From Candidatus Iainarchaeum sp. (GTDB lineage Archaea; Iainarchaeota; Iainarchaeia; Iainarchaeales; JAGVWC01), in NCBI GenBank assembly GCA_018304465.1, contig JAGVWC010000008.1, positions 1 to 64,000 of the forward strand: 64,000 bases of DNA, read 5' to 3'. How positions within the stretch are numbered: the stretch's first letter is position 1; the number at the start of each line of letters is the position of its first letter. Below are positions 1 through 64,000 of the stretch, piece by piece. A program made the translations under genes and the position numbers. Below the pieces are notes generated by a model. The model had not been told where the DNA came from. It did no database searches and was given only the letters and a program-made list of their open reading frames with translations.

Positions 1-1404
1 CGTATTAGAATCACTCGGAGAAAGCACCTGCACGTAAGGTGCGTTTTGGTCGTAGTGGTATCCGATGTCGATGGTTTGCGTGTCAAGCTTGTTGTTTAGT
101 TGAGTGGTTCTCAAATTGAAGAAATTGTTTTTGTCCATTGCGTTCGAGTCCACGCCGCCGGCGTCCACCAGTTTTAGTCCCCCGGTTGAAGTGGTGTTTA
201 ACAAAAAGTTTCGATCGCTTTCGTCACCAATAAACGGATTTGCCGTCAAACCGGTTTGTGAGTTCTGATCCCCGGCATGCGAGGCAGGATTCCCGCCCGG
301 AGAAATCACGTTAAAATATGCGTTGTGATGAATCACCGCGTTATAATTAATGTACTGGGACGCGGGCAAAGCAATATTAACATCGGAAAAAACGTTTCCA
401 AAAATTTTTCCCCTAAGATAATTCGTTGTAGGAATCGTTATGACGGAACGTGAAAAATTAGAAAAAGAATTGGCAAAAATATTGGTGCCCACTTCTCCAT
501 CCAGCATAGATGAATTAAAATAAAAACCGTAACCAGAAGAATTGGTAAACACGTTATTGAAAAAATTCGAATCCAAAGTATCACACCTATAAAAATTCGT
601 TATATATGAAGCGCTGTGAAAATTGGAAAACCGATTGTTGTAAAAATTTCCTCCGACTGTTGATCGGGCAAAAGTACTCGACCCCAATGAATAAAGCGCC
701 GAACTATTAAAATCGTTAAAAACATTGTTGAACACATTACCCGAAAAAACCGAGGTACCGCTCGACAAACTGATTCCCGAAGTGCTATTAAACCGGTCAA
801 AAACATTCGAAAAAATCTCTATGTTCGAGTTAAGCGTAATAAAAATCGCGAAAACCCCCCCCGAAAACAAAGAAAAATTTGAATCATGAATAGAAGAAAT
901 ATTTTTATCCAAACGGACGCCATAATTGGCATCCAAAATCTTCAAATAAGAAAACGAATCAGAAGACAACTGCCCCGACGCGGACTTAATCCACAACGCC
1001 ACATTATAATCCGATCCCAACGGCGCACCCGAACAACCCGAAACAGTCGAAGTATTCACATTCGTAGAACCCGCGTATGAATTTTGATCGCGACAACTCG
1101 TAAAAATAATATTTTTATCAGAAGTACCAGTGGCCACGATTCTTCCGCTGGTATTAGCAGATAATTCCGTTCCGGGCAGATACTTGACCACCGCCCCGGG
1201 CGAAATCGTCAAATCCGTTCCGGCGCCCGTTACCGCCACATCCGTCAAAATCACGTAGGTATTGCCATCAATCCAGGTGGTATCGCCGGTAATTGCCGTG
1301 TCAATCGTGCAAACGTTGTTGGAATCCCCACACGAATTCGCGGCAAAACCGTCCGATGCAAACCCAACAAGGCACAAGCAAAGAATAACCAACCAAAAGC
1401 GCAT
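1..1404 (-). CDS. secreted right-handed parallel beta-helix repeat protein (adhesin/S-layer-like); N-terminus at 1404, C-terminus runs off the window edge
   Basis: My own translation of the minus strand from ATG at 1404 gives MRFWLVILCLCLVGFASDGFAANS... (signal peptide) with no stop through position 1. It shows many NxFxNxFxN(F/S) beta-helix-type repeats and abundant Asn/Ser/Thr/Gly. It is absent from the ORF track because it is unterminated in the window. Confidence 0.6.
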   Translation of the reverse strand, partial: MRFWLVILCLCLVGFASDGFAANSCGDSNNVCTIDTAITGDTTWIDGNTYVILTDVAVTGAGTDLTISPGAVVKYLPGTELSANTSGRIVATGTSDKNIIFTSCRDQNSYAGSTNVNTSTVSGCSGAPLGSDYNVALWIKSASGQLSSDSFSYLKILDANYGVRLDKNISSIHDSNFSLFSGGVFAIFITLNSNIEIFSNVFDRFNSTSGISLSSGTSVFSGNVFNNVFNDFNSSALYSLGSSTFARSTVGGNFYNNRFSNFHSASYITNFYRCDTLDSNFFNNVFTNSSGYGFYFNSSMLDGEVGTNIFANSFSNFSRSVITIPTTNYLRGKIFGNVFSDVNIALPASQYINYNAVIHHNAYFNVISPGGNPASHAGDQNSQTGLTANPFIGDESDRNFLLNTTSTGGLKLVDAGGVDSNAMDKNNFFNLRTTQLNNKLDTQTIDIGYHYDQNAPYVQVLSPSDSNT

Positions 1405-1476
1405 GAAAAAGAAACGCAGCGCTAAAATAAAAGGGTTGTGATTCGAAAAAAAACAGAATAAAAAAAAACGCGGGAA

Positions 1477-1752
1477 TTACTTCAGCGCTTTCTTAAGTTG
1501 TTTTTCGAATTCTTCCAGATCTTCGTCGATCTGTTTGACGGCGTCGTTTAACGCGGTTTTCGCGTTCTTGCCGCTTGTTTTCACGATGATATGCGCTTCG
1601 TTATCCAACGGATGCATCAATTTGTACGCCGCGAACGTCACGCTTTTGTCCTGCAACAAACGATCGCGCAACAAATTCGGGAACGTATGGCGATTGTCCT
1701 TTAGAACAAACTCGATTTCATTCGACTCGTTTTTCAAAACCTTGATTTCCAT
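1477..1752 (-). CDS. rpoL: DNA-directed RNA polymerase subunit L (Rpb11 homologue)
   Basis: MEIKVLKNESNEIEFVLKDNRHTFPNLLRDRLLQDKSVTFAAYKLMHPL...IIVKT is the typical RpoL pattern. ATG at 1752; the track ORF begins 7 codons upstream at a TTG. Confidence 0.8.
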   Translation of the reverse strand: MEIKVLKNESNEIEFVLKDNRHTFPNLLRDRLLQDKSVTFAAYKLMHPLDNEAHIIVKTSGKNAKTALNDAVKQIDEDLEEFEKQLKKALK

Positions 1753-1776
1753 TCCAAAACCCCCGAAAGACAAACA

Positions 1777-2346
1777 TTACTGCAACGAATACTCCGAAGA
1801 AATTTTCCTTCCTTCGACTTGGCCGCACTGCAAACACTTCAAATCGCGACCGAACAAATGCAATTCCGAACGGCACTTGGTGCAAAACGCTTTCACAACG
1901 CCAAGATCGGACGCTTGCGTCGTCAAATCAACGCCCCACGGCGAAACAGACGCGACACGCGCTTTCACGAAATCGCCCAAACGAAATTTGTCCTTGATCG
2001 ATTTGACAAAACCCAGGTCGCATTTCGAAACCGGAACCGCGCTCGTTGAACTCGAAACCGCGACGAAAACTCTTCCTTTCATGGCATCCCAAATTTCGAT
2101 GACCGCGGCATGATCCGTCACCAACACCACGCGGCCATAAATCTGGGTTCCGATACTCATCGGTGAAACACCGCGGCGCGTCACCACGTCAATGGTCCGA
2201 TTTTTTTCGTTTTCAAGCGCGACGCCTGAAACCGACGAAACAATATTGCCTTCGTCGTCTACAAACGCGTTCGAACCGGGAGAATACTCTTCCTCGATTC
2301 CGAGCACCGAACCAGAAAATACGACACTATGCTTTTTGGATACCAT
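1777..2346 (-). CDS. csl4: exosome complex RNA-binding protein Csl4 (S1 domain plus C-terminal zinc ribbon)
   Basis: S1-like core (GRVVLVTDHAAVIEI...) and C-terminal CxxC...CxxC (CTKCRSEL...CLQCG). Sits immediately upstream of rpoL, as in many archaea. Confidence 0.7.
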   Translation of the reverse strand: MVSKKHSVVFSGSVLGIEEEYSPGSNAFVDDEGNIVSSVSGVALENEKNRTIDVVTRRGVSPMSIGTQIYGRVVLVTDHAAVIEIWDAMKGRVFVAVSSSTSAVPVSKCDLGFVKSIKDKFRLGDFVKARVASVSPWGVDLTTQASDLGVVKAFCTKCRSELHLFGRDLKCLQCGQVEGRKISSEYSLQ

Positions 2347-2429
2347 CAAATTCCACCAAAAAAAGAGGAACAATTATATAACTAATAATATAGAATGAAT
2401 ACAAAAGATTTAAAAAATCGGTCGAAATC

Positions 2430-3308
2430 ATGGTTCTGGAAAGTGTTTTAAGAAGCCAATTCGCCTTAAAACACCCGTTTTCGATGCTTATTTTCGGAAT
2501 CGTCATCACTTTTCTTGGCGCGGGAATGGCGTTAACCACCTTTCCCAATGCCGCCTCGGTGCTCTCCATCGCGTTTATCACCATCGGAACGATTCCGCTC
2601 TTGTTTCACACGCTTTCGCGCGAAGAAAAACACGAAATACACGCGCCCGGAAACCCCGCCACGTTTTTCGGCCGCCACTTTCACCTGATTTCCCTTTACG
2701 GCTATTTTTTTCTCGGACTCATCATCGCCCACGCATACCTTTACTCGAATCTTTCGCCGGATTTTCGAAGCCAATTATTCGAAGAACAGGAAAATACGTA
2801 CGGACAAATCGAAAACCTGCGCGGAAAAACAACCGAAGGCGAATTTGAAAACGCATGCAAAAGCGACAGGTTCTGGCCGCTTTCCATCGGATGCATCTTT
2901 TCCAACAACGCCGTGGTCCTCGGATGGACATTGTTCATGTCGTTCATTTTCGGCGCCGGAGCGATTTTTCTCATCGCCTGGAACGCTTCCGTAATCGGAC
3001 TCGTCATCGGACAAGAAATACTTGCAAGCGACCATTTCCAAGCCCTCGGAAAATTCGGCTGCTTGTTGCCGCATGGAATCCCCGAAGTCGGCGCGTACTT
3101 CATCGGCGCGATTGCGGGTGGAATCATCTCCGCGGCGATCGCCCAAAAAGTCTACCGCACCGACAAATTCCGGATCATCGCACAAGACGTCATCGTGATG
3201 ATCATTCTCGCGTATCTGTTGCTGTTTTTCGGATCACTCATCGAAGGCGCCAACATCATCAGCAGTTGCTTTACCCAAACCGAACTAGTTCTTGCCGCGT
3301 TGTCGTGA
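2430..3308 (+). CDS. polytopic membrane protein, possibly DUF95/SpoIIM-like
   Basis: 292 aa with about 6 hydrophobic helices. WNASVIGLVIGQ and GIPEVGAYFIGAIAGG segments resemble the SpoIIM/DUF95 family. Family assignment is tentative. Confidence 0.45.
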   Translation: MVLESVLRSQFALKHPFSMLIFGIVITFLGAGMALTTFPNAASVLSIAFITIGTIPLLFHTLSREEKHEIHAPGNPATFFGRHFHLISLYGYFFLGLIIAHAYLYSNLSPDFRSQLFEEQENTYGQIENLRGKTTEGEFENACKSDRFWPLSIGCIFSNNAVVLGWTLFMSFIFGAGAIFLIAWNASVIGLVIGQEILASDHFQALGKFGCLLPHGIPEVGAYFIGAIAGGIISAAIAQKVYRTDKFRIIAQDVIVMIILAYLLLFFGSLIEGANIISSCFTQTELVLAALS

Positions 3309-3316
3309 AAAAAAAG

Positions 3317-4282
3317 TCACTTGCTTTCTTTGGCAAGCTTTTTGATCGCCGGAGCGTATTTTCGGAACAATGATTCCAACAATTCCGGATTCACTTGCGA
3401 ACGCGACATGCTCGAAGAAAGCTCGGTCGCCAGCTTTGACAATTCAATCGGAAAAAAAATCTTGGATGCCGATCCTTCGCTGACTTTTTCCAGTGCCCGG
3501 ATATAATAATACGCCAATGCCTTGTCGGACAATTGTTCGGCCGCAATCCGAACCGCGTCGATTTCGATGCGATGCGCTTCCGCGGACTGCATGCGCGCCA
3601 GTTTCATTTGTTCGGCGGCTTTTTGTTCGGTTAACGCGCGTTCCAATTGTTCCGGGAGTTTAATGTCGGAAATCGCAACCGCTTCCACTCCGACGCCCCA
3701 GTTCGTGGCCACGCGTTCCAGTGCTTTTTGAACCGCCTCATTTAGCTTGGCAATATTTGAAACGAGTTCCTGCAACGTCAACGTGCCCGCAAGATCACGA
3801 ACAGACGCCACGACAAATCCTTCCGCAGACTTCAAATAATCCTTGACTTCAATCACGGAATTGATGACTGACTGGCTGTCGGGCTTGACGAACAAATACA
3901 CCAACGCGTCGATTTTCACAACGACTTGGTCCGCGGTAATCACTTCTTGCGGCGGAACATCAATGGTTTGCGTTCGCAAATCCACGATTTTGAAGGATTC
4001 AATCAACGGAATGATCATGGTCCAACCCGGACCCCCGACACGCGACACTTTTCCAAACCGAAAAATCACGGCGCGCTCGTATTCCTTTAATGTCAGCAAA
4101 AAATCATACTGATTCACCAAAAACGCGACAATCAACACCGCAAACGCGGCAAACACAATCGGAACAATAGCCTCGCGGCTCGTCCACGACAAATACACCA
4201 AGAACAGCAACACGACCACAAACAAGGCGAAAATAATCTGCTTGATTTTGTGGGATTCGACTTTTCCAAAACGCTTGGCCAT
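3317..4282 (-). CDS. SPFH/band-7 (stomatin/prohibitin-like) membrane protein
   Basis: N-terminal TM helix followed by an SPFH-like core (ERAVIFRFGKV...GPGWTMIIPLIESFKIVDLRTQ...) and a C-terminal coiled coil. Start taken at MAKRFGK (ATG 4282). Confidence 0.75.
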   Translation of the reverse strand: MAKRFGKVESHKIKQIIFALFVVVLLFLVYLSWTSREAIVPIVFAAFAVLIVAFLVNQYDFLLTLKEYERAVIFRFGKVSRVGGPGWTMIIPLIESFKIVDLRTQTIDVPPQEVITADQVVVKIDALVYLFVKPDSQSVINSVIEVKDYLKSAEGFVVASVRDLAGTLTLQELVSNIAKLNEAVQKALERVATNWGVGVEAVAISDIKLPEQLERALTEQKAAEQMKLARMQSAEAHRIEIDAVRIAAEQLSDKALAYYYIRALEKVSEGSASKIFFPIELSKLATELSSSMSRSQVNPELLESLFRKYAPAIKKLAKESK

Positions 4283-4291
4283 AACCCTAAT

Positions 4292-4340
4292 CCCACCGAA
4301 TCCTATTATATATTCCAACATAATAGGAATTATATATAAG
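4292..4340. promoter_or_regulatory. divergent AT-rich promoter region with TATA-like boxes for 3317..4282(-) and 4354..5583(+)
   Basis: The sequence tattatatattcc...ggaattatatataagtatagg lies about 22-32 nt upstream of each start codon in both orientations. This is consistent with leaderless archaeal transcripts. Confidence 0.4.
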
Positions 4341-4353
4341 TATAGGTGAAACG

Positions 4354-5583
4354 ATGGCGTCCCCCAAAAACATCCTGGTGGTCTGCGTTGACCGAGACGA
4401 CGACTTGGGCCGAAAAACCGGCATTCAAGGACCCGTCATCGGACGAAAAAACGTTTTGAACGCCGCCGCCAAACTCGCGGTCGCCGACCCGTTTGAAGCC
4501 GACGCCAACACGATGTTTGCCGCGGTTCACCAGTTCGATGAAATCACCAAAAGCGGAGAAACCGTCGAAGTCGCATGCCTCACCGGCGTCGACAAAACAG
4601 ATTACTCTTCCGACAAACGCATCATGCAACAACTCGACCAAGTGCTTGAAAAATTCCAGACTGACGGATTCGTTCTGGTTACCGACGGCGCCGAAGACGA
4701 CCAGGTCATTCCGCTGCTTCAAAACCGCGCCCGCATCGTTTCCAAACAAACCGTGATCGTCCGCCAAGCCAAAGAAGTCGAAAGCACGTTTTACACCATC
4801 AAAGAAGCCCTCAAAGACAACACTTTGAAAACCATGTTCATCATCCTGCCGGGACTCATTTTGCTGGCATTGGCGTTTTTGCCCGCGTTCAGTTTTTCCA
4901 TTATTTCCGGCGGCATCGGATTCTTTTTGCTGTTTTACGGAACCGGATTATACGAGCGCCTCCAAGACGCGACCAGCGACCTGCAAAAAAGCATCGCCAA
5001 CCAGCGCACCAGCTTTCCGTTTTATCTCGCCAGTTTTTTCGTGCTCGCGTTCGCCTTGATCACGATCATCACTCAGTTCACGTCGAACGCCACTACGACC
5101 GACATCATCACCAACGCCGTGCAATCCCTGCAAAACGCGTTCTTCTTGATTTTTCTTGCCGCCGAAAGCTTCGTGCTCGCCAAAAGCCTGGACACGGTTC
5201 ACGCACGCAAAGCCTACCGGCTTCACTCATACTTTGTCACCGGCGTACTCGTCATATTGTTCTGGCTCATTCTTGACGCCGGAACCGACGTGTTTCTCAA
5301 ACGCACGGACATCGACTGGTTTTTACGCATCATTCTTTTCTCCGCGGTCGTATTATGGCTCACGCTACGGAGCGCACGCATGATCGACATCCGAAACAAA
5401 GTCACGGACTTTTTAATCGGCGCATCCGTGTACAACCCCAAAGGCGAATGGGTTGGAAAAGTCGCGAAAACATATCCCGCCAAACAAATGATCGAATTCA
5501 ACAACCAAAAAACAAAACAAATCCAGCAAATCGACAAAACCAGCTTTCGGTTCCGCGAAGGCCGCGTCGTATTGGTCAAGTAA
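4354..5583 (+). CDS. conserved archaeal membrane protein (possibly DUF373 family)
   Basis: 409 aa with a soluble N-terminal domain (ILVVCVDRDDDLG...) and then about 7 TM helices. The family call is from memory of the motif and is uncertain. Confidence 0.45.
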   Translation: MASPKNILVVCVDRDDDLGRKTGIQGPVIGRKNVLNAAAKLAVADPFEADANTMFAAVHQFDEITKSGETVEVACLTGVDKTDYSSDKRIMQQLDQVLEKFQTDGFVLVTDGAEDDQVIPLLQNRARIVSKQTVIVRQAKEVESTFYTIKEALKDNTLKTMFIILPGLILLALAFLPAFSFSIISGGIGFFLLFYGTGLYERLQDATSDLQKSIANQRTSFPFYLASFFVLAFALITIITQFTSNATTTDIITNAVQSLQNAFFLIFLAAESFVLAKSLDTVHARKAYRLHSYFVTGVLVILFWLILDAGTDVFLKRTDIDWFLRIILFSAVVLWLTLRSARMIDIRNKVTDFLIGASVYNPKGEWVGKVAKTYPAKQMIEFNNQKTKQIQQIDKTSFRFREGRVVLVK

Positions 5584-5603
5584 ACCAAACGAAAAGAAAA
5601 AGG

Positions 5604-7535
5604 TTACTTAGATTCCGTTTTCTTTCCCAGCACGTTCCGAAAGTCAACGGAAAACAAGGCTTTGATGTTTTTCAACAAACGCGTTTTTTTATCCGACTTC
5701 ACGAACGAATGCTCAAGTACCTGCGAAAGCGTTTTCACCGGAATAATCTTGATGAGTTTTCGGTCTTCGTCCGACAAAACGATGTCGTCATAGTTCGAGG
5801 CCGGAACCAACACTTCCAAAAAACCCGCTTTCAACGCCGCGCTGACTTTGGCGGTCACGCCGCCGACCGGCAATACTTCTCCGCGAACGGAAAGACTACC
5901 CGTCATCGCGATATCCTGACGAATCGGAATGCGCTCAAGCGCCGAGATAACCGCGGTCGCAACGGAAACCGAAGCGGAATCCCCTTCGACGCCTTCATAC
6001 GTCTGCAAGAACTGAATATGCAAATCCTGATGCGAAATGTCTTTTCCGGACAAACGCTTGATCAACGCCGACACGTTTTGTACGGCTTCCTTGGCGATTT
6101 CCCCGAGCTTTCCCGTCGCAATGATTTTTCCTTCCGCGCTAGACTGTGCCGGCGCCACTTCGGCTTCGATCGGCAAAATCAAACCCGCGTCTCCGTCGCC
6201 TGACACCGCAAGTCCGTTCACGCGGCCGACAACCGCGCCCTTGTTCAGGAAAATATCGTAATCGCGGCGCTGATCCAGAATCTTTCCGACCATCTGTTGT
6301 TCCAGAGTACGCGCGCTCATCTTGGCTTCAAACACGTCTTCCACCATGACCAGCGGATGCCCCTTGGCTTTGGCCAGGTCCCCTGACGCGCGGATCAATC
6401 CGCCCAAGTCGCGTAATTTCAACGTCAAACGATTCTTGCGTCCCGCGCGTCTACGCGCTTCAAACACGATCAGTTTGACGGCGTCAAATGAAAAATGCGG
6501 AATCTTTCCGTCCTTGGTGACTTCTTGCGCGACGAACTGCGCCACTTTTTTTTCGTTTTCCTCGGTATCCGGCATGTCGCTGCTCATGTACACTTCGTAC
6601 CCGTAACCGCGGATACGGCTTCGGAGGGCCGGATGCACTTTTTCCAAATCATGATAATTACCCGCGGCCACCAAAACAAAATCGCATGGAACCGGTTCGG
6701 TGCGCGTCATGGCACCGGACGAATTCTCGGATTGACCCGTGATCGAATATTTTTTTTCCTGCATCGCGGTCAACAATTCCTGCTGGCTGCGCTGAGTCAA
6801 GGTCGCGATTTCGTCCAAAAACAACACGCCACCCGAAGCGCGATGAATCATCCCGGGCTCCACGCGCAAATGCGGCGGAGTACCCAATCCACCGGACTGC
6901 AACGGGTCATGTCTCACGTCACCAAGCAATGAACCCGCGCGCGCGCCGGTCCCGTCCAAAAACGGAGCGATTTTTTTGCCTAAATTATCCACCAAAACTT
7001 TCGGAATCTGTTTTCCCGTGCGCGGCTTCATCTGGTTCCCCAAAGAAAAACCGATTGCAAGCATCATTCCGATAATCAACAACGCGGCGTAAATGATATC
7101 CGAGATCCAACGCCACGCCCAGATAAAATACGAAAAAGTAAACCAGCCAAACGTCAACAGCATTCCGAGCATGCGCACGTTGTCTTCTTCGGCAAACGAA
7201 TCCATGCGCATCCGATCCACCATTTTTCGGCCGGTTCCCGCCTTGACGGTTCGAACAATCGGAACATTGGGGTCCTGCGCATTCGGATACATCAGCACGT
7301 CTTCGAGTTTTTGCACGGGCAAAATCTCGCTCATGGCCTGCGCGAGCATGGACTTGCCGGTTCCCGGCAAACCGATCAACAAAACGTTTCGTTTCTGAAT
7401 CGCGGCTTTTCGAATGATCTCAACGGATTCATCCTGCCCGATAATCTGGTCCGCCAATCGACGCGGAACATCCAGTTCCGCCGTAGAATTGAAGAATTTG
7501 GATACTACGACCCCGTTCGGGCTGTTTTCCGCCAT
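5604..7535 (-). CDS. lonB: archaeal membrane-bound Lon protease LonB (AAA+ plus S16 protease)
   Basis: Walker A GLPGTGKS, a membrane insertion of two TM helices inside the AAA module, and a C-terminal S16 domain (GPSAGV...KIAAAKRAG-type: [17 protein letters not shown] ... GGVTAKV). Confidence 0.9.
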
Positions 7536-7593
7536 ATAATAATTACATGAAGAAGCAGATTAAAAACCAATTTGGTTCAATAATAAAGCAGTT

Positions 7594-8049
7594 ATGTTAT
7601 CCAAATCCGCGATCAGGATTGTCCCGAAAGAAGAATTAACAGCACGACAAGAACTGGGATTAGATGAGCTAATGGAACAATTCCATTCTGAACTTAAAGC
7701 CCGCAAGCCGCTTATACCCGCCCAAACCGCCTGTTTAGTTGGCTTGGTGAACAATGAGCCGGTCGGATTCGTTTCTTTTGGAGTAAATTCCAAAGAATTG
7801 AAAGTGTGGGCGGCATATCTTCGCCCCGGTTATCGAAATACAGGCGCTTTGCAGGGCTTCAAAATAGCAATAGTCCGAAAATTGGCTTCACAGGGAGAAA
7901 CCTTTCATAAGGTGCGATGGACCCGGGCAACAAACCGCCAGAGAGTCCCCCAACGGAACTCCAATGTATACTGCTTTAGTCGTTTGCCGTCCGGCATGCA
8001 AGAAAAAACGCTGCCACCCAGGCGAAAACAACCCCGATCACATCCCTAA
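7594..8049 (+). CDS. small GNAT-like acetyltransferase (possibly degraded C-terminus)
   Basis: GFVSFGV...ELKVWAAYLRPGYRNTGALQGFKIAI resembles a GNAT motif A (R-x-x-G-x-A). The C-terminal 40 aa are low-complexity. Codon usage looks atypical compared with neighbouring genes. Confidence 0.35.
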   Translation: MLSKSAIRIVPKEELTARQELGLDELMEQFHSELKARKPLIPAQTACLVGLVNNEPVGFVSFGVNSKELKVWAAYLRPGYRNTGALQGFKIAIVRKLASQGETFHKVRWTRATNRQRVPQRNSNVYCFSRLPSGMQEKTLPPRRKQPRSHP

Positions 8050-8103
8050 AACAAAAAATCCGAAAGCAAGGAAATTAATAATAGTTTTTATCTTTGTTTA
8101 ATC

Positions 8104-9027
8104 ATGAACCCCGTCGAACTCGTCTTTCTTGGCACCGCGTCCGCCGCTCCCACTGAAACGCGAAATTTGTCCGCGATGGCACTGCGCACGGAAGGCGAAT
8201 GGCTCTTGTTCGACTGTCCCGAAGGATGCCAACAACAAATGCTTCGCTCGGGCGTATCCTACATGAAAATCCAGCACATTTTCTTCACTCACCTGCATTT
8301 GGACCATGTATTGGGACTCCCCGGTCTCATTGCCACCATGCAAATGCACGCCCGCATCCACCCGCTGTACCTGTATTGCCCCGAAGGATGGAAACCCAAA
8401 CTCCAAAAACTGGTGTCCCTGGCTCCCAAAACCGATTTTGAAATCCTCTTCAAAGAAGTGCAACGAGGAACGGTATGGCAAACCCCCGAATACACGGTTT
8501 CGTGCGTTCCGCTAAAACACGAAATCGCGTGCGTCGGATACATTTTTTTGCAAACCGGAAAAACCGGCGAATTCCAACGCAAAAAAGCCATTGAACTCAA
8601 AATCCCCGAAGGACCGCTGTGGGCCAAACTCGCCAAAGGCGAAAAAATCAAAATCGGACCCAAAACGATTTCCCCCGAACACGTCATGGATTACTCGAAA
8701 GCGACTCCGGGCCTCAAAATCGCGTACGTGGTCGACACCATGCCCACCAAATCATACTATAACGCCATCAAAGACGCGTCCATTCTCATTCACGAAGCCA
8801 CGTTTTTGGAAAAAGACCACGAACGCGCCAAACAAACATTGCATTCAACCGCCAAACAAGCCGGACGCGTCGCAAGCGAAACCAACGCGAAACAACTGAT
8901 CTTAACGCATTTTTCAGCCAGACACAAAGAACTTGAACAACTCGAAAACGAAGCCCGCCAAGAATTCGGAAACGTCGAAATGGCGAATGACCTGGAACAC
9001 AAAGTCCTCAAAGGAGATCAACCATGA
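8104..9027 (+). CDS. rnz: ribonuclease Z (tRNA 3' endonuclease, metallo-beta-lactamase fold)
   Basis: LGTASAAP... with an HLHLDH zinc motif and a typical RNase Z length of 307 aa. Confidence 0.85.
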   Translation: MNPVELVFLGTASAAPTETRNLSAMALRTEGEWLLFDCPEGCQQQMLRSGVSYMKIQHIFFTHLHLDHVLGLPGLIATMQMHARIHPLYLYCPEGWKPKLQKLVSLAPKTDFEILFKEVQRGTVWQTPEYTVSCVPLKHEIACVGYIFLQTGKTGEFQRKKAIELKIPEGPLWAKLAKGEKIKIGPKTISPEHVMDYSKATPGLKIAYVVDTMPTKSYYNAIKDASILIHEATFLEKDHERAKQTLHSTAKQAGRVASETNAKQLILTHFSARHKELEQLENEARQEFGNVEMANDLEHKVLKGDQP

Positions 9028-9635
9028 TTCCGCGGCGCCGCGTTCCCCTACCCGGTTTTCGCCTGACCGCCGCCCAAAACCGCGGTCTACGCGTTCCCGT
9101 CGGACTCGGACAAAAAATCATCGGTCGCGCCGCCAATTCCGCAACCATCCAACCCGGCCGGTTCGGAAAAGGAATGGACGGCCTTGTCAAAAGCTTAAAA
9201 GAACACCAAAAACAACAAGGCCAAAAATGGGCCGGACAAGAACGACACGCGTTGTACGATCCCGCGCGCGAAGCCGGGCTCGGACGCAAAACCGAAGCCC
9301 GCGTTAACGCCATCGAAGAACAACGCCTCGCGTCATCCGGCCAAAAACGCATGGCCGCGGTCGAAAGACGAATCGGCGAGTCGCCTCACCGCGAAGCCAT
9401 CGAATTCGAACTTGAAAAACTCCAGGAATTCCTCGAACACCACCCGAACGTTACTCCAGAAGCCGTCGGAGAATACCTTGAATCCATGTTCAATTCGTAT
9501 TTTCCGCCCCAATCCGGATCCGCCGGTTACGGCCGCCGCTACAACAACCGATACTGTGCAATCGCGCTTACGGAACAATTCTTGCCCGACGAAAATTTAT
9601 CCGATTTGCGAAGCAAACTCAGGAAGGTGGCCTAA
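9024..9635 (+). CDS. hypothetical protein
   Basis: 203-aa ORF whose ATG overlaps the rnz stop (ATGA). Co-directional with the flanking genes, no recognisable motif, composition like the host. Confidence 0.4.
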   Translation: MIPRRRVPLPGFRLTAAQNRGLRVPVGLGQKIIGRAANSATIQPGRFGKGMDGLVKSLKEHQKQQGQKWAGQERHALYDPAREAGLGRKTEARVNAIEEQRLASSGQKRMAAVERRIGESPHREAIEFELEKLQEFLEHHPNVTPEAVGEYLESMFNSYFPPQSGSAGYGRRYNNRYCAIALTEQFLPDENLSDLRSKLRKVA

Positions 9636-9637
9636 CC

Positions 9638-10345
9638 ATGCAAGCAATCATTCTATCCGCAGGACTTGGAACCCGCATGGGACTATTGACGAAAGACAAA
9701 CCCAAAGCACTCGTCGAACTAGGAGCAAAACCCTTGCTTGGACACGTGCTGGATTCCCTTAATTCCGCGGGATGCACCCACGCGATCGTCATCATTGGAA
9801 AATACGGAAAAAAAGTCAAGGACTTTTACGCAAACCAATACAACAACATCAAAATCGATTACATCGAACAAAAAGAACAACTCGGAACCGGCCACGCGCT
9901 GCTCCAAGCCCGCGACAAAGCCGCCGGCGAATTCGTCGTAGGCCAATGCGACGTCATCGCAAACCCCGCGACGTGGAAAAGACTGTGGAAAACCAAGGGA
10001 TTCGACTGCGTCATGACACTGCGCAAAGAACAAGAACCCGAAAAATACGGCGTTGCCGTGGTCCAGGACAAACTCGTCGCCGAAATCGTCGAAAAACCCG
10101 TGGAACCACCCAGCGACCTCGTGAACGCGGGTTGCTACAAATTCTCGCGACGCGTATTCGACGAACTCTTGCGCATCGAAAAATCTCCCCGCGGAGAATA
10201 CGAACTCACCGACGCGATCAAACGAATGATTAAAAACAAAAAAGTCGGATTCGTATTGGAAACCGGAAAAATATTCGACATCGGAAACCCCGAAGAACTC
10301 GCCGACGCGGAAGAAGAGATCGGACAAGAAGAAATCAAGTGGTAA
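9638..10345 (+). CDS. sugar-1-phosphate nucleotidyltransferase (NTP_transferase family)
   Basis: MQAIILSAGLGTRMGLLTKDKPKALVEL...GTGHAL is the classic nucleotidyltransferase N-terminus (GxGTRxxPxTxxxPK). Confidence 0.8.
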   Translation: MQAIILSAGLGTRMGLLTKDKPKALVELGAKPLLGHVLDSLNSAGCTHAIVIIGKYGKKVKDFYANQYNNIKIDYIEQKEQLGTGHALLQARDKAAGEFVVGQCDVIANPATWKRLWKTKGFDCVMTLRKEQEPEKYGVAVVQDKLVAEIVEKPVEPPSDLVNAGCYKFSRRVFDELLRIEKSPRGEYELTDAIKRMIKNKKVGFVLETGKIFDIGNPEELADAEEEIGQEEIKW

Positions 10346-10366
10346 AAAGAACCGAGCAAAAAAAAG

Positions 10367-11053
10367 TTACATCTTGAAGCATTGACCCGCTTTCAAAATC
10401 ACGGGCTGCGTTTTCAGAATCGATTTTTCGATCTTGTACTTGAATTCCAAGGGATCGGCCTTGATCATTTTGAAAGTATTGTAATGCATCGGAATCGCGA
10501 TTTCGGGTTTCATGGCTTTGGTCGCGCGAATCGCGTCCACGACATCCATGGTTTCGTAACCGCCGATCGGAAGCAACGCCACGTCCGCCTTGATTTTCGA
10601 GAAATCATCCAGCAAATCCGTGTCACCGGCGTGAAACACCGTGTGACCGTTTCCCGACACCAAATAACCCATGGGATAAAACGCTTTCGGGTGATGCGCG
10701 TCCGTTGCCACGATATCCACTCCACGCAAAGAAACGTGTTCGCCGGTTGAAATCGCGTGCACGAACCGCTTGGGCAATTCCAATTGCTGCACCAGACTTT
10801 CGTGACACACCAGACACGCGTTGTTTTCCAACACAATGCGCTTAATCAGTTCCGGATCAAAATGATCGAAGTGCTCGTGCGTAATGAGCACCAGATCAAT
10901 GTCCTTCAAATCGGAGTCCTTGACTTTAGGGGTCTCAAGACAACTAAAATCGATCGTGCCGTTCGTTTTTCCAACAAACGGATCAATCAATACATTCTTT
11001 CCGCGGAAACTGAGTTTGAAAAAAGCGTGTCCGAAGAAACGAATGTGAACCAA
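10367..11053 (-). CDS. metal-dependent hydrolase, MBL fold (UPF0173-like)
   Basis: IRFFGHAFFKL...VLITHEHFDH...HAGD...PMHY is the beta-lactamase-fold motif series. The track ORF (to 11554) extends through low-complexity antisense of the 11168 gene, so I infer a TTG/GTG start near 11053. Confidence 0.65.
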   Translation of the reverse strand: MVHIRFFGHAFFKLSFRGKNVLIDPFVGKTNGTIDFSCLETPKVKDSDLKDIDLVLITHEHFDHFDPELIKRIVLENNACLVCHESLVQQLELPKRFVHAISTGEHVSLRGVDIVATDAHHPKAFYPMGYLVSGNGHTVFHAGDTDLLDDFSKIKADVALLPIGGYETMDVVDAIRATKAMKPEIAIPMHYNTFKMIKADPLEFKYKIEKSILKTQPVILKAGQCFKM

Positions 11054-11167
11054 GGCACACCATCCAACAGAACTAATCAAACGACGAGCATATAAACCAA
11101 ATCGCCCAAAAACGCGTTTTTTCGCCTCGCCGTGCGTTAGTTTAAAAAAACCAGAAATCCCTATAAT

Positions 11168-11974
11168 ATGATTATGAGAAAAGTCCTGCTTGTGCTTTTG
11201 ATCCTCGCGGCGATGGCAACCCTTAACGTGAATGCCCGAACGATTTCCCAGCACCTGATCGAAATCCAGGTGGATGGCCAGGAAAACACCCACATCAGCG
11301 AACGATACGTTTTTTCGTTTGACAACCCGACGGAACTCGAAACCCTGCGAAGCGAAGCAAGACGCATTGGCGCCGACATCGCGGGCTGGCGCGCGTTTGA
11401 CCAAAACATCTACGCGCACATCGGACAGATTCGACCCGGAACCGGAAAAATCGGGTTCGAAGAAAAAGAAGGCGACCGCTACGTCAAAATCGAATACGAA
11501 ACCCGCGACCCGCTGTTTACCGCGGTTGAAACCACGCGCAGGACCACCTACCAACTTGATTCACGGCAATTATCCGCGTTCCAGACCGGAAGCGTCTACA
11601 CGATCCAGCCCAACACCAAAATCGTGATCATGATTCCCCGCAACGGCCGCTTTGACGCGGAACAAATCAACCCGCGCCCCGAAATCAATTTCGAAACCAA
11701 CCGGTTCGTATGGAGCGGCTACTTGAATACCACGGGCGCATTCGAATTCGAATACTGGATCGAAAAACAAATCGCGCCCACCATCACGATTTCACAAGCC
11801 ATCCAAACATTTTTACCCAAAGACGAATTCAAGGTCCTGCTTGCCATCCTGCTCTTGGGACTGGGCGTGATTTATTTCAAGCGAAACTCCATTCAGGAAA
11901 AAATCGAAGGCTACATCATCGAAAACTCGACGCCGGACAAACAAAACGAAACCGAACCCGTCGAACTCGAATAA
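11168..11974 (+). CDS. secreted/membrane-anchored protein (signal peptide plus C-terminal TM anchor)
   Basis: MIMRKVLLVLLILAAMATLNVNA signal peptide. C-terminal helix KVLLAILLLGLGVIYF followed by an acidic tail. Confidence 0.55.
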   Translation: MIMRKVLLVLLILAAMATLNVNARTISQHLIEIQVDGQENTHISERYVFSFDNPTELETLRSEARRIGADIAGWRAFDQNIYAHIGQIRPGTGKIGFEEKEGDRYVKIEYETRDPLFTAVETTRRTTYQLDSRQLSAFQTGSVYTIQPNTKIVIMIPRNGRFDAEQINPRPEINFETNRFVWSGYLNTTGAFEFEYWIEKQIAPTITISQAIQTFLPKDEFKVLLAILLLGLGVIYFKRNSIQEKIEGYIIENSTPDKQNETEPVELE

Positions 11975-11983
11975 AAAAAAAAC

Positions 11984-12271
11984 TCATTTTGAATTCGATC
12001 CGGTGTTTTTTGAAAACGCCACCAGCCCAAAGTACATGACGACCAGACCAAGCAACAGCAACCCGTACTGCTGAAAAATAAAACCCGCTAACTCCAATCC
12101 CACCCGCCAAAAACCATGCAATCCCAACCAATCGAAAAACGGTTCGAACAAGTCCTGAAAAAAAACCGGTTGAAAAACAACGATCACGATCAGGACGACG
12201 ACAAACGCGAAAACAAACACCGTCAAATTGTACTCGGCATCCACGGGTTTGAAACTCATATCATTTTTCAA
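11984..12271 (-). CDS. small membrane protein (2 TM)
   Basis: 95 aa with two hydrophobic helices. Fits between neighbouring genes without conflict once the 12116 ORF is trimmed to its internal ATG. Confidence 0.35.
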   Translation of the reverse strand: MKNDMSFKPVDAEYNLTVFVFAFVVVLIVIVVFQPVFFQDLFEPFFDWLGLHGFWRVGLELAGFIFQQYGLLLLGLVVMYFGLVAFSKNTGSNSK

Positions 12272-12316
12272 CCATCAAAAACCGTTAAAAATACGTTGGC
12301 CAACGATTACACGTAT

Positions 12317-12805
12317 ATGGCCGAAGAAGCCAAAAAAGAAGAAAAAAAAGAACCGCCCGTAAGCCTCGGAACGTTGCTATTGGTTGCGATCGGCGGACGA
12401 TTGCTGTTCAACAGCTTCGCATTGCAAATCGCTTCCGTGGAACCGGTTTTGCCAACAGCGATCCTCACCGGAATTTACTTCGGAGCAGGACCCGCGATCC
12501 TGGTCGGGATTATGGGATACGCACTTAGCAATCTGTTTTTGGGGTCGCTTGGCGGATGGACGATCTGGCAAGGATTGTCCGGTGCGATCGCGGGATACAT
12601 CGGCGCCACAAGCAACCGCGACAACTACATTATGAACGTCATTATCGCCACGGTGATTTTCGAAGTCATTATGAATTTCACCGGCGCGGGATACACCGTG
12701 GATTCGGCGTACTTTTTCGGATCCCTCGGATACTCGATCACGCACGTCGTGGCCAATATTTTCTTTGCCGTGCTCTTCAAATCCCTGTGGCTAAAAGAAG
12801 AGTAA
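12317..12805 (+). CDS. membrane protein, possibly an ECF-type substrate-binding (S) component-like protein
   Basis: From MAEEAKKEEKKEPP the protein is 5 to 6 TM helices, Gly-rich. The upstream part of the track ORF (12116-) is hydrophilic, low-complexity and overlaps the minus-strand gene. Confidence 0.4.
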   Translation: MAEEAKKEEKKEPPVSLGTLLLVAIGGRLLFNSFALQIASVEPVLPTAILTGIYFGAGPAILVGIMGYALSNLFLGSLGGWTIWQGLSGAIAGYIGATSNRDNYIMNVIIATVIFEVIMNFTGAGYTVDSAYFFGSLGYSITHVVANIFFAVLFKSLWLKEE

Positions 12806-12810
12806 AACCG

Positions 12811-12987
12811 CTAATCCATGGCCGCGTACACGGCCGTCATCAAGAACAAAAACGAAATCAAGTATGTTTCGTACGTGTTCACGTCCGGACGAAACACGTT
12901 GATGCCGGACGCGGAAAGAACGAAAATAAGGAACGCAAACGCAATGAAAATCTGAATCGACCGGTACACCACTTTGAAGAACGCCAT
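12811..12987 (-). CDS. small hydrophobic protein (58 aa, 2 TM), below the ORF-track length cutoff
   Basis: My translation MAFFKVVYRSIQIFIAFAFLIFVLSASGINVFRPDVNTYETYLISFLFLMTAVYAAMD. Same strand as, and downstream of, the tandem paralogues. Confidence 0.3.
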   Translation of the reverse strand: MAFFKVVYRSIQIFIAFAFLIFVLSASGINVFRPDVNTYETYLISFLFLMTAVYAAMD

Positions 12988-12997
12988 TTTTTCACCT

Positions 12998-13372
12998 TTA
13001 CATCAAGAACAGATTAAACGCCGCAATCACGATGATCGACCGAAGAGTATTGATCAGCGGCAACCGCGTCTTTCCCCACGCATCATTCGCGAAAAACGCC
13101 AGCACTCCGATGGCGGCCACCATCGTCAGCAACAGAAAATTCTTGTCCACAATGGTCCACCCCATGGCACGGCTAAAATCGTTCGTGGCCCATACGTAAA
13201 ACGTGACGAAAATCGTGGCCCACACCCAGCCTTTTCCGTTTCCCGCGGAGTAAAAAAAATACCCGGCACCGGCAAACATGAACAGCCAGAGCAAGTTGTT
13301 GGGGATAAAAATGAAATTAACGATCCAGCCCAGATCAAACGAAAAGAAATGATACAAAAATTCAACCAACAT
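12998..13372 (-). CDS. small polytopic membrane protein, paralogue of 13568..13930
   Basis: MLVEFLYHFFSFDLGWIVNFIFIPNNLLWLF... against MFLEFLYHFFSFDLDWLIRFIFDPHSLFWLF... in the neighbour. The N-terminal 30 aa are near-identical, 4 TM. Confidence 0.6.
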   Translation of the reverse strand: MLVEFLYHFFSFDLGWIVNFIFIPNNLLWLFMFAGAGYFFYSAGNGKGWVWATIFVTFYVWATNDFSRAMGWTIVDKNFLLLTMVAAIGVLAFFANDAWGKTRLPLINTLRSIIVIAAFNLFLM

Positions 13373-13567
13373 ACAAATCCCTTAGTAGTACATCCACAGT
13401 CCCACGCAAACAGCAAAGAAAAAAATGATCGCCATTCCGCTGTACGAAAAAATCAAGTCGGAAAACAACGTGACGCCAAACACGACATTAAGGACTAACA
13501 TGACAAACGCAATCGTCACCAAGGCTTTCAATGCCCACAACACCGATTTGAGTAACACCATATTTCA

Positions 13568-13930
13568 TCACTTGCTCAAAAACCACAACAGGATCCACAT
13601 TCCAAAGATAAACGTCACGGCCAGCTGCGGCGAAATCTTGTCGAAATCCTTGTCGCCAATGACCCACGAATGCGCAAACACATTATACAGAAACATCAGC
13701 GCGAGCAATCCAAACGGAATTCCAAAACCGCTCAAGATCGCAAAGTCCACGAACAGCCAGTTGAAAATAATCAGGAAAAAAGCCGCCAAGAGCGCTTTCT
13801 TGGGCGCGTAAAAATACGACGCGACCGCGTACATCGCGAACAGCCAAAATAAACTATGCGGATCGAAAATAAATCGAATGAGCCAGTCCAGATCAAACGA
13901 AAAGAAATGATACAGGAATTCCAGAAACAC
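13568..13930 (-). CDS. small polytopic membrane protein, paralogue of 12998..13372
   Basis: See the paralogue. A TATA-like tttatat lies directly upstream of the ATG at 13930. Confidence 0.6.
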   Translation of the reverse strand: MFLEFLYHFFSFDLDWLIRFIFDPHSLFWLFAMYAVASYFYAPKKALLAAFFLIIFNWLFVDFAILSGFGIPFGLLALMFLYNVFAHSWVIGDKDFDKISPQLAVTFIFGMWILLWFLSK

Positions 13931-14038
13931 ATATAAATAGTACCTCTTTAACTATAAAAAGTTAATTATCAGGGTTTTTGAGGCAAAAAACCCTCAAAAC
14001 GTCGGATTTATAGCCCTAACGCCAATTCCAAGGTATAC

Positions 14039-15208
14039 ATGAACCCCACCCAACGCAGTGCATTACTCGTGGGCCTCGTGGTCTTGATCGCCATTGCGCT
14101 CGTGGGCATTTACCTCACCCAACCCGCCGCTCCACCCTTATCCCCACCTCAAACCCCCGCCGACCAAAACGACACCAATGCCGCCCCCTCACCCAACGGT
14201 TTTAGCCAGTTCGTACTCCCCCAACCGACTCCCGGCAGCTTTGACCGAAACCAGTTTATCGCCAAACTCTGCAACGACCCCGCTTCCATTCCCGGCACCC
14301 AGTACCCCGCTGAAAAATACCCGCAAAAAGTCCAGCAATGCGGAGACAACTACGTCATTTATCCCCCTCAAAACGCCACCAATCCACCCTTCATTTTCAT
14401 TGATCAACAATACCGCGTGCTTGGATCCTGCGAACAAAAACCCAACGCGATCCGACTCATGGCCGAATGCCCGATTCCGTGCGCACCCGAAAACCTCTGC
14501 CACAACAAACCCATTTCCCCCATGGACGGTGGCGGCATCGCAAACCCAGGTCAACCTCCCGGAGCAGACGGAGAAGGCGGCGAAGGCGGAACGCCCCCCG
14601 AAACACCGACCACTCCACCCGATACACCCCCGATTACCCCGCCGGACACAAACAATGACCAAATCAATCTTGAAAATTACATCCGCACCGATGACCCCGC
14701 ATACTGCGAACTCATCGAAGACCCCCAACTGCGCGAGTATTGTTTTTCACTCGGCCTCGATGACGACACCAACGTGCTTGAAAACTTCGAAGCCGTCTAC
14801 ACTTCCGCCAACAACACGGATTACAACCAAATCGAAATATACCAAAACGGACTCACGTTTCGCTCGATTCCCGAGCCCCCCGCTTCCTGCCAAGACTGGA
14901 CGGAACCCACGCCCTGTTATCTCGCCGAAGACGTCTCAAGCCAGTACATCGTGTTAACCACCACCGACCTCAACCGACTCGTATCATTGATCAGCGAAAT
15001 CAATTTCGTGGTGCTCGACGACGCGTACAACACCAATCCCCCGGTCGGCGATTCCTACGACCAGCAGCTCTACGTCAAACTGCGTCGCACCGAAAAAATG
15101 GTGACCTACACCACGTACCAGGACGCTCCCGCGGCCCCGGAATCGTTTGACATCATCAAAACAGAACTCTTCGAACTCGTCCGACGAAAATTCGGACCCC
15201 AAAACTAG
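14039..15208 (+). CDS. membrane-anchored extracellular Cys-rich protein with a Pro/Thr-rich linker
   Basis: N-terminal TM LLVGLVVLIAIALVGIYL, a PT-rich linker (TPPETPTTPPDTPPITPPDT) and multiple Cys. The alternative-frame ORF 14094..14957 is P/T/S low-complexity and is rejected. Confidence 0.55.
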   Translation: MNPTQRSALLVGLVVLIAIALVGIYLTQPAAPPLSPPQTPADQNDTNAAPSPNGFSQFVLPQPTPGSFDRNQFIAKLCNDPASIPGTQYPAEKYPQKVQQCGDNYVIYPPQNATNPPFIFIDQQYRVLGSCEQKPNAIRLMAECPIPCAPENLCHNKPISPMDGGGIANPGQPPGADGEGGEGGTPPETPTTPPDTPPITPPDTNNDQINLENYIRTDDPAYCELIEDPQLREYCFSLGLDDDTNVLENFEAVYTSANNTDYNQIEIYQNGLTFRSIPEPPASCQDWTEPTPCYLAEDVSSQYIVLTTTDLNRLVSLISEINFVVLDDAYNTNPPVGDSYDQQLYVKLRRTEKMVTYTTYQDAPAAPESFDIIKTELFELVRRKFGPQN

Positions 15209-15627
15209 CGTGTTTTCGAAAAACGTCGCGCCCGCTTGATCGTCCCCTGGGCAACGCCGACAAATTTTATTTTTTTCAACTTCAACGCGTTTTGCACCGA
15301 AAAATCATCCGTGACCACGACCAAATCCGGATGCATCGCTTTCAATTCCGTGGCCAACGCCACCACGGCCACATCGGTGTCGCTTAAACCCCTCAAGCCG
15401 TTTTCATCCAGAAACGACAAAACCCCCTGAATCGACAACGGACAGGGATCCATCACCGTCAACACTTCGGATTGGGCAGCGTTTTCGGAAAGCGACTTGG
15501 AGCGAAAGTCCCGCCACTCATCCATGACTCCAAAAGGACAAAAATAACGGTTCTTCGAATCGAACGAAAAACCCTCGTTGTTTAGCAACGCCGCGGCATC
15601 CAGGACAAAAACAGGCATGTTTCTCAC
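15205..15627 (-). CDS. PIN-domain nuclease (VapC/Fcf1-like)
   Basis: Acidic residues at the conserved PIN positions: VFVLDAAAL, MDEWRD, LSDTDVAVVALA, VVTDDFSVQNALKL. Confidence 0.55.
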   Translation of the reverse strand: MRNMPVFVLDAAALLNNEGFSFDSKNRYFCPFGVMDEWRDFRSKSLSENAAQSEVLTVMDPCPLSIQGVLSFLDENGLRGLSDTDVAVVALATELKAMHPDLVVVTDDFSVQNALKLKKIKFVGVAQGTIKRARRFSKTR

Positions 15628-15678
15628 TAAATATTATTAAACAATTCGAGTTTAAATAAGTGAGACCAAAAACCAGGC

Positions 15679-17157
15679 GTGTTCATGACGATCGAAAAAA
15701 CCATCAAATCGCTTTCCGACATCGAAAGACAAACCATTCGATATTTATCGGAAAAAAAACCAAAAACGATCGAAGAAATCAGCGACGAAAGCAAGCTCCA
15801 TATCGATTCCGTTCGGCGCGCCGTGAACTGGTTAACCGAAAAAAAGCTTGCCAAAACGGATACCCAAACCCAAAGCGAATGGAAACTGACCCCCGCCGGA
15901 AAAAGCTCTCTTTCCAACGGATTACCCGAAATACTGTTCCTGCGCGCGATCACCGACCTGAACGGAAAAGCCACGTTGGAACAAATTTACAAAAAAAGCC
16001 AATTAAACCGCCCCGAACTCAACGCCGCCATGGGACTCTGTCGCAAAAACGCGTGGATCACGGTCTCCAAACAAGAAAACGAGGTCGTACTCGAACTCAC
16101 CGGCATTGAAAGCGAAATACTCGAGAGAAAATACCGGCTTCAAGAAACGCTTATTCAAGTATCCAAAGGAAACCAGCCCGGCAAACCCAATCCGATCATC
16201 GAAGACCTGCGCCGACGCGGACTCATTGAAGAACGCGCCGAAAAAGCGACGCTTGCAACCCTCACGACCGAAGGCGCCGCGGCACTGCCTTTGCTTGAAA
16301 AAAACAAAACCCGAAACTTCGACGTGCAAGGCGAAGTACCGGAATTATTTTTCGGAAAAAAACAGCCGTACCAGCAGTTCCTCAAACTCGTGACGCGAAA
16401 ACTCAACGAAATGGGATTCATGGAAATGGATTCCCCCCTGGTTACGCAAGAATTCTACAATTTCGACGTCTTGTTCCAGCCACAAAACCATCCCGCGCGA
16501 AGCTGGACCGACACGTACCAATTAAAACAGCCCAAAACCGGAAAACTGCCGCCAAGCCCCGTTGTTTCCGCGATCAAAGCCGCGCACGAAAACGGCGGCA
16601 AAAGCCAAAGCACCGGATGGCAATACGATTGGAGCGAAGAAATCGCCCGCCGCGTCATGCCCACCGCGCACGGAACCGCGCACTCGGCACGCCAACTCGT
16701 CAAAGGCGTTTCGATTCCAGGAAAATACTACACCATTGCGCGTTGCTTTCGCCCCGATGTCGTGGACGCCACGCACCTGATCGAATTCAACCAAATGGAA
16801 GGAATCGTCATCGGAGACGACCTGAATTTCCGCCACTTGCTTGGGCTCCTCAAACAATTCGCCGTTGAATTCGCCGGCGCCGAAGAAGTCAAATTCGCGC
16901 CGTCGTATTACCCGTTCACAGAACCCTCGGTTCAATTAAACGCCCGCCACAAAGAACTCGGATGGATCGAACTTGGCGGCGCGGGAATGTTCCGACCCGA
17001 AATGCACGAAAACCTCGGCATCTCCCAACAAATACTCGCGTGGGGAATCGGAATCGACCGGCTTGCCATGCTAAAACTCGGCATCAAAGACATCCGATAT
17101 TTGTTTTCAGACGATTTAACCTGGCTTCGCAACGCTCCGGCGGTGAAACTCGAATGA
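15679..17157 (+). CDS. pheS: phenylalanine--tRNA ligase alpha subunit (archaeal type, N-terminal wHTH domains)
   Basis: Class II core FRPDVVDATHLIEFNQMEGIVIGDDLNFRHLLGLL...GAGMFRPEM, 492 aa. Confidence 0.9.
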   Translation: MFMTIEKTIKSLSDIERQTIRYLSEKKPKTIEEISDESKLHIDSVRRAVNWLTEKKLAKTDTQTQSEWKLTPAGKSSLSNGLPEILFLRAITDLNGKATLEQIYKKSQLNRPELNAAMGLCRKNAWITVSKQENEVVLELTGIESEILERKYRLQETLIQVSKGNQPGKPNPIIEDLRRRGLIEERAEKATLATLTTEGAAALPLLEKNKTRNFDVQGEVPELFFGKKQPYQQFLKLVTRKLNEMGFMEMDSPLVTQEFYNFDVLFQPQNHPARSWTDTYQLKQPKTGKLPPSPVVSAIKAAHENGGKSQSTGWQYDWSEEIARRVMPTAHGTAHSARQLVKGVSIPGKYYTIARCFRPDVVDATHLIEFNQMEGIVIGDDLNFRHLLGLLKQFAVEFAGAEEVKFAPSYYPFTEPSVQLNARHKELGWIELGGAGMFRPEMHENLGISQQILAWGIGIDRLAMLKLGIKDIRYLFSDDLTWLRNAPAVKLE

Positions 17158-17678
17158 ACCCCAGCCGCGAATACGAAAAAAACCCGGAACTTGCCGCCGC
17201 GGTCCGACAAGGAACGCTTTCCCAGGACGAAGCCGAATTCTGGGCCACGACCGCGACCCGCGCCCGATTCCAAAAACCCCTTCAGGAAAAAGGCATGGAC
17301 GCGCTCAAACGCATCGCCCAAACCAACTTAATCCAATCCCCGCGAAAACGCTTTTTGCCCCCGAAAAAAACCATTCAACCGACACGCAAAACACAACCGC
17401 CGGTCAAACCCAAACCACCAGTGAAACCGCAAAAAACCGCGCAAGACCCAACGCCTCCCGCCGGCGTGAGCCGCGAAGAAATCGCCAAGCTATTGAAACT
17501 CATTCCGCGAAAAAGAGCCGTGGCGTTCATCCTGAAGAAACGGACGCCAGACCAAATCAGGGGCATCATCCGCGACCTTTCCAGCGGTGCCCGAAACCCC
17601 AAAACGCTTTCCCGAAACTATTCCAAGACCCCGGAAAAACGCAGCCGGCGCATTCAACAACGAAAGAGGCGCAGATAA
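17154..17678 (+). CDS. hypothetical basic Pro/Lys-rich protein encoded between pheS and pheT
   Basis: ATG overlaps the pheS stop (ATGA at 17154-17157) and its stop overlaps the pheT start (TAATG at 17675-17680). 174 aa: MNPSREYEKNPELAAAV...KPKPPVKPQK...REEIAKLLKLIPRKRAVAFILKK...QQRKRRR. Confidence 0.5.
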   Translation: MNPSREYEKNPELAAAVRQGTLSQDEAEFWATTATRARFQKPLQEKGMDALKRIAQTNLIQSPRKRFLPPKKTIQPTRKTQPPVKPKPPVKPQKTAQDPTPPAGVSREEIAKLLKLIPRKRAVAFILKKRTPDQIRGIIRDLSSGARNPKTLSRNYSKTPEKRSRRIQQRKRRR

Positions 17679-19339
17679 TGCCATCCCTTGAAATCAGCAA
17701 AAAAGACCTCGAGCAACTGGTCGGAAAAAAATTCAAAACCAAAGACGAACTGGAAGAAACGCTTCAGTACGCGAAAACCGAACTGGATTCGCTGGAAGGC
17801 GATCTCATCAAATGCTCGCCCTCCGACACGAATCGCCCGGACCTGTATTCCACAGAAGGAATCGCGCGCGAACTCAAAAGCCGCTTGGGAATTTCTCCAG
17901 GCATTCCGAAATACGCCGTGAAAAAAGGAAACGTAAAAGTTACGGTCGAAAAAACCGTTGAAAAAACCCTTCCTTTTTTTGTCGGCGCCGTGGTTCGAAA
18001 CGTCAAAGTCACCGAAGACATGCTGATCCAACTCATTCAATTGCAGGAAAAAGTCACGACGACGTTTGGCCGCCGGCGACGCGAAGCCGCGATCGGAATA
18101 TACGATTTTGACAAAATGAAACCCCCGTTTTTTTTCAGAGGATACAAAGACAACGAAATCGAATTCGTGCCGCTTGAATACAAAGTTCCGATGCGGCCCA
18201 GCGAAATTCTCTTGGAACACCCCAAAGGAAAAGAATTCGCGCACTTACTTGCAGGAATCGAACGCTACCCCATCATCATAGATTCCGCCAACCAAGTGGC
18301 CAGCATGCCCCCGATTATCAATTCTCAAGCCACGGGAAAAGTCACGGAAAAAACCAAAAACCTGTTCGTGGAAGTCACCGGACACAAATTGGAAACCATT
18401 CAAACCGCGCTCAATGTCATGCTCATGGCGTTGGCGGACCGCGGCGGAATCATCGAAAGCATCGAAATCGAATACCCAAAAAGCCCGACGTACAAACAGC
18501 AAAAAATCATTTCTCCGCAATTCGACACCGGTTCCATGACGGTTCCCAAAAAACTCGTCAACGAAATCACGGGCATTTCCCTTGACGAGAAAAAAACCGT
18601 CACGCTGTTCCAACGAAGCGGATTCGACGTAAAAAACACCAAAGACGCTTTCATTGTCATGTACCCCAAATACCGCCAGGATATTTTGCACGCCGTGGAC
18701 ATCATCGAAGACCTGCTGATTTCCATCGGCTACAACAACATCGAACTGTCGCCGCTCAAACTCGCGGTCCTTGGATCCGAAAGCAAAACCGGCCGCGAAC
18801 TCGACGATGTGCGCGACGCGTGCATCGGAATGGGACTCCAGGAAATCCTGACCTTTAACCTGACCAGCATCGAAAAACAAACGCGTCTAATCGGAATCGA
18901 AAAAGACGAATTTGTTCAGATCGCAAACCCCGTGTCCCAAAACTCTGAAATCTTCCGAAAACAATTGTATCCCGAACTGCTTGAATTCCTCGCAAAAAAC
19001 AAACACGCGCAATACCCGCAAAAAATATTCGAAGTGGGAAAAACCGTTTCGATCGACCCAAGCAAAGAAACCGGATGCCGCGAAACCGACAAAATCGCGA
19101 TCGTAATCGCAAGCACGACCACGAATTTCACGGACATCAAATCGCACGCCAACGCGCTTGCCAAATATTCCAATCAAAAAATTTCTTTTGTCGAGACCGA
19201 GCACCCGACGCTTGAAAGCGGAAAAGCCGCCGCTGTCCAAATCGGAAACAGAAAAGGGATCCTCGGAGAATTATCCAAAACGGTTTCCCTCCAATTCGGA
19301 TTGAAAACCCCCGTAACGATTCTTGAAGTGGAATTATGA
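17678..19339 (+). CDS. pheT: phenylalanine--tRNA ligase beta subunit (archaeal type)
   Basis: 553 aa with archaeal PheT organisation (B3/B4 then B5 then catalytic-like domain). Operon with pheS. Confidence 0.85.
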   Translation: MPSLEISKKDLEQLVGKKFKTKDELEETLQYAKTELDSLEGDLIKCSPSDTNRPDLYSTEGIARELKSRLGISPGIPKYAVKKGNVKVTVEKTVEKTLPFFVGAVVRNVKVTEDMLIQLIQLQEKVTTTFGRRRREAAIGIYDFDKMKPPFFFRGYKDNEIEFVPLEYKVPMRPSEILLEHPKGKEFAHLLAGIERYPIIIDSANQVASMPPIINSQATGKVTEKTKNLFVEVTGHKLETIQTALNVMLMALADRGGIIESIEIEYPKSPTYKQQKIISPQFDTGSMTVPKKLVNEITGISLDEKKTVTLFQRSGFDVKNTKDAFIVMYPKYRQDILHAVDIIEDLLISIGYNNIELSPLKLAVLGSESKTGRELDDVRDACIGMGLQEILTFNLTSIEKQTRLIGIEKDEFVQIANPVSQNSEIFRKQLYPELLEFLAKNKHAQYPQKIFEVGKTVSIDPSKETGCRETDKIAIVIASTTTNFTDIKSHANALAKYSNQKISFVETEHPTLESGKAAAVQIGNRKGILGELSKTVSLQFGLKTPVTILEVEL

Positions 19340-19653
19340 AGCCGCTGTCCAGACGCAACCAAATTGAAATCGGAAAAAAATCAGAGTCATCAATGCCGAG
19401 CGCAAAAACGCCCAAACCAGGTTAAGCAAACAGAAAAAATGGCTCTTGACTACCCGCAGACACCTTCGTTCGCTGCAAGTAAAAGGCATTTTTTCCCCGG
19501 ATGAAATTGCGTATTGTAAGCGGGTGCAACTACCCCTCAGACAAGCGGTTCACCAGAGCGTACGGCAACTCAAACTTGAAACCCTGGATCGCGAGCGGAA
19601 AATCAAAAAACTGGTCTCAATGCTCAAAGGAAACAAAAACGGTTAAAAAAAAA

Positions 19654-21081
19654 TCAAAACAGTTTCATCTGGCGATGCGGTTCCGAATCCGATTCAGAAC
19701 TCGTTTTTTTCGATGCTTTGACGGGTTTTTCAGGCTCCGTTTCGTGTGCCGAGCCGGCCTCGGGCTCGAAAAAAAATCCTTTTTTTCGGCGTTGGACCTG
19801 CCACGCCGCGGATAACTCTTGGGATTTTTCGAAGACTTCCTGCACGCCTTTGGACTTGGGTTCCTTGCCCATCAAAAAAGCGATTTCTTCCTCGGACAAA
19901 CCGAATTCCGCGGCCAGGCGCGCCGCTAAGGGTTTGGACTCGAAAAACGCCATCCAATACGGAAGGTCTTGCACGGAAAAAATCCGGCCGGATGAATGGG
20001 TTTTCTTTCCGATCTTTTTTCCAAGCGATTTTTTCATGTTACGCTTGGCGGAAGACGCCGACAAAAGACGCAACAGCCCCGGGAACTTATACATAATGAA
20101 CTCGTGGTTTGGCTCCGAATGACTCAACGCCACGCCGCTCGTCATCAACTCCATGCTGTACTTCATGAAACCAAAATGCTGCCGGCGCATGATTCGGCCG
20201 TTAAACATGTCGGCGCGACTCAGCCGCGAAAACGCTTTTGCGCGATCCGGAACCGACTTGAATTCCAGCGGAATGTTTTCCTCGATCCAACGCATCAAAA
20301 AATCCGGATCGGAGTCGGACGCAAACCGCGCTTTCTGGCAATCCGCCACGGTCTTTGCGCGAAAAATCTTTTGAATCGTCGAAAAAATCCGCTCTTCGCG
20401 TTCGCGCACGCCGATCGATTCCACGTCCTGCATCATGATTTTGCGCGAATCCCAGGCAATCGTCTGCAAATCCAGCACAGCGGAACGAATGTCGCCCGAA
20501 GCATTTTTGGCCAAAAGATTCACGGACTCGACGTCAAAATCCACTTTTTCTTTTTCGCAAATATCCTTTAGAAAACGCGCGACACTCAAATAATTCGGCT
20601 TCTTGAATTCGAGTTTTTTGCAAAAATTCCGGATTTCCGCCATCTGCGGATTTTCGTAAATGTCGTTTGCCGTCAACATGACGGGATTCTTGGCTTCCTT
20701 TAACACCGACAAAACCGCCGACATTCCGCCTTTGTCTTCCCGCTTTTGCAGCACGTCGATCTCGTCAAGCAACACCAGCCGAAAAGAACCCGAAAAAGAC
20801 GCGTTCGCGGACGCCGCTCCGACCACGCGCTCCACCATGTCCTTGGAGCGAAGATCCGACGCGTTGGATTCGAAAAGATGCCATCCGCTTTGACGGCCAA
20901 CAAGCTCCGCCAACGCGGTTTTTCCGACCCCGCTTGGACCAAACAACAACAAGGGTTTTTGGGGACGATTCTTGGACCATTCCAACGCCCAATTTGCGGC
21001 TTCTTTAACCAATTCGCTGTTTCCTACGAATTCTTCGTACGATTTCGGAAAATATTTTTGAGTCCAAAGCTCAGTCGACAT
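19654..21081 (-). CDS. rfcL: replication factor C large subunit
   Basis: MSTELWTQKYFPKSYEEFVGNSELV... with Walker A GPSGVGKT and a basic C-terminal tail typical of RfcL. Confidence 0.85.
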   Translation of the reverse strand: MSTELWTQKYFPKSYEEFVGNSELVKEAANWALEWSKNRPQKPLLLFGPSGVGKTALAELVGRQSGWHLFESNASDLRSKDMVERVVGAASANASFSGSFRLVLLDEIDVLQKREDKGGMSAVLSVLKEAKNPVMLTANDIYENPQMAEIRNFCKKLEFKKPNYLSVARFLKDICEKEKVDFDVESVNLLAKNASGDIRSAVLDLQTIAWDSRKIMMQDVESIGVREREERIFSTIQKIFRAKTVADCQKARFASDSDPDFLMRWIEENIPLEFKSVPDRAKAFSRLSRADMFNGRIMRRQHFGFMKYSMELMTSGVALSHSEPNHEFIMYKFPGLLRLLSASSAKRNMKKSLGKKIGKKTHSSGRIFSVQDLPYWMAFFESKPLAARLAAEFGLSEEEIAFLMGKEPKSKGVQEVFEKSQELSAAWQVQRRKKGFFFEPEAGSAHETEPEKPVKASKKTSSESDSEPHRQMKLF

Positions 21082-21477
21082 GTACACAACCAAACCGAAA
21101 ACCCATTAAAAAAAGACTGTTTCAAACAAACAGTTATCAATCCATTTCCAGAGGTTTTTTCATGCCCGCAAAACCACCTGCCAATTCCAGATGCAGCACC
21201 ATCAAAAAAGCCTACCCGCCCGGAACACCGCTGACAATTTTTGAACCCGTCACGAGCGTTTTGGAAAAACGAATCGACAAAACCGACCGCCGACAAAACC
21301 CCAGGGCCGCGAAAAAGACAAACAAACGGTCCCCGCACCCAAAAAAGAAACCCACATCGCATCGCAATTCGTGAAAAAAAAGAACCCCGCTCCTAAAGGC
21401 ACTTTTTGCCCATAGCGTCCATTAAAATTCCTTTCTTTAGGGAAATAGGTTAGAAACTATCAAACGGAGCGAATACA

Positions 21478-22671
21478 ATGCAAATAGGGATCGTGGGTAA
21501 ACCTTCATCTGGAAAGTCTACAATTTTCTCTGCGATGACACTAGTGGATGTCGCCATCGCCAATTATCCGTTCACCACGATTGAACCCAACAAAGGAATC
21601 GGATTCGTCCGCATTCCCTGCATCGACACCGATTTTAACACCCAATGCAATCCCCGCTCCGGTTACTGTCACAATCACATCCGATTCGTTCCCGTCGAAC
21701 TCATCGACGTCGCCGGCCTTGTTCCGGGTGCCAGCGAAGGCAAAGGACGCGGAAACGCGTTTTTGTCCGATTTGTCCCGCGCCGACGTACTGATCCACGT
21801 AATCGACGCGTCAGGAAGCACGAACGAAAAAGGCGACCCCGTATCCCCCGGAAGCCACGACCCGGTTCAAGACGTCGCGTTTTTGGAAAACGAAATCGGA
21901 CTCTGGTTTTTTGGAATCCTCCAAAAAAACTGGGCCAAAATATCCAAACAACCCTACGAATCCAGACAAAAAATGCTGGAAGGATTTTCCCGCGCACTAT
22001 CCGGTTTATCGCTTTCCGAAGCCCAAATTGAACGCGCCTTGACCAAAACCGGATTAGGAGAAAAAAAACTGAATCTGTGGAGTGACGACGACCAAAAAAC
22101 ATTTTCGTTTACGCTACGCGAAAACGCAAAACCCATCGTGATCGCCGCCAACAAAATCGACATATCAACGGCCGAAAAAAACGTGAAAAGACTCCAGGAA
22201 CAGTTCCCCAAAATCCCCGTCATTCCCTGCTCGGGATTCGCGGAACTCGCACTCAAAAAAGCCGCCAAACAAGGAATCATCGAATACACTCCCGGCGAAA
22301 AATCATTTGCCGTGAAAGGAGAATTAAACGAAAAACAAAAACAACTCCTTGACCTGATCAAAACCAGCGTACTCGAAAAATACGGTTCTACCGGCGTCCA
22401 AAACGTGCTGGAAAAAACCGTGCTTGAAATTTTGGGTTACATCGCGGTATTCCCCGCAGGCGTTCATAAACTCGAAGATAGTAACGGAAAAATTCTTCCG
22501 GATTGCTTTTTGATGCCACCGCACACCACCGCGCTTGCGTTTGCGTACAAGCTGCACACCACGATGGGCGAAGGATTCATCAAAGCCATTGACGTGAAAA
22601 CCAAGCAAATGGTCGGCAAAGAACACGAATTAAAACACCGGGACGCCATCGAAATCGTGTTCAAGGGATAA
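21478..22671 (+). CDS. ychF: Obg-family GTPase YchF/OLA1-like with C-terminal TGS domain
   Basis: MQIGIVGKPSSGKSTIFSAMT...ANYPFTTIEPNKG, then DVAGLV, then a TGS-like C-terminus. 397 aa. Confidence 0.8.
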   Translation: MQIGIVGKPSSGKSTIFSAMTLVDVAIANYPFTTIEPNKGIGFVRIPCIDTDFNTQCNPRSGYCHNHIRFVPVELIDVAGLVPGASEGKGRGNAFLSDLSRADVLIHVIDASGSTNEKGDPVSPGSHDPVQDVAFLENEIGLWFFGILQKNWAKISKQPYESRQKMLEGFSRALSGLSLSEAQIERALTKTGLGEKKLNLWSDDDQKTFSFTLRENAKPIVIAANKIDISTAEKNVKRLQEQFPKIPVIPCSGFAELALKKAAKQGIIEYTPGEKSFAVKGELNEKQKQLLDLIKTSVLEKYGSTGVQNVLEKTVLEILGYIAVFPAGVHKLEDSNGKILPDCFLMPPHTTALAFAYKLHTTMGEGFIKAIDVKTKQMVGKEHELKHRDAIEIVFKG

Positions 22672-22682
22672 CGCAAACGATT

Positions 22683-24116
22683 TTAGTCCGAAAAAGTCAG
22701 TCTGCCGTTGTTTTTTTGAAATACCCAAGCGGTAGCGATATTGATAAGAACAATGAATAATGCGCTGGCAACAATCAGGCTTGTATTGCCAATGATGTTG
22801 GCAAACACGAATGCCGGCAATCCGAATACGAATGCCAAAACAACCCCGTACCAGACGCCTTTTGCAGACAGCTTGTCCCAGTATAGGCTCAGGATGGTCG
22901 GGATCACCAGCGCAGCCGCAACCGCGTTGAAAATCCACCATAACTGCTTCAGGCCGAAATCAGGGACATGCGCGGTCAGCAACGCGACTGCAAGACCGGC
23001 AAAAGTAATGATGAGCATACCTGTTTTAGGCGCGGACAAATCCCTTGAATCAGTATATTTTTTTACGTCGACCGCATAAAGCGATGAAAACGCGCAGAGT
23101 CCCGAATCCATGGTCGATGCAAGTCCGGCCAATAACATTACGAAAAAAACGCAGACCAGAATTCCGGGCAAAAGATGCGCCACTGTCAAGACGCCGATCA
23201 GGGACGGATCAGTGCCAGCAGGAACTGTCAGCCCCAAACCCGCGCCCATAAATCCAAGCAAACCCAGTGAAACAGGGACAATGCCGAACAAAACAGCCCC
23301 CGCCAAAAATCCGCGCCGAATCGCTTTTTTTTCGAACGCAAAAGTACGCTGCCAGTATTGCTGATCTGCAAGGATCCCCGAAATCAGCCCAATGGAAGTT
23401 ACGATCCCGAAAGAAAAAGCAACAACCGGATCGAAAAGGTTCAGGTGGTCACCACTGATTCCACCAAGTCCGGATAAGACCCCCTGGATTCCGCCGGACG
23501 CATTAAGCGCAGCCGGAACAACCAGCAAGATTCCAACGAAAATCATGGCCAGTTGAACAAAGTCTGTCACGATCGAAGATTTCAAACCCGAGAGCCAGGA
23601 ATAGGCAAGGACTATCCCGGAGATCAGGATCATCGAAATCTCAACCGGAATTCCTGTTAGTACGAATGTAAGGCTTGCGCCTGCAAAAATCTGTACCGCG
23701 ACCGACATGAGTTGGTAAAAACCGTAACCCAAGAAATAAATCTTGTGAACTCTTGCGTTTCCCAGCTTGAACCCGATGTATTCGGGCAGCGTGGTGCCGT
23801 GTGGAAATTTTTCCCGGATTTTTGGACCTAAAAAATAAAAAATCGCGACCGCAATCATGTTCGGAAAAACGAACCAAAAAAGACCGGGCAGTCCAAGCTC
23901 ATAGGCCATCTGGCTAGAAATAAAAAGCGCAGGCGCCCAGATCCAAGACGCCGCGATGCTTGGCGCGCCAAGCCACCAGGAAACGTTTCGACCGGCAAGT
24001 AAAAAGTCATCGTTGGATAGGTCCGTGTGTTTTGTGAAAAACCATATGATCAAAATCATTGCGATGCCAAAACCAGCAAGAAGCCCATATCCTTCCGTTG
24101 TCCCGATAAAACTCAT
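22683..24116 (-). CDS. sodium:solute symporter (SSS family) transporter
   Basis: LLAGRNVSWWLG signature near the N-terminus and about 13 TM helices. Confidence 0.8.
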   Translation of the reverse strand: MSFIGTTEGYGLLAGFGIAMILIIWFFTKHTDLSNDDFLLAGRNVSWWLGAPSIAASWIWAPALFISSQMAYELGLPGLFWFVFPNMIAVAIFYFLGPKIREKFPHGTTLPEYIGFKLGNARVHKIYFLGYGFYQLMSVAVQIFAGASLTFVLTGIPVEISMILISGIVLAYSWLSGLKSSIVTDFVQLAMIFVGILLVVPAALNASGGIQGVLSGLGGISGDHLNLFDPVVAFSFGIVTSIGLISGILADQQYWQRTFAFEKKAIRRGFLAGAVLFGIVPVSLGLLGFMGAGLGLTVPAGTDPSLIGVLTVAHLLPGILVCVFFVMLLAGLASTMDSGLCAFSSLYAVDVKKYTDSRDLSAPKTGMLIITFAGLAVALLTAHVPDFGLKQLWWIFNAVAAALVIPTILSLYWDKLSAKGVWYGVVLAFVFGLPAFVFANIIGNTSLIVASALFIVLINIATAWVFQKNNGRLTFSD

Positions 24117-24292
24117 TTTTCCACCAATAAATCTGGCAAAGCCAATACAAACAAAAAAAAACCCTCAAAAATTGGCTTAACGATGTAACGGGAAAAATTA
24201 CGTGCCCGCTATATGTATTGGGCCGACCCGCTTATTCAAGATTTGTGGTGATGAATACCACCATTTAAAAACAGGTTTTTCCTCAATTCATC

Positions 24293-25051
24293 ATGCCCAA
24301 CTCGGCTTTGCAAGAAATCGGTTTGTCACCAAACGAAGCCAAAATATACGAAACGCTTCTCCGCATTGGCCGTGCGTCAATCAATTCGCTTTCGGTTGAA
24401 GCGAATGTTCATCGCCGAAATGTTTACGACAGCGTTTCAAAGCTCGTCAATAAAGGCCTGGCCGCGGAAGAGTACGTCGCAGGAACCCGCTTTGTCAAAC
24501 CGATTCATCCCTCCCGGCTGCTGGATATCGTGCGGGAAAAGGAAGCGCGAATAAATGCGATTCTCCCGGAGCTAAAAAAAGATTTTGAGAAAAAAATCGT
24601 GAGCGAACAAGCTGTGGTGTACCGCGGAATCGAAGGATTCAAATCGTATCTTTCAGATATCCTGGCCGTTAACGAGCAGGTCTATTTCATCGGTGCAAAA
24701 GCGTTCTGGCTAGACGCTCGACTGCGATTCATGCTCCCCAAATTCGACCGTCAACGCATATCGCAGGGAATTCATTTTCGGCATATCTACGATCACGAAG
24801 TGAAATCGCTTCAGCCGGATATTCTGAAACTCAGACTCAACGAGTACAAGTTTTTCCCGCCGGAATACTCTTCCACGATGGCAATAGATATCTTCGGGGA
24901 CCATGTCGTCACGTTTTATGGCGTGAAACCAGGACAATTACCGGAAGAACCGGTACAGTTCACAGTCATCAGCCGTCAAATCGCGGACGGATACCGTAAG
25001 TACTTCGATTGCATGTGGAAAAACCTCGGAAACGCAAGAAAGAAAAACTGA
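24293..25051 (+). CDS. TrmB-family sugar-responsive transcriptional regulator
   Basis: N-terminal wHTH (LSPNEAKIYETLLRIGRASINSLSVEANVHRRNVYDSVSKLVNKGL) plus a TrmB-type C-terminal sensor-like domain. Divergent from the SSS transporter. Confidence 0.7.
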   Translation: MPNSALQEIGLSPNEAKIYETLLRIGRASINSLSVEANVHRRNVYDSVSKLVNKGLAAEEYVAGTRFVKPIHPSRLLDIVREKEARINAILPELKKDFEKKIVSEQAVVYRGIEGFKSYLSDILAVNEQVYFIGAKAFWLDARLRFMLPKFDRQRISQGIHFRHIYDHEVKSLQPDILKLRLNEYKFFPPEYSSTMAIDIFGDHVVTFYGVKPGQLPEEPVQFTVISRQIADGYRKYFDCMWKNLGNARKKN

Positions 25052-25072
25052 AGACACTACTTGTTACGTGAC

Positions 25073-25103
25073 AGCGGATATGACTCCGCTTTTTTGTTTT
25101 TTT
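25073..25103 (+). terminator. hairpin plus T-tract terminator after the TrmB gene
   Basis: agcgga-tatgac-tccgct stem-loop followed by ttttttgttttttt. Confidence 0.4.
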
Positions 25104-25191
25104 CCGAATGCTTTATTGCTGGACTGTTCGAAGACAGGTTTTTCCAAGTGCTGGCTGACTAGCACCATAATTTAGACTAAAACCAGTCGGG

Positions 25192-25905
25192 TTATCGAAT
25201 TCTTCGGCGAGTTTTTTTCGCCACCCACTTGCGCTGCGGGATTGGCACAGAACCTTGGATACCCGCTTTTTTTCGCATCGCTTGAAGATTACGCCATAGC
25301 CTATCGGCTTCCGCCTGAGTAGGCGCAGTTTCGATTTCTCGCCTGAGTGCTGCAAGGTCTTGTTGGAATGTTCGCGGTCGCCAGCCTCGGCGAATCCGAT
25401 CTAAGAGAAAAATGTCTTCGGGATTTGCATGAATTAATTGAACGAGTTCTTTTCGTCCACTCGCAGTCGTATGCATTACTACCCACAAATATTGTTCCAA
25501 GTTTATTTTTTCTCGAATTGGCTTTTTCCATGGATTCTTTTTTAGTTTATCAACGTACGCTGTAAACTCTTCAAAATATCCTTTGCTAATAAAGTCAATA
25601 CCCGAAAATGGCTTGTCTGGCTTGTCTATTCCCGTATGAACCGCCAAGTGTGTTCTTGGAAAACGAGCTTCGCATAATTTCAAGAACTCAATGGGAGTCG
25701 GAACACCGCGCCCTTTTTCATTCTCAACACTGACATCAGTAATAATCGCGTTGAACGGTTTTCCCTCAATCGCTTTAAGCGCCTTGCTCACAGAACCGAC
25801 CGCAACAACATCAAAACCCCACATCTTCAAGAGGGAAGAACATGCGTTCCGTTGCCCTTCCGCATCCTCAATCATCAAAATTCTTGGTTTAGGTTCTTTT
25901 GGCAT
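25192..25905 (-). CDS. orphan response-regulator receiver protein (CheY-like REC) with an uncharacterised C-terminal domain
   Basis: MPKEPKPRILMIEDAEG...IITDVS...VHTG...ISKG matches the acidic pocket, phospho-Asp, Thr and Lys positions of REC domains. The C-terminal ~110 aa are unassigned. No kinase lies nearby. Confidence 0.6.
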   Translation of the reverse strand: MPKEPKPRILMIEDAEGQRNACSSLLKMWGFDVVAVGSVSKALKAIEGKPFNAIITDVSVENEKGRGVPTPIEFLKLCEARFPRTHLAVHTGIDKPDKPFSGIDFISKGYFEEFTAYVDKLKKNPWKKPIREKINLEQYLWVVMHTTASGRKELVQLIHANPEDIFLLDRIRRGWRPRTFQQDLAALRREIETAPTQAEADRLWRNLQAMRKKAGIQGSVPIPQRKWVAKKTRRRIR

Positions 25906-25953
25906 GTAAACAACAGGTGCAGGTGATTTAATGGATTTTCGGTTAAGCCTCCT

Positions 25954-26358
25954 GTGGTCCCCAACGCCAAAGGACTGCGTCCGGGCAAAAACACGCGCGT
26001 ATACGCGCAAGTCATTGATCCTTCGAAACTCATGGCCCGATCATCCGTCGTGATTTGCGGAGGCGGTCACTCCACGATCATGGACGCGATCAGCATGGGA
26101 AAACCCATCATCAGCGTTCCCGACATGTTTCATTTCGAACAAGAATCCAACGCCAACCAATTGCAGGCATTGGGATTTGGAACCCGCATCGATTACAACA
26201 CCTCCGAACCCATTATCGAAGAACTGATTTTGGATCATTCGACCAACAGGGCAATTCACAAACGAATGGAAACCATGGCAAAATTGGCCAAAGAAATCGA
26301 CGGAGGAAAAAGAATGGTCGAACTGGCGAGTGAATTAAAACCGAAAAAAAAGAAATGA
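25954..26358 (+). pseudogene. C-terminal fragment of a GT-B glycosyltransferase (MurG/GT28/MGT-like); the N-terminal domain is missing
   Basis: SSVVICGGGHSTIMDAISMGKPIISVP...EQESNANQLQALGFG is the C-terminal nucleotide-sugar-binding half of GT-B enzymes. The region upstream is occupied by the opposite-strand REC gene. Confidence 0.55.
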
Positions 26359-26368
26359 AAAAAAAGAA

Positions 26369-28012
26369 TTACGGCGATGTTTTTTGCTCGGATGCTTTTT
26401 CGGGCAACGCCGGAGGATTCGATCTTTCCAGTTGCGCCTGAGCACGGGTCAATAATTCTTCTTTCGAATTCATCTTATCGAGCACGTAAAAATACGCGTT
26501 CATGACCTCGTCCAGATCGGTTCTGCGTTTCGTGCGATGCGACGCGATTTCCTTGAAATACAAGTGCACGATTTGGTGGCTTGCTTCCTCGTTCGAAAGC
26601 GCGTTCACGGCCGAAACACCCATTCGCTGCACGACCTGGGCCAACGCATAAAAGTACGCGTTCACCACGTCGTCAAGCGAGAGACCGCGTTTGAATCCGA
26701 CGTGCGAAATTTCTCCGAAAAACGTTTCGAGTACGAGATGCGCGACGCGTTCCGGCGGAACTTCCCCGGACGAGCGAACCGACGGCGGAACCCGCATGGC
26801 TTTTTGCAATGCGCGGGACTTTTCCTCAAACGACTGATGAGCCAATGCCAAATCGCCTTTTAATTTGACGATTTCGCGCTCCAATTCCTGGCGCAAACGC
26901 GTGCTTTCTTCGGCCGCGCGCTGTTGTTCGGCCAGCAACTCGAGTTCGCGTTTTTGGCGTTCCGACGTCAAATCCGACTCATGCCTTTGCTGTAAAGACT
27001 CGACCATGGAATGGTGCTCCAAGCGCTGTTTTTCGGTTTCAAACCGCAAGCGCTGCAAAGCCCCTTCTTTTTCCACGACTTGTTTTTCAAGCTCCGGATC
27101 CCGGACCTTAACCTGTTCCACTTTGGTTTTGTATTGAATAACCGGTTTGGTTTTCACGATTCGTTTCACGCGCGTAACGATCTTGGGTTTGGACGGTACG
27201 CGTTTCACAATGGTTTTGGTAACGGTTCGCGTCTTGGTCGGAAGCTTTCCTTTTTCCACCTGTTTAACCTGTTTCCACAACCGAACGGCCTGCGGAAACG
27301 TTTTTCCATCGTTTAATTGCCGACGCATGAACAAGTTGTACTCGTTAAGCTGTTTTTTCGGGGTTTTTTTCTTTGAAAGCGAGTCCAGTTCTTTTTGAAG
27401 CCGGGTCAAATGCGCTTGCTGTTTTTTGTCCGCAACCTTGACGGTTTTCACCACGGTCTTGGTCCGGGTTTTAACGAGGAGTTTTCCTCCTTCGACTTTT
27501 CGCAATCGCTTCCAGAGATTGACCGCCTGATTGAAGGTTTTTCCTTCGTTTAGTTGACGGCGCATAAAAAGATTGTATTCGTTCAATTGTTTTTTCGGGG
27601 TCTTGGTTTTTCGCTGGCTTGCAAGGCTTTCTTTTAGTTTTTGCAAATCCGCGTTAATCTTGGTGGTTTTGGCTGCGACTTTCGCGACTTTGTCAGCGGT
27701 CGCGGTGGTCGCCTTTGAAACTTTGGTGACGCGCTTGGACGTCGCTTGGGTTTTCTTGGAAACATTCGAGACACGCTTTGCGGTCGAATCGGTTTTTTTC
27801 GCTTCTTGTTTCACTTCTTTTCGAAGCGCCTTGACTTGTTTTCGAATGCGTTTGGTTGGCGTCACTTTTTTGACGGTTCGCGCGACTTGCGCGGTTGAAA
27901 CCTTCACCGGTCGTTTGGACACGGCTTTAGACACCGGTTTTTTTGCGACCGGTTTTGAAACGGTTTTTTTTGCTGATTTTTTTCCTTTTGAATTCTTTGC
28001 AGCCACCTGCAA
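26369..28012 (-). CDS. lysine-rich putative DNA/chromatin-binding protein: H1-like basic tail, two tandem HMG-box-like half motifs, coiled coil, two C-terminal NAYFY repeats
   Basis: N-terminus is KK(P)V(A/S)K-type repeats. TPKKQLNEYNLFMRRQLNEGKTFNQAVNLWKRL is duplicated as TPKKQLNEYNLFMRRQLNDGKTFPQAVRLWKQV. A central coiled coil runs EKQRLEHH...ELEREIVKLKGDL. The C-terminal repeats are LDDVVNAYFYALAQVV and LDEVMNAYFYVLDKM. Confidence 0.6.
   Translation of the reverse strand: MQVAAKNSKGKKSAKKTVSKPVAKKPVSKAVSKRPVKVSTAQVARTVKKVTPTKRIRKQVKALRKEVKQEAKKTDSTAKRVSNVSKKTQATSKRVTKVSKATTATADKVAKVAAKTTKINADLQKLKESLASQRKTKTPKKQLNEYNLFMRRQLNEGKTFNQAVNLWKRLRKVEGGKLLVKTRTKTVVKTVKVADKKQQAHLTRLQKELDSLSKKKTPKKQLNEYNLFMRRQLNDGKTFPQAVRLWKQVKQVEKGKLPTKTRTVTKTIVKRVPSKPKIVTRVKRIVKTKPVIQYKTKVEQVKVRDPELEKQVVEKEGALQRLRFETEKQRLEHHSMVESLQQRHESDLTSERQKRELELLAEQQRAAEESTRLRQELEREIVKLKGDLALAHQSFEEKSRALQKAMRVPPSVRSSGEVPPERVAHLVLETFFGEISHVGFKRGLSLDDVVNAYFYALAQVVQRMGVSAVNALSNEEASHQIVHLYFKEIASHRTKRRTDLDEVMNAYFYVLDKMNSKEELLTRAQAQLERSNPPALPEKASEQKTSP
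27266..27601 (-). repeat. internal tandem duplication (2 x ~33-70 aa unit) within the lysine-rich protein gene
   Basis: Protein residues 138-170 and 217-249 are about 85% identical. The DNA copies are about 75% identical, so the duplication is not recent. Confidence 0.6.
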
Positions 28013-28098
28013 ACCCCCATTAACTTAGTATAATTAACCAATTATATTTCAGTAGGGGGAGCTTAAAAAACTATTGGATAGCCCATACCCCCGTTTGT

Positions 28099-28926
28099 CT
28101 ACTCAATCCGCTGAACAATTAAAACCCAGTTCGGAGCCAAGTCAACCACACGCCGGTGAGACGAGACCGGAAAAAAACGAGCCTTAAACCCTTGTTTTTC
28201 AAAGGCACGCTCAATTCCCTTCATTTCTTGTTCCACGGACAACGTGCGGTTTCGAACGGGCTGCTCCGATAACCCGCCCGAAATAGTTGCCAGTCGAGTC
28301 TCCGAACGCGAAGAAAAATGAAACCCCATCAATAACAATCCATTCCGATTCAACGAATAGACAAATTTTAGAATCACGTTTTTTCTCAAGGCCCTCAGCG
28401 TGTACGACGTGGAACCAAAAACCGAAATCACGGCGTCCACCCGTTCTTTTGGCAGAAAAAATTCCGCTTTCGAAGAAATTACGTCGTCAATTTCTCTTTC
28501 TCGCTTCAATTCACGCAAAGAATCCAAATGATGCGCCGCCAAACCAATCACGTGGGATTTGATGCCCTGTTTGGTCAAGGCTTTTTTCAAATCAGAAAGC
28601 GCAAACCCTTCACCAGGACCATCCTCAAGCACTCGAAAAGGACGATGCAAAGAAGCGATTTTTGAAAAAGCCGCCGCAATATCAAGTGATCTTCGCGCAT
28701 AAAAAAAACGTTTTAACGCATTCCCGAAAAAAAGATTATACTCCGACAATCCGCGAGAAGCTTCCCAACCGCGATGAGGGTATTCTCGCGCAAAAAGTTC
28801 CATGCGCTTAAATCGCCGCTCCAATCCTTTGCGCAACAAAGGACGACGACGCAACGCGGATTTAATCCGCCGGACATACGTTTGCGCACCGCGGACCGGT
28901 TTTGGAATGGCACGTCTTTTCAGCAT
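28099..28926 (-). CDS. Arg-rich N-terminus plus possible Rossmann-fold SAM methyltransferase-like domain
   Basis: N-terminal MLKRRAIPKPVRGAQTYVRRIKSALRRRPLLRKGLERRFKR. FRVLEDGPGEGFAL resembles MTase motif I and DAVISVFG resembles motif IV. The fold call is weak. Confidence 0.35.
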   Translation of the reverse strand: MLKRRAIPKPVRGAQTYVRRIKSALRRRPLLRKGLERRFKRMELFAREYPHRGWEASRGLSEYNLFFGNALKRFFYARRSLDIAAAFSKIASLHRPFRVLEDGPGEGFALSDLKKALTKQGIKSHVIGLAAHHLDSLRELKREREIDDVISSKAEFFLPKERVDAVISVFGSTSYTLRALRKNVILKFVYSLNRNGLLLMGFHFSSRSETRLATISGGLSEQPVRNRTLSVEQEMKGIERAFEKQGFKARFFPVSSHRRVVDLAPNWVLIVQRIE

Positions 28927-28938
28927 TTTACAAACGCC

Positions 28939-30057
28939 TTACAATCGCTCCACTTTTTCCTTCGATACCACGAGATTCACGCGGCGCGTCCGACCCTTCA
29001 CATCGCCCATGGTTTCCTCAGCATCCACCAAACCCAATTTGGACAACTTGGACAGCATCGTACGAAACATCCGCTCCGCCAGTGGGCTTGCGACCTCGGT
29101 TTGATAAAACAAAAACAAATCTCCACTATTAACATCCGGATGCCGGGCCACGGTTTTTAACAACGCGGCTTCCGCCAATGACAAATACGCCAAGCGTTTT
29201 TCCAGCGACACCTTGTCGACTTGACCAAACACCGCTTTGCAGTGCTCCGGCAACAACTTCTCCGCGTTTTCCTTTTCGGCCACGCGCCCCGCGGCCAACA
29301 AGGATTCGATTCCCACGCGACAATCCCCGCCGAGTTTTCCGGAATGACCCGCGATAATATCGATCGATTCCGAAACCACGATTCCCGGAAAAAACGCTTT
29401 CTCGGCGCGTTCCGAAAAAATCTGTTTTAACTGCTGCGGAGAATACCCCGCAAACTCGATCCGAACCGGAGAAAGCGAACTTTTCACCCGATCATCAAGG
29501 CTTGCCAACAACTCCGCGTCGTTTGAAACGATAATCACGCCGACCCCGATCCCGTGTTTTTCAGGCAAACGCAACAAATCATACAGCAATTTCGAACCAT
29601 CGTCTCCCGACAACAACTGGTCCGCTTCATCCAGCACGACGATCGGCAAAATTTTTCTTTTCTGCAGAACCGAAACCCATTCCGCCAAGGTTTCATCGCT
29701 TCCGACGCCGCGACGCGGAATAATCGCGCCAAACCGGGTTGCCAATTCCGACAACACGGCATGCCGCGAATTCGCTTCAAAACAATTAATCACGGTTCCT
29801 TTGGCTTTCCCCGAAAACTCCTCGAGTTGCTTGACCACAAACCGAACACTTGCGGTTTTTCCCGTTCCGGGCGGGCCGAACACGAACACGCTTTTGGGTC
29901 GTTTTCCTTCGGACGCGGGTCGCAACGCAAACACCAGTTCATCCAGTTCTTTTTCACGATGCGGCAAATTGTCCGGCAAAAACTCGGGATACAACACCGC
30001 CTCGTCTTTAAACAACTGATTAAGCTTTTCCCGCTCGGCAAACAAGTTCGAAGGCAT
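28939..30057 (-). CDS. cdc6: Orc1/Cdc6 replication initiator
   Basis: MPSNLFAEREKLNQLFKDEAVLYPEFLPDNLPHREKELDEL...FVFGPPGTGKTAS...VVLDEAD... with a winged-helix C-terminus. Start taken at the internal ATG 30057. Confidence 0.9.
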   Translation of the reverse strand: MPSNLFAEREKLNQLFKDEAVLYPEFLPDNLPHREKELDELVFALRPASEGKRPKSVFVFGPPGTGKTASVRFVVKQLEEFSGKAKGTVINCFEANSRHAVLSELATRFGAIIPRRGVGSDETLAEWVSVLQKRKILPIVVLDEADQLLSGDDGSKLLYDLLRLPEKHGIGVGVIIVSNDAELLASLDDRVKSSLSPVRIEFAGYSPQQLKQIFSERAEKAFFPGIVVSESIDIIAGHSGKLGGDCRVGIESLLAAGRVAEKENAEKLLPEHCKAVFGQVDKVSLEKRLAYLSLAEAALLKTVARHPDVNSGDLFLFYQTEVASPLAERMFRTMLSKLSKLGLVDAEETMGDVKGRTRRVNLVVSKEKVERL

Positions 30058-30111
30058 GCAATTAAAACAAGTCAAAAGCAGTTTAAATCCTTTCCTGAAT
30101 ACAAGAATACC

Positions 30112-30921
30112 GTGACGCAAAAAGAAAAAATCGTGCTCATGATTCCCGCCCACAACGAGGAAAAAACCCTCAAAAACCTGCTTCCAGGCCTGATGGCCCT
30201 AAAGAAGGTGGGCGTCTGCCACGAAGTGGTGGTCGTGAACGATGGCTCCACCGACCACACTGGGAAAGTCGCGCTTTCATTCGGAGCGAAAGTTTTAACG
30301 CTTCCAAAGAATTATGGAAAAGCATATGCATTCTACGAAGGAGCCAAAGTTGCGAAACAAATGAAAGCCACCGTTTTCGTGACACTCGATTCCGACCTGG
30401 AACACGTGACAAAAAGGCAATTGGAAGCGCTGATACGCCCGGTTCTGCGCGGAGACGTGAAGATGAGCGTAGGAACAGTCGTTGACCGAAAAACAATCAA
30501 TGGAATACCCGTACATGACTCCACTATTGTAAGCGGCCAACGTGCGTTCCAAATGCAAGCACTTGAACCCTTACTGATTCACAACCCGAAATGGGAAAAA
30601 TTCTTCGGAATCCACAACGGCCAGTTTTGCTATCGAACAGGATTTGGGCTTGAACGCGCATTAAACCAGCTCCTGGTCGGCCATACGGAGTGGATGTACG
30701 GAGGGTCGACGGGCAAAAAAATTGTGGTCCGAACCGAATTTAATGTCCAGCGCGGCGCGTTACAAATAACTTCAAAAAAGCAGATGGACCGTGAAATGGC
30801 AAGCGTCGATTGGGTAAACAACGCCCGAAAAAATACAGCCCGCATCGTTCGCAGCAAACGAAAGGAAGACCCCGCCGAGGCACGAAAAAGGGTCGCGCGA
30901 TTCAAACGGAGAACAAAGTGA
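30112..30921 (+). CDS. family-2 glycosyltransferase (GT2; dolichyl-phosphate sugar transferase-like)
   Basis: KIVLMIPAHNEEKTLKNLL...VVVNDGSTDHT...TLDSDLEH (DxD). GTG 30112 or ATG 30139 start. The upstream part of track ORF 29554.. is antisense of cdc6. Confidence 0.75.
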   Translation: MTQKEKIVLMIPAHNEEKTLKNLLPGLMALKKVGVCHEVVVVNDGSTDHTGKVALSFGAKVLTLPKNYGKAYAFYEGAKVAKQMKATVFVTLDSDLEHVTKRQLEALIRPVLRGDVKMSVGTVVDRKTINGIPVHDSTIVSGQRAFQMQALEPLLIHNPKWEKFFGIHNGQFCYRTGFGLERALNQLLVGHTEWMYGGSTGKKIVVRTEFNVQRGALQITSKKQMDREMASVDWVNNARKNTARIVRSKRKEDPAEARKRVARFKRRTK

Positions 30922-30926
30922 ATCCG

Positions 30927-31763
30927 ATGATTTCCAAAATAACTTTTGCAACCGCCGGAGTACCGATTTCAAGCCCGAAACCCGACACGGTTACAGGCCT
31001 TCAACGCATCAAAGAACTCGGACTCGACGGCATGGAACTCGAATTCGTGCACGGCGTACGCATGGGACGCGAAATGGCCGACCAAATCAACGCCAAAGCA
31101 AAAGAATTAACCCTTGATTTGTCGGTGCACGGACCCTATTACATCAATTTGAACGCAGTGGAACCCGAAAAACAAGCGGCTTCAAAACAACGCATATTCG
31201 ATTCCGCCAAAGTCGGCGCCTGGTGCGGCTGCCGCGCGGTCACGTTTCACCCCGCGTACGTGATGAAAAGCAAACGCGAAGACGTGGCAAAACGCGTGCT
31301 CAAATCATTGTCCGACATTTTGGCGAAAATGGATTCGGAAAAAATCCACATTCAACTCAAACCCGAAACCACGGGAAAAGAAACCCAGTTCGGGTCGCTA
31401 ACCGAACTCCTTTTTCTGCATCACGAAGAACCGCGTTTTTGTCCCAACGTGGATTTTTCGCATCTACACGCGCGCGAAAACGGACGATTCAAGAAAAAAG
31501 AGGATTTTGCCAAAGCCCTGGATGAAATGGAAAAAAACGACCCTAAGCTGTTACATGACCTGCACATGCACGTATCCGGCATCGCATATTCCTCAAAAGG
31601 CGAAAAAAATCACCTCGTACTCGAAGACAAGGCCAACGACTTCAATTACCGATGGCTGCTCGAAACCCTGGCCGAATACGGGGTAGAAGGACGCATCGTC
31701 TGCGAATCCCCCAACATCGAAACCGATGCGCTATTGCTAAAACGGTATTACGAATCGCTTTGA
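30927..31763 (+). CDS. nfo: AP endonuclease family 2 (endonuclease IV-like TIM barrel)
   Basis: SVHGPYYINLNA matches the HxxYLINL signature, with FHPA, DFSHLHA and C-terminal E/H metal ligands in order. The alternative is a generic sugar-phosphate isomerase-like TIM barrel. Confidence 0.55.
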   Translation: MISKITFATAGVPISSPKPDTVTGLQRIKELGLDGMELEFVHGVRMGREMADQINAKAKELTLDLSVHGPYYINLNAVEPEKQAASKQRIFDSAKVGAWCGCRAVTFHPAYVMKSKREDVAKRVLKSLSDILAKMDSEKIHIQLKPETTGKETQFGSLTELLFLHHEEPRFCPNVDFSHLHARENGRFKKKEDFAKALDEMEKNDPKLLHDLHMHVSGIAYSSKGEKNHLVLEDKANDFNYRWLLETLAEYGVEGRIVCESPNIETDALLLKRYYESL

Positions 31764-31879
31764 AGCGAAATTCAAATTTTTTTGAAACGCCACGGAGAGG
31801 TTTAAATATCGGACGTGCAATAAATAGATCAGGAGTGATCTCCAATGTTTGGACCAGGCTGCTGCTAAACAAAAAAAAA

Positions 31880-31912
31880 TTTCGGGCCAACGCCCGAAAA
31901 AAATCCTTTTTT
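31880..31912. terminator. bidirectional hairpin flanked by A- and T-tracts downstream of nfo
   Basis: ttcgggc-caac-gcccgaa stem with aaaaaaaa upstream and ccttttttt downstream. Confidence 0.4.
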
Positions 31913-32071
31913 TAATTCAACGAATCGCTTTTATCAAATCTTCTTTTTCGGGCATTCGTTCGCAATACGCGCATTTGGCCGGCAACAAAATTAACAGCTT
32001 CGGATGCCCCCACTTTCGGCTTTTGACGAAAAAAACATTCCAAAAAAAAAGCCGCCCCCCCCAACCAACAT

Positions 32072-32626
32072 ATGCGAAAAAAAGGTTTTTTCATCACGGC
32101 CATTTCGTTTTTTCTTTTCCTGATTCTTTTTTCACTTTTCGCCCTCCAAAACGAATTCATCCGCCAACGCAACCAAATCAAAACCGAAATCATCGGAATC
32201 GAACACGCCCGATTCGAACGCACCATTCTCGAAAACAACATCGATTTCCTCGCGTCCAAAACCCTTTTGGAAACCGCGGAGATGACCCGCGAACCCAACC
32301 AACTTCGAAGCGAATACACCCGCCGGTTTTTTTCCCGATTAAAAACCATCGAACAAACATATCCAACGATTAGGTTCTATTCCGGCCGGGTGAACCCCGA
32401 CCAATACGCCAAACCACCGCAACACCTAACGGCTTTGAATTCCACAGAACTGGAATCCCTTCTTGTGCTTTGGCCCATCCCCGCTTCAAACCCGCTAAAA
32501 ACCACCAAACTCGAATTCACCGGCGGACGCCACCAGGACACCACCGTAATCGCCACGATTTTGGGCCAAGAAAACCCCACAATTTTTTTGATTCCGATCG
32601 GATACCAACTCACCGTGATCCAATGA
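32072..32626 (+). CDS. pilin-like or pilus-associated protein with N-terminal signal-anchor
   Basis: MRKKGFFITAISFFLFLILFSLFAL then a soluble domain. First gene of the pilin-like cluster. Confidence 0.4.
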   Translation: MRKKGFFITAISFFLFLILFSLFALQNEFIRQRNQIKTEIIGIEHARFERTILENNIDFLASKTLLETAEMTREPNQLRSEYTRRFFSRLKTIEQTYPTIRFYSGRVNPDQYAKPPQHLTALNSTELESLLVLWPIPASNPLKTTKLEFTGGRHQDTTVIATILGQENPTIFLIPIGYQLTVIQ

Positions 32627-32982
32627 AGTTCAACGGACAAATCATGTTTGAAACCCTCGTTACGACCGCGGTTTACCTCGGCGTATTCGGTGTCCTGGTG
32701 GCCACGGTATCAATCCAGTTTGCCCAGGCAAACGACTACGCCGAAAAAAACCGTTTTTTGATGCAAACAGAAAAATGCGCCCAAATCCTCGACGCATTAT
32801 ACGCCAACGGCACCGGAAAACCCGCCGAAAACATTTCCAATTGCGTTCCCGCGACTCCCCGCCACGTCCGAATCGAAAACCAGCCTTTCACCGCCTTTAC
32901 GATCGCAGACCCCATCGAACAAATCCCTTCTTCCACCGAAACCCGGTTACTTGTAATCCCGCCTGATCATTATGTCCCCTGA
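32623..32982 (+). CDS. archaeal type IV pilin-like protein (class III signal peptide)
   Basis: MKFNGQ/IMFETLVTTAVYLGVFGVLVA: basic N-terminus, G-Q cleavage context, Glu at +5. Confidence 0.55.
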   Translation: MKFNGQIMFETLVTTAVYLGVFGVLVATVSIQFAQANDYAEKNRFLMQTEKCAQILDALYANGTGKPAENISNCVPATPRHVRIENQPFTAFTIADPIEQIPSSTETRLLVIPPDHYVP

Positions 32983-33430
32983 CCGCGGAATGATTCAGTC
33001 CTTCGACCTGCTGTTTTGCGTATTGGTCGCCCTGATGACCATGCATTTTTTCCTGCTTTTTCTCCAGTTTCAACTCCACGGAATCGAGGAAAACCAAGCG
33101 AATTGGAAACAAACCCGCATCGCACACGCGGTCCTTGACAGCCTGGTAAAAAATCATAACCCGGATCAGCCGGTTCTTGGAAGCGCACGGCTGGATACAG
33201 AGCGCCACCGCGTGATCTCAAACGAAATCGATCCCGTACTCTTGAATCGAATCGCCTTTCGACCCAACGGAATGTCGTTTACGGTTCGACAACTCGCGAT
33301 ACGCTTTTTTGACGGCCAAACCCAGTTTCTCATTGCCGAACAAACCCCCCAAAAAGATTGCCGACCCGTCGAACGCGTGATCACCATTCACGGAAAAAAA
33401 GGAATTCTTTTCGCGGAGATCTGTTTTTGA
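32972..33430 (+). CDS. pilin-like protein (class III signal peptide-like N-terminus)
   Basis: MSPDRG/MIQSFDLLFCVLVALMTM. Confidence 0.45.
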   Translation: MSPDRGMIQSFDLLFCVLVALMTMHFFLLFLQFQLHGIEENQANWKQTRIAHAVLDSLVKNHNPDQPVLGSARLDTERHRVISNEIDPVLLNRIAFRPNGMSFTVRQLAIRFFDGQTQFLIAEQTPQKDCRPVERVITIHGKKGILFAEICF

Positions 33431-33780
33431 CGAAAGGACAATGGTACACGTTTGACGCGCTGTTAGGCTTGTTCATTCTTTCAAGCCTGGTGCTGCTGTC
33501 TCCAGTTCCAACCGCATCGGACCCAACCGAGGATTCCACCCAAAACAAAGTCCACGACTTGCAGGTGATTTGGAGCAAAGAAACCCGGTTTGACCTCGAA
33601 GAAATGAACAGCGATCTCTCCATTGTTTTTCATCACCAAGCGTACGAACTAAAAGTCAACCACACAACCATCCGATCAAATTTTTTCGATCCCGACAAAG
33701 CGCTTTTTTCCTCCGAAATCCCATTCGTTTCGGACACCGACGAAATCCTACGAATCCGAATCCGCGTCAATTACGATTGA
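33427..33780 (+). CDS. pilin-like protein, probable TTG start
   Basis: (M)TKGQ/WYTFDALLGLFILSSLVLL. In frame with track ORF 33358.., which has no convincing ATG. Confidence 0.45.
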   Translation: MTKGQWYTFDALLGLFILSSLVLLSPVPTASDPTEDSTQNKVHDLQVIWSKETRFDLEEMNSDLSIVFHHQAYELKVNHTTIRSNFFDPDKALFSSEIPFVSDTDEILRIRIRVNYD

Positions 33781-34206
33781 ATTCTTTTCCCGCAAAAGCC
33801 GGAAAAAAACAGGCGAATCAAACGAAGCGGAAAACGGTTCACAACGAATCGGAAGCGTTCGGATAAACTCATGTTCAAACCCCGACGAAGATTTGATGGA
33901 AAGAACAAAAAGGTTTTCCCGAACCGAAAGAAACCACGGGTTTTTGGGTCGCGCCGCCACCAAAAACGCGCTTTCGTCCCCCATCAACGCCAATTCCGAT
34001 GCCCGAAAAAGAAAATCATCCGAAAACCGGCGGCCCTCCAATACATCCAAACCGAAAACCGATTTCGAATACAACTGCGAGATCAACGGAGCAAACAAAC
34101 CCAAAACGCCCAAAAAAGCCGCAAAAACAAGCAAAAACTCCAGGGAAACCTGGGCCTTACTTGATATCATCAATTTTCTCGAACAAATCATCCGCTTTCT
34201 GTCCAA
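33748..34206 (-). CDS. archaeal type IV pilin-like protein
   Basis: ...MISSKAQ/VSLEFLLVFAAFLGVLGLF is the classic prepilin motif (AQ-VSLEFLL). The real start may be the internal Met at 34170. Confidence 0.55.
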   Translation of the reverse strand: MDRKRMICSRKLMISSKAQVSLEFLLVFAAFLGVLGLFAPLISQLYSKSVFGLDVLEGRRFSDDFLFRASELALMGDESAFLVAARPKNPWFLSVRENLFVLSIKSSSGFEHEFIRTLPIRCEPFSASFDSPVFFRLLREKNSIVIDADSDS

Positions 34207-34336
34207 TCTTTTTCGCGCCTTCGGCCCCGGTTTTTTGCAACTGCGACACCAACAACAACACCAATGCCACGACGGCCGCGAGAATAATGATCATTTCAAC
34301 CGACACCTGACAACGCTTCGAAAAAAAGAATCCCAT
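34157..34336 (-). CDS. mini-pilin-like protein (59 aa)
   Basis: MGFFFSKRCQVSVEMIIILAAVVALVLLLV. Confidence 0.45.
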   Translation of the reverse strand: MGFFFSKRCQVSVEMIIILAAVVALVLLLVSQLQKTGAEGAKKIGQKADDLFEKIDDIK

Positions 34337-34413
34337 ACCTAATTCCAGGCACCCATGGGAATAATAAAAAAGTCTTTTTTCGACGAAAAACGAACTCATT
34401 CAAATGCTTTTTA

Positions 34414-35043
34414 TTGATTTTGCCCCAACAAAGTAATACCCATATGAATCAACGCGAAATCATTGAATTAATCGGCTCTTGGCTCGTCGTCAGCATCGCG
34501 TTCGCATGGGTCATGAAATCCGATTTTGGAATCGCGTTTCCCAACAACTTTATTTTCGCGCTCGTGGTCGCATTGGTGGCCACCGGAACCGGTTTTATTT
34601 TGCACGAACTCGCACACAAATACGTGGCCATCCGATACGGCGCCGTCGCCGAATACTATGCGTGGCCCTTCGGACTTTTTTTCGCGCTCGTCATGGCCGT
34701 CGGATTCGGGTTCGTTTTCGCGGCTCCTGGAGCGGTTTATATTTTCGGACCGCACATAGACGCCAAACAAAACGGAATCATTTCGGTCGCCGGTCCCATC
34801 ACCAACATCATTATCGGAGTGCTGTTCTTTGTCGCGTTTTTGCTCTTAAGCGTAGCCAACCTCGACTCGCTTGCCGTTATCGCCGCGATCGCCGGACAAA
34901 TCAATCTGTTTTTGGCCTTGTTTAACCTGATCCCCATCGGACCACTCGACGGATCCAAAGTATTCGCATGGAACAAACTCGTATGGGGCGCCTTGTTCGT
35001 GCCACTCGCGTTAATCTGGCTTTTTGTTTTCCGCTTGTTCTAA
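34414..35043 (+). CDS. site-2-protease-family zinc metalloprotease (M50)
   Basis: HELAH (HExxH) in a TM helix plus NLIPIGPLDGSKV (LDG motif). Confidence 0.75.
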   Translation: MILPQQSNTHMNQREIIELIGSWLVVSIAFAWVMKSDFGIAFPNNFIFALVVALVATGTGFILHELAHKYVAIRYGAVAEYYAWPFGLFFALVMAVGFGFVFAAPGAVYIFGPHIDAKQNGIISVAGPITNIIIGVLFFVAFLLLSVANLDSLAVIAAIAGQINLFLALFNLIPIGPLDGSKVFAWNKLVWGALFVPLALIWLFVFRLF

Positions 35044-35044
35044 A

Positions 35045-35569
35045 CTACTTGATCACGCGAAAATTCGTGGAAAACCCCGAAGAAACCGAATTGACCCAAG
35101 AACCCGTGTTCGCGATCGCAAACAGCATCAAAGCCAAAAAAGAAAAAACGAAAAAAACAACCAGCACCACGAAAACCAATCCGATGCTTGCCAAAAAACC
35201 TTCCGGATGAAACACCACAAACGCGAAAACGGTTACCAACAGATTAAGCACAACCGAAAGCCCGAACAAAAAAACGATTTCGTTCCAAAAACCCGCTGGT
35301 TTTCGAACCGCATGATAACCACGAGAACCGACAAAACCAAGCAACGGCAAACCCACGAGCACGATTCCAAGCCACTTAGCGTAATCCATCAAATTCAAGA
35401 AGTCAAACGAAACAAGAGGCAAAAAAAAGCGTTCGAAAAAAACCGAAACCGCGGTTGTTTGCAACACGATTCCGATTCCACTCGCAATCAAGACAACCGA
35501 AGCCAACACGTAAACAAAAAACCAGGACCTAAGCGATGCGCCCAGGTAGGATAAAAAAAAACGAATCAT
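35045..35569 (-). CDS. hypothetical polytopic membrane protein
   Basis: 174 aa with 5 hydrophobic helices and no motif recognised. Confidence 0.45.
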   Translation of the reverse strand: MIRFFLSYLGASLRSWFFVYVLASVVLIASGIGIVLQTTAVSVFFERFFLPLVSFDFLNLMDYAKWLGIVLVGLPLLGFVGSRGYHAVRKPAGFWNEIVFLFGLSVVLNLLVTVFAFVVFHPEGFLASIGLVFVVLVVFFVFSFLALMLFAIANTGSWVNSVSSGFSTNFRVIK

Positions 35570-35584
35570 GGTTCATCACCGAAT

Positions 35585-37972
35585 TCATTCGATATAACTC
35601 GGTTTGTACTCCATGCGCTTTTCGGCAAACTCGTCGTAGGCTTCCTCGGTTTCCTGCGAAATCGACGGCCGCAACTTTCCGATCGCCACCTCGAAATGAC
35701 GGTGTTCAACCCGAGTCGCTTCCAAATTGCTTTCCTGCAACGCGATCAAAGCGGCTTCCCGAATCAATCCTTCCAGATCCGCACCGGAAAAGCCGGTCGT
35801 TAATTCGACCAGTTCTTTTAGCAACTCGTCTTTTTCCTCTTTGGATCCCATCGGGACTCCTTTCAAATGCACTTTTAGAACCGCTCTTCGCGCATCCTTG
35901 TCCGGCGCGCTTACGCGAATCAACTTGTCGATCCTTCCCGGACGCAACAAACCCGGATCAATCAGGTCCGGCCGGTTTGTCGCGGCAATAAAAACAACGT
36001 CTTTGAGTTCCTCGATTCCGTCCAGTTCCGTGAGTAACTGGTTAATGACGCGGTCTCCGACACCGGAATCCGAATGGGACCCGCGATGCGAAGCGATCGA
36101 ATCCACTTCATCAAAGAAAATGATCGCAGGGGACACTTGACGCGCTTTCTTGAAAATATTCCGGACGCCTTTTTCGGATTCTCCGACCCACATGCTGATC
36201 AGTTCCGGGCCTTTAACGGAAATGAAATTGGCTCCCGATTCCGTGGCCACGGCTTTTGCCAGCAAGGTTTTTCCGCATCCCGGCGGACCATATAACAACA
36301 CGCCGCGCGGAGGCCTTATTCCCAGGCGTTTAAACGCCTGCGGATTTTTAAGCGGCCATTCCACCGCTTGTTTTAATTCTTGTTTTGCGTACTCCAACGC
36401 CCCGACATCCGTCCACTTGACGTTCGGCACTTCAATCGTCACTTCGCGCAAAGCACTGGGCTGCACGTCGCGCAAGGCTTCCAAAAAATCCGGCTTGTTT
36501 ACTTCCAGCGTCTCCAAAACCTCGGTCGGAATCGTTTCTTCCTCGAGATTGATCTTTGGCAGATACCGGCGCAAGGCTTTCATCGCGGCTTCCTTGGTTA
36601 ACGCCGACAAATCGGCACCGACAAACCCGTGCGTGATCTCGGCAAAATCCGTCAGCATCTTGTCCAGCAAAATTTGTTTAACCTCGCTTTCCTCTTTTTC
36701 TCCCGCGACCTTGAAAAACTCTTTTTCCTTGGGATTTTTGCGTAGCAACACCACGACGTTTTCGCGTGTATTGCGAGCGAGAACCTCTTCGGGCGAATTT
36801 TCCAAAACGTTGGCCAAATACGGGGCGTCAAACGGCGGATGAATCGGCATTCCGCGGGTGTGAATCTGCAAAATCTGCTTTCGTTCGTTTTTTCCCGGAA
36901 CCGGAAACTCGATTTCGCGGTCGAATCGACCGGGTCGGCGCAAAGCTTCGTCGATCGAGTTCACGCGGTTCGTGGCCGCGATCACGATCACGTTTCCGCG
37001 GGCTTCCATTCCGTCCATGGACGCAAGCAGCTGGGCCACCACGCGGCGCTCGACTTCCCCGACGACTTCGTCGCGTTTTGGAGCGATCGCGTCAATCTCA
37101 TCAAAAAAAATAATCGAAGGCGCGTTGTCTTCGGCTTCCTTAAACACCTGGCGAATACGTTCTTCCGCTTCGCCGACAAACTTTGACATCAAACTCGGCG
37201 CGTTAACCGTAATGAAATGCGCTTCGGTTTCGTTTGCAACCGCTTTCGCCAGCAAGGTTTTTCCGCATCCCGGCGGACCATACAACAACACGCCTTTGGG
37301 CGGCTGGATCCCCAAGCGACGAAACAATTCCGGATGACGCATGGGCAGTTCGATCATCTCGCGAACTTTCTGAACCTGTTCCTGCAATCCGCCGATATCC
37401 TCGTACGCCACGTGCGGAACGCGTTCCTGGGCTTCCTTTACCGGCTGTTCCTTTAACACGAACTGCGTGAAATCATTCACTTTCACGATTCCACGCGGCG
37501 ACGTATCCACGACCGTATACACGAAACCGCTTCCAAAAACGGATATCCACACGCTGTCCCCGCGAACCAGCGGCCGGCCGATAAAATTTTTCTTTAAAAT
37601 CCGGTCGTAACCCGACGCGATAATCCGAACGTCCTGTGTCGGAGCAAGAATCACTTTTTTCGCTTCTTTTACTTCGGCTTTCCGGATCCGGACTTTTTCC
37701 CCAAGACCAACCCCGACATTATGACGAATAAAATTATCCATTCGGATGATTCCTTTTCCTTCGTCTTCGCTTCGCGCCGGCCAAATAACAGCCGCGGTTT
37801 TTTTGGTTCCTTCGATTTCGATGATGTCACCGCTGGTGACCCCTAAAGAGTCCTTAGCTGTCTTGTCGAGCGTCACAATGTTGCGGCCCACATGCGAGGG
37901 GTCCGGATCAAACACTTTTAGCTCTACTTCGCGAACATTTTTCATATCAGGGGACGGGAAAATATCGCTCAC
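35585..37972 (-). CDS. cdc48: Cdc48/VCP-like AAA+ ATPase (N domain plus D1 plus D2)
   Basis: Two Walker A sites ([15 protein letters not shown] twice), second-region-of-homology motifs, and an N-terminal double-psi barrel-like region. Confidence 0.9.
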
Positions 37973-38083
37973 AAAATAAAGTCACCGCAAAATGAATAAA
38001 AACCAATGGATAAGCCGATAAAACGCGGTTAATTCAAAATACACGACGAAAAAAACCAAAAAAAAGGCCAATTTGGCTTGGAA

Positions 38084-38902
38084 TCACTTTTCTTTTACGA
38101 TTGAGGTTTTTCCGGTCGGCAACATGGCCATGACCTCGTCCAGCAGCAAGCCTGACAAACGCGCACCCGTTTTTTTCTCGAAAAAACCAACCAATTGCTT
38201 TGCCAAACGACTTTTTTCATTTTCACCCGGAACAATCCGGCAAAAAACGCGACACCGTTCGGAAATCGGTTTTAAGGAACCGCTTTCGACCCGAAACACG
38301 TTTTCAAAAGAACTCAAACCCACCGAGAACTCCAAAGGCACGTTTCGAAACCACTCGCGTTTTCCATATACCATAAACGCGCCTTTTCCGATCGCTTCTC
38401 CAGTTGGAGCCGACTTGGTTACCTGATCCGGAGACGCCGAATACACGTCGACTTTTCCCGCGCCGCTTTCCCACGCTTTGGAAAAAACCCCCGCAAACTG
38501 TGCCGCTTCGCTTTTGTCCTCTTCGAACGGTTTTTTCCCGTCGGTTTTCAGCACGCAATGCGGGGCACCAAAAATATCCGCGTGAAAAAACAAGTCGTCT
38601 TTTTCCATGTGTTTTTTGACGATTTGTTCGTTGGATTTCGCGTCGCGACCCCCGATCACCAAAAGACCGCTTTGCGTAAAACACCAGTGAAACTTTTCAA
38701 ACCACTCTTTTTTCCGCTTTTGCTCGACCACTTTTTTTTCCGTGTTCGAAATTTTTTTTTCGCGTGCAAGCTCGAGTTGTTTTGATACCGACTGCTTGGC
38801 CGCCTTCAATCCCGCGAGTTTTTTTTTCGCTTTTTTCGCGCGTTCGAAAAAAACCTGCGCGTTCTGATCGACGGTTTTCGAAAAATCGAGTTCTAAGCGC
38901 AC
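38084..38902 (-). CDS. NFACT-R/DUF814 domain protein (Rqc2/FbpA-family C-terminal module)
   Basis: EWFEKFHWCFTQSGLLVIGGRDAKSNEQIVKKHMEKDDLFFHADIFGAPHCVLK matches the DUF814 core. N-terminal coiled coil. Confidence 0.5.
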   Translation of the reverse strand: MRLELDFSKTVDQNAQVFFERAKKAKKKLAGLKAAKQSVSKQLELAREKKISNTEKKVVEQKRKKEWFEKFHWCFTQSGLLVIGGRDAKSNEQIVKKHMEKDDLFFHADIFGAPHCVLKTDGKKPFEEDKSEAAQFAGVFSKAWESGAGKVDVYSASPDQVTKSAPTGEAIGKGAFMVYGKREWFRNVPLEFSVGLSSFENVFRVESGSLKPISERCRVFCRIVPGENEKSRLAKQLVGFFEKKTGARLSGLLLDEVMAMLPTGKTSIVKEK

Positions 38903-38906
38903 GGAT

Positions 38907-39446
38907 TCACCCGAAACCCTGTTCTTTTAACACGAGCTCGATCACGGAGTTCGTCCGCGGAGACTCCTTGTAATGCGGCTCCGCCAAATAAAACACCTGG
39001 CGATCCTTGACGAGACGAAACAACCCCGGGATTTTCTTGGAAAAATTCTTTTCCCAGTCCGCGTGATACGATTCCACGTCACGATAATAATGCCGAAGCA
39101 TCATGTTCCAGTTCCCCGATCCGATAATCGAAGACACGCTGTATACGCTCGGATTGGACGTGCATTGCGTCAAAAATTCGGAAAACACTTTTTCTTCGGA
39201 CAGGTCCAACTGCAGAATCGTGATGACTTCGAGTTTGAAACCGAAATTCTTGAAATTCACTTTCGGGCCATACCCCACCAAGACGCCTTGCTTTTGCAGA
39301 AAATCCAACGACGCTTTGATGGTGGCTTTATGCAACCCGGTTTCTTTTTGCAGTTCCGAAAGATTCGGATGAACGCTACGCTTCTTCAAAAGCGCCCCCA
39401 GCAGACGAATACGCGCTTCATCCCTAATATTCATCTTTATTGACAT
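38907..39446 (-). CDS. winged-HTH transcriptional regulator (Lrp/AsnC-like N-terminus)
   Basis: ARIRLLGALLKKRSVHPNLSELQKETGLHKATIKASLDFLQKQGVL. Confidence 0.45.
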   Translation of the reverse strand: MSIKMNIRDEARIRLLGALLKKRSVHPNLSELQKETGLHKATIKASLDFLQKQGVLVGYGPKVNFKNFGFKLEVITILQLDLSEEKVFSEFLTQCTSNPSVYSVSSIIGSGNWNMMLRHYYRDVESYHADWEKNFSKKIPGLFRLVKDRQVFYLAEPHYKESPRTNSVIELVLKEQGFG

Positions 39447-39616
39447 TTAAAACCACAAAAGTGTAATAATAGTACATCAAAAATGTATATAATTGTATTT
39501 TTTAGGTTATTAAAACCCGCGAGTATTTTTATTGTGTAAAAGATATCATCTACTTGCGAAAGCAAATGGAGGGGTCAAGCAGAGTGGATATACAAAAGAA
39601 AACCACAGAGTAAGGC

Positions 39617-39659
39617 GGGAACTACGCTCCCCGGCGATACGGGTTCTCAATGAGTTCCC
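39617..39659 (-). terminator. nested stem-loop followed by a T-rich tract just downstream of the stop of 39680..40720
   Basis: gggaact...agttccc 7-bp stem enclosing a cccg-gcgata-cggg hairpin. T-rich sequence follows in the direction of transcription. Confidence 0.35.
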
Positions 39660-39679
39660 CCTACTCTATTATTTTTCAA

Positions 39680-40720
39680 CTACTTTTTCGAAGCCCACAA
39701 AAAACCCAATACCATCAAACCCACCAACACCCCGTAATACAACGGAAGTTCCGGCACCGACATGGTTTGAGGCTCGACAATCGTAATAAACATCCGGTTC
39801 GAAAACGCCGCCGACTGAAGAGACGCGGTTTGAGATGACGCAAAAAAAGCTCCATTGGATTCCTCGGAAACGTCTTCAAATCCCGCCGGACGCGGAACCG
39901 ACACTTCAATCACGTACACTCCGCCTCCCGTCGAACCCAAATTAAGCAACGTGGAACCGGAAGAAGACGAATACGGAAAGGCAGACACCACAACCGGCGC
40001 GTTTGAAATCAGAGTTAGATTTTCTTTCGTTTTAAGCGAAACTTCCACTGTGCTATCAAGCACCGTTGCCGACAAGTTCTGAATCGTGTACTCGACACGC
40101 ACCACAGACCCTTTTTCGAACGCACTTGATTCTTCCCCCGCTTGATTTTTAGTTTTGATCGAAATCAACACCAATGAAGAACCAGGCGCCGAATCCAGTT
40201 TGCAAATCACTTTCAAAGGATACGCCCCGGGATTCGAACACGCCGTTACATGCGCGTTTGTCGCCGAACTCAACGAAATGACACAATCGCCCTCGGCTCC
40301 CACCGCGGAACTACACGAAACTTTTCCGCCCCCCGCGATATTAAAACAAAGTTTGTGGGAATACGCCTGACGCGGAAATTCAGCATGCGCATTTTTCGTG
40401 TCGGACAAAGTCAAAAACAAACCGTCGTCCTGGCTATTACAACCCGAATTCGCCTGAATCATTCCCCCCGAAACCGAACAACACAAATGACTGGAAAAAT
40501 CATTTCCATTCCGGGTCTCGGCATGCGCGTTCGACGCGGCGGACAAGTGCATCATGTCGGTTTCTCCGACGCCGCAAGAGGCTTTTACCGAACACGAAAT
40601 CGCCGCAAACGAAGCTACGAAAAAAAACGAAAAACAAATCATCAATGCTAGGAAGCCTGGTCGCATGCAGAAAAAAACGCAAAACCAATTAATATTCCTT
40701 TGCAATAGGCCCCCTTTCAA
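39680..40720 (-). CDS. secreted surface protein with three SxxxNAHAE-containing repeats and a C-terminal TM anchor
   Basis: Signal peptide. Repeats LSAASNAHAET, LSDTKNAHAEF and LSSATNAHVTA, each followed by Cys pairs. C-terminal PELPLYYGVLVGLMVLGFLWASKK. Confidence 0.55.
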   Translation of the reverse strand: MKGGLLQRNINWFCVFFCMRPGFLALMICFSFFFVASFAAISCSVKASCGVGETDMMHLSAASNAHAETRNGNDFSSHLCCSVSGGMIQANSGCNSQDDGLFLTLSDTKNAHAEFPRQAYSHKLCFNIAGGGKVSCSSAVGAEGDCVISLSSATNAHVTACSNPGAYPLKVICKLDSAPGSSLVLISIKTKNQAGEESSAFEKGSVVRVEYTIQNLSATVLDSTVEVSLKTKENLTLISNAPVVVSAFPYSSSSGSTLLNLGSTGGGVYVIEVSVPRPAGFEDVSEESNGAFFASSQTASLQSAAFSNRMFITIVEPQTMSVPELPLYYGVLVGLMVLGFLWASKK

Positions 40721-40835
40721 AAGAAAAATAAATAAGAAAAAAAATACCGTAACAAGCTCAAAGCGGCACTTTTACAATCTGTTTAATCGGGATTTCGGGG
40801 GACTTGCCGCGAAACTGAACCAAAACCACGATCGA

Positions 40836-42992
40836 TTACAATGAACGAGGCGGCAATGCCCCGGTTTTTTTGGTGCGGGAAACCCGTTTCTTTGGTTCCG
40901 AAGAACCGGCCGTTTTTGGCGGGAAATCCGATCGAGTGATTTCTTTTTTTGCCGCGATATCCGCCGCTTTTTTCTTCCACTCGTCTTTTGAAGAACAATT
41001 CATGTTCACGCACATGTCAATGGGACGGCGACGAACAAACAACTTGATCATCGGCGCGTTACACAGTTTACAGGTTTCCCGGGTCAAGGACAGTTTTCCT
41101 TTTTGAGGCAACGGATACGTCTGCGTACACGCGGGATACGAACTGCAACCCAAAAACCGCTTTCCCGTTTTTCCGGACCGCACCAACAAATTTCCGTCGC
41201 ACCCTATCCGCGTACACTTGCCCGCGACAGAATCGCTTCGAAGCGCCTTTTTCAAATCCGAACCCACTTCAAACCGCTTTTCAAGCAAAACACTGAGCAC
41301 GCCCAGCAACATTTTCCGCGAATCATCCACCACTTGTTTTTTCGAAACCTTGGCCGCGACAATCGAATCCATTTCTTTTTCCAATTGCGCGGTCATATCG
41401 GGTTCCGTCACGGTTTTACAGTACTTTTCCAAAACGTCAATCACCCCAAACGCGATCTGCGTCGGCTCGATGGCTTTCAGACCCACAATGTACCGCCGCG
41501 AATACAACTTGTTGATGACTTCGTGCCTGGTTGATTTCGTTCCAAGCCCAAGATCATCCATCAACTTGATCAAAGCGGACTGGGAATAACGCACCGGCGG
41601 CTGGGTTTCTTTTTCCTCCATTTTCAAATCCACCAGATTCACCCAATCGCCTTTTGCAAGAGACGGAAGAACCACTTCCTTGAGCGTGGAATACGGATAA
41701 TATTCTTTCCAGCCTTTTTTGACAATCGTCTGACCCAACGCGACAAACGGTTCCCCGTTCAAATCGATTTCAACATGCACGTTCAACGTAATCGCTTCGT
41801 CCGCCAACGTCGCGAAAAAACGCCGGCAAATCAATTCGTACACAGCCCACTGTTTTTGGGAAAGTTTTTCCTTCGGAGCCGCCGACACCGGATGAATCGG
41901 CGGATGATCCTTGGTTTCTTTTCCCGCCGACGGATTCAAGGGCCCACGCGACAAAATCTTTTGAACCAGCGGCGAAAACACGGGCACCTGTTTTAATTCG
42001 GACAAAATCGCGTTCAAATCCAGGTTCTTCGGATACGCCTGGTTATCGGTTCTCGGATACGACGAAAACCCCATCTGGTACAGACTTTCCGCAATGTTCA
42101 TGGCTTCGCCCGCCGACAAACCCAGCACCGTTGCGGCGCGCAAAAAATTCGTGGTATTAAACGGCAACGGTTTTTCAAGCACCCGTTGTTTTTGCGAAAC
42201 ATCCGTTACTTGGCCTTTGTCGACTTTTTTCGAAAGCACGGCTTCGGCTTTTTCTTTTTCCCAAAATTTTCCGGTTTTGTGTTCGGCCAAAAACGGATGC
42301 TTGTCTTTTTCGAAAACCGCGTTTAGGACCCAGTATTTTTCCTGCTTGAACGCCAAGCGTTCTTTTTCCCGATCCACAATCAACGCGAGCACCGGCGTCT
42401 GCACGCGTCCCACGGACAAAAATTCTTTTCCCATTTTTCCCGAAGCGATCGACACATACCGCGTTAAAACCGCGCCCCAGATCAAATCGATTTCGCGACG
42501 GCAATTCGCGGAGTCCGCAAAATCAAAATCCACTTTTCCCGGTTTTTCAAACGCGGACTGAATATCCTTGGGGGTGATCGCCGAAAAATACGCGCGGGAA
42601 AAAATTATTTTCGGGTTTTTTTCCCGAATATAATCCAGCGCTTCCACTCCGATGGCTTCGCCTTCGCGGTCCGCATCGGTTGCAATAATCACCGAGGACG
42701 CTTCCGGCGCTTTTTGCTTGAGCAAATTCACGATCGCAAATTCGGTCGGCACGTAAAGCAAAGGCGCGTTCGTTAATTCGCGCAAATCCGTTCCAAGCCA
42801 GTACGAAAACTGCTTTGGAAAATCCACGTCCGCAATATGACCGCGCAGCGGAATCACCATGAATTCTTTTCCGCTTTTCTTGAAGCGAAACAAAGGCGCG
42901 TTTCCCTCGCGCACCTGCGCGACGTTTTGCCCCGCCAGAATATTCGCGATTCTCTGACCCGCAATGGCTTTTTCGGTGATAATGAGTTCCAA
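40836..42992 (-). CDS. topA: DNA topoisomerase I (type IA) with C-terminal zinc ribbons
   Basis: TOPRIM (IIATDADREGE), an active-site Tyr region (GFSSYPRTDNQ) and C-terminal CxxC clusters. Confidence 0.9.
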   Translation of the reverse strand: MELIITEKAIAGQRIANILAGQNVAQVREGNAPLFRFKKSGKEFMVIPLRGHIADVDFPKQFSYWLGTDLRELTNAPLLYVPTEFAIVNLLKQKAPEASSVIIATDADREGEAIGVEALDYIREKNPKIIFSRAYFSAITPKDIQSAFEKPGKVDFDFADSANCRREIDLIWGAVLTRYVSIASGKMGKEFLSVGRVQTPVLALIVDREKERLAFKQEKYWVLNAVFEKDKHPFLAEHKTGKFWEKEKAEAVLSKKVDKGQVTDVSQKQRVLEKPLPFNTTNFLRAATVLGLSAGEAMNIAESLYQMGFSSYPRTDNQAYPKNLDLNAILSELKQVPVFSPLVQKILSRGPLNPSAGKETKDHPPIHPVSAAPKEKLSQKQWAVYELICRRFFATLADEAITLNVHVEIDLNGEPFVALGQTIVKKGWKEYYPYSTLKEVVLPSLAKGDWVNLVDLKMEEKETQPPVRYSQSALIKLMDDLGLGTKSTRHEVINKLYSRRYIVGLKAIEPTQIAFGVIDVLEKYCKTVTEPDMTAQLEKEMDSIVAAKVSKKQVVDDSRKMLLGVLSVLLEKRFEVGSDLKKALRSDSVAGKCTRIGCDGNLLVRSGKTGKRFLGCSSYPACTQTYPLPQKGKLSLTRETCKLCNAPMIKLFVRRRPIDMCVNMNCSSKDEWKKKAADIAAKKEITRSDFPPKTAGSSEPKKRVSRTKKTGALPPRSL

Positions 42993-43066
42993 AAAAAAAC
43001 CTAAGTATACTTGGGCTTGAAAATAGTTTAAAAAACCACGGAGGCAAAAAGCCGGTTAAGCTGATT

Positions 43067-43726
43067 TCATTTTTGGGGTCTGGGTGGTTTGCGTCGGTTC
43101 GATTTTCGCCTCAATTTGGCTGCCTGCTGCCGGGGGTTTTGCGTATACTCCCCTAATGCAGTTCGAGACCTAGGACTCGAAAACAAGGCCTCGAACGCTC
43201 GATCTGCGTCTAACTGTTCAATCGCATGAGAATGTATGCCAAGACTCAACTCTGGGACCTCATAGATTTTCTTCCACGGAATCCCCAACACGTTGGCTAA
43301 TCTTCTTGATTGATTAAAGACACACATATTCCAGTACTCCCCAAAAGAACGGACCCCTATGCGCTCCAGATTAATTGAAAAACCACGACGGGCGAGTAGG
43401 CGCTTGAGCGAATCCCCAGAAATATTACCCGGTTGAACAACTACTCGTGTTCCAAGTGAACGATGGGCAAAAGAAACCAGTTTTCCCAGTTTCCGAAGAA
43501 ACCAGGCGGTGTTTGCATGCGGTCTTCGCTTGAGTAATTTGGAGCTTGGAGTCACGATCACCAAAACAGAATCGGGTTCTTGTGCAGTTCGCCGAATTTC
43601 GTTTCCCCACAAGCCCAAAACAAAACGAGCGTTTTTCTTAAGCCGTGCAGCAGGGTCATCAAGATAAGCAAACGTATACAGCGGATGTACCAAGAGACTA
43701 ATTTTTGAGATTGAATGCCCCGTCAC
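43067..43726 (-). CDS. hypothetical protein
   Basis: 219 aa, no motif recognised. Codon usage differs visibly from neighbouring genes. Confidence 0.35.
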   Translation of the reverse strand: MTGHSISKISLLVHPLYTFAYLDDPAARLKKNARFVLGLWGNEIRRTAQEPDSVLVIVTPSSKLLKRRPHANTAWFLRKLGKLVSFAHRSLGTRVVVQPGNISGDSLKRLLARRGFSINLERIGVRSFGEYWNMCVFNQSRRLANVLGIPWKKIYEVPELSLGIHSHAIEQLDADRAFEALFSSPRSRTALGEYTQNPRQQAAKLRRKSNRRKPPRPQK

Positions 43727-43780
43727 CCATTCACCAAACGTAAGAAAAAATAATGGGAGTGTTTATAAAGTATAACAAAC

Positions 43781-44263
43781 TCACAGGTGTTTCTGCAGTG
43801 TCGCGCTTGGAAGCGAACGGGATTTTTTCAATTCCAGCACGGAAACAAGGGTTTTGACGTCCACGACGCCGTCCACGGTTCCAAGCTGTCCGATGATTTG
43901 CTCGGCTTCCGCCAAATTCTTCACCAACACCCGCGCCAGCAAATTGTACTCTCCAAGCACCTGATACAATTCGACAACGGACTCCATTTCGGATATCCGC
44001 TTGATCACGTCTTTTTGCTTGGATAACTCGGACCGGATCTGAATAAACACCGGGTTCTCAAACCCCAGCACTTTGTAATCAAGATTCACGGAAATCGAAT
44101 CGATCACGCCTTTTCGCTTTAACGACTCCACGCGTTTCTTGATCGCGACATCCGTTAAATTCACTTCTTTGGCGATCTGCGAAAACGGCACCCGACCATC
44201 CTCAAGCAACGCCTGCAAAATCCGATTATCGATCTTGTCAATTGAAACCGATTGAATAACCAT
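43781..44263 (-). CDS. lrp: Lrp/AsnC-family transcriptional regulator
   Basis: NRILQALLEDGRVPFSQIAKEVNLTDVAIKKRVESLKRKGVI plus a C-terminal RAM-like domain. Confidence 0.85.
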   Translation of the reverse strand: MVIQSVSIDKIDNRILQALLEDGRVPFSQIAKEVNLTDVAIKKRVESLKRKGVIDSISVNLDYKVLGFENPVFIQIRSELSKQKDVIKRISEMESVVELYQVLGEYNLLARVLVKNLAEAEQIIGQLGTVDGVVDVKTLVSVLELKKSRSLPSATLQKHL

Positions 44264-44371
44264 CCCCCAAAACCCCCGATTGTTCGAAAAGCAAACTGCT
44301 AGACAAGTAAATCAAACAAAAGAGAATAAAAAGGTTTGTAAACCAAAGTCGGCGAAAAAACGGAAAAAAGT

Positions 44372-45115
44372 TCAGCGTGCATCTTTTCGCGCGTTCATGG
44401 ATTCTTTAACCAAACCAAACTTGGTCATAAACGCCACGGTCTTCATGGTTTCATACAACGGAACCACGATCAGCAAGGCCACGAACAACGAAACAAACCG
44501 ACCCGCAAAATCAAACCGATCAAAAAACAATTCAATGAACGGCAAGGCTCCAACCATGATGATCCCCGCAAGCCACACCCATAACGTGGTTCCCGGATTC
44601 GTCGCGACAAAATTCAAATTGAATCCGACCGCGTCAACCCACGACAATTCATCCACCACGATCGATTGAGGAACAAACACCAGCACCGCGTTTAAAACAA
44701 GCAAAACCAATGCCACGACCACGTTTGGAACACCCAGCGAAAGCAACACGCTTCCGATAACCAGTTCGGCCACAAACAGCAAAAAATAAAACTCGAATAA
44801 CTCCATGGAAAAACGCGGCAACTTCTCGGTCACATAATGCAAAAACTTGACCTTGGTCAAATCCGCGCGCACGGCAAAAATAACCGCCGCGCAAAACACA
44901 CAAAAAAAAGCCAAGGAAATGAAAATCAACGCGAGGCTCACCACAACGTCAAGCAAAGGCGAATTCCAAAACCCGTACTCCAAAAACACGTTTCCGGACG
45001 ACAAATAAAAATCCGACAACAAGATAAAGAAAAAACCAAAAACGCCCATCAGCACGAAAATAATCGAAGTGACAATATTTTCAAAATACGCCTGAATAGA
45101 GCGAACAAGAACCAT
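44372..45115 (-). CDS. hypothetical polytopic membrane protein
   Basis: 247 aa with about 7 TM helices. Confidence 0.45.
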   Translation of the reverse strand: MVLVRSIQAYFENIVTSIIFVLMGVFGFFFILLSDFYLSSGNVFLEYGFWNSPLLDVVVSLALIFISLAFFCVFCAAVIFAVRADLTKVKFLHYVTEKLPRFSMELFEFYFLLFVAELVIGSVLLSLGVPNVVVALVLLVLNAVLVFVPQSIVVDELSWVDAVGFNLNFVATNPGTTLWVWLAGIIMVGALPFIELFFDRFDFAGRFVSLFVALLIVVPLYETMKTVAFMTKFGLVKESMNARKDAR

Positions 45116-45175
45116 GTTTTCTCACTGTTAAACGTTCAACAAGATAAACGCGGCATTTCTTAAAAAACCTTGGCA

Positions 45176-45685
45176 TTAGGCCTTTTGGGTTTTCCGGGTC
45201 TTTCGAACCGATTTTGCGGAATCCGGAAAAAGCGCAGACAAAAAAACAAACCTTGACGCCCATGCCAACAACACCATGATCAGAAAATAAAAAAACGCGT
45301 CTCGCACCACCAATTCCGACCACTGGGTCGCAATCAAATTCATCGCCGCCGAAAAACCTTTTCCGCTACACGACGTATTTTCCGCACCGATATCCGTCAA
45401 ACCATTGCACCAGTACAACAAATGCGCCAGAAAAAAAGCAAGTCCGCCCAACACCACGATCAGCACAGGCCACAAAAAAGAACGCTCCGAAATCCCGAAT
45501 TCGCGTTCGATCCAGCCAAACAACCAGTACGCCAAAAAAAACGCGGGAATCGGAACCAGCCAATGCATCGGCGAATCCCACTTGTTAAAAACCGCCGAAC
45601 CCAAACCGAACACGAGCCCGTACGAAATCAAAAACAAAACAAGAACAAAAATCAACGGACGCCAATCAAAACCCGTATCCGACAT
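45176..45685 (-). CDS. hypothetical membrane protein
   Basis: From MSDTGFDWRPLIFVLVLFLISYGL, 5 TM helices. Confidence 0.45.
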   Translation of the reverse strand: MSDTGFDWRPLIFVLVLFLISYGLVFGLGSAVFNKWDSPMHWLVPIPAFFLAYWLFGWIEREFGISERSFLWPVLIVVLGGLAFFLAHLLYWCNGLTDIGAENTSCSGKGFSAAMNLIATQWSELVVRDAFFYFLIMVLLAWASRFVFLSALFPDSAKSVRKTRKTQKA

Positions 45686-45788
45686 GAAAACACCACAAAA
45701 CGAATACCAAACACACACAAGAAAAAAGTTATAAAGCCCGCCTTTTCAAAAAAAACCCAATAAAAAGAAATAAAAAGAAAAAAGACAT

Positions 45789-46922
45789 ATGTACAACATG
45801 CAACACAAAACAAAAATACTTTTGTTGTTGGCAACCCTGGTGTTTGCCAGCGTTTTTGCCGCGACTCCGAGCCCCGGCCACAACCTAAACGAACTATCCC
45901 CCACCAACTGTCCCGCCGGACAATTCCTCATCAACATCGGCGCCGGAATCGGCACCGCCGGATACGCCTGCCAAACCCCCGCCGCCAGCTACTGGCAAGC
46001 CAACGGACCCAGCATTTACTACAACACCGGATACATCGGCATCGGAATCAACGCGCCCCAATCCAAACTCGACATCCAAAACGGAGGAATACTCGTCCGA
46101 GGATACAACCTACCCGTTGGAGGAGTCCCGATGCTGGCCATGGGATACAATACCGCACTAGACCGCGCACAAATTATGTCCGTCAACTCAAACGTCATCG
46201 GAAAACAACTTGACATTTCCGGATACCCGCTTATTTTTCGATCCTCCCACACCGGCAACGAACAAGTCCGAATCAATACCGACGGAAAAGTCGGCATTGG
46301 CGTCGACGCACCCACCGAAAAACTGGATGTCGCCGGCAAAATCAAAGGAACCGAACTCTGCATCGGAAATGTCTGCAAAGACGCATGGCCGTCGGAAAGC
46401 AGCGGAACCATCACTCAAGTCACCGTCGGATCCGGAATGACCGGCGGCGGAAGCAGCGGAAGCGTTAGCGTTCGATTAAGCGACTGTCCCGCAGGACAAG
46501 TACTCAAAAGCTGCGGAAACAACTGCTGGCAATGCCAAGCGGACAACGTCGGCAACGTAACGATCGATTCTTCCTGGCTGGTCAACAATGCGCCGCAAGG
46601 AACCCTCTGCGGAAGCTACAAAATCCAGGCGTACTACTACTGGACCAATTTGCCCGAATGCGGATACAAATCATTCAACAGCGTTTTTGACCGCCAATTA
46701 TTGACTTCGTGCGCGGGACACAACATCGTTTCCGGAAACAGCGTGTGGTTTAGCGAGATACAACAATGCGGACTTTTCGGATGCACACCCTACTATTGCA
46801 CCATGAATTTTACCGCTGACTGTCCTGCCGGATATGCCCCCAAAATGATCGCGTACGAACACGTCGATCCGCCGTTTGTCGACCCTATTTTCAGCGCGTT
46901 CTATTCCTGCATCAAACAATAA
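45789..46922 (+). CDS. secreted Cys-rich protein with repeated CPAGQ motifs and VGIG...KLDV tail-fibre-like motifs
   Basis: Signal peptide. CPAGQFL, CPAGQVL and [23 protein letters not shown] and [20 protein letters not shown]. Confidence 0.5.
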
Positions 46923-46986
46923 ATCCAAACCCACGTGCATACAAATAAAATGGGTTTCCTCAACCCTTAGATACCCGAGGAAAAAA

Positions 46987-49881
46987 ATGTCCGAAAAAGA
47001 AAACACGATCGGAGAACTGCCCTGGATCGAAAAATACCGACCCCACACCTTAACCGACGTGATCGGACAAGAAGAAATCACCAAACGACTCAGCGCCTAC
47101 GCCAAAGCCAAAAACATGCCCCACTTATTGTTTTCGGGACCCGCCGGCGTTGGAAAAACCAGTTCTTCTGTCGCGCTTGCCAAAGAACTATTCGGACCCA
47201 GCTACGAACGAAACTTTTTAGAATTAAACGCATCGGATTCAAGAGGAATCGACGTGGTTCGCGGAACCATCAAAGACTTCGCGCGAACCCTTGCCTTTGA
47301 CTCGAATTTCAAAATCATTTTCCTGGACGAAAGCGACGCGCTCACCGCGGACGCCCAACAAGCGCTTCGCCGAACCATGGAAAAATTCACCAAAACCTGC
47401 CGCTTCATTTTGAGCTGCGTCACGCCGGATACCAAAATTACGCTCCCAAACGAAACCGAAATCACCATTGGGGAATTCGTCGAAAAATTCGAACAGAAAA
47501 AACAATTTGAAATCTTGAATATTGACGAAGCCCAGAGAATCGAAAAAAACGATTCAGTCATTTGCACCATCGAACAAAATCCCCAAACAACAGGAAAACG
47601 AGTCTTTGAACTCGAAACCAACACTGGCCGGACACTCAAACTAACCGAGGATCACTTGCTTCTTACCGAATCGGGGTGGAAGCAAGCAGGACAAATCAGC
47701 ATGGGCGAAAAAATCGTGGTTTTTCCAAGCCTTGAAGGAACTGCCATTCCAGATGATTCTCGCCATTTAATCGATAAAACGGCGTTCGGAGAGTTCATCA
47801 AAAAAACGGAACTTGAAAACAACTACAAGCCACTGACTGAAGCAAAAACATTTAGAGAACTCTGTACTCAAGACAAGCACCGCATCATTGAATCCATAAA
47901 AAAACTAGCGTGCATAGTCCGCAATGGTGCCGGCCTAACCCCGACCGAAAATAGGCTCTTTCAGCATATTTTAAAATGCCCGAACAGTAGCCGCTTAGAA
48001 CTGCAAACCAGGATGCAATTGTCAAGAATCCGAACAGGCGAGCTTCTGCACGCCATTGAAAAGAAAGGATTTCTCGTGCGGAGCCGCAAAGGCAAAATGG
48101 CGCATTTCGCCGCTAACGGAATGCCCTTTGCGCTTCGGAATTACCGCGATATACAAAACCAAATCCAGCAAGAATTCAAAATAAGAATCTCCTATGCGGG
48201 AATAAAAAAAATAACCAAAAACAAAGAACATCACCCCCAAGGTCTGCATGAAAAAACAATCCGGGAATTAGAAAAAAAAGAAATGTTTTCAATTACGCGC
48301 GATTCCCCTAAAGCCGCAGCAATCATACGTCTGCTGGGGTTCATCTTCGGAGACGGCCACATTACAAAGTCGCGCCAGCGCATCATTTTCACCGGAAACA
48401 TCGAAACGTTGAAAGAAGTTAAAAAAGACCTCGAGTTACTTGGTTTTGATTCAAGCCAAATCCAACACAAACTCATCAACAATACGATCGGGAATAGAAA
48501 ATTCACTGGAACCACCACATGCTTTTATGTCGATTCACGTGCACTGGAAAAGACCCTAGAATTCTTGGGCGCCCCCAGGGGAGACAAAATAATAACCGCG
48601 TATGAATTGCCAAAAACCGTTCAAACAGGCAATAGACTCCAAAAACGCGAATTCCTGCGCGCATTGTTTGGGTGCGAAGGATACTCTCCGAAGATTGACC
48701 AAAAAAACTTCGAAGCAATTCCAATGCGAATGCACAAAGCAACCGAACTACACGACAACATGCTGCGATTCTTTACCGATTTGCAAAACTTGTTAAAAGA
48801 ATTCGATGTCGATTCAACAGTTTCCGTTGAACAACTGGATTATACGAGAAAAGACGGAAAAAAACCAGAGTGCTTCTGTCTCAGCCCGCTGCCAAACAAC
48901 CAAAATCTCTTTCGCTTCTTCTCCCGAATAGGGTATGCGTATGAAACCACAAAAATGAACAAAGCACGATTAGCCTCCGAATATCTTCGACATAAACAAC
49001 ATGTGCTCAACCAGCAAAAGCAAAAAGCACAACAAATCATTACAGCGCTTGGAAGCGGTAAGACCACCGGAGAATTGGCACGCGAATTTGGTTGCACCCC
49101 TGACTTTGTAGCCAGCCAAGCAAAAAAAAAGCCGGTTCATCTTCCCCGAAAAGGTTTCCCATCCTTCATAGACTGGAAAGAAAAAAACCAGTATGAAAAC
49201 GGGCTTGTATTCAACGAAGTGATACGACTGCAACAAGTGTGCGCACCAAAAGTAATCGATCTCACCTGTCTCTCAAACCACAATTTTATAGCTAATGGAA
49301 TCATATCCCATAATTGCAATTATTCTTCCCGCATTATCGAACCCATTCAAAGCAGATGCGTCGTGTTCAGGTTCAGACCCTTAACGCCAAAAGACATCGA
49401 CAACGCCCTTTACCCCATCGCCAAAAAAGAAGGCATCGAACTCAACGAAAAAACATTGAAAGCCATCAATTACGTTTCCCAAGGCGATTTACGCAAAGCC
49501 ATCAACGTTTTGCAAGCCGCCGGCGCCAGCGGAAAAAAACTCACAGAAGAAAACGTGTACGCCGTCAGTTCTCGTGCCAGACCCGAAGAACTCCAGCAAA
49601 TGATCCGGCTCGCACTAGACGCCAAATTCATGGACGCCCGCGAAAAACTCGACCAACTGCTCTTCGAACACGGTATGAGCGGAGAAGACGTGATCACGCA
49701 AATGTACCGCGAAATCATGGACATGGAAGAAAAAGAAATTCCGTCACACACCAAAATCGAATTAGTGGACATCATCGGCGAATACAACTTCCGGCTCGTT
49801 GAAGGCGCCAACGAACGATTACAATTAGAAGCATTGCTTGCGCAATTCGGAAAATTCAAACACGCGCACGAAAAAGATTAA
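46987..49881 (+). CDS. rfcS: replication factor C small subunit, interrupted by one intein (exteins 46987..47415 and 49315..49881)
   Basis: [30 protein letters not shown]...GPAGVGKTS...[11 protein letters not shown]...TCRFILS|C[intein]HN|[15 protein letters not shown]. Confidence 0.9.
47416..49314 (+). mobile_element. intein (633 aa) with a LAGLIDADG homing-endonuclease domain inside rfcS
   Basis: Starts with Cys (CVTPDTKI...) and ends ...GIISHN followed by +1 Cys. Two LAGLIDADG-type motifs are present ([11 protein letters not shown] and [10 protein letters not shown]). In frame with both exteins. Confidence 0.8.
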
Positions 49882-49948
49882 CACGTTGGCCGATTTCAAA
49901 AAGCCGAAACACCCAAAAAAAGAACGAAACGAACCAGCAGGAATACGA

Positions 49949-50932
49949 ATGCCAAAGCCACGAAAAAATCGTTCCATCCCACGCTTAAGCTCGGCGGAGC
50001 ATGCCGAACGAAACAAACAGGTTCTGAACATCCATGAAAACGTTCGAGCGATCGCCGCAATTTTTGTCACCAAACATGGAGGCCTTAAAGCGATCGAACA
50101 ACAGTATGGACTGACGTTTGACGACTTGATTCAGATCGGCAACCTAGGCGCAATGGAAGCGGCATCCACCTGGGACCCCGGCAAGGGAAGTTCCTTTCTG
50201 ACTTTCGCCAGCCGCCGTATAGAAGGTGCAATTCAGGATCATATTCGCAAATATGGAACCCTCGTTCACGTCTCGCGGACTTTCCATCGCCAGCTAAACA
50301 GCGGTAAACTCCAAAAACTCGAACAGGAAATCGCAGAAACAACTCCCGGAACTTCCGTGCACAAAAGACTCGTCCGTGAACGGGCCGGACTTCTAGGGCA
50401 ACGCCAAACCCAGACCGTCAAGTCGATTTCTTTTCAAAACGAACAAGCCCCAAGACCCGTCGATCGCAATGAACTCCGAAGCCTCAAACAGTACTTTTTG
50501 CGCCGCCTCAAACAGTTTCCCCGACACGAACAACTCTGTTTTATTCTCAGTTACCTGCATCCCACGCCCTCCGAAATACAGAGGTTCGTCCATGAAAAAC
50601 CCTTATTCCTATCCGCCAGGAACGCCTTCACCAGTCGACCCACCGACCGGGTATTCAATCTCGACCTGAACCTACTATCACCCACGATGCCCCCTAAAAC
50701 CATTGGCAGAATACTGGGTCTGTCCGAAATTAGAGTCTACCAGATCCGAATAAAAATTGGAAGCGCAATTTTCGCCGATCCGCGTACACTCAAGGCATTC
50801 GGATTAGAAGACACAGAGGGAAAATACCCCGCTATCGCCCAGGTACTCGCACACAAAAAAAAATTTACCGACTCCGATTACAATCGAATCGGAAAAATGC
50901 TGGAAGAACTGTTCCAGCCGCTTGAAAACTAG
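49949..50932 (+). CDS. bacterial-type sigma-70 family factor (sigma-28/FliA-like, regions 2, 3 and 4)
   Basis: FDDLIQIGNLGAMEAASTWDPGKGSSFLTFASRRIEGAIQDHIRKYGTLVHVSRTFHRQLNSGKLQKLEQEIAETTPG aligns position by position with the E. coli FliA region 2-3 sequence (LDDLLQAGGIGLLNAVERYD...FTTYAVQRIRGAMLDELR...VPRSVRRN...LEQELGR). Region 4-like segment: FPRHEQLCFILSYL...TIGRILGLSEIRVYQIRIKIGSAI. Confidence 0.7.
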   Translation: MPKPRKNRSIPRLSSAEHAERNKQVLNIHENVRAIAAIFVTKHGGLKAIEQQYGLTFDDLIQIGNLGAMEAASTWDPGKGSSFLTFASRRIEGAIQDHIRKYGTLVHVSRTFHRQLNSGKLQKLEQEIAETTPGTSVHKRLVRERAGLLGQRQTQTVKSISFQNEQAPRPVDRNELRSLKQYFLRRLKQFPRHEQLCFILSYLHPTPSEIQRFVHEKPLFLSARNAFTSRPTDRVFNLDLNLLSPTMPPKTIGRILGLSEIRVYQIRIKIGSAIFADPRTLKAFGLEDTEGKYPAIAQVLAHKKKFTDSDYNRIGKMLEELFQPLEN

Positions 50933-51500
50933 GAGAACCAACATAGCCCTTGAAAAATCCGCGTACTTAAAATTCAAACACGGAGACCGCATCCCCGATT
51001 TCCAGCTCATCGGAACCGACGACCGCATCCACTATTCGAAAGGGTTTTCCGGCAAAGCGATTCTGATCGTGTTCATGTGCAACCACTGTCCGTACGTCAA
51101 ACCCAAAGTGCCATTCCTGGTGGAACTACAAGAAAAATACCAAGCCGCCGGACTCCAAATCGTTGCAATCAACACCAACAACAACCCCGATTACCCCGAA
51201 GACTCGTTTCCAAAAATGAAGGCGTACTCCAAAAAATGGAACCTCAATTTTTTGTACTTGCTGGACGAAGACCAGCAAATCGCCAAAACTTTCGACGCGC
51301 GCTGCACCCCCGACTCGTATTTATTCAACTCTGAAAAAAAACTCGTGTATCACGGACGCATCGACGACCAACACGGAGAGCCTCACTCTGAACAAGACAC
51401 CAACGAACTCGAAGACGCCATCCGAGAAGTCCTCGAAACCGGCGGTTGCACGGCGGACGAAAACCCGTCGCAAGGCTGCAGCATCAAATGGAACAAATGA
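50922..51500 (+). CDS. thioredoxin-fold protein (redoxin/TlpA-like, CxxC)
   Basis: GKAILIVFMCNHCPYVKP and IVAINTNN form the thioredoxin-fold beta-alpha-beta pattern. Confidence 0.6.
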   Translation: MKTRRTNIALEKSAYLKFKHGDRIPDFQLIGTDDRIHYSKGFSGKAILIVFMCNHCPYVKPKVPFLVELQEKYQAAGLQIVAINTNNNPDYPEDSFPKMKAYSKKWNLNFLYLLDEDQQIAKTFDARCTPDSYLFNSEKKLVYHGRIDDQHGEPHSEQDTNELEDAIREVLETGGCTADENPSQGCSIKWNK

Positions 51501-51780
51501 AACCTATTCCATTTTCGAAAACAAGTATTCCGCCTGCTTGCCAACTTTCATCGATTTCAATTCCTGGACCAGCATCAAACCCACGGATTTCGCGCGCAAG
51601 AACTCCTGGACTTCCCACGCTTTTTCCGAACAAATCCACACCGAGTGAACCTTCTTAAACAACACCTTGTCCGACCAGTACGAATCCGCAACCGAAAACT
51701 TTTCCGAAAAAAACGCTTTCACTTGGGTTTCTTCATCGACCGACAAACGCGAAACGAAATTTCGTCCGCTTTCTTTTCCG

Positions 51781-52719
51781 TCAGAATTTTCGAATTTTCG
51801 CAATGAAAAACGCCTCCGAATCGTTGTCCTGGGGCAACACCCGCACGGTTTTGTCCAAAGACGAATGAAAACGCCGGTTCTTATACGAAACCAAACCCGG
51901 CCGAAACTTAAAACCCGGAAAAAAAATCTTTTCAATCTGCGCGTTGCCATTTTTTCGCAACAAAAAATCCACGACTTCCTCGTTTTCTTCCGGAGACAAC
52001 GTGCACGTCGAATACACCAGCACGCCACCGGGCTTTAAAACCGAAAACGCGCGTTCAATCAATTGTTTCTGAACATGCGATTTCTTCAAAACCAGATTCG
52101 GATGCCAACCTTTCAAAGCGTCCGGCCGTTTTCGAACAAACCCTTCGGTTGAACACGGCGCATCCAGCAAAACCTTGTCAAACCCCACTTGCGAATAAAA
52201 CCGCCGCGAATCCCGATGCACCACCAACGTATTCAAGATGCCCATGCGATTCATGTTAAACCACAAGGCCTTCAAACGTTCCACCGCCACGTCCACGGCC
52301 ACGATCGCGCCTTTGTTTCGCATCAATTCCGCCATCTGGCAGGTTTTCATTCCCGGAGCCGCCGCCAAATCGAGAACCACTTCTTCCGGCTTCGGGTCCA
52401 GCACAATGGGAGGAATCATCGACGAAACCTCTTGCACCACGAAAAAACCCTTCTGATGCTCCGGCAACTGGCCCAATTGCACGTTTTCGGTTTTCACCAT
52501 GAACACGCCCGGAAGATACAAATTGGGTTCCAATTCGATTCCCTGAACTTCCAGACGCTTTTGCAAATCGCCCGGCGAAATCTTCAGGGAATTCGCGCGC
52601 ACGGAACGCGGAAGCTTGGTTTTGCACGCGGCCAAAAACGCGGGAAACTCTTCCCCAAGCAAGTCGGAATACTTTTCCTCAAACCGCTTTGGAATAAAAG
52701 TCTTGACTTCCTTGGACAT
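51781..52719 (-). CDS. NOL1/NOP2/Sun-family RNA cytosine-C5 methyltransferase
   Basis: DLAAAPGMKT (SAM motif I), DAPCSTEG (motif IV Pro-Cys) and STCTLSPEENE (motif VI Cys). Confidence 0.85.
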   Translation of the reverse strand: MSKEVKTFIPKRFEEKYSDLLGEEFPAFLAACKTKLPRSVRANSLKISPGDLQKRLEVQGIELEPNLYLPGVFMVKTENVQLGQLPEHQKGFFVVQEVSSMIPPIVLDPKPEEVVLDLAAAPGMKTCQMAELMRNKGAIVAVDVAVERLKALWFNMNRMGILNTLVVHRDSRRFYSQVGFDKVLLDAPCSTEGFVRKRPDALKGWHPNLVLKKSHVQKQLIERAFSVLKPGGVLVYSTCTLSPEENEEVVDFLLRKNGNAQIEKIFFPGFKFRPGLVSYKNRRFHSSLDKTVRVLPQDNDSEAFFIAKIRKF

Positions 52720-52800
52720 ACAAAACCCATTGACAAATCCGTTTTTCTTGCTATGGATTTAAATTAAACCTCGAACAAGAGTAGACTATAAGGCCACGAT

Positions 52801-53568
52801 ATGAAACCACCCGACCCATTTTCTGATTTCACATTGATGGAAATCAGCTACTTACCGCCGCAATCCATCGAAACCGCGAAAAGACTTTTTGAGCGTCACG
52901 GTTGGAACGGTCTAACAGCCATCGGAAATATCATACAAGAAAAAATCGACTTCGCAAAAACACAAATCGACCAGCACACTCGCCCCGGAGACCAGCTCTT
53001 GATTGAAGCGGCGGAAGGAATGTCATTTGAGGCATTCATAAAAACGCAAGGAATCGAATCGCTTGAAAAAATGGAACCGTTTTCACGCCGATTTCTGGAG
53101 CAAAATTGGAGCCGTTGGACTGAAAAAAACATGAATATGTACCGCGAAATCGCAGAATATGCCACCCAACGCGGACGCATTGTAAAAAGCTTCGAATACG
53201 GCGTGACACGCACAGGGAGTCGCATGCACAATGCAGCCCATCAAGTATACCAAATGGCCCCCGAAAAAAAGCAGCGAATCGAAAACATTCTGAATTATCG
53301 GCGACACATCGGAATGCAACGCCAAATCGAACGTCGAAAACCCGCGATGGTCATTTGTGCCGCCGGCCATGCCGTGGCCATTGAACACGATATTCACCCT
53401 CGACGCGTGATATATGAGGACCCCAAAATGAAAGAAAAATGGGGCACCAAAAAATCGATCGCTGAGATAAAAAACCTGATTCAAGCATACTTATTTGAAA
53501 AACAAGCCCGAAGGCGAAAAATAAACCAAGCAAGAACCAGACCACCACCAAAGAAAAAACCCAAATGA
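52801..53568 (+). CDS. hypothetical protein
   Basis: 255 aa, no motif recognised, basic C-terminal tail. Confidence 0.35.
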   Translation: MKPPDPFSDFTLMEISYLPPQSIETAKRLFERHGWNGLTAIGNIIQEKIDFAKTQIDQHTRPGDQLLIEAAEGMSFEAFIKTQGIESLEKMEPFSRRFLEQNWSRWTEKNMNMYREIAEYATQRGRIVKSFEYGVTRTGSRMHNAAHQVYQMAPEKKQRIENILNYRRHIGMQRQIERRKPAMVICAAGHAVAIEHDIHPRRVIYEDPKMKEKWGTKKSIAEIKNLIQAYLFEKQARRRKINQARTRPPPKKKPK

Positions 53569-53572
53569 AAAA

Positions 53573-54823
53573 TCAAACCCAATCCGTGATCTTTTTCTGG
53601 AACTTTAAGTTCGGCAACAGTTTCGAGGCCATCAAGTATTTGTCCAGCGGAACCGTCATTCGAAAACCCACGTACTCCAACGCGAGTTTCAAATCCGAAA
53701 ACGATAACGGTTTTTTTTCCAACGCTTTTCGAACGGTTTCGCGGATCACCCACACCCCCAACGGAACCGTGTACTCGTGCGAAATCTCGCGAAACACAAT
53801 CGCGGTGGCCAAACGCTTTTTTTTGACCAAATGCTCGGCGATCGCCAAACGCGCGGAATAATACGCTCCGGTGACATTATCCGCGTACTTGGTACGACCG
53901 TTATAGCCTTCGAAATCCGAAATCACGTTCACTTCGGACCGATCCGCAAACAACGCCCAGCTTGCCCCGGGAAGCCAGCACTCGAGCATTTCAAATGACC
54001 ACGTTCCAGGACACAACAACACGAAAAAATGATTCCCCAAATACGATTCGCGGTACAATTCAAACTCGCCCACTTGCGGGAACGATTTTACGAATTCTTC
54101 CACGAGATACTTCGAAACATTATCATCAATCGCGGTAATCGACCAGCGCGTGGGAACCAGTTTCCGGTTTTTTCCAACCCCCAGCGTTCCCGCGGACAAA
54201 ATCTTGTACAAATAATGCACCGGCAAACCATCCTCGTACAGTTCCCGGACCGCGGTATTCGACTTGACCGCGGTGTCGCTTGACAAGTAATCCGCTTTTG
54301 ACGGAATTTTGGGATTTTCATGCAATTTCATCCGGTCCAATTCCGCGGAAGGACCCGTCGGCGCGGTGGACTCGTGAAACGACAAAAACTGCCGCGGCGC
54401 GCTTTTAAGCGAAAACTCGGCTTCCACCGGTTTTAACGACAACGCCAGTTCCTGAATCAAAGACAAATCCCGCGACGGATTCGCGGCATCCGCAACCCGC
54501 GCCCGACGCCGCGACGAAATCAATTGAGAACGCATCGCGACGATTTCATTTGACGGCAACCCGAACCACTCTTCAGGATTATCCAAAAACGCGTTTTTTT
54601 CGGAGATCACCGGCGGCGCCACCGGAGCGATCGAAACATTCGGATACCCCGTCCAGGAAACAAAAACCCCCGGCGGCGAAGAACCCTCGAATTTGTTGTT
54701 CTTGATTTGAACCAGCGACTTTTGCCGAACCTCGAATTTTTCGATAATCGGACAACTCGACAACTGGCACCACAAACGGCCCTTGCACTTGACGCATAAC
54801 GACGCGGGAATCATTGGAACCAA
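53573..54823 (-). CDS. Nre-family protein (archaeal DNA repair-associated NreA-like, DUF650/DUF651)
   Basis: N-terminal CxxCKGxxWCxxxxCP zinc-ribbon-like motif, about 416 aa, archaeal-specific architecture. Family call is from memory. Confidence 0.45.
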   Translation of the reverse strand: MVPMIPASLCVKCKGRLWCQLSSCPIIEKFEVRQKSLVQIKNNKFEGSSPPGVFVSWTGYPNVSIAPVAPPVISEKNAFLDNPEEWFGLPSNEIVAMRSQLISSRRRARVADAANPSRDLSLIQELALSLKPVEAEFSLKSAPRQFLSFHESTAPTGPSAELDRMKLHENPKIPSKADYLSSDTAVKSNTAVRELYEDGLPVHYLYKILSAGTLGVGKNRKLVPTRWSITAIDDNVSKYLVEEFVKSFPQVGEFELYRESYLGNHFFVLLCPGTWSFEMLECWLPGASWALFADRSEVNVISDFEGYNGRTKYADNVTGAYYSARLAIAEHLVKKKRLATAIVFREISHEYTVPLGVWVIRETVRKALEKKPLSFSDLKLALEYVGFRMTVPLDKYLMASKLLPNLKFQKKITDWV

Positions 54824-54914
54824 ACAAACTATCCGACAAAACCCATAAATTTCCTCCGAGCGCCTTGCCGGTAATTCTCAAGTTTTTTAACGTTAATCCT
54901 GCCCAATATAGCAC

Positions 54915-56831
54915 ATGGGTTCAAATCAAATCACCTTGTCTTTTCCGGACGAAAGCAAGCAAAATTACGCCACGGGGATTACCGGTGCGGAAATCGCCCA
55001 AAAAATCGGGCCGCGCCTGACCAAAGACGCCCTCGCGATCCAGGTAGACAACGCCACGTTTGAACTCGAACGTCCCATTCTTCAAAACGGAAAAATTCGG
55101 ATTCTTACCTGGAAAGACCTTGAAGGCAAAAAAGCGTTGTGGCACACGGGAAGCCACGTATTGGCCGAAGCCGTCAGCGCGGTGATTCCGAACGCGCGCC
55201 CGACCTTGGGCCCCCCGATCGAAGAAGGATTCTATTACGATTTTGACGTCGACAAACCGTTTTCCGAAGAAGATTTGCAAAAAATCGAAAAAAAAGCCAA
55301 CGAACTGCTTGCCAAAAAAGAAGACTTGATCCGAAAAGAAGTCACCAAAGAAGAAGCCCTCAAGTTATTCAAAGACAACCCGTTCAAAAAAGAACTGATC
55401 GAAGAACACACGAAAGCCGGCGAAAAAATCTCGTTGTATTACCAGGGAAAATTCGTTGACCTTTGCCGCGGCGGACACGTCAACAACACCGGAAAAATCG
55501 CGGTCATCAAAATCATCAAAAGCGGCGGCGCCTACTGGCGCGGAAGCGAAAAAAACAAAATGCTCCAGCGCATCTACGCGATCGCGTTTCCGGAAAAAAA
55601 AATGCTGGACGAATGGATCAAACAACGCGAAGAAGCCGAAAAACGAAACCACTTAAAACTCGGAAAAGAACTCGACTTGTACTCGTTCCAAAAAGAAGCT
55701 CCGGGCACCGCGTTTTATCACCAAAACGCCACGCAAATCTGGATCGCGTTGACCGATTTTCTTCGCGCGGAACAACGCCAACGCGGCTACATCGAAGTCA
55801 TCACCCCGCTGATCATGAAAGACTCGCTTTGGAAACAATCAGGACATTGGGACCACTACAAAGAAAACATGTACTTTGTCAAAATCGACGACGAAGACTA
55901 CGCCATCAAACCCATGAACTGCCCCGGCCACATTCTGATTTACAAGAACTCGCGAAAATCCTACCGCGACCTGCCGATCAAAATGAGCGAATTTGGAATC
56001 GTTCACCGCCACGAAAAAAGCGGCGTATTAAACGGATTATTCCGTGTTCGAAAATTCACGCAAGACGACGCGCACTTGTTCTGCACGCCGGAACAAATCA
56101 AGCCGCTGATCAAAGAAACCATCCAACTCATCGACCATATTTACAAAACCTGCGGTTTTACCGAATACCACATGGAGCTCTCCACGCGACCCGAAAAAGC
56201 CATGGGATCCCCGGAACAATGGACCCAAGCCGAAACCGCGCTCAAAGAAGCACTTGAAGAAACCAACTCCAGCTACAAACTAAACCCCGGTGACGGCGCG
56301 TTCTACGGACCCAAAATCGATTTTCACATCAAAGACTCGCTGGGACGCACGTGGCAATGCGGAACCATCCAACTGGATTTCCAAATGCCCCAAAAATTCG
56401 AAACCGAATTCATCGGAAACGACGACAAACCCCACACCCCGATCATGATTCACCGCGCGCTATACGGAAGCCTCGACCGATTCTTAGGAATCCTCACCGA
56501 ACACTACGGCGGCGCGTACCCGCTGTGGCTTGCGCCAGTTCAAGCCATCGTGCTTCCGATCTCCGAAAAAACCCTTGACTATGCCGAACACGTCAAGGCA
56601 GAACTCCTTGAAAACGGAATCCGAACCCAGATCAATTCCGACAACCAGACGATTTCCTACAAAATTCGAGACGCGCAACTACGCAAAATCCCGCTGATCC
56701 TCGTGGCCGGAGAAAAAGAAGCGCAAAACAAAACCATTAACGTCCGAAAACGCGACGGAACCGTTCAAGGCGAACAAAAAATCCAAGAGTTTATTTCCAA
56801 CACAGTGGATCGCATCCAGCAAAAACAATAA
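54915..56831 (+). CDS. thrS: threonine--tRNA ligase (bacterial-type, with TGS and N2 editing domain)
   Basis: Editing-domain motifs HTGSHVLAEAV and DLCRGGHV. Class II core motifs and a C-terminal anticodon-binding domain. 638 aa. Confidence 0.9.
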   Translation: MGSNQITLSFPDESKQNYATGITGAEIAQKIGPRLTKDALAIQVDNATFELERPILQNGKIRILTWKDLEGKKALWHTGSHVLAEAVSAVIPNARPTLGPPIEEGFYYDFDVDKPFSEEDLQKIEKKANELLAKKEDLIRKEVTKEEALKLFKDNPFKKELIEEHTKAGEKISLYYQGKFVDLCRGGHVNNTGKIAVIKIIKSGGAYWRGSEKNKMLQRIYAIAFPEKKMLDEWIKQREEAEKRNHLKLGKELDLYSFQKEAPGTAFYHQNATQIWIALTDFLRAEQRQRGYIEVITPLIMKDSLWKQSGHWDHYKENMYFVKIDDEDYAIKPMNCPGHILIYKNSRKSYRDLPIKMSEFGIVHRHEKSGVLNGLFRVRKFTQDDAHLFCTPEQIKPLIKETIQLIDHIYKTCGFTEYHMELSTRPEKAMGSPEQWTQAETALKEALEETNSSYKLNPGDGAFYGPKIDFHIKDSLGRTWQCGTIQLDFQMPQKFETEFIGNDDKPHTPIMIHRALYGSLDRFLGILTEHYGGAYPLWLAPVQAIVLPISEKTLDYAEHVKAELLENGIRTQINSDNQTISYKIRDAQLRKIPLILVAGEKEAQNKTINVRKRDGTVQGEQKIQEFISNTVDRIQQKQ

Positions 56832-56875
56832 ACTGCCCCCGCAAGGCATAAATAGCTCCCCATCCCAAGTTCTAC

Positions 56876-57157
56876 ATGCGACCCAAACGACCCCTTCGGT
56901 TTGGCGAAAAATTCAACGAATCAATCCACATAGACCGCCGCACACAAAATCAACCCGTAATCCAACGGGACGAATTAAACTGGTTTAAAGAACCGCCAAC
57001 CCACAGCATGGAGCTAAAAGCCCAAGCACGAACAGTCCGCAGGGAAACCGAAAACGGAAAATCAATATTTTACCTAAAAGATTTGCGAGAACACAAACCA
57101 AAAACACTCAAACAAGCACTGCCGTTGATTCGCAAAAAGCGCGCCGAACAAAACTGA
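56876..57157 (+). CDS. hypothetical small basic protein
   Basis: 93-aa ORF in the 380-nt spacer between thrS and the pilus ATPase. No support beyond the ORF itself. Confidence 0.2.
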   Translation: MRPKRPLRFGEKFNESIHIDRRTQNQPVIQRDELNWFKEPPTHSMELKAQARTVRRETENGKSIFYLKDLREHKPKTLKQALPLIRKKRAEQN

Positions 57158-57212
57158 TGTTTTCACTGCGTAATACTTATATATTCCAAATCCCTTGTCT
57201 ATAGCGACTTAG

Positions 57213-58958
57213 ATGCCCGACTATCTCAAGGAAGCCATTGAGAAAGCCAAAAAAGCCAAGGACGCTTCCAAAACCCAACAAGCGCCTGCGACAAACATCT
57301 ACTCTAACCAGCCGAACGAAAAACAAATCGCGAAAACGATCGACATCGTTCAAAAACCCGCGCCGACACCCACTCCTTCTTCAACGACCGCAACAGACCC
57401 GGCCAAACTACTGGATTCCACCATCGAAGAACTGGACATCGAGCAATTCGAACAAGAACGCCAAATGGAACCCGACGAAAACCGCGAAGTCATTGAAAGC
57501 AACGGAAGCGTTCAAATCGTTCGCCGCAAAAACCACGACTTGCTCGAATACCGCGTTCCCGTTCCAAAACCCACCTTGGGCGAAAAAACGATTATCAACA
57601 TTATCAAAGAAGCCGCCACCCAACTCATTTCGATTTCACCGTACCGCATCCGCGATCCCCAGCAACGCCGCAACGTATACTACCAGCGCATCATGGAAAT
57701 ACTCAAAAACAGCCCCGAACTCAAAATTTCGCCCACGCGATTCCAGTTTTACGCCGAATCAGTCGTTCGCGAAATGGTCGGATACGGCGTCCTCGACCCA
57801 TTGTTATCCGACGACAACATCGAAGAAATCATGGTCATCGGACCCAAAAAACCCGTCTACGTGTTCCACCGAAAACACGACATGATGACTACCAACATCG
57901 AATTTTTTTCCGACAAAGAAATCCAAAACGTCGTCAACAAAATCGCCCGAGACGTCGGACGCCGCGTCGACTTTTCCACCCCGTTGCTTGACGCCCGCTT
58001 ACCCGACGGAAGCCGCGTCAACGCGACGATTCCGCCCGCAAGCGTTGACGCCAGTTCTTTAACGATCCGAAAATTCCGAAAAGACCCGTACACCATTCTG
58101 GACCTCATCAACCTTAACACCATGGACAGCAAAACCGCCGCGTTTTTGTGGCTGTGCGTCGAAGGACTCTCCACCAAACCCGCCAACGTGCTCATTGCCG
58201 GCGGAACCGGCAGCGGAAAAACCACGACCCTCAACGTTTTCACGTCGCTGGTGCCCGAACGCGAACGCGTCATCACGATCGAAGACACCGCCGAACTCAA
58301 TTTGCCGCTTCAACACTGGATCCGGCTCGAAGGACGACCCCCCGGAATCGAAGGCGGCGGAGAACTCGCGTTGGATATTTTAACCAAAAACAGCTTGCGC
58401 ATGCGTCCGGACCGCATCATTGTCGGAGAAGTCCGGCACGCGGAAGCCGCCACCATGTTTACCGCCATGAACACGGGACACGACGGCGTCATGGGAACCA
58501 TTCACGCGAACAGCGCCGAAGAAACCCTGGTCCGCATCCTAAGCCCCCCCATGAGCGTTCCTCAAACCATGCTAGCAGGACTTGATTTTATCGTGGTTCA
58601 AAACCGGTTACACGACCGCCGAAAAGGAACGATCCGGCGCATCACTGAAATCGCGGAAGTTCACGGCGTGCTCGAAGGAAAGCCCGTGACCCAACCCCTG
58701 TTCGAATGGAACGCGACCGAAGACAAGCTTCAATACAGCGCAAGCCAAACCGAATCCACACCGGACCGAAAAAACAAACTCAAAACCAAGGAAATCAAAT
58801 ACTTCAAAAAATTATCCGACTTGACCGGACGATCAATCGCCGACATCGAACATGAAATCGACCGCCGGGCGGATTTCCTCGAAAAACTCACCAAACAAAA
58901 CATCAGCGGCATCAAAGCCGTGCGAGACCTCACCAACCAGTTGTTATCCAATTCGTGA
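57213..58958 (+). CDS. type IV pilus/archaellum-type assembly ATPase (FlaI/TadA/EpdL-like)
   Basis: Walker A AGGTGSGKTT, Asp-box and His-box (TGHDGVMGTIHANS), and an N-terminal PAS-like region. 581 aa. Confidence 0.85.
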   Translation: MPDYLKEAIEKAKKAKDASKTQQAPATNIYSNQPNEKQIAKTIDIVQKPAPTPTPSSTTATDPAKLLDSTIEELDIEQFEQERQMEPDENREVIESNGSVQIVRRKNHDLLEYRVPVPKPTLGEKTIINIIKEAATQLISISPYRIRDPQQRRNVYYQRIMEILKNSPELKISPTRFQFYAESVVREMVGYGVLDPLLSDDNIEEIMVIGPKKPVYVFHRKHDMMTTNIEFFSDKEIQNVVNKIARDVGRRVDFSTPLLDARLPDGSRVNATIPPASVDASSLTIRKFRKDPYTILDLINLNTMDSKTAAFLWLCVEGLSTKPANVLIAGGTGSGKTTTLNVFTSLVPERERVITIEDTAELNLPLQHWIRLEGRPPGIEGGGELALDILTKNSLRMRPDRIIVGEVRHAEAATMFTAMNTGHDGVMGTIHANSAEETLVRILSPPMSVPQTMLAGLDFIVVQNRLHDRRKGTIRRITEIAEVHGVLEGKPVTQPLFEWNATEDKLQYSASQTESTPDRKNKLKTKEIKYFKKLSDLTGRSIADIEHEIDRRADFLEKLTKQNISGIKAVRDLTNQLLSNS

Positions 58959-60052
58959 AAAAAATGTCCGAAATCAAAGAATTCACAGACGTCGACCAGG
59001 ACACCGTCGACAACATCGTCCAAAAAATGCGCAAAAAAGAAGTCGCGGGCACAGTCATCGCCACCGAAGAAGACATGCAGATGCGCGGCGAAATGCTCGG
59101 AAAATCCAAACCCGCCAAAATAGAAATTGGAAACGTCGGAGACTTTCTGGATTTTAATTCCCAAATCATTCATGGCCTCATCGAATTCTACCTCAAACTT
59201 CAAGATCCGTTAAAACCCATCGCCAAATTCATCGCCCAACTCTCCGCGACCCAAACCCTCAATTACTATTTGCACAGCGCAAACCTCAAATACACCTTAA
59301 ACCAATACCTCGCCATCACCACCGCCATCACGGTACTGGCGACACTTTGGGGAATCGTCATGGGACTGCTCATCGGATTCATTCTCCGCGTTCCCTTTGT
59401 ATTCTACCCGCTGCTCGCGGTCTTTGGCGCGGTATTTGCCGGCACCATGGGACTCTTCATTACCTTGCTGGTTCCCAAAAGCATCGCCGAAACCCGCGGC
59501 GCCCAAGTCAGCATCGAAATGCCGTTTGCCTTGCGACACATGGCAACCGAACTACGCAGCGGCGCGGGACTCTACCGCACCATCCAACTCATTGCCGTCG
59601 CGGACTACGGCGTATTATCCGAAGAATTCGCGCGCACCGTCAATGAAATCGAAGAAGGAACCGACGCCAAAGACGCCCTCAAAAACATGGCCAACCGCGT
59701 TCAATCGATCGCCATGCGAAACGCCCTCAATCACATCGTTCGCGCCATGAAAACCGGCGGAAACCTCTCCGAAGTCATGAGCGACATCGCCGACGACGTG
59801 TCCGTGGAAATCCGAAACCGCATCAGCGAATTCTCGGAAAAAATGAATTTTTTCGGAGTCCTCTTCATCTTCGCCGGAATCATTATACCCGTCATGATCG
59901 CCATTCTGGGCGGAATATCCAACGCACCGCTTCCCATGGCATTCCCCATCCCGCTGTCCATTCCGCTTCTCATCATCTTTTACTTAGTCGTCATGCCCGT
60001 GATACTCGGAATATTGATCCTGTACTTACGCGCCATCCAACCCAAAGCGTGA
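58955..60052 (+). CDS. pilus platform protein, single T2SS-F domain (TadB/FlaJ/EpdJ-like)
   Basis: 365 aa with a cytoplasmic helical domain plus 3-4 TM helices. GTG start overlapping the ATPase stop. Confidence 0.65.
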   Translation: MKKMSEIKEFTDVDQDTVDNIVQKMRKKEVAGTVIATEEDMQMRGEMLGKSKPAKIEIGNVGDFLDFNSQIIHGLIEFYLKLQDPLKPIAKFIAQLSATQTLNYYLHSANLKYTLNQYLAITTAITVLATLWGIVMGLLIGFILRVPFVFYPLLAVFGAVFAGTMGLFITLLVPKSIAETRGAQVSIEMPFALRHMATELRSGAGLYRTIQLIAVADYGVLSEEFARTVNEIEEGTDAKDALKNMANRVQSIAMRNALNHIVRAMKTGGNLSEVMSDIADDVSVEIRNRISEFSEKMNFFGVLFIFAGIIIPVMIAILGGISNAPLPMAFPIPLSIPLLIIFYLVVMPVILGILILYLRAIQPKA

Positions 60053-60056
60053 AAAC

Positions 60057-61001
60057 ATGAAAGAAACAAAACCATTCAACGAACGAATCCAGCAAATGCT
60101 CGTGAAATACGAAAAAGTCATGCAAAAAAACGGAGTCTCCACCACCGCCACCAACTGGATCGCCTTGGCGTTTGGCAGCGCCATTATTCTCTCCGTGCTC
60201 GGATTCCTCGTTTTTTCCCTGGTCGGACTCGATCACCCGCTTTTGATCACTGTCGTTGTTTTTTTCGTGGTCATTGACCTCGTGCTCGGATACCCGCTTT
60301 CACTGGACATGCAGCGCATCAACCGGATCGAAGAAGCGTTTCCAAATGTCCTAAAACAACTCGGAGACACCCTCAAAGCCGGCGGAACCTACGAATTCGC
60401 CTTGCGCGAAGTATCCGACAGCGACTACGGCCCTCTCACCAAAGAACTCAAACTCGTTTTGCGTCGACTCGAAGAAGGACAAAACCTCGACAAAAGCCTT
60501 CAACTCATGCAAGAAGAAATCGATTCCCGACTCGTCAAACGAACATTAACCATTATTATCGACGCGCTCAAATCCGGCGGCGGACTCGCCGAAATACTCG
60601 ACGAAATCGCGGACGACATGCGCGACCTGCACCGCATTCAACTCGAACGCCGCACCAAAACCACCATGCAAGTCCTCTTCCTGGTCACCGCCGGCGCCAT
60701 TGTCGGACCCGCCATCATGGGATTCACCACCACCGTACTCGAATTCCTGATCACCACCGCCGTCAAAAGCCAAGCCATCCAACCCGACGTCATCGAACAA
60801 TCCCTTCAATCCAAACAAATCATCATTTTTCTTTTAACCAGCTACATCATCATTGAAGCCATCGCCGCCAGTATTCTACTCGGATTAATGCGCGACGGAC
60901 AAGCCAAGAAAAGCATTATATACATCCCAGTCTTACTATTCATGGGTTTGTTTTTGTTTTACGGAGCCCGCATCATCACCAAAGTGATACTGCACTTCTA
61001 A
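60057..61001 (+). CDS. pilus platform protein, single T2SS-F domain (TadC/FlaJ/EpdK-like)
   Basis: 314 aa, homologous in architecture to the preceding gene (…KSGGGLAEILDEIADDMRDL against ...KTGGNLSEVMSDIADDVSVE). Confidence 0.65.
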   Translation: MKETKPFNERIQQMLVKYEKVMQKNGVSTTATNWIALAFGSAIILSVLGFLVFSLVGLDHPLLITVVVFFVVIDLVLGYPLSLDMQRINRIEEAFPNVLKQLGDTLKAGGTYEFALREVSDSDYGPLTKELKLVLRRLEEGQNLDKSLQLMQEEIDSRLVKRTLTIIIDALKSGGGLAEILDEIADDMRDLHRIQLERRTKTTMQVLFLVTAGAIVGPAIMGFTTTVLEFLITTAVKSQAIQPDVIEQSLQSKQIIIFLLTSYIIIEAIAASILLGLMRDGQAKKSIIYIPVLLFMGLFLFYGARIITKVILHF

Positions 61002-61016
61002 AAAAAAAGGAAAAAA

Positions 61017-61175
61017 ATGAAACTACTCCAAGAAAAACGCGCCCAGAATTCCATGGAAACCCTCATCATGGTCGGCGGCGCGATCCTGGTTGCCGTTACG
61101 GTCGGACTCATTGTCAAGCAAGCCGCGAACCAACTCGGAAACGCCGGAAACCAACAAATCGGCAATACGCCGTAA
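61017..61175 (+). CDS. mini type IV pilin (52 aa), below ORF-track cutoff
   Basis: MKLLQEKRAQ/NSMETLIMVGGAILVAVTVGLIVKQAANQLGNAGNQQIGNTP, my translation, with a class III signal peptide. Confidence 0.6.
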   Translation: MKLLQEKRAQNSMETLIMVGGAILVAVTVGLIVKQAANQLGNAGNQQIGNTP

Positions 61176-61275
61176 ACACGCCTGTTTATCCAACCGCTTT
61201 TTTCCAAGAAAACTATTAAAAAGCCAGAAGGCTTACTGAATACAACAAAACATACATCCATGGAGGAAAAAACCT

Positions 61276-61626
61276 ATGTTTGCAAACAAAGGACAAGGCT
61301 CGCTAGAATACCTCCTTATTTTAGGAGGAGCCATTCTAGTCGCCGTCATCATCATCGCAGCCATCACCCTGTTGCCAAACAACAGCCCGGTGGAGCTCAA
61401 CGCATTGGCCGCAAACTGCCAAACATCACTCAACCAGAATTTGTGCCAAAGCACAGCAACCCCCGCATCATTGGTCGTTGCCGCAGTTGATGCCACACAC
61501 CCCGGATGCCCGCAAACAGGAACCGTAAACTCGGTAGCTGGCGCAGGAACCGCATGCTGCTGGACCGGATCAACCGCGGACCAGGGAACATGTAGACTCA
61601 ACCCCAACACAGCACAGAGACCATAA
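61276..61626 (+). CDS. type IV pilin (class III signal peptide)
   Basis: MFANKGQ/GSLEYLLILGGAILVAVIIIAAITLL then a Cys-containing C-terminal domain. Confidence 0.7.
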   Translation: MFANKGQGSLEYLLILGGAILVAVIIIAAITLLPNNSPVELNALAANCQTSLNQNLCQSTATPASLVVAAVDATHPGCPQTGTVNSVAGAGTACCWTGSTADQGTCRLNPNTAQRP

Positions 61627-61640
61627 ATCGGTGAAGTTGC

Positions 61641-61811
61641 ATGAACAAACGCGCACAGGTTTCAATGGAATATTTGACGATCGTGCTGTTTGGCTTGATG
61701 CTGGCGGTGGCCGCCGGAGTTCTTCTGGCGTCCGTCAGCACCGTTGCCAACACCGCGAAAGCCAAAGTGCTCACCTATCGCGAACAAGCCATCTCCAACC
61801 TGCTGCAATAA
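61641..61811 (+). CDS. mini type IV pilin (56 aa), below ORF-track cutoff
   Basis: MNKRAQ/VSMEYLTIVLFGLMLAVAAGVLLASVSTVANTAKAKVLTYREQAISNLLQ, my translation. The overlapping track ORF 61631..61825 is in another frame and is rejected. Confidence 0.6.
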   Translation: MNKRAQVSMEYLTIVLFGLMLAVAAGVLLASVSTVANTAKAKVLTYREQAISNLLQ

Positions 61812-61888
61812 AACCATTTTTTTAACCGGGTTCGAAAACGAACCCGACCCTTTTTTATTTTTCAAAGCCATTCATAATACGACTTCCC

Positions 61889-62983
61889 ATGACCGCTTTT
61901 GAAACCGCCGCTTTTCTTGTGACCTTTGCCGGACTCTTGATCGCCACGTACACCGACCTCAAACAACGCATCGTCGAAGACTACATTTCATACGGCATGA
62001 TCGGACTGGGACTCCTGATCCATTTGTGGGAAAGCCTTTCGCTTCACGATTGGTCTCCGTTTTACTACTCGCTTGGAATCGCCGCGGCCACGTTTTGCGG
62101 CGGATTCATTTTATGGCGACTGGGATTTTGGGCTGGCGGCGATGTCAAACTATTCACGGGAATCGCCGCGTTACTGCCGTTTCGACCCTTGTTTTTGACC
62201 GATCAAATCGGGCTTGCCGCAAACCCCGCGTTTCTGCCCATTTTTCCGCTCACGGTCCTCCTCTTTAGTTTGTTTGCCATGTTTCCCGTTGGAATCGCGC
62301 TTGCGGCCTACCGATTACACCAAAAACCAGCGGTGAAAAACAAAATCATCAAAGACCTCAAAGCCCAGATTCCCACCAACGCGTATTTTGCAGTGGCGGC
62401 CGCCGGACTCGTCGAAGCAAGCCAGGTGTATTTGAACAACTCGCTTTTTGCGATTGCAGGAATCCTCGTTTTTTTCGTGCTCCCCAAAAAAATCCGCCCT
62501 GTTGCCGCCGCCCTCGCGTTTGCAGCAGGAATCATCGCCAACACTCCCGAAGCGTTGGTGTCGGCCGCCACCACGTTTGTGGTGCTTGAAGCGCTGTCAC
62601 TCGTCTTTAAATTGTCTTTTTCCAAAGAAATTTTTCGAACCGAAAAACAGATCTCCAATCTGGCGGAGGGCGACATTGTCGCGACCACGATATACGAAAA
62701 AAACAACGAAATATTTGTGGAAAACAATCCCGACATCCAAACTATTATAAAGAACCTCAAAACACAAACTACTTCGAACGACCGGCGCATCATCTGCGCC
62801 AGTTACAATGCCGGAGGATTGGAAAACAACCAGATCCAAGAGCTTCAAATACTGGCAAAACAACAAAAAATCCCGTCCACGATCCTCGTCAAGGAATCCG
62901 CACCATTTGTTCCGGCCATTCTTGCGGGGTTCGTGCTGGCCAGCGTATTTGGAGAACTTCTGTGGAAAATCGTGATGCCATGA
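61889..62983 (+). CDS. prepilin peptidase (A24 family; FlaK/PibD/EppA-like) with an extra C-terminal soluble segment
   Basis: The first catalytic Asp lies in TDLKQRIVEDY and the second in the GGDVKLF motif. Multiple TM helices. About 120 aa of soluble C-terminal region before a final TM. Confidence 0.8.
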   Translation: MTAFETAAFLVTFAGLLIATYTDLKQRIVEDYISYGMIGLGLLIHLWESLSLHDWSPFYYSLGIAAATFCGGFILWRLGFWAGGDVKLFTGIAALLPFRPLFLTDQIGLAANPAFLPIFPLTVLLFSLFAMFPVGIALAAYRLHQKPAVKNKIIKDLKAQIPTNAYFAVAAAGLVEASQVYLNNSLFAIAGILVFFVLPKKIRPVAAALAFAAGIIANTPEALVSAATTFVVLEALSLVFKLSFSKEIFRTEKQISNLAEGDIVATTIYEKNNEIFVENNPDIQTIIKNLKTQTTSNDRRIICASYNAGGLENNQIQELQILAKQQKIPSTILVKESAPFVPAILAGFVLASVFGELLWKIVMP

Positions 62984-63435
62984 ACCAAAACGGACAACTC
63001 TCCATCGAATTCATGCTCATTCTCATCGTGTCCATCGTGTACATCAACACCGTTATTTTTCCGATGGTGGATTTCGGACAAACCACGTTAAACGAAATTT
63101 ATGGTCTGGGGCAAACCCGCATGGCCACCCAAAAAATCGTCAACACCATCAACTCGGTCGTGCTCCAAAGCTCCACTTCAAAGCAAATCATTTCCATGAC
63201 GCTTCCAAAAAACAGCCGGATTGAATGCGTCACCGCGCCCCAAAACGGAATCAAATTCACCTATACGCTTTCCGATATCGCCCAATCCTGCAGTGTCAGC
63301 ACGACGTGCACGCGAACCATTCCCGTTGAACTTCCACCCGGAGTCAGCCTCAACTGCGCGGGACTCGACTTTACCGGACCACGCCAAAACACGGTCACCA
63401 TCCGGTTCCAAGCCGACACGGTCCAGTTTTCGTGA
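62980..63435 (+). CDS. type IV pilin-like protein
   Basis: MNQNGQ/LSIEFMLILIVSIVYI. Confidence 0.6.
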   Translation: MNQNGQLSIEFMLILIVSIVYINTVIFPMVDFGQTTLNEIYGLGQTRMATQKIVNTINSVVLQSSTSKQIISMTLPKNSRIECVTAPQNGIKFTYTLSDIAQSCSVSTTCTRTIPVELPPGVSLNCAGLDFTGPRQNTVTIRFQADTVQFS

Positions 63436-63446
63436 AGGGAAAAGCC

Positions 63447-63806
63447 ATGAAAAACCACGGACAAACCAGCATCGAAATGCTGGTGATCGCCATGTTCGTA
63501 TTGGGATTAACCGCGTATTTTACGACGCTCACGTACTCCGACAACAACGACACCCACGCGTTGTTGGTCGCCAAAACCCGCTTGCTTGAAAAAATCAACG
63601 GCCAAGACAAAACCTTCGTGCTGGTCAATATCCAACTCGACCGAAGCGCACCCGGACAACTGATCATCAACGCGAGCACGGTTCCCGCCACCCTCAAAAA
63701 AACCGGTGCCGGAAACCCCGGAGACACCACCATTCCGGTGAACGACATCGAAACCGAAATCAAAATCCGAACCGGCGACACCATCGTCCAAATCAACCTT
63801 AACTGA
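63447..63806 (+). CDS. type IV pilin-like protein
   Basis: MKNHGQ/TSIEMLVIAMFVLGLTAYF. Confidence 0.6.
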   Translation: MKNHGQTSIEMLVIAMFVLGLTAYFTTLTYSDNNDTHALLVAKTRLLEKINGQDKTFVLVNIQLDRSAPGQLIINASTVPATLKKTGAGNPGDTTIPVNDIETEIKIRTGDTIVQINLN

Positions 63807-63862
63807 TTCGACCATCGACGGAAAAACCAGGCTTCAAAAAACACCCCCGTTCTTTTTCCTCT

Positions 63863-64000
63863 ATGCCCTGGCCCGAACCCCTCGTGATCACGTGCATTGG
63901 ATTTTCGGTTCTGGGAATTCTGTGCATTGCATTTCTGTTCCAACACCCGGATCCGCCCGTCACCGCCATCGAAAACCTATTCGAATTGGAAGCCAACACG
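63863..64000 (+). CDS. membrane protein, N-terminal fragment (continues beyond window)
   Basis: MPWPEPLVITCIGFSVLGILCIAFLF... is an open frame to the window end. Confidence 0.25.
   Translation, partial: MPWPEPLVITCIGFSVLGILCIAFLFQHPDPPVTAIENLFELEANT

Follow-up and report, generated by a model that had tools for sequence, protein, structure and literature searches.

The window analysed here, a stretch of 64,000 nucleotides from Candidatus Iainarchaeum sp., contains a minus-strand open reading frame for a highly basic protein, and orc1/cdc6 lies one gene upstream of it on the same strand. The features of the locus are as follows.

28939–30153, minus strand: orc1/cdc6 (TIGR02928, E 5e-76), probably starting from the ATG at 30057
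28099–28926, minus strand: a 275-aa gene between orc1 and the target gene, present in the closest relatives only and without a family match
28013–28098, minus strand: an intergenic region of 86 nt, a putative promoter judged from its sequence
26369–28012, minus strand: the target ORF, 547 aa from a TTG start, encoding a basic, Cys-free protein (pI 10.45)
27689–28012, minus strand: residues 1–108, a K/A/T/V-rich basic low-complexity tail
27608–27688, minus strand: residues 109–135, helix alpha0 (ELxKLKxxLxxLK type), invariably found ahead of the first unit
27476–27604, minus strand: residues 137–179, YABBY/HMG-like unit 1, comprising a basic extended segment, helix I (145–155), a G-K-T turn and helix II (160–174)
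27371–27430, minus strand: residues 195–214, a second alpha0-type helix within a 79-aa internal duplication
27239–27367, minus strand: residues 216–258, YABBY/HMG-like unit 2
27113–27238, minus strand: residues 259–300, repeats in which basic residues alternate with beta-branched residues (TKTRTVTKTIVKRV, KPKIVTRVKRIVKTKPVIQYKTKV), with a putative role considered below
26813–27112, minus strand: residues 301–400, an E/L/R/Q-rich charged linker (pI 5.9), present in the closest relatives only
26420–26755, minus strand: residues 420–531, the C-terminal 'NAYFY' domain, modelled by AlphaFold as two ~45-aa helical hairpins and one helix

The ORF was found to be real, and the domain layout first drawn for it proved largely right. 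An alternative GTG start at 28006, two codons downstream of the TTG, gives a 545-aa form, and the deposited 545-aa protein (P0001, 'hypothetical protein J4215_01100'), which comes from a genome of Candidatus Diapherotrites (Iainarchaeota, DPANN), is 100% identical to the ORF product. The upstream region had been described as an AT-rich promoter; its GC content is indeed 37% against 48.9% for the window, and it probably serves as the promoter of the gene. Two TATA-like stretches precede the start, AAATATAATT at a distance of 27 nt and TTAATTATA at 16 nt, and GGGGG stands immediately before the start codon. No Pfam, NCBIfam or PHROG family was matched at threshold by the full-length protein, and scans of the repeats alone and of the C-terminal part against these collections gave the same result. 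The methyltransferase-like label given to the adjacent gene (28099–28926) was not sustained by any Pfam or NCBIfam match.

Residues 1–125 consist of 26% K, 14% V, 14% A and 12% T, and the net charge amounts to ~ +36 across residues 1–135 and ~ +73 across residues 1–300. The protein has two Trp residues, each inside a repeat unit. The tail had been likened to those of linker histone H1 and Chlamydia Hc1/Hc2, and the likeness holds for composition (Lys/Ala-rich, highly basic and low in complexity) and not for family: the Pfam linker-histone and Hc1 models gave no match at E <= 1, the protein lacks a winged-helix globular domain, and its tail is also rich in Val and Thr. The basic repeats of residues 259–300 have a shorter copy after unit 1 (residues 180–192), and homologues share their KPKI/RTRT repeats. 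A coiled coil that had been placed at residues 290–400 found no support in a crude heptad periodicity test, and this segment is missing from most homologues.

The two near-identical repeats in the centre of the protein are genuine and extend further than had been described, residues 123–190 aligning with residues 202–272 (BLOSUM62 score 230). Their core, KTPKKQLNEYNLFMRRQLN(E/D)GKTF.QAV.LWK, occupies residues 137–170 and 216–249. When the 34 core codons of one copy were compared with those of the other, 13 were identical, 16 differed only synonymously and five changed the residue; synonymous sites are saturated and the protein sequence is kept. Because the codon differences are mostly synonymous, the duplication is old and both copies are under purifying selection. 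The synonymous divergence between the copies also rules out that the repeats arose in assembly or that they match by chance through low complexity. Two direct repeats spaced 237 nt apart, D1 and D2, are this internal gene duplication itself. In the alpha0 helix ahead of the first unit, L126 is invariant across 24 homologues, and small virus-like proteins likewise carry an alpha0 helix ahead of the unit.

The duplicated unit of 33–43 aa is a conserved domain. Among 215 non-redundant copies its characteristic positions were occupied by Y in 98%, N in 86%, F in 89%, G in 99%, T/S in 91%, A in 90% and W in 100%. Loss of the Y, F and W positions in homologues had been named as the sign of a chance low-complexity match; with 89–100% conservation over the 215 copies, such a match is not borne out. 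Other proteins carry the unit fused to topoisomerase IA C-terminal repeats, and it is also found in small virus-like ORFs.

Helix I opens with the conserved aromatic residue and helix II carries the Trp, and these positions align with the aromatics of YABBY domains and HMG boxes. At E values up to 10, neither the full-length protein nor its repeats taken alone matched the HMG_box Pfam models. A Pfam scan of 33 single units returned YABBY most often (9/33, best E 0.013, none reaching the 28.6-bit cut-off) and HMG_box_2 in 3/33 (best E 0.022, below cut-off), and P0063, a related virus-like protein, reached 27.1 bits to YABBY. Profile alignment of the unit with YABBY by hhalign gave 94.6% (E 7e-8, score 35.6) over 32 columns with a single 10-residue loop deletion, where 200 column shuffles scored 8.4 on average (sd 2.2, maximum 20.9) and a reversed template scored 8.6. 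Direct alignment with the HMG box was marginal, at 17–20% probability and a score of 19.7 (shuffle maximum 18.9). The unit aligned at 97.3% with the short-loop units linked to Topo-IA, which include the start of helix III, and these in turn aligned with the canonical HMG box at 90.4% over 49 columns (shuffle maximum 18.6); the positive control, YABBY against the HMG box, gave only 69–70%. A search of 1.84 billion proteins with the unit profile retrieved P0079, a canonical eukaryotic HMG protein of 10 boxes, with an E value of 3.6e-11. PDB sequence-profile searches with the unit and with the C-terminal domain returned spurious matches only (polyubiquitin, S100).

These profiles mark the unit as a probable relative of YABBY/HMG-box helices I–II, truncated and with a short loop. 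The HMG resemblance put forward originally stood as far as the likeness of the strand and helices I and II, with a short loop and no helix III, is concerned; the Pfam HMG_box and YABBY thresholds were not reached, and in the unit the conserved Tyr is followed by Asn, at the place where many HMG boxes have their hydrophobic DNA wedge.

AlphaFold predicted helices at residues 109–135, 145–155 and 160–174 of the unit region (pLDDT 81.7, pTM 0.41). The L-shaped, three-helix HMG fold did not appear in this model, helix III and the L-shape both being absent, and a Foldseek search for an HMG-type fold gave no significant structural match. The top Foldseek matches include the RHH of the Arc repressor, at E values of 7–9, which are not significant. 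It could be that the YABBY/HMG resemblance is convergent, especially as only ~ 32 residues can be aligned. The unit would then be a small helical hairpin of separate descent, for example RHH-like or a dimerising basic-helix module, and would bind DNA or another ligand differently. Such an origin would be in keeping with the unmet Pfam thresholds, the lack of an HMG match at fold level and the presence of Arc in the Foldseek list, and a G-K-T turn between short helices together with a dimerisation-type alpha0 would also suit small dimeric DNA binders. The RHH reading was rejected at the sequence level, as hhalign against an Arc/Mnt/CopG/NikR alignment returned 0.1% probability (score 6.1), and no Pfam RHH model matched the units. 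The YABBY match, moreover, lies far above the 200 shuffles, canonical HMG boxes are reached by way of the Topo-IA-linked units, and the PSAYNxF and W signature agrees with YABBY position by position. Convergence is considered unlikely, and kinship of the unit with the YABBY/HMG-box superfamily is the reading carried forward here.

The closest counterpart is the YABBY domain (PF04690, HMG-box clan) of plant transcription factors, which is likewise a helix-loop-helix DNA-binding module without helix III. The two share a [KR]-rich lead, then P-S-A-Y-N-x-F-[IM] and F-x-x-A-x-x-x-W, with Asn after the conserved Tyr. The archaeal unit differs in an inter-helix loop that is 10 residues shorter and in scoring below the Pfam gathering score; the Cys-free protein has no N-terminal C2C2 zinc finger, and it is an archaeal, highly basic multi-domain protein of a family in which the unit is repeated one to three times. 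With the HMG boxes of HMGB1, NHP6A, SRY/SOX, LEF-1 and TFAM (PF00505/PF09011), the unit has in common the basic extended lead, the helix I aromatic and the helix II Trp, occurrence in basic architectural proteins of an abundant type, frequently as tandem copies, and the profile link through the intermediate family (97%, 90%). It differs from them in its short helix I, its short loop and the absence of helix III and the L-shape, the direct profile match being marginal and a significant structural match lacking. Many HMG boxes carry an intercalating Met, Ile or Phe wedge (Met29 of NHP6A, Ile of SRY, Met of LEF-1), where the unit has Asn.

HMG-box and YABBY modules are regarded as a eukaryotic chromatin invention. 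A truncated relative in DPANN chromosomes and virus-like elements would extend the superfamily beyond eukaryotes and inform its origin. The original prediction held that an HMG-like motif in an archaeon would be new, and this needs qualification: mobile elements of Asgard archaea are reported to encode HMG-domain chromatin proteins (bioRxiv 10.1101/2021.07.29.453957), while a 2026 ECOD survey still keeps the HMG box as eukaryote-only. Set beside them by description, the Asgard proteins also place HMG-type domains in archaeal or viral genetic material; they are carried by mobile elements, whereas the target gene is chromosomal, linked to orc1 and of DPANN origin, and its product has an additional conserved C-terminal domain. 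Literature searches on archaeal HMG-box or YABBY domains, DPANN included, turned up no account of the target family.

The two C-terminal NAYFY modules of the original description are real, with a local alignment score of 64, and are kept in homologues. AlphaFold modelled the domain as a compact bundle (pLDDT 84.4, pTM 0.79) with helices at residues 420–438, 446–464, 474–491, 500–514 and 517–531. No structural or sequence relative of the domain was found, the PDB sequence-profile search included. A G-x-K-R-x-L-S-L-D-E motif and the JGI label 'RuvA' on P0179 had prompted the idea of a histone fold or helix-hairpin-helix; a histone-fold or (HhH)2 reading of the hairpins obtained neither structural nor profile support. 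The domain is also encoded alone, by genes directly behind orc1; these proteins of 96–99 aa lack the basic, putatively DNA-binding part save for a short basic N-terminal stretch.

Full-length homologues (n = 26) all came from DPANN-type sources and none contained a Pfam domain; the 38 species-representative loci all belong to Iainarchaeum, ainarchaeum, Micrarchaeota or an uncultured archaeon. The family layout runs from a basic tail through the leucine-rich alpha0, one to three units and KPK/RTR repeats to one or two 45-aa helical hairpins, with the numbers of units and basic repeats varying among homologues. The window protein carries the features that define the family, namely alpha0, a YNxF...W unit and a YFxExARxGxKRxLxLDExxxAYxYxL domain, and is encoded behind orc1/cdc6.

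This adjacency, remarked on originally for the window, was recovered across the family: orc1/cdc6 is the immediate upstream neighbour, on the same strand, at 31 of the 36 informative species-level loci (~ 86%) and is missing as a neighbour in the remaining five. Among the loci that keep it, Orc1 is only 36–59% identical to the window protein. The wider conserved neighbourhood includes genes for an AP endonuclease, a YchF-type GTPase, the RFC large subunit and PheRS beta, and is made up largely of genes for replication and repair. Within the window, neither origin-type repeats nor a GC-skew switch was found next to orc1.

Because two DNA-binding-type modules coincide with the conserved orc1/cdc6 adjacency, a chromatin protein tied to DNA replication is suggested. 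The interpretation to which we incline is that the protein is probably a DNA-binding architectural (chromatin-type) protein, functionally coupled to Orc1/Cdc6, of an uncharacterised DPANN family (Iainarchaeota/Diapherotrites, Micrarchaeota). In small genomes that rearrange slowly, gene order can be conserved without a functional link, and a general nucleoid or chromatin packaging protein, compacting DNA in the manner of H1 or Hc1 with no origin-specific role, would owe its place behind orc1 to inherited order or co-expression. The extreme basic charge and low-complexity tail, the varying numbers of units and basic repeats, the conservation of the entire neighbourhood beyond the orc1 pair, the absence of origin repeats adjoining the gene and the five loci without orc1 upstream are all consistent with packaging. 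However, the adjacency persists in 31 loci despite the low Orc1 identities, and the minimal stand-alone NAYFY genes also adjoin orc1, which is hard to square with pure packaging; this explanation is regarded as somewhat unlikely.

In an architectural protein coupled to Orc1/Cdc6, the basic tail and repeats would neutralise DNA phosphates and the two YABBY/HMG-like units would dock on DNA, perhaps with little intercalative bending as the hydrophobic wedge is absent. Alpha0 and the C-terminal bundle may provide self-association or contact a partner, for which Orc1/Cdc6 or some other origin factor is the most plausible choice, so that DNA would be organised or bent at the origin of replication or in its surroundings, or packaged in step with replication. 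A basic protein that associates with RNA or the ribosome, or has a structural or cytoskeletal role, would be an alternative to a DNA binder, since RNA-binding and scaffold proteins also carry basic low-complexity tails and helical linkers. This is very improbable: every remote relative detected for the unit is a DNA-binding domain, the unit is fused elsewhere to topoisomerase IA C-terminal repeats, and the gene neighbourhood is rich in replication and repair genes.

Origin-acting architectural proteins are known to cooperate with the initiator or helicase, as do IHF, HU and Fis at oriC and the AT-hook tail of S. pombe Orc4. Because of the orc1 synteny, an analogy may be drawn with such proteins; it would be one of function only, as these proteins and Sulfolobus UBP have neither a sequence nor a fold relation to the target. 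UBP, a nucleoid protein acting at archaeal origins, offers a precedent as described (PMC12141716), and, in contrast to the target, it is not encoded beside orc1 as far as that description goes (PMC12141716).

A more far-reaching reading, speculative and on balance doubtful, is that the NAYFY domain is an unrecognised Orc1/Cdc6 partner that gained the short-loop YABBY/HMG module and basic tails in most DPANN lineages, yielding an initiator-tethered origin-architecture factor, and that the unit represents a prokaryotic or viral branch of the HMG-box/YABBY superfamily, and perhaps its root. To our knowledge, chromatin and replication control in DPANN archaea are almost unstudied. With its place behind orc1/cdc6 in ~ 86% of species-level loci, the gene offers a concrete candidate origin-associated factor, and its two separable halves, the putative DNA-binding part and a C-terminal domain that is also found alone in the same slot, lend themselves to recombinant testing.

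The basic protein gene on the reverse strand at 26369-28012 was found as predicted, encoding 547 aa counted from a TTG start; starting instead from a GTG two codons further on yields the 545-aa form, identical (100%) to the deposited 'hypothetical protein J4215_01100 [Candidatus Diapherotrites archaeon]' (P0001). The protein has a pI of 10.45, no Cys and two Trp in total, one per repeat unit. Its N terminus is K/A/T/V-rich, as first described (Lys makes up 26% of residues 1-125, followed by Val, Ala and Thr), and the charge is strongly positive across residues 1-300. The AT-rich region noted before the gene corresponds to an 86-nt spacer of 37% GC (window, 48.9%) with TATA-like boxes AAATATAATT and TTAATTATA lying 27 and 16 nt from the start, respectively. 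Segment 301-400 is E/L/R/Q-rich and present only in the closest relatives; a coiled coil had been proposed for residues ~290-400, and a crude periodicity test did not support the canonical form for 301-400.

The two near-identical segments (each containing a strand/helix-turn-helix module, hereafter the unit) are real and longer than first stated, with residues 123-190 aligning with 202-272 and cores at 137-170 and 216-249. The duplication is visible in the DNA as direct repeats spaced 237 nt apart. Comparison of 34 core codons between the copies gave 13 identical, 16 with synonymous differences only and 5 residue changes, a pattern indicating that the duplication is old and that both copies are under purifying selection. 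The two C-terminal NAYFY modules were also recovered.

Only 26 homologues (300-590 aa) emerged from the 5.8 billion proteins searched; none of them has a Pfam domain, and those with names belong to Diapherotrites, Micrarchaeota and 'ainarchaeum'. Scanning one genome per GTDB species gave 38 loci, all from Iainarchaeum, ainarchaeum, Micrarchaeota or uncultured archaea. The order of parts is common to all members: a K-rich tail, a leucine-rich helix termed alpha0 (ELxKLKxxLxKLK, with L126 invariant), 1-3 units, KPKI/RTRT basic repeats, a variable linker and 1-2 copies of a 45-aa module with consensus (D/E)EE.A.R.V..YF.E.AR.GFKR.LSLDE.I.AYFY.L. The basic repeats, KPKI(V/K)xRTRT and TKTVVKTVKV, alternate basic and beta-branched residues (27113-27238 and 27437-27475, reverse strand); they follow the units in variable number, also in P0004, P0009, P0017 and P0062, and matched none of the known motifs tested.

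Synteny with orc1/cdc6 is the strongest new result. The upstream gene was confirmed as orc1/cdc6 (TIGR02928, E 5e-76), with a 275-aa ORF in between. Exact-protein look-up gave eight contigs; five have orc1/cdc6 upstream in the same orientation, and one (L002) ends too near the gene to tell. When the 38 species-level loci were examined by tblastn with the window Orc1, the same arrangement was found in 31 of the 36 with enough flank, even though Orc1 identity was only 36-59%. Stand-alone proteins of 86-112 aa were also recovered with a C-terminal-domain profile, and the two that were located occupy the same slot behind orc1. The features concerned are as follows.

Features at orc1-linked loci
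Window 26369-31763; L001, L003, L005-L007, L050-L053: conserved neighbourhood around orc1
Window 28099-28926, reverse strand: 275-aa Arg-rich gene between orc1 and the target
L050:4001-4300, L051:4001-4300: 99-aa stand-alone NAYFY-type protein, directly after orc1
L052:4001-4291, L053:4001-4291: 96-aa stand-alone NAYFY-type protein, in the order orc1, 261-aa full member, 96-aa copy

Because stand-alone copies fill the same slot, it is the C-terminal domain that linkage to orc1 follows; the basic YABBY/HMG-like portion resembles an arm, with predicted DNA-binding activity, that was added or can be lost. As proof of function the synteny is weakened, since the wider neighbourhood is conserved too. 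No ORB-like repeats or skew switch were found near orc1 within the window, and the spacer upstream of orc1 is only about 80 nt. It is possible, if somewhat unlikely, that the protein is a general compaction factor whose synteny is merely historical; the wider conservation is compatible with this, while the stand-alone copies behind orc1 point to a link with the C-terminal domain itself.

None of the units passed family HMM thresholds. YABBY was the most frequent sub-threshold Pfam match (9 of 33 units, best E 0.013), with HMG_box_2 next among DNA-binding families. Profile-profile references were five YABBY and five HMG-box domains, each Pfam-confirmed (E 1e-23 to 1e-37).

Profile-profile comparisons of the unit and of Topo-IA-linked units (short-loop units in proteins with topoisomerase-IA C-terminal repeats)
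Unit vs YABBY: 94.6%; score 35.6, E 7e-8; 32 columns, one 10-residue inter-helix loop deletion
Unit vs Topo-IA-linked units: 97.3%; score 48.8, E 1.8e-11
Topo-IA-linked units vs HMG box: 90.4%; score 33.4, E 1.4e-6; 49 columns, shuffle maximum 18.6
YABBY vs HMG box (positive control): 69-70%; score 27.4, E 4.5e-5
Unit vs HMG box, direct: 17-20%; score 19.7; marginal, shuffle maximum 18.9
Unit vs RHH alignment: 0.1%; score 6.1

For the unit-YABBY match, 200 template column shuffles gave a mean of 8.4 (sd 2.2, maximum 20.9), query shuffles reached 15.2 at most, and reversing the template gave a score of 8.6. The PSAYNxF signature known from YABBY and HMG-box domains appears in the second copy of many homologues, which reads KRRPSAYNQFIGSQMRLGKTWSQAVALWK. 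Many HMG boxes (NHP6A, SRY, LEF-1) place a hydrophobic DNA wedge right behind the conserved Tyr; the archaeal unit has Asn there, as does YABBY. The HMG-like claim holds as profile similarity to YABBY and, by way of the Topo-IA-linked units, to HMG boxes; strictly speaking, the unit is no HMG box. The most apt description is a member of the YABBY/HMG-box superfamily, or a close analogue, in truncated form and with a short loop. Convergence on the same motif would suit the short alignable stretch, but is unlikely given the YABBY score.

A profile of 33 units detected 374 of 1.84 billion representative proteins at E <= 0.001 and 70 at E <= 1e-10. Across 215 non-redundant copies, the Tyr (98%), Phe (89%) and Trp (100%) positions of the motif, whose loss was named at the outset as grounds for refutation, are clearly kept, alongside Asn (86%), Gly (99%), Thr/Ser (91%) and Ala (90%). 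Besides DPANN-type full-length relatives, three further groups carry units. The first comprises many small ORFs (30-150 aa) on viral-looking contigs, plus one IMG/VR contig (L010:7001-8011, L011:1276-1740, L054:3001-3084; proteins P0083-P0164). Their pattern is KRKPSAYNxF..MK.GKTMKEAA..WKK; the contigs, which look viral or mobile, hold short co-directional genes without Pfam matches, and L011 additionally encodes a small Cdc6 winged-helix ORF. A subgroup of ~145-165 aa has an N-terminal unit and a Gly- and hydrophobic-rich tail (P0106, P0129, P0130, P0149, P0150, P0156, P0159, P0162, P0163). In the second group, topoisomerase-IA C-terminal repeats (Toprim_C_rpt) precede 3-5 units (P0040, P0051, P0071, P0085, P0090, P0147) of the form KRPxSGYQxYVSEVMKNGMKMGEAAxxWKxLDxxxQxxYKDKA, combining a short loop like that of the target with the first part of an HMG-type helix III (W-K-x-L-D-x-x-x-Q-x-x-Y-K-D-K-A). 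Their low-complexity runs of Asn/Ser suggest that these carriers come from protists. The third is P0079, a canonical eukaryotic protein with ten HMG boxes (E 3.6e-11).

Architecture, conservation, remote likeness to DNA-binding modules, charge and orc1 adjacency are established, and the fold of the C-terminal bundle is confidently predicted; every functional statement is a prediction. The tail and basic repeats would bind DNA electrostatically, and the two units would dock on it in a YABBY/HMG-like manner. Oligomerisation or partner binding may fall to alpha0 and the C-terminal bundle, the likeliest partner being Orc1/Cdc6 or a different origin factor. On this model the protein would shape DNA in or around the origin region, or package it just after replication. 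A role unrelated to DNA is highly improbable beside the unit's similarity to DNA-binding domains and the mostly replication and repair genes nearby. Precedents include IHF/HU at bacterial oriC and the Orc4 AT-hook tail in fission yeast. Another is Sulfolobus UBP, which PMC12141716 describes as a nucleoid protein required at origins and contacting MCM.

The literature search found no description of HMG/YABBY-like domains in DPANN or of this family, and a 2026 ECOD survey assigns the HMG-box homology group to eukaryotes only. Archaeal or viral HMG domains are not an entirely new idea, since proteins with HMG domains have been mentioned for mobile elements of Asgard archaea (bioRxiv 10.1101/2021.07.29.453957). 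The novelty lies in the combination of a divergent module of YABBY/HMG type placed in a new architecture, a C-terminal domain that is unclassified, and a linkage to orc1/cdc6 not described before.

The 275-aa gene had no Pfam or NCBIfam match to back its tentative methyltransferase-like label, and relatives were detected only in the closest genome (two tandem paralogues on L001, one on L002) apart from a weak match on L021; it looks like a lineage-specific insertion separating orc1 from the target. GC skew over 1-64000 is below zero in all 2-kb bins, the cumulative value falling to -5.0 without a turning point, and no switch is present at the orc1 locus (about 29-30 kb). Neighbours within about 6 kb include AP_endonuc_2, a YchF-type GTPase (MMR_HSR1-TGS), RFC large subunit and PheRS beta; the AP endonuclease gene is divergent, upstream of orc1 on the opposite strand, and directly adjacent in several loci. 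For a 134-aa ORF (25954-26358, forward strand), the match to a GT28-type glycosyltransferase is limited to the latter's C-terminal part (Glyco_tran_28_C, E 3e-13), and the ORF may be a truncated gene or pseudogene; its syntenic counterpart in L001 has 374 aa, and a response-regulator-like ORF on the opposite strand (25192-26010) overlaps it.

Follow-up and report, generated by a model that had tools for sequence, protein, structure and literature searches.

A divergent sigma-70 family gene inserted between rfcS and a redoxin gene in a DPANN archaeal chromosome

In a 64-kb stretch of archaeal DNA (hereafter the window), whose host is labelled Candidatus Diapherotrites at NCBI, an intact open reading frame on the + strand, running from ATG 49949 to TAG 50932, encodes a 327-aa protein of the sigma-70 family. 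Judged from its sequence, this protein is a highly divergent member of the family that resembles group 3 (FliA/sigma-28) most closely and has its domains 2, 3 and 4 in canonical order. Considered as a whole, the observations are on balance probably explained by a divergent sigma-70 member that was inserted into a DPANN chromosome and serves there as an accessory DNA-binding regulator.

Assignment to the sigma-70 family, proposed in a preliminary description of this DNA, is borne out by two models that score above their cut-offs in the Pfam/NCBIfam scan: Sigma70_r2 (PF04542; aa 53-102, E 2.6e-13, 50 bits against a Pfam cut-off of 24) and the NCBIfam sigma-70 superfamily model TIGR02937 (aa 53-266, 54.8 bits against 42.9). 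BLASTP aligns the protein colinearly with E. coli FliA (residues 57-202 with FliA 41-201, 26% identity, E 4e-13) and reproduces the FliA motif string listed previously, including RI.GA..D and LEQE. The Pfam models Sigma70_r3 and Sigma70_r4 find no match on the 327-aa query alone, and for regions 3 and 4 the support comes from a family profile, from alignment to the closest relative (P0002) and from a structural model. The profile, built from the query and three relatives, matches FliA 39-201 and 202-233 (E 7.7e-28, with 25 bits for the 202-233 part), and the Sigma70_r4 match in P0002 (31 bits, cut-off 24.1) aligns with aa 249-276 of the query. An AlphaFold2 model computed with a 60-sequence alignment as input has a mean pLDDT of 81.6, and its best PDB matches are all sigma factors, with ~290 aligned columns; it was used in place of a poor single-sequence model (pLDDT 48.6). 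The ATG start at 49949 is the same in gene calls on 13 contigs and agrees with the alignment to the N-terminus of P0002.

The modules of the protein and the features that flank its gene are listed in Table 1. Domain 2 carries the core-binding helix DDLIQIGNLGAMEAA and the FliA-type RRIEGAIQD, and both the core-binding signature DD.IQ.G..G...A and the aromatic residues of the -10 pocket (W75, F83 and F86) are kept in the alignments of the archaeal lineages. The structural model has low confidence in the 3.2-type linker (pLDDT < 50 at aa 157-168). Between regions 4.1 and 4.2 lies an insertion that is common only to the query and P0002 and bears the motif LHPT..EI..F..E.P, and the same two proteins have in common the motif FG[LI]..GK.P.I...RI..L.E[LM]F in their C-terminal extensions. 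Homology of this extension across five archaeal proteins was considered and rejected, as a tail-only HMM scores 2.5 bits on the query, giving no significant homology to the tails of P0003, P0032 and P0083, and only the pairing of query and P0002 is claimed. Region 4.2 of the query also aligns with LKEIG..LGVSESRVSQ of FliA, and the S-E-R-x-x-Q of its recognition helix is invariant in all four aligned sequences (query, P0002, P0003 and P0032). Query and P0002 are most alike in three places, with 42% identity in region 2, 47% in the 3.2 linker and 43% in the 4.2 helix-turn-helix, and their identity is low in regions 3 and 4.1 (21-23%; 23% in region 3).

Table 1. Features of the sigma-like gene and its immediate flanks (positions in the window)
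Feature	Position	Strand	Basis
rfcS, RFC small subunit, 964 aa, with an internal intein containing a LAGLIDADG domain; upstream neighbour	46987..49881	+	Pfam, gene calls
67-nt spacer between rfcS and sigma gene	49882..49948	+	Sequence; alignment to L012
Sigma domain 2, ~aa 15-105 (regions 1.2/2.1-2.4)	49991..50263	+	Pfam r2 match, FliA alignments, pLDDT > 90 at aa 21-100
Region 3 equivalent (aa 106-156) and 3.2-type linker (aa 157-171)	50264..50461	+	Colinear with FliA residues ~90-170
Region 4.1, aa 172-204, with PRHEQLCFILSYLH	50462..50560	+	Aligned to FliA LPEREKLVLTLYY; TIGR02937 alignment extends to aa 266
~44-aa insertion between regions 4.1 and 4.2, aa 205-248	50561..50692	+	Alignments; low pLDDT at aa 217-248
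Region 4.2 helix-turn-helix, aa 249-276, PKTIGRILGLSEIRVYQIRIKIGSAI	50693..50776	+	P0002 Sigma70_r4 alignment; pLDDT ~90
C-terminal extension, aa 277-327 (~50 aa)	50777..50929	+	Alignment with P0002; none in bacterial FliA
Redoxin/AhpC-TSA family gene, downstream neighbour	50922..51500	+	Pfam; homologues typical of DPANN archaea

The domain order of the query (2, 3, 3.2 linker, 4.1, 4.2) is that of bacterial FliA proteins such as E. coli FliA (PDB 6PMI), with which it also has in common the signatures DDL.Q.G..GL..A and RI.GA..D; FliA is its best solved-structure match, and FliA/WhiG its best NCBIfam subfamily match. However, it differs from FliA in the 44-aa insertion within domain 4, in the 50-aa C-terminal tail and in an overall identity to the E. 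coli protein of 26%, and it is encoded by an archaeal host in a window without bacterial flagellar genes. Its scores fall far below the subfamily cut-offs (63.2 bits against 189.6 for TIGR02479; 60 against 201 for NF005413), so that the identification as a FliA proper, implied earlier, is not supported. Neither a FlgM partner nor a flagellar context is found in the 64-kb window, and the neighbours of the sigma gene are rfcS and the redoxin gene. The window shows no enrichment of the sigma-28-type -10 element GCCGATAA (66 matches with at most one mismatch, against 56 +/- 7.8 expected), and for this reason GCCGAT, just 5′ of the sigma gene, was rejected as such an element.

Pfam scans place archaeal genes on both sides of the sigma gene, in keeping with the preliminary description; they include the RFC small subunit with its intein, LonB, CDC48, Nre, archaeal PheRS, a PibD-type peptidase and DUF373. 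The Cdc6 gene reported there was not recovered among the ORFs scanned (most ORFs of at least 100 aa), where the AAA+ gene at 19654-21093 resembles an RFC large subunit. What had been termed a replication-gene operon is merely rfcS followed by a peroxiredoxin gene, and Rfam and tRNA scans of the 64-kb window give no matches. The sigma gene does not overlap rfcS as had been thought: the gap listed in Table 1 separates the rfcS stop from ATG 49949, and an overlap arises only for the maximal TTG ORF from 49838. Downstream, the overlapping thioredoxin-fold gene of the earlier account is indeed a redoxin gene on the + strand, but the 11-nt overlap requires that translation begin at TTG 50922, the sole canonical start, whereas the homologous start position in relatives is ATA 50943, 10 nt past the sigma stop. 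The redoxin of the window is 99% identical to the redoxin P0185.

The 67-nt spacer upstream of the sigma gene retains pieces of the ancestral rfcS-redoxin spacer (TTCAAA, AAACACCC and an A-run, by alignment to the relative L012). It also contains a candidate TATA-like element, TTTCAAAAA, at 49894-49902, which may act as a promoter, and a weak Shine-Dalgarno sequence, AGGA, at 49939-49942, which may bind the ribosome. On the other side of the gene, the Shine-Dalgarno sequence of the redoxin gene (AGGAGA, 50931-50936) overlaps the sigma stop codon. This tight packing, and the lack of an oligo-T run in the 67-nt rfcS-sigma spacer, are compatible with the co-transcription suggested previously. The sigma gene is presumably transcribed together with the redoxin gene, either from what is left of the promoter in the ancestral spacer or by transcription that continues from rfcS.

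The origin of this arrangement can be read from two related genomes (L012 and L014/L015), which are 65-84% identical at the amino-acid level and have the gene order TopA-Lrp-rfcS-redoxin-RsmB-Nre-ThrRS. In both, the redoxin gene directly follows rfcS, and tblastn finds no sigma gene in either. Because both syntenic relatives are without it, the sigma gene is a lineage-specific insertion of ~1 kb into the rfcS-redoxin spacer, and the horizontal acquisition postulated earlier is upheld by the direct adjacency of rfcS and redoxin in the relatives. Junction alignments show that the spacer motifs and the redoxin Shine-Dalgarno sequence were retained around the insert. Other lineage-specific insertions lie close by, namely hyp377 and the intein of rfcS, both absent from the relatives, whose rfcS products are intein-less proteins of 333-335 aa. 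A 14-nt perfect direct repeat around the sigma gene was rejected as a target-site duplication, since both copies are coding (KFKH) and pre-exist in the relatives. Co-transfer of the sigma and redoxin genes was likewise rejected, the latter being a typical DPANN gene that occupies the same place in the relatives.

The sigma gene is genuinely part of the archaeal chromosome and not an artefact of assembly. Six contigs, assembled independently in at least three projects, show both of its junctions; they carry an identical sigma gene, without variation, and their flanks are colinear, differing at 0-4 positions over 9-21 kb. Its codon usage (z = -1.0) and GC content (0.498, against a mean of 0.494) are close to those of the host, as is GC3 (0.524 against 0.573), in line with the earlier characterization of the codon usage as only mildly atypical and of the gene as ameliorated, and no GC break occurs at its borders. 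An assembly chimera or a contaminating bacterial fragment, a concern raised at the outset, can thus practically be dismissed: six independent assemblies carry both junctions, the insert runs without a break into the ancestral spacer and into the redoxin Shine-Dalgarno sequence, and the GC content is unbroken around the gene.

Since the gene is an insertion, it could conceivably be cargo of a mobile element, a virus or a defence system, for example one resembling MZA, with its sigma-like component MzaA. The query does give weak MzaA matches, but these (24.5 bits against an NCBIfam cut-off of 800; 24.3 bits with PADLOC, over region 2 only) amount to generic region-2 similarity, and a scan of four neighbouring proteins matched no defence model. 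Phage sigma factors, which act on the polymerase of the bacterial host, are likewise sigma-70-family genes outside the usual chromosomal setting, but they match the query only weakly in sequence and fold. With no partner genes, integrase or terminal repeats present, and with the 14-nt flanking repeat already found in the relatives, a mobile origin of this kind is very improbable.

A neutral passenger, that is, a recently acquired gene that has no role in the archaeon and has yet to decay, is a more serious alternative, though still an unlikely one. The gene is found in one population and is missing from both syntenic relatives; a word-indexed search of 5.8 billion proteins returned the query alone and no orthologue at ~40% identity or above; and the nearby hyp377 and rfcS-intein insertions mark the spot as plastic. 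Its description as a retained acquisition goes too far: presence in a single population, without an orthologue in the two sister genomes, falls short of long-term retention in the lineage. Nevertheless, the 327 codons are uninterrupted and the canonical sigma motifs are all preserved, and, with codon usage and GC content like those of the host, the gene is unlikely to have come very recently from a donor of different composition. In addition, the query and P0002, at 33% identity, have kept precisely the functional motifs in region 2 and region 4.2, together with the lineage-specific additions that they share, a pattern of conservation that points to purifying selection during their history.

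By sequence similarity, the closest relatives of the query are sigma-like proteins of other archaea, followed by bacterial FliA. In a search of 1.84 billion representative proteins, the three top-ranking matches all come from archaeal contigs or MAGs: P0002, whose gene has RNase P Pop5 on one side and the proteasome alpha subunit on the other; P0003, whose gene is adjoined by TBP and an L21e-RpoF-DUF655-KsgA cluster; and P0004, a protein of 1550 aa from a Nanoarchaeota MAG. A further gene, that of P0083, adjoins RIO1. The archaeal context is known for P0003, P0083 and P0004, and P0032 has no usable context. Sigma70_r2 is found in all of P0003, P0032, P0083 and P0004, and r4 in most of them, but these proteins differ from the query in their long N-terminal extensions, in lacking the domain-4 insertion and in their gene contexts. 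The closest bacterial relatives are true FliA genes in flagellar operons, beside FlgM or FlhA/F/G. A profile-based protein search returned mostly generic sigma factors, and there were no matches in a scan of GTDB species representatives with the 327-aa protein or in a scan of JGI metagenome contigs with the query-P0002 alignment. A bacterium as the immediate source, as first envisaged, is not supported, the three best matches being archaeal, and the donor may have been another DPANN archaeon.

Bacterial transcription initiation is defined by sigma factors; archaea initiate with TBP, TFB and TFE. The ORFs scanned in the 64-kb window (most of at least 100 aa) encode no subunit of a bacterial RNA polymerase, no anti-sigma factor and no FlgM, and together with archaeal initiation by TBP/TFB/TFE this favors an accessory regulator over a canonical initiation factor. 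Tentatively, then, the sigma-like protein may have been repurposed in its archaeal host as an accessory regulator that binds DNA sequence-specifically. It would use the conserved 4.2 helix-turn-helix, and perhaps domain 2, to do so, and it might touch the clamp coiled-coil of RNA polymerase, but it would not replace the archaeal initiation factors. Several considerations count against this mechanism. Structural constraint alone could account for the conserved domain-2 helix, a plain DNA-binding regulator would not obviously need domains 2, 3 and 4 together with the linker, and the window shows no excess of the sigma-28-type -10 motif.

The presence of every module needed for holoenzyme formation would be expected of a canonical sigma factor that works with a core polymerase of bacterial type, encoded either elsewhere in the genome or in a bacterial partner cell. 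Yet there are no rpoA/B/C-type genes among the scanned ORFs of the window, DPANN genomes are reported to have an archaeal apparatus (PMC8204110), the protein shows neither a signal peptide nor a secretion context, and its domain-4 insertion and C-terminal tail are atypical, all of which make such a role even more improbable than mobile cargo.

The clamp coiled-coil of RNA polymerase is universally conserved and is the site that archaeal TFE and Spt5 and bacterial sigma all use. It could be that the query belongs to a DPANN-specific sigma-like lineage domesticated for the archaeal polymerase. In such proteins, domain 2 would bind the clamp coiled-coil of Rpo1N, either in competition with TFE and Spt5 or as a complement to them, and region 4.2 would read DNA; the proteins would confer promoter selectivity or modulate initiation. 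The core-binding signature and -10-pocket aromatics kept in archaeal lineages are consistent with this idea, sigma-like proteins on archaeal contigs are each other's best matches, and the subfamily-specific insertion and tail common to query and P0002 could be adaptations to a new partner. However, the five archaeal sequences (including the query) group in an NJ tree with a bootstrap of 38%, an HMM of the P0003 group ranks the query 33rd of 183 and not above bacterial FliA proteins, and in the archaeal pre-initiation complex the same surfaces are filled by TFB and TFE. Overall, this possibility seems improbable.

Sigma-70 genes in DPANN archaea have been reported before (Castelle et al., 2021; fam00359, PMC8204110), in a survey that found TBP, TFB and TFE but no anti-sigma factors and that emphasized Woesearchaeota. 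The novelty implied in the preliminary description is therefore not warranted: such genes are published, the NCBI name of the 327-aa protein is already sigma-70 family factor, and the gene adds one more case to those of this one prior report. Like the published proteins, the query is encoded on an otherwise archaeal contig with no anti-sigma factor nearby; unlike the Woesearchaeota stressed in that survey, its genome is labelled Diapherotrites, and it is nearly an orphan, with one relative at 33% identity and additions of its own.

The gene nevertheless provides a clean natural example: its insertion point can be placed within a few tens of bases, two relatives still show the ancestral state, and the protein has preserved the motifs with which bacterial sigma factors bind the polymerase clamp and the promoter. 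These properties make it a convenient candidate for testing the binding of DNA or of the archaeal polymerase. If such proteins are plain DNA-binding regulators or passengers, they represent ordinary gene transfer into a small symbiont-like genome. If, instead, a sigma factor has been domesticated, some archaea would own a bacterial-style promoter-selectivity factor, and an action of such proteins on the archaeal polymerase would blur a molecular distinction that is among the sharpest between the prokaryotic domains.

The protein encoded immediately downstream of rfcS, in which a preliminary description recognized a sigma-70 family factor, carries clear hallmarks of that family. It matches Pfam Sigma70_r2 over residues 53-102 (E = 2.6e-13; 50 bits, cut-off 24) and NCBIfam TIGR02937 over residues 53-266 (54.8 bits against 42.9), and its best matches of solved structure are FliA proteins. 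By direct BLASTP, residues 57-202 are colinear with residues 41-201 of E. coli FliA (26% identity, E = 4e-13; the subject, FliA 39-233, was rebuilt from a profile-search alignment), and the FliA motif string picked out earlier by eye, including RI.GA..D and LEQE, is reproduced in this alignment. The Pfam thresholds for regions 3 and 4 are not reached by the protein alone; a profile of it and three relatives matches FliA 39-201 plus 202-233 (E = 7.7e-28), and residues 249-276 (PKTIGRILGLSEIRVYQI) align with the Sigma70_r4 match (31 bits against 24.1) of P0002, the closest relative found by protein search. An AlphaFold2 model from a 60-sequence alignment has a mean pLDDT of 81.6, with values above 90 in domain 2 and near 90 in the 4.2 helices; its top PDB matches are all bacterial sigma factors over about 290 aligned columns, with low TM-scores because the domain arrangement differs. 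The profile, the P0002 alignment and the model together support the predicted presence of regions 3 and 4. A TTG offers a longer potential start, but the ATG is chosen by gene callers on all contigs carrying the protein, and the P0002 N-terminus aligns from Met1. The protein is predicted to work like the group 3 sigma factors, from which it descends. It is nevertheless no FliA: its scores fall short of the subfamily cut-offs (63 bits, with 189.6 required), and it lacks a flagellar or FlgM context and has two extra segments.

The sigma gene is truly part of an archaeal chromosome. The exact protein is present on 13 contigs. In six of these, drawn from three ENA assemblies and from three SRA runs that were assembled independently, the gene is identical and the flanks are colinear, with 0-4 mismatches in 9-21 kb, which excludes a chimera. 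GC content is level across the gene borders, and the gene (GC 0.498, GC3 0.524) is close to the window means (0.494 and 0.573, respectively); its synonymous-codon fit (z = -1.0, ninth lowest among 52 genes) agrees with the mildly atypical codon usage described before. An assembly artefact, such as the misjoined bacterial fragment considered at the outset, is thus almost certainly not the explanation. The window encodes an RFC small subunit with an intein and LAGLIDADG domain, an RFC-large-like AAA+ protein, LonB, CDC48, Nre and archaeal-type PheRS alpha and beta subunits, together with a YGR210-type GTPase, DUF373, NFACT-R and a type IV pilus-like cluster with a PibD-type peptidase. Among the ORFs scanned, which comprise most of those of at least 100 aa, there is no TBP or TFB, no Cdc6 (previously listed as a neighbor) and no bacterial polymerase subunit; a role as canonical sigma factor with a bacterial-type polymerase located elsewhere is extremely improbable. 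Scans of the full 64 kb for tRNAs, rRNAs and other Rfam families came back empty. Of the 64 one-kb bins, 63 have a negative GC skew (cumulative -10), and AT skew is mostly positive whatever the gene orientation; as the skew shows no turning point, all of the window seems to fall on one replichore.

Comparison with related genomes indicates how the gene came to reside at this position. Redoxin homologs are numerous (45-66% identity) in Micrarchaeota, Diapherotrites, Woesearchaeota and Nanoarchaeota MAGs, and the two closest loci, L012 (on an 831-kb contig) and L014/L015, share the order TopA, Lrp/AsnC, two membrane proteins, rfcS, redoxin, RsmB, Nre and ThrRS, with synteny in L012 running on into T2SSE; most of these proteins are 65-84% identical to those of the window. 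In these relatives, rfcS (333-335 aa) is followed directly by the redoxin gene, 15 nt away in L014 and at most 146 nt away in L012, and tblastn finds no sigma gene at either locus. The sigma gene is therefore a lineage-specific insertion of about 1 kb. The junction alignment places remnants of the old spacer (TTCAAA, AAACACCC and an A-run) upstream of the sigma ATG, and the sigma TAG overlaps the conserved redoxin Shine-Dalgarno sequence. A 14-nt perfect direct repeat, AAAATTCAAACACG, flanks the gene, with its copies in the last rfcS and first redoxin codons, both encoding KFKH. The relatives already have comparable sequence at the two sites, so the repeat is a pre-existing microhomology rather than a target-site duplication.

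Coordinates of features in the window and in related loci
Feature	Location	Coordinates	Strand	Description
Sigma ORF	Window	ATG 49949 - TAG 50932	+	327 aa
Longer sigma start, TTG	Window	49838		Possible
Sigma TAG	Window	50930-50932
Redoxin Shine-Dalgarno	Window	50931-50936		AGGAGA
Redoxin TTG	Window	50922		Sole canonical start
Redoxin ATA	Window	50943		Homologous start position
Repeat copies	Window	49851-49864, 50969-50982		14 nt
rfcS	Window	46987-49881		964 aa, LAGLIDADG intein
rfcS	L012	6847-7854		No intein
rfcS	L014	6984-7985		No intein
T2SSE ATPase	Window	57213-58958		No intein
T2SSE ATPase	L012	14996-16519		LAGLIDADG intein
Probable surface protein	Window	45789-46922		377 aa, Cys-rich, directly upstream of rfcS
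Hypothetical gene	Window	43067-43726		219 aa
Hypothetical gene	Window	52801-53568		255 aa
P0002 and two small ORFs	L008	1-2310		Pop5 (Rpp14)-proteasome alpha interval
P0003 and TBP genes	L007	10001-12589		Opposite strands
P0004	L011	8001-12653		1550 aa

Inteins have been gained or lost between these close genomes, in both rfcS and T2SSE, and three hypothetical genes of the window have no counterpart in the L012 and L014 syntenic loci, among them the 219-aa gene, whose codon usage deviates more than that of any other gene in the window (z = -3.1). Lineage-specific insertions have a hotspot in the block around rfcS.

The overlap with rfcS claimed in the preliminary description is absent when translation begins at the sigma ATG, and the overlap with the thioredoxin-fold gene (11 nt) exists if redoxin starts at its TTG. 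The redoxin start is ambiguous: the homologous position is TTG in L012, ATG in L014 and ATA in the window, where the ATA is well spaced from the conserved AGGAGA and the TTG, 21 nt upstream of it, precedes the Shine-Dalgarno sequence. Translation of redoxin may begin at the rare start codon ATA, or else insertion of sigma may have displaced the start; with either, sigma and redoxin are tightly coupled. No run of at least four Ts lies between rfcS and sigma, while T-runs do follow the redoxin gene; this pattern is compatible with, but not proof of, an rfcS-sigma-redoxin transcript, and sigma is presumably expressed jointly with redoxin. The earlier observation is confirmed, with corrections concerning the rfcS overlap, Cdc6 and the redoxin start, and its interpretation as a retained horizontal acquisition is partly supported.

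Close relatives are few. When 1.84 billion representative proteins were searched exhaustively with HMMER, 1709 matched at E ≤1e-3, nearly all over region 2 alone; only four, including the query, reach E ≤1e-10. A word-indexed search of 5.8 billion proteins returned nothing but the query itself, which already bears the name of a sigma-70 family factor at NCBI. Cargo of a mobile or defense element is very unlikely: generic similarity to MzaA region 2 is the sole match, MzaA partner genes are absent and phage matches are weak. The three best non-self matches (P0002, P0003 and P0004) are each encoded on a contig or MAG of archaeal origin. P0002 (33% identity over 20-286) is flanked by RNase P Pop5 and proteasome alpha, and with two small ORFs fills the interval between them. 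The two flanking genes usually neighbor each other in the archaeal exosome-proteasome superoperon; on that basis, P0002 also looks inserted into a conserved gene pair. P0003 neighbors AglB, TBP and an L21e-RpoF-DUF655-KsgA cluster, the TBP gene lying about 0.8 kb away, probably by coincidence; the closely related P0083 adjoins RIO1. P0004, from Nanoarchaeota MAG GCA_030695685.1, is annotated as a sigma-70 family factor and combines three distinct region-2-like domains with matches to regions 1.2 and 4, a multi-sigma-domain architecture unusual for an archaeon; its gene is flanked by archaeal ThrRS and a Ski2-type helicase. The next tier consists of genuine bacterial FliA proteins, beside FlgM or in FlhA-FlhF-FlhG operons. 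The five archaeal sequences group together in a neighbor-joining tree, but with a bootstrap of only 38%, and an HMM of the P0003 group does not place the query above bacterial FliA proteins. Three common segments, the KHGG.K insert, the insertion LHPT..EI..F..E.P between regions 4.1 and 4.2, and the C-terminal tail FG[LI]..GK.P.I..RI..L.E[LM]F, indicate that the query and P0002 are a real pair.

Identity within this pair is 42% in region 2, 23% in region 3, 47% in the 3.2 linker, 21% in region 4.1 and 43% in the 4.2 helix-turn-helix. The query keeps the core-binding helix DDLIQIGNLGAMEAA, whose equivalent binds the beta-prime clamp helices in bacteria, the S-E-R-x-x-Q of the 4.2 recognition helix, and aromatics (W75, F83 and F86) at the positions of F419, F427 and Y430 of E. 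coli sigma-70. If the pair diverged within archaea, this would argue for purifying selection on sigma-like functions in archaeal cells. Our best guess, a tentative one, is that the protein acts as an accessory DNA-binding transcription regulator that would not replace TBP/TFB/TFE. It could bind DNA through the 4.2 helix-turn-helix, perhaps also domain 2, and conceivably contact the clamp of the archaeal polymerase. A neutral passenger is somewhat less likely than this, and true adaptation of the factor to the polymerase of archaea is improbable. The window shows no enrichment of a sigma-28-type -10 motif.

DPANN archaea were already reported to carry sigma-70 genes by Castelle et al. (2021; PMC8204110), who excluded mis-binning, detected no anti-sigma factors and left it unclear how the genes act; a literature search beyond that study yielded nothing further. 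New here are the precise point of insertion, for which relatives show the ancestral state, the gene's near-orphan status, the subfamily features that the query has in common with P0002, and the finding that its best matches are encoded in other archaea.

Follow-up and report, generated by a model that had tools for sequence, protein, structure and literature searches.

The window that we analysed is a 64,000-nt stretch of the genome of a tiny uncultured Ca. Iainarchaeum (Diapherotrites, DPANN). At its positions 57213-63806 there is very probably an operon, intact and inherited vertically, for a type IV pilus (a thin surface filament) of the archaeal Epd-like ("System 1") class. Nine ORFs lie there on the forward strand, in the order secretion ATPase, two platform genes, three pilin genes, A24 prepilin peptidase and a pair of larger pilin-like genes. 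At least 12 divergent genomes of Ca. Iainarchaeum/Diapherotrites have the same nine-gene cassette. This class of pilus is not new, being already known and reported in DPANN (bioRxiv 10.64898/2026.04.22.720090; PMC6393860), and the idea of an archaeal ancestor of Tad pili is a published hypothesis (Denise et al. 2019, PMC6668835). The new point, and the most interesting feature of the locus, is that the cassette adjoins counterparts, matched by architecture, of two genes that Methanococcus needs for DNA uptake.

Gene content and conservation of the cassette

The first gene encodes a 581-aa CpaF/TadA-like pilus assembly ATPase (57213-58958, +; T2SSE, E = 1.3e-48), whose N terminus is extended by about 110 aa of low complexity and whose Walker A, Walker B and His-box motifs align with those of solved relatives. 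About 30 nt 5' of its start codon, a TATA-like box read directly from the sequence, TTATATAT (57177-57184, +), is a candidate operon promoter. The start of the first platform gene (58955-60052, +; T2SSF, 7.9e-20) overlaps the ATPase stop, and its product is 365 aa long from a GTG or 362 aa from the ATG at 58964; the second (60057-61001, +; T2SSF, 4.9e-20) encodes 314 aa. Platform 1 matches positions 15-248 of the 484-position UpsF model and aligns with residues 3-334 of a Methanosarcinales fused platform protein of 710 aa, while platform 2 matches UpsF 264-447 of 484 and ArlJ 171-463 of 465 and aligns with residues 449-568 of the fused protein. By these alignments the two correspond, colinearly, to the N- and C-terminal halves of a fused FlaJ/UpsF-type platform.

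Three pilin genes follow in tandem. Pilin A (61017-61175, +; 52 aa; GenBank MBS3061196.1) has a predicted cleavage site, KRA|QNSMETL, that would leave a mature protein of 43 aa; it is 69% identical to its ortholog in the relative L001 (dN/dS 0.29) and has positional orthologs of 47-59 aa in all cassettes. Pilin B (61276-61626, +; 116 aa; NKG|QGSLEYLL), named "class III signal peptide-containing protein" in GenBank, has a Cys-rich C-terminal part with six Cys conserved in L001 (dN/dS 0.34). Pilin C (61641-61811, +; 56 aa, 51 aa when mature; KRA|QVSMEYL) is the best-conserved gene of the cassette, with 84% identity and a dN/dS of 0.11 relative to L001, and a Shine-Dalgarno-like GGTGA lies 6 nt 5' of its ATG at 61641. 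Its family comprises 250 clusters of 55-62 aa in which Q+1 and Y+6 are invariant. AlphaFold2 predicts a single helix (residues 3-55, pLDDT 94.2) with a Flp-like E5-Y6, and a PDB search with the family profile ranks the Tad pilin PilA of Caulobacter (8u1k) first, aligned in register although at E = 0.22; we regard this 56-aa protein as the best candidate for the major subunit. A putative terminator (61827-61862, +; -13.9 kcal/mol, z = -3.56) lies directly 3' of it, made of a hairpin of 8 bp, six of them G-C, and then a T6-A-T5 run; L001 has a different hairpin and U-run at the same position.

The prepilin (class III signal) peptidase (61889-62983, +; 364 aa), "prepilin peptidase" in GenBank, consists of an A24 core (Peptidase_A24, 1.6e-13), more hydrophobic segments, a soluble Arc_PepC domain (1.1e-13; about residues 230-332) and a last membrane helix. 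The core aligns with FlaK (3S0X), with D23 and the GGD residue D85 on FlaK's two catalytic Asp positions. The NCBIfam EppA model matches in two stretches, including EppA 203-328 of 334, at a score of 60.8 against an equivalog cut-off of 450. The soluble C-terminal region had been described from the sequence alone as an unusual insert of ~120 aa; it is in fact the curated Pfam domain PF06819 (Arc_PepC), and since this aligns with the C-terminal part of the EppA model, it is an EppA-type feature and not an oddity.

The last two genes encode candidate minor pilins, recognized by motif and hydrophobic stretch: protein D (62980-63435, +; 151 aa; NQNG|QLSIEF), whose start overlaps the peptidase stop (ATGA), and protein E (63447-63806, +; 119 aa; KNHG|QTSIEM). 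The gene starts are most likely the ATGs at 62980 and 63447, the same as in GenBank. Protein D, named "Class III signal..." in UniRef and modeled by AlphaFold2 at a pLDDT of 47.6, has positional orthologs of 149-200 aa in all cassettes (dN/dS 0.41); protein E, which had no match in a Pfam search, has positional orthologs of 109-142 aa and evolves fast, with a dN/dS relative to L001 of 0.71 against 0.11-0.41 for the other eight genes.

Common to all five small ORFs is the motif [GA]-Q-x-S-x-E followed by a hydrophobic stretch. Scanned in six frames, the 64-kb window holds six ORFs that combine the motif and stretch with a nearby start codon, and five of these are packed within 2.8 kb at the locus, so the clustering is not due to chance. 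Only one of the five pilins passes the Pfam Class_IIIsignal cut-off of 23.7 bits, namely pilin B (29.0 bits); pilin A scores 17.9 bits.

The sequence-only reading had proposed that the genes encode an Epd/Tad-like type IV pilus of archaea, with single-T2SSF-domain platform proteins in two separate genes, tandem pilins of 52, 116 and 56 aa, an EppA-like peptidase and two more pilins, and had named profile, signal-peptide and gene-order checks. The domains, motifs and conserved order confirm this core identification: each platform protein has one T2SSF domain, the peptidase has its A24 core, Arc_PepC and EppA model match, and all nine ORFs are where they were placed. Its expectation that automated annotation would miss the two pilins of fewer than 60 aa proved wrong, as both are called from the right start codons in GenBank (PGAP), as J4215_01275 (52 aa) and J4215_01285 (56 aa), and both are also called by other pipelines. 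The sole annotation error is that JGI, ENA and Logan mis-start the 56-aa gene at 48 aa, losing the signal peptide. Both of these small ORFs are under purifying selection.

The nine-gene order is kept in L001, L003, L004, L006 (the AR10 complete genome), L007, L009 and L011, relatives whose ATPases are 54-76% identical to that of the window, and in five more metagenome loci. The flanks of L009 are unrelated, which bounds the cassette at nine genes.

Downstream genes and use of the filament

If assembly resembles that in Tad and Epd systems, the five pilin precursors would insert in the membrane, where the EppA-type aspartic peptidase would cleave each after its short basic leader, before Gln+1. 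A hexameric CpaF-like ATPase may then dock on a platform of the two half-size T2SSF proteins, equivalent to the two halves of a fused FlaJ, and drive the growth of a thin filament by extracting helical pilins of Flp size from the membrane; to prime or cap that filament is the probable role of the larger proteins D and E. The sequences show the gene content, domain identities, catalytic residues, signal motifs, purifying selection and conserved order, as well as the affinity of the ATPase with CpaF; the identity of the major pilin, the transcript structure and the use of the filament are what we infer from them.

The locus had also been called complete, which holds for the core cassette but not for its confinement to 57213-63806, as the same genome adds OB-fold, TctA and JAB genes and four more class-III-like genes past the window end. 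The membrane-anchored OB-fold gene begins 56 nt past the last pilin gene, and its 5' end (63863-64000, +; window frame 2) runs past the window end. Its continuation is seen in L012, 99.96% identical to the window: the gene, whose 115-aa product has a membrane helix at its N terminus, overlaps one for a TctA-like permease (393 aa, about 11-12 hydrophobic segments; TctA, 4.6e-37), then come JAB and the class-III-like genes. In this genome the OB fold scores below threshold, in orthologs above the cut-off, and 29 of 33 family members match PF01336. Because the OB-fold/TctA/JAB genes are co-directional with the cassette, follow it so closely and are themselves followed by a class III gene of about 140 aa, conserved in nine divergent genomes, we consider them embedded between pilin genes.

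In Methanococcus maripaludis JJ, an OB/TctA pair and Epd pili are required for natural transformation (PMC10133366). That pair, MMJJ_13020 (OB-fold, one membrane helix) and MMJJ_13030 (TctA-like permease), has the same two-gene architecture, the feature by which we liken the two; TctB and TctC genes are absent. The Methanococcus pair lies far from the pilus genes, whereas ours is embedded between pilin genes together with a JAB gene, and competence is not known experimentally from any DPANN archaeon.

The known uses of the Methanococcus homologue are surface attachment and DNA uptake. The bracketing of OB-fold/TctA/JAB by pilin genes is why we lean, tentatively, toward a role in DNA capture and import. 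We give about an even chance to a pilus used for adhesion only, to surfaces or host cells, with the OB-fold/TctA/JAB genes adjacent through inherited synteny and without functional coupling. Attachment is a documented role of Epd and Tad pili, and ThrRS, surely unrelated to the pilus, is syntenic upstream of the cassette in most of the same genomes, so order conservation alone proves little; the OB/TctA/JAB adjacency nonetheless persists though the TctA proteins are only 31-50% identical. A TctA-anchored survey had 26 loci that extended 8 kb or more upstream, of which only 5 carried the pilus cassette, and in L009 and L007 the cassette occurs with no TctA; against these counts stand the close co-directional placement between pilin genes and the genetic requirement in M. 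maripaludis for a pair of the same architecture.

Class assignment and comparison with known systems

The term "Epd-like" rests on proxies for a direct comparison with Methanococcus EpdJ/K/L and EppA: the CpaF affinity of the ATPase, the peptidase architecture and the PF04021 motif. We see a fit to System 1, a class found in DPANN with a pair of platform genes and an Epd pilin without a globular domain, because the ATPase groups with CpaF, the pilins carry Q+1/E+5 and the 56-aa pilin is one helix with E5-Y6. By sequence, the closest affinity of the ATPase is with bacterial CpaF, its best match among solved structures (260 bits; A. fulgidus GspE 221, FlaI 200). It is 42-43% identical to the Sinorhizobium protein and joins CpaF in a neighbor-joining clade with 100% bootstrap, outside of which fall FlaI, A. 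fulgidus GspE and a fused-platform-paired ATPase.

A different archaeal type IV filament with two platform genes, of subsystem 4A or 4B or of clade 2, is unlikely. Split platforms and short pilins are common to Epd-like and Tad systems, and split platforms are also reported in 4A (some DPANN included), 4B and many clade 2 loci, so the split alone is not diagnostic. The top NCBIfam score of the ATPase is to the FlaI model, yet in the tree it clusters with CpaF and away from the archaeal ATPases sampled. The peptidase is of the EppA variant linked to clade 1 by Makarova et al. 2016 (PMC4858521), the pilins have the Q+1/E+5 signal that marks EppA substrates, and the cassette lacks a PilY-like adhesin.

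The Epd-like locus and the Epd pilus of M. maripaludis (clade 1/"System 1"; Sivabalasarma & Albers 2026 preprint) both have one assembly ATPase and a platform encoded by two separate genes. In each, the peptidase is a dedicated enzyme of the EppA type, in which Arc_PepC and additional membrane segments accompany the A24 core. The pilins of both (PF04021) have Gln+1 and Glu+5 after a short leader; the major-type pilin is very short and lacks a globular domain, and there are several larger minor pilins. The locus here differs in forming one cassette, where M. maripaludis has its genes in at least four loci; in having the ATPase first, where the platform genes are reported ahead of it; in mature small pilins of 43 and 51 aa against 62 in Methanococcus; and in the Tyr+6 of two small pilins, absent from Methanococcus pilins. 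Extra Epd accessory genes are absent nearby, and the 64-kb window holds no second ATPase of the FlaH/KaiC or MinD/TadZ type.

Bacterial Tad/Flp (type IVc) systems are similar in the ATPase (46% identity to CpaF over 311 core columns), the ATPase-platform-platform order with two single-T2SSF proteins, the pilins of 43-51 aa with one helix and E5-Y6, a peptidase without a methyltransferase domain and the absence of a separate retraction ATPase. Unlike in Tad, secretin (RcpA), TadZ, TadD/G and CpaB-E are absent here, the pilins have no Pfam Flp_Fap match and proteins D and E no TadE match, the leader ends in [GA]|Q, and the peptidase carries the archaeal Arc_PepC domain and far exceeds rhizobial TadV (170 aa) in the number of its membrane segments.

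That the locus encodes an archaellum or a bindosome/secretion-type system is highly improbable. The archaellum core (FlaI/ArlI, FlaJ/ArlJ, FlaK/PibD) has homologous ATPase, platform and A24 peptidase folds, ArlJ models match platform 2, and some sources call relatives "flagellar protein FlaI", but the ATPase scores 302 bits against a FlaI equivalog cut-off of 550 and 170 against 1000 for BasE. Archaellins are absent (Arch_flagellin only at E = 0.073), as are stator/accessory genes (FlaF/G/H/X/CDE) and class III substrate-binding proteins, the peptidase is of the long EppA type, and the platform, fused in the archaellum, is split.

It is scarcely credible, and already refuted by comparative data, that both platform ORFs come from one FlaJ gene that is frameshifted (a case that the sequence-only reading itself had raised) or decaying, or that the tiny ORFs are not genes. 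The adjacent platform ORFs are separated by 4 nt and their frames differ, but in every relative examined platform 2 has its own ORF, in another frame than platform 1. The recurrence of the cassette in at least 12 divergent genomes with an identical split site speaks for a split platform and not a frameshift, and both halves are under purifying selection (dN/dS 0.16-0.21). For the tiny ORFs dN/dS is 0.11 and 0.29, and pilin C has the large family described above.

Elsewhere in the window, the motif scan found an orphan class III signal protein of about 140-152 aa (33748-34206, -; SSKA|QVSLEFLL), which at 22.2 bits is slightly under the Class_IIIsignal cut-off and is possibly another substrate of the cassette peptidase.

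A nine-gene pilus cassette in Iainarchaeum

Nine tightly packed ORFs on the + strand (57213-63806) encode a complete type IV filament core, comprising an ATPase, T2SSF platform proteins, an A24 peptidase and subunits with class III signals, as the sequence-only reading had proposed. The cassette opens with a 581-aa secretion ATPase (T2SSE, Pfam E = 1.3e-48), followed by two platform proteins of 365 and 314 aa with one T2SSF domain each (7.9e-20 and 4.9e-20), pilins A, B and C (52, 116 and 56 aa; 61017-61175, 61276-61626 and 61641-61811), a 364-aa prepilin peptidase matching Peptidase_A24 (1.6e-13) and Arc_PepC (1.1e-13; Pfam and NCBIfam), and pilin-like ORFs D and E (~151 and ~119 aa), with overlapping stop and start codons at the ATPase/platform and peptidase/pilin D junctions. 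Each of the five pilin-type ORFs carries a short polar leader, a [GA]-Q-x-S-x-E motif and a hydrophobic helix, with Q+1, S+3 and E+5 present in all five products and cleavage predicted only.

We assessed the class III signal by Pfam PF04021, by counting motifs against the whole-window background and by conservation. One of the five pilins exceeds the PF04021 cut-off and three are sub-threshold in Pfam. Across all six frames of the window, only six ORFs pair the motif and a hydrophobic stretch with a start codon close by; five of these lie together in one 2.8-kb stretch of the cassette, confirming that the cassette is not a product of chance. The motif is also kept in positional orthologs, and the proposed signals of the small ORFs held up. 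An internal RGAQVSIEM in platform 1 (59501) was rejected as a signal peptide because the motif is not followed by a hydrophobic stretch. Far from the pilus operon, an orphan gene adjoining an M50 peptidase gene (33748-34206, - strand) also encodes a class III signal (SSKA/QVSLEFLLVF; PF04021 22.2 bits, just below the cut-off).

The nine-gene order is kept in seven independently assembled relatives (ATPase identity 54-76%), the complete AR10 chromosome among these, and is identical in five further metagenome loci, establishing conservation of gene order across divergent Iainarchaeum/Diapherotrites relatives. For every gene, the nearest relatives are Candidatus Diapherotrites/Iainarchaeum metagenome-assembled genomes, which belong to the DPANN archaea. 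At one related locus (L009) the cassette has unrelated genes on both flanks, which sets its extent at exactly nine genes. Measured against the closest relative, the 56-aa and 52-aa genes have dN/dS values of 0.11 and 0.29, and the platform genes values of 0.16-0.21. A basic 93-aa ORF immediately 5' of the candidate operon promoter (56876-57157, + strand) was rejected as a cassette member since it is seen in the closest relative only; it has no family match, and its dN/dS of 0.14 indicates purifying selection.

As a representative of a published class the pilus locus is ordinary, and public databases already contain gene calls for it. Those pilin and peptidase products that we checked match GenBank proteins (locus tags J4215_01275 to J4215_01300). 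Both sub-60-aa genes are among the PGAP calls, with the same starts as here, contrary to the expectation that automated annotation would miss them; PGAP labels the product of the 116-aa gene a "class III signal peptide-containing protein" and the peptidase a "prepilin peptidase". The sole fault lies with the JGI, ENA and Logan gene callers, which call the small genes but take an internal ATG (61665) as the start of the 56-aa gene, yielding a 48-aa product from which the signal peptide is deleted. The longer, 56-aa form, which starts from the ATG at 61641, is supported by a GGTGA motif 6 nt 5' of that codon. The window as a whole has a skewed composition, with negative GC skew in every one of its 32 two-kb bins and mostly positive AT skew, independent of gene orientation; the sign does not change at the Cdc6/Orc1 gene (28939-30153, - strand). 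This composition also gives rise to numerous long, spurious ORFs overlapping real genes.

Relationship to Epd-like and Tad pili

Epd-like and Tad systems have been described as sharing two single-domain platform genes that arose by fission, together with short pilins, and Tad has been proposed to derive from an Epd-like archaeal system (Denise et al. 2019, PMC6668835). Pilus islands with TadB/TadC and unrecognizable pilins have been reported in DPANN archaea (Makarova et al. 2019, PMC6393860), and a 2026 preprint places System 1, with its pair of platform genes and an Epd pilin that has no globular domain, in methanogens, Thermococcales and DPANN (bioRxiv 10.64898/2026.04.22.720090). Given these descriptions the cassette belongs to a known class, and it is most probably a very clean new member of the Epd-like/System 1 group. 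It shares with this group two single-T2SSF platform genes matching the halves of a fused platform, a long, many-TM EppA-type peptidase with a C-terminal Arc_PepC encoded within the cassette, and Gln+1/Glu+5 pilins that include a short major-type pilin without a globular C-terminal domain.

Platform 1 maps onto the N-terminal half and platform 2 onto the C-terminal half of a fused platform, in alignments to the NCBIfam UpsF model and to a 710-aa Methanosarcinales protein alike. The split is kept in at least 12 genomes and, as far as comparison of sequences can tell, is ancestral in them. That the pair might instead be a single frameshifted FlaJ is excluded by the conserved order, the platform dN/dS of 0.16-0.21 and the colinear N- and C-terminal halves, and the initial description of two separate single-T2SSF proteins is borne out. 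A split platform is not unique to System 1, as it is also found in subsystems 4A and 4B (bioRxiv 10.64898/2026.04.22.720090). In hhalign comparisons with Sinorhizobium TadB/TadC, the two platforms scored similarly (51.6/45.0 for the platform 1 profile and 49.7/35.9 for the platform 2 profile), and PDB sequence searches with both proteins returned nothing meaningful.

The ATPase's Walker A (GGTGSGKT), Walker B (RPDRIIVGEVR) and His box (TGHDG..HAN) motifs align with those of CpaF, the Tad pilus motor, and bacterial CpaF is its best solved-structure match (260 bits, vs 221 for A. fulgidus GspE and 200 for the archaellum FlaI); among plasmid-borne proteins, it best matches those of rhizobial CpaF (42-43% identity). 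In a neighbor-joining tree over 311 core columns, built from few taxa and without Methanococcus EpdL, the cassette ATPases and two bacterial CpaF proteins form one clade with 100% bootstrap that leaves out FlaI, GspE and two other archaeal ATPases. This tree supports, without proving, membership in the Epd-like/Tad lineage. Denise et al. (2019, PMC6668835) placed bacterial CpaF as sister to Epd-like systems.

Among related ATPases, an 874-aa double-T2SSE protein (L010, contig k141_959647, 8001-10625) branches beside those of the cassette, but is encoded on its own, without a platform, pilin or peptidase gene in the surrounding 8 kb, and was therefore rejected as part of the same system. The orthologs in AR10 (L006, 9635-12790) and in a second relative (L007, 9599-12913) are 1051-1104 aa long and align to the query by BLAST in two segments; since other long homologs in the database search (P0031 and P0101) carry Intein_splicing matches, intein insertion is likely in both. 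The 581-aa ATPase of the window has no intein.

The peptidase core aligns to FlaK, with D23 and A-G-G-D85 at the two catalytic Asp positions and Ala in place of the first Gly of the GxGD-like motif. What had been read as an unusual soluble C-terminal insert of ~120 aa is the curated Arc_PepC domain, and because it aligns with the C-terminal part of the NCBIfam EppA model (model positions 203-328 to residues 225-351), it is a trait of EppA-type peptidases instead. As the protein scores 60.8 against an equivalog cut-off of 450, we take this as shared EppA architecture and not as proof of an EppA ortholog; its number of TM segments is a crude estimate. Makarova et al. tied such a long peptidase variant to clade 1 systems (PMC4858521), and EppA substrates have a short leader, Gln+1 and Glu+5 (DUF361/PF04021; Nair et al., PMC3875500).

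The pairing of an EppA-type peptidase, with both Arc_PepC and A24 found, and Flp-sized pilins likewise stands. The family of the 56-aa pilin C comprises 250 clusters of 55-62 aa, and AlphaFold2 models pilin C as a single continuous helix (residues 3-55, pLDDT 94.2). Tyr+6 is invariant in 60 family members, and pilins B and C each carry both E+5 and Y+6. The family profile finds its top PDB match in the 45-aa Caulobacter Tad pilin 8u1k, which aligns in register at a non-significant E of 0.22, and no cassette pilin matches Flp_Fap (Pfam) at E <= 1. A Foldseek search of the helix model against the PDB gave no matches, as expected for a lone helix. For pilin-like D, AlphaFold2 with a two-sequence alignment gave an unusable model (pLDDT 47.6). 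The extracellular part of the 116-aa pilin B has six cysteines that are kept in the closest relative, which suggests a small disulfide-bonded head domain.

Within the Epd-like class, the cassette differs from Methanococcus Epd in several respects. It is one compact operon, whereas Epd genes are spread over at least four loci; its order of ATPase, platform, platform is different; its pilins are shorter; and a Flp-like Tyr+6, missing from Methanococcus pilins, is present (PMC3875500). Its small pilins resemble Flp more than the Methanococcus pilins do. As a secondary and speculative reading, the compact cassette, whose pilins are Flp-sized and carry E5-Y6, might be a closer living relative than the dispersed Epd of Methanococcus to the system that passed to Bacteria as Tad. 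The cassette is of value as a clean, minimal and strongly conserved example of nine genes with boundaries set by comparison.

Assignment to bacterial Tad/Flp itself does not fit, as domains for TadZ, the secretin RcpA and TadE/F pseudopilins are absent from cassette and window; the cassette is not a member of that family and, by analogy, would only work like Tad. Nor did we find a second ATPase (FlaH/KaiC-like or MinD/FleN-like) among the ~60 ORFs of the 64-kb window, an absence that weighs little since such ATPases are often encoded away from the system (PMC4858521). An archaellum is contradicted by a FlaI model score of 302 against a cut-off of 550, a split platform rather than a fused FlaJ, a best Arch_flagellin match of E = 0.073 and the absence of FlaF/G/H accessory genes.

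Predicted expression and assembly

A TATA-like TTATATAT lies ~30 nt 5' of the ATPase start, and a stable hairpin with a T-run lies directly 3' of the 56-aa gene (61827-61862). We found the hairpin through the terminator list of a promoter scan whose sigma-70 part, irrelevant to archaea, was disregarded. At the corresponding place in the closest relative there is a different hairpin with a U-run. The nine genes may thus be transcribed as a single operon that is attenuated past the three small pilin genes, an arrangement that would give high pilin and lower peptidase and minor-pilin expression. Our guess is that the 56-aa pilin is the major subunit, because its gene is the most conserved of the cassette. 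Assembly would follow the Tad/Epd scheme, in which the peptidase trims the precursors and a CpaF-like hexamer acts on the two-part platform, pulling subunits from the membrane into a helical filament. Caulobacter CpaF powers extension and retraction alike, and by analogy the single cassette ATPase could do both. tRNA and Rfam scans of the window were empty.

Genes beyond the cassette and elsewhere in the window

To our knowledge, archaea have no ComEC, and for this reason how DNA passes across the archaeal membrane is an open question; we know of only one genetic lead on archaeal DNA import, an OB-fold/TctA gene pair of Methanococcus. A similar pair lies next to the cassette. A 115-aa OB-fold gene with an N-terminal membrane helix starts at 63863 (+ strand), 56 nt after the last pilin gene. 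Beyond the window we followed L012, a 99.96% identical copy of the region that continues past the window end (L012:10884-14585, corresponding to window 63863-67564). There, a gene for a 393-aa TctA-family permease (E = 4.6e-37) begins within the OB-fold gene and is followed by a JAB gene and then by four class-III-like genes of 149, 162, 110 and 188 aa. The OB-fold, TctA and JAB genes are found 3' of the cassette in most relatives, and a class III protein of ~140 aa after JAB is kept in nine divergent genomes, so that the three genes are bracketed by pilin genes. In AR10, an extra gene for a DUF2101 membrane protein (L006, 17665-18234) separates the last pilin gene from that of the OB-fold protein.

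In this genome the OB fold is sub-threshold (BOF 22.4 vs 25.8), with orthologs in AR10 and a further relative (L011) above the cut-off. PF01336 is matched by 29 of 33 family members and the family profile matches STN1, RPA32/14, YgiW and YhaM, from which homology the family is predicted to be a nucleic-acid-binding OB fold. A TctA-anchored survey of 69 metagenome loci placed the OB gene directly 5' of TctA in 34. Of the 26 TctA loci with enough upstream sequence, only five carry the pilus cassette, and those five all belong to the nearest TctA relatives; two cassette-bearing genomes have no neighboring TctA.

The arrangement resembles MMJJ_13020/MMJJ_13030 of M. maripaludis, which are needed for natural transformation (PMC10133366), in that a single-TM OB-fold gene stands beside a TctA-family permease gene without TctB/C, a likeness of architecture only. 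The Methanococcus transformation screen also hit Epd pilus genes including eppA and epdJ/K/L, earlier work cited there found the Epd pilus essential for M. maripaludis transformation, and the TctA-like protein was proposed as the DNA transporter (PMC10133366). Our literature search turned up no publication that connects TctA with DPANN pili.

Tentatively, and with clearly less than even confidence, we suggest that the pilus cassette, the OB-fold, TctA and JAB genes and the second pilin set, as one conserved cluster of Iainarchaeia, could make up a complete archaeal DNA-uptake machine. The pilus would capture DNA, the membrane-anchored, extracellular OB-fold protein would act as its receptor and TctA as the channel. 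In these genomes ThrRS, too, keeps a syntenic place upstream, which makes conserved order by itself weak evidence. If such a machine exists, it would lend independent genomic support to TctA being the counterpart of ComEC that has long been sought in archaea; it would also suggest that DPANN archaea, with their reduced genomes, take up DNA as a source of nucleotides or genes. As guilt-by-association evidence from a distant lineage, the physical linkage to pilus genes would strengthen the Methanococcus OB/TctA lead and point to DNA scavenging by DPANN archaea. We regard the conserved OB-fold/TctA linkage as a modest new lead on archaeal DNA uptake.

Two further genes of the window deserve mention. 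An intein that contains a LAGLIDADG endonuclease domain interrupts the replication factor C small subunit (46876-49881, + strand, 1001 aa in total). A 364-aa ORF (49838-50932, + strand) matches Sigma-70 region 2 (3.1e-13, 49.8 bits vs a cut-off of 24), a bacterial-type sigma-factor domain that, as far as we know, is unexpected in archaea.
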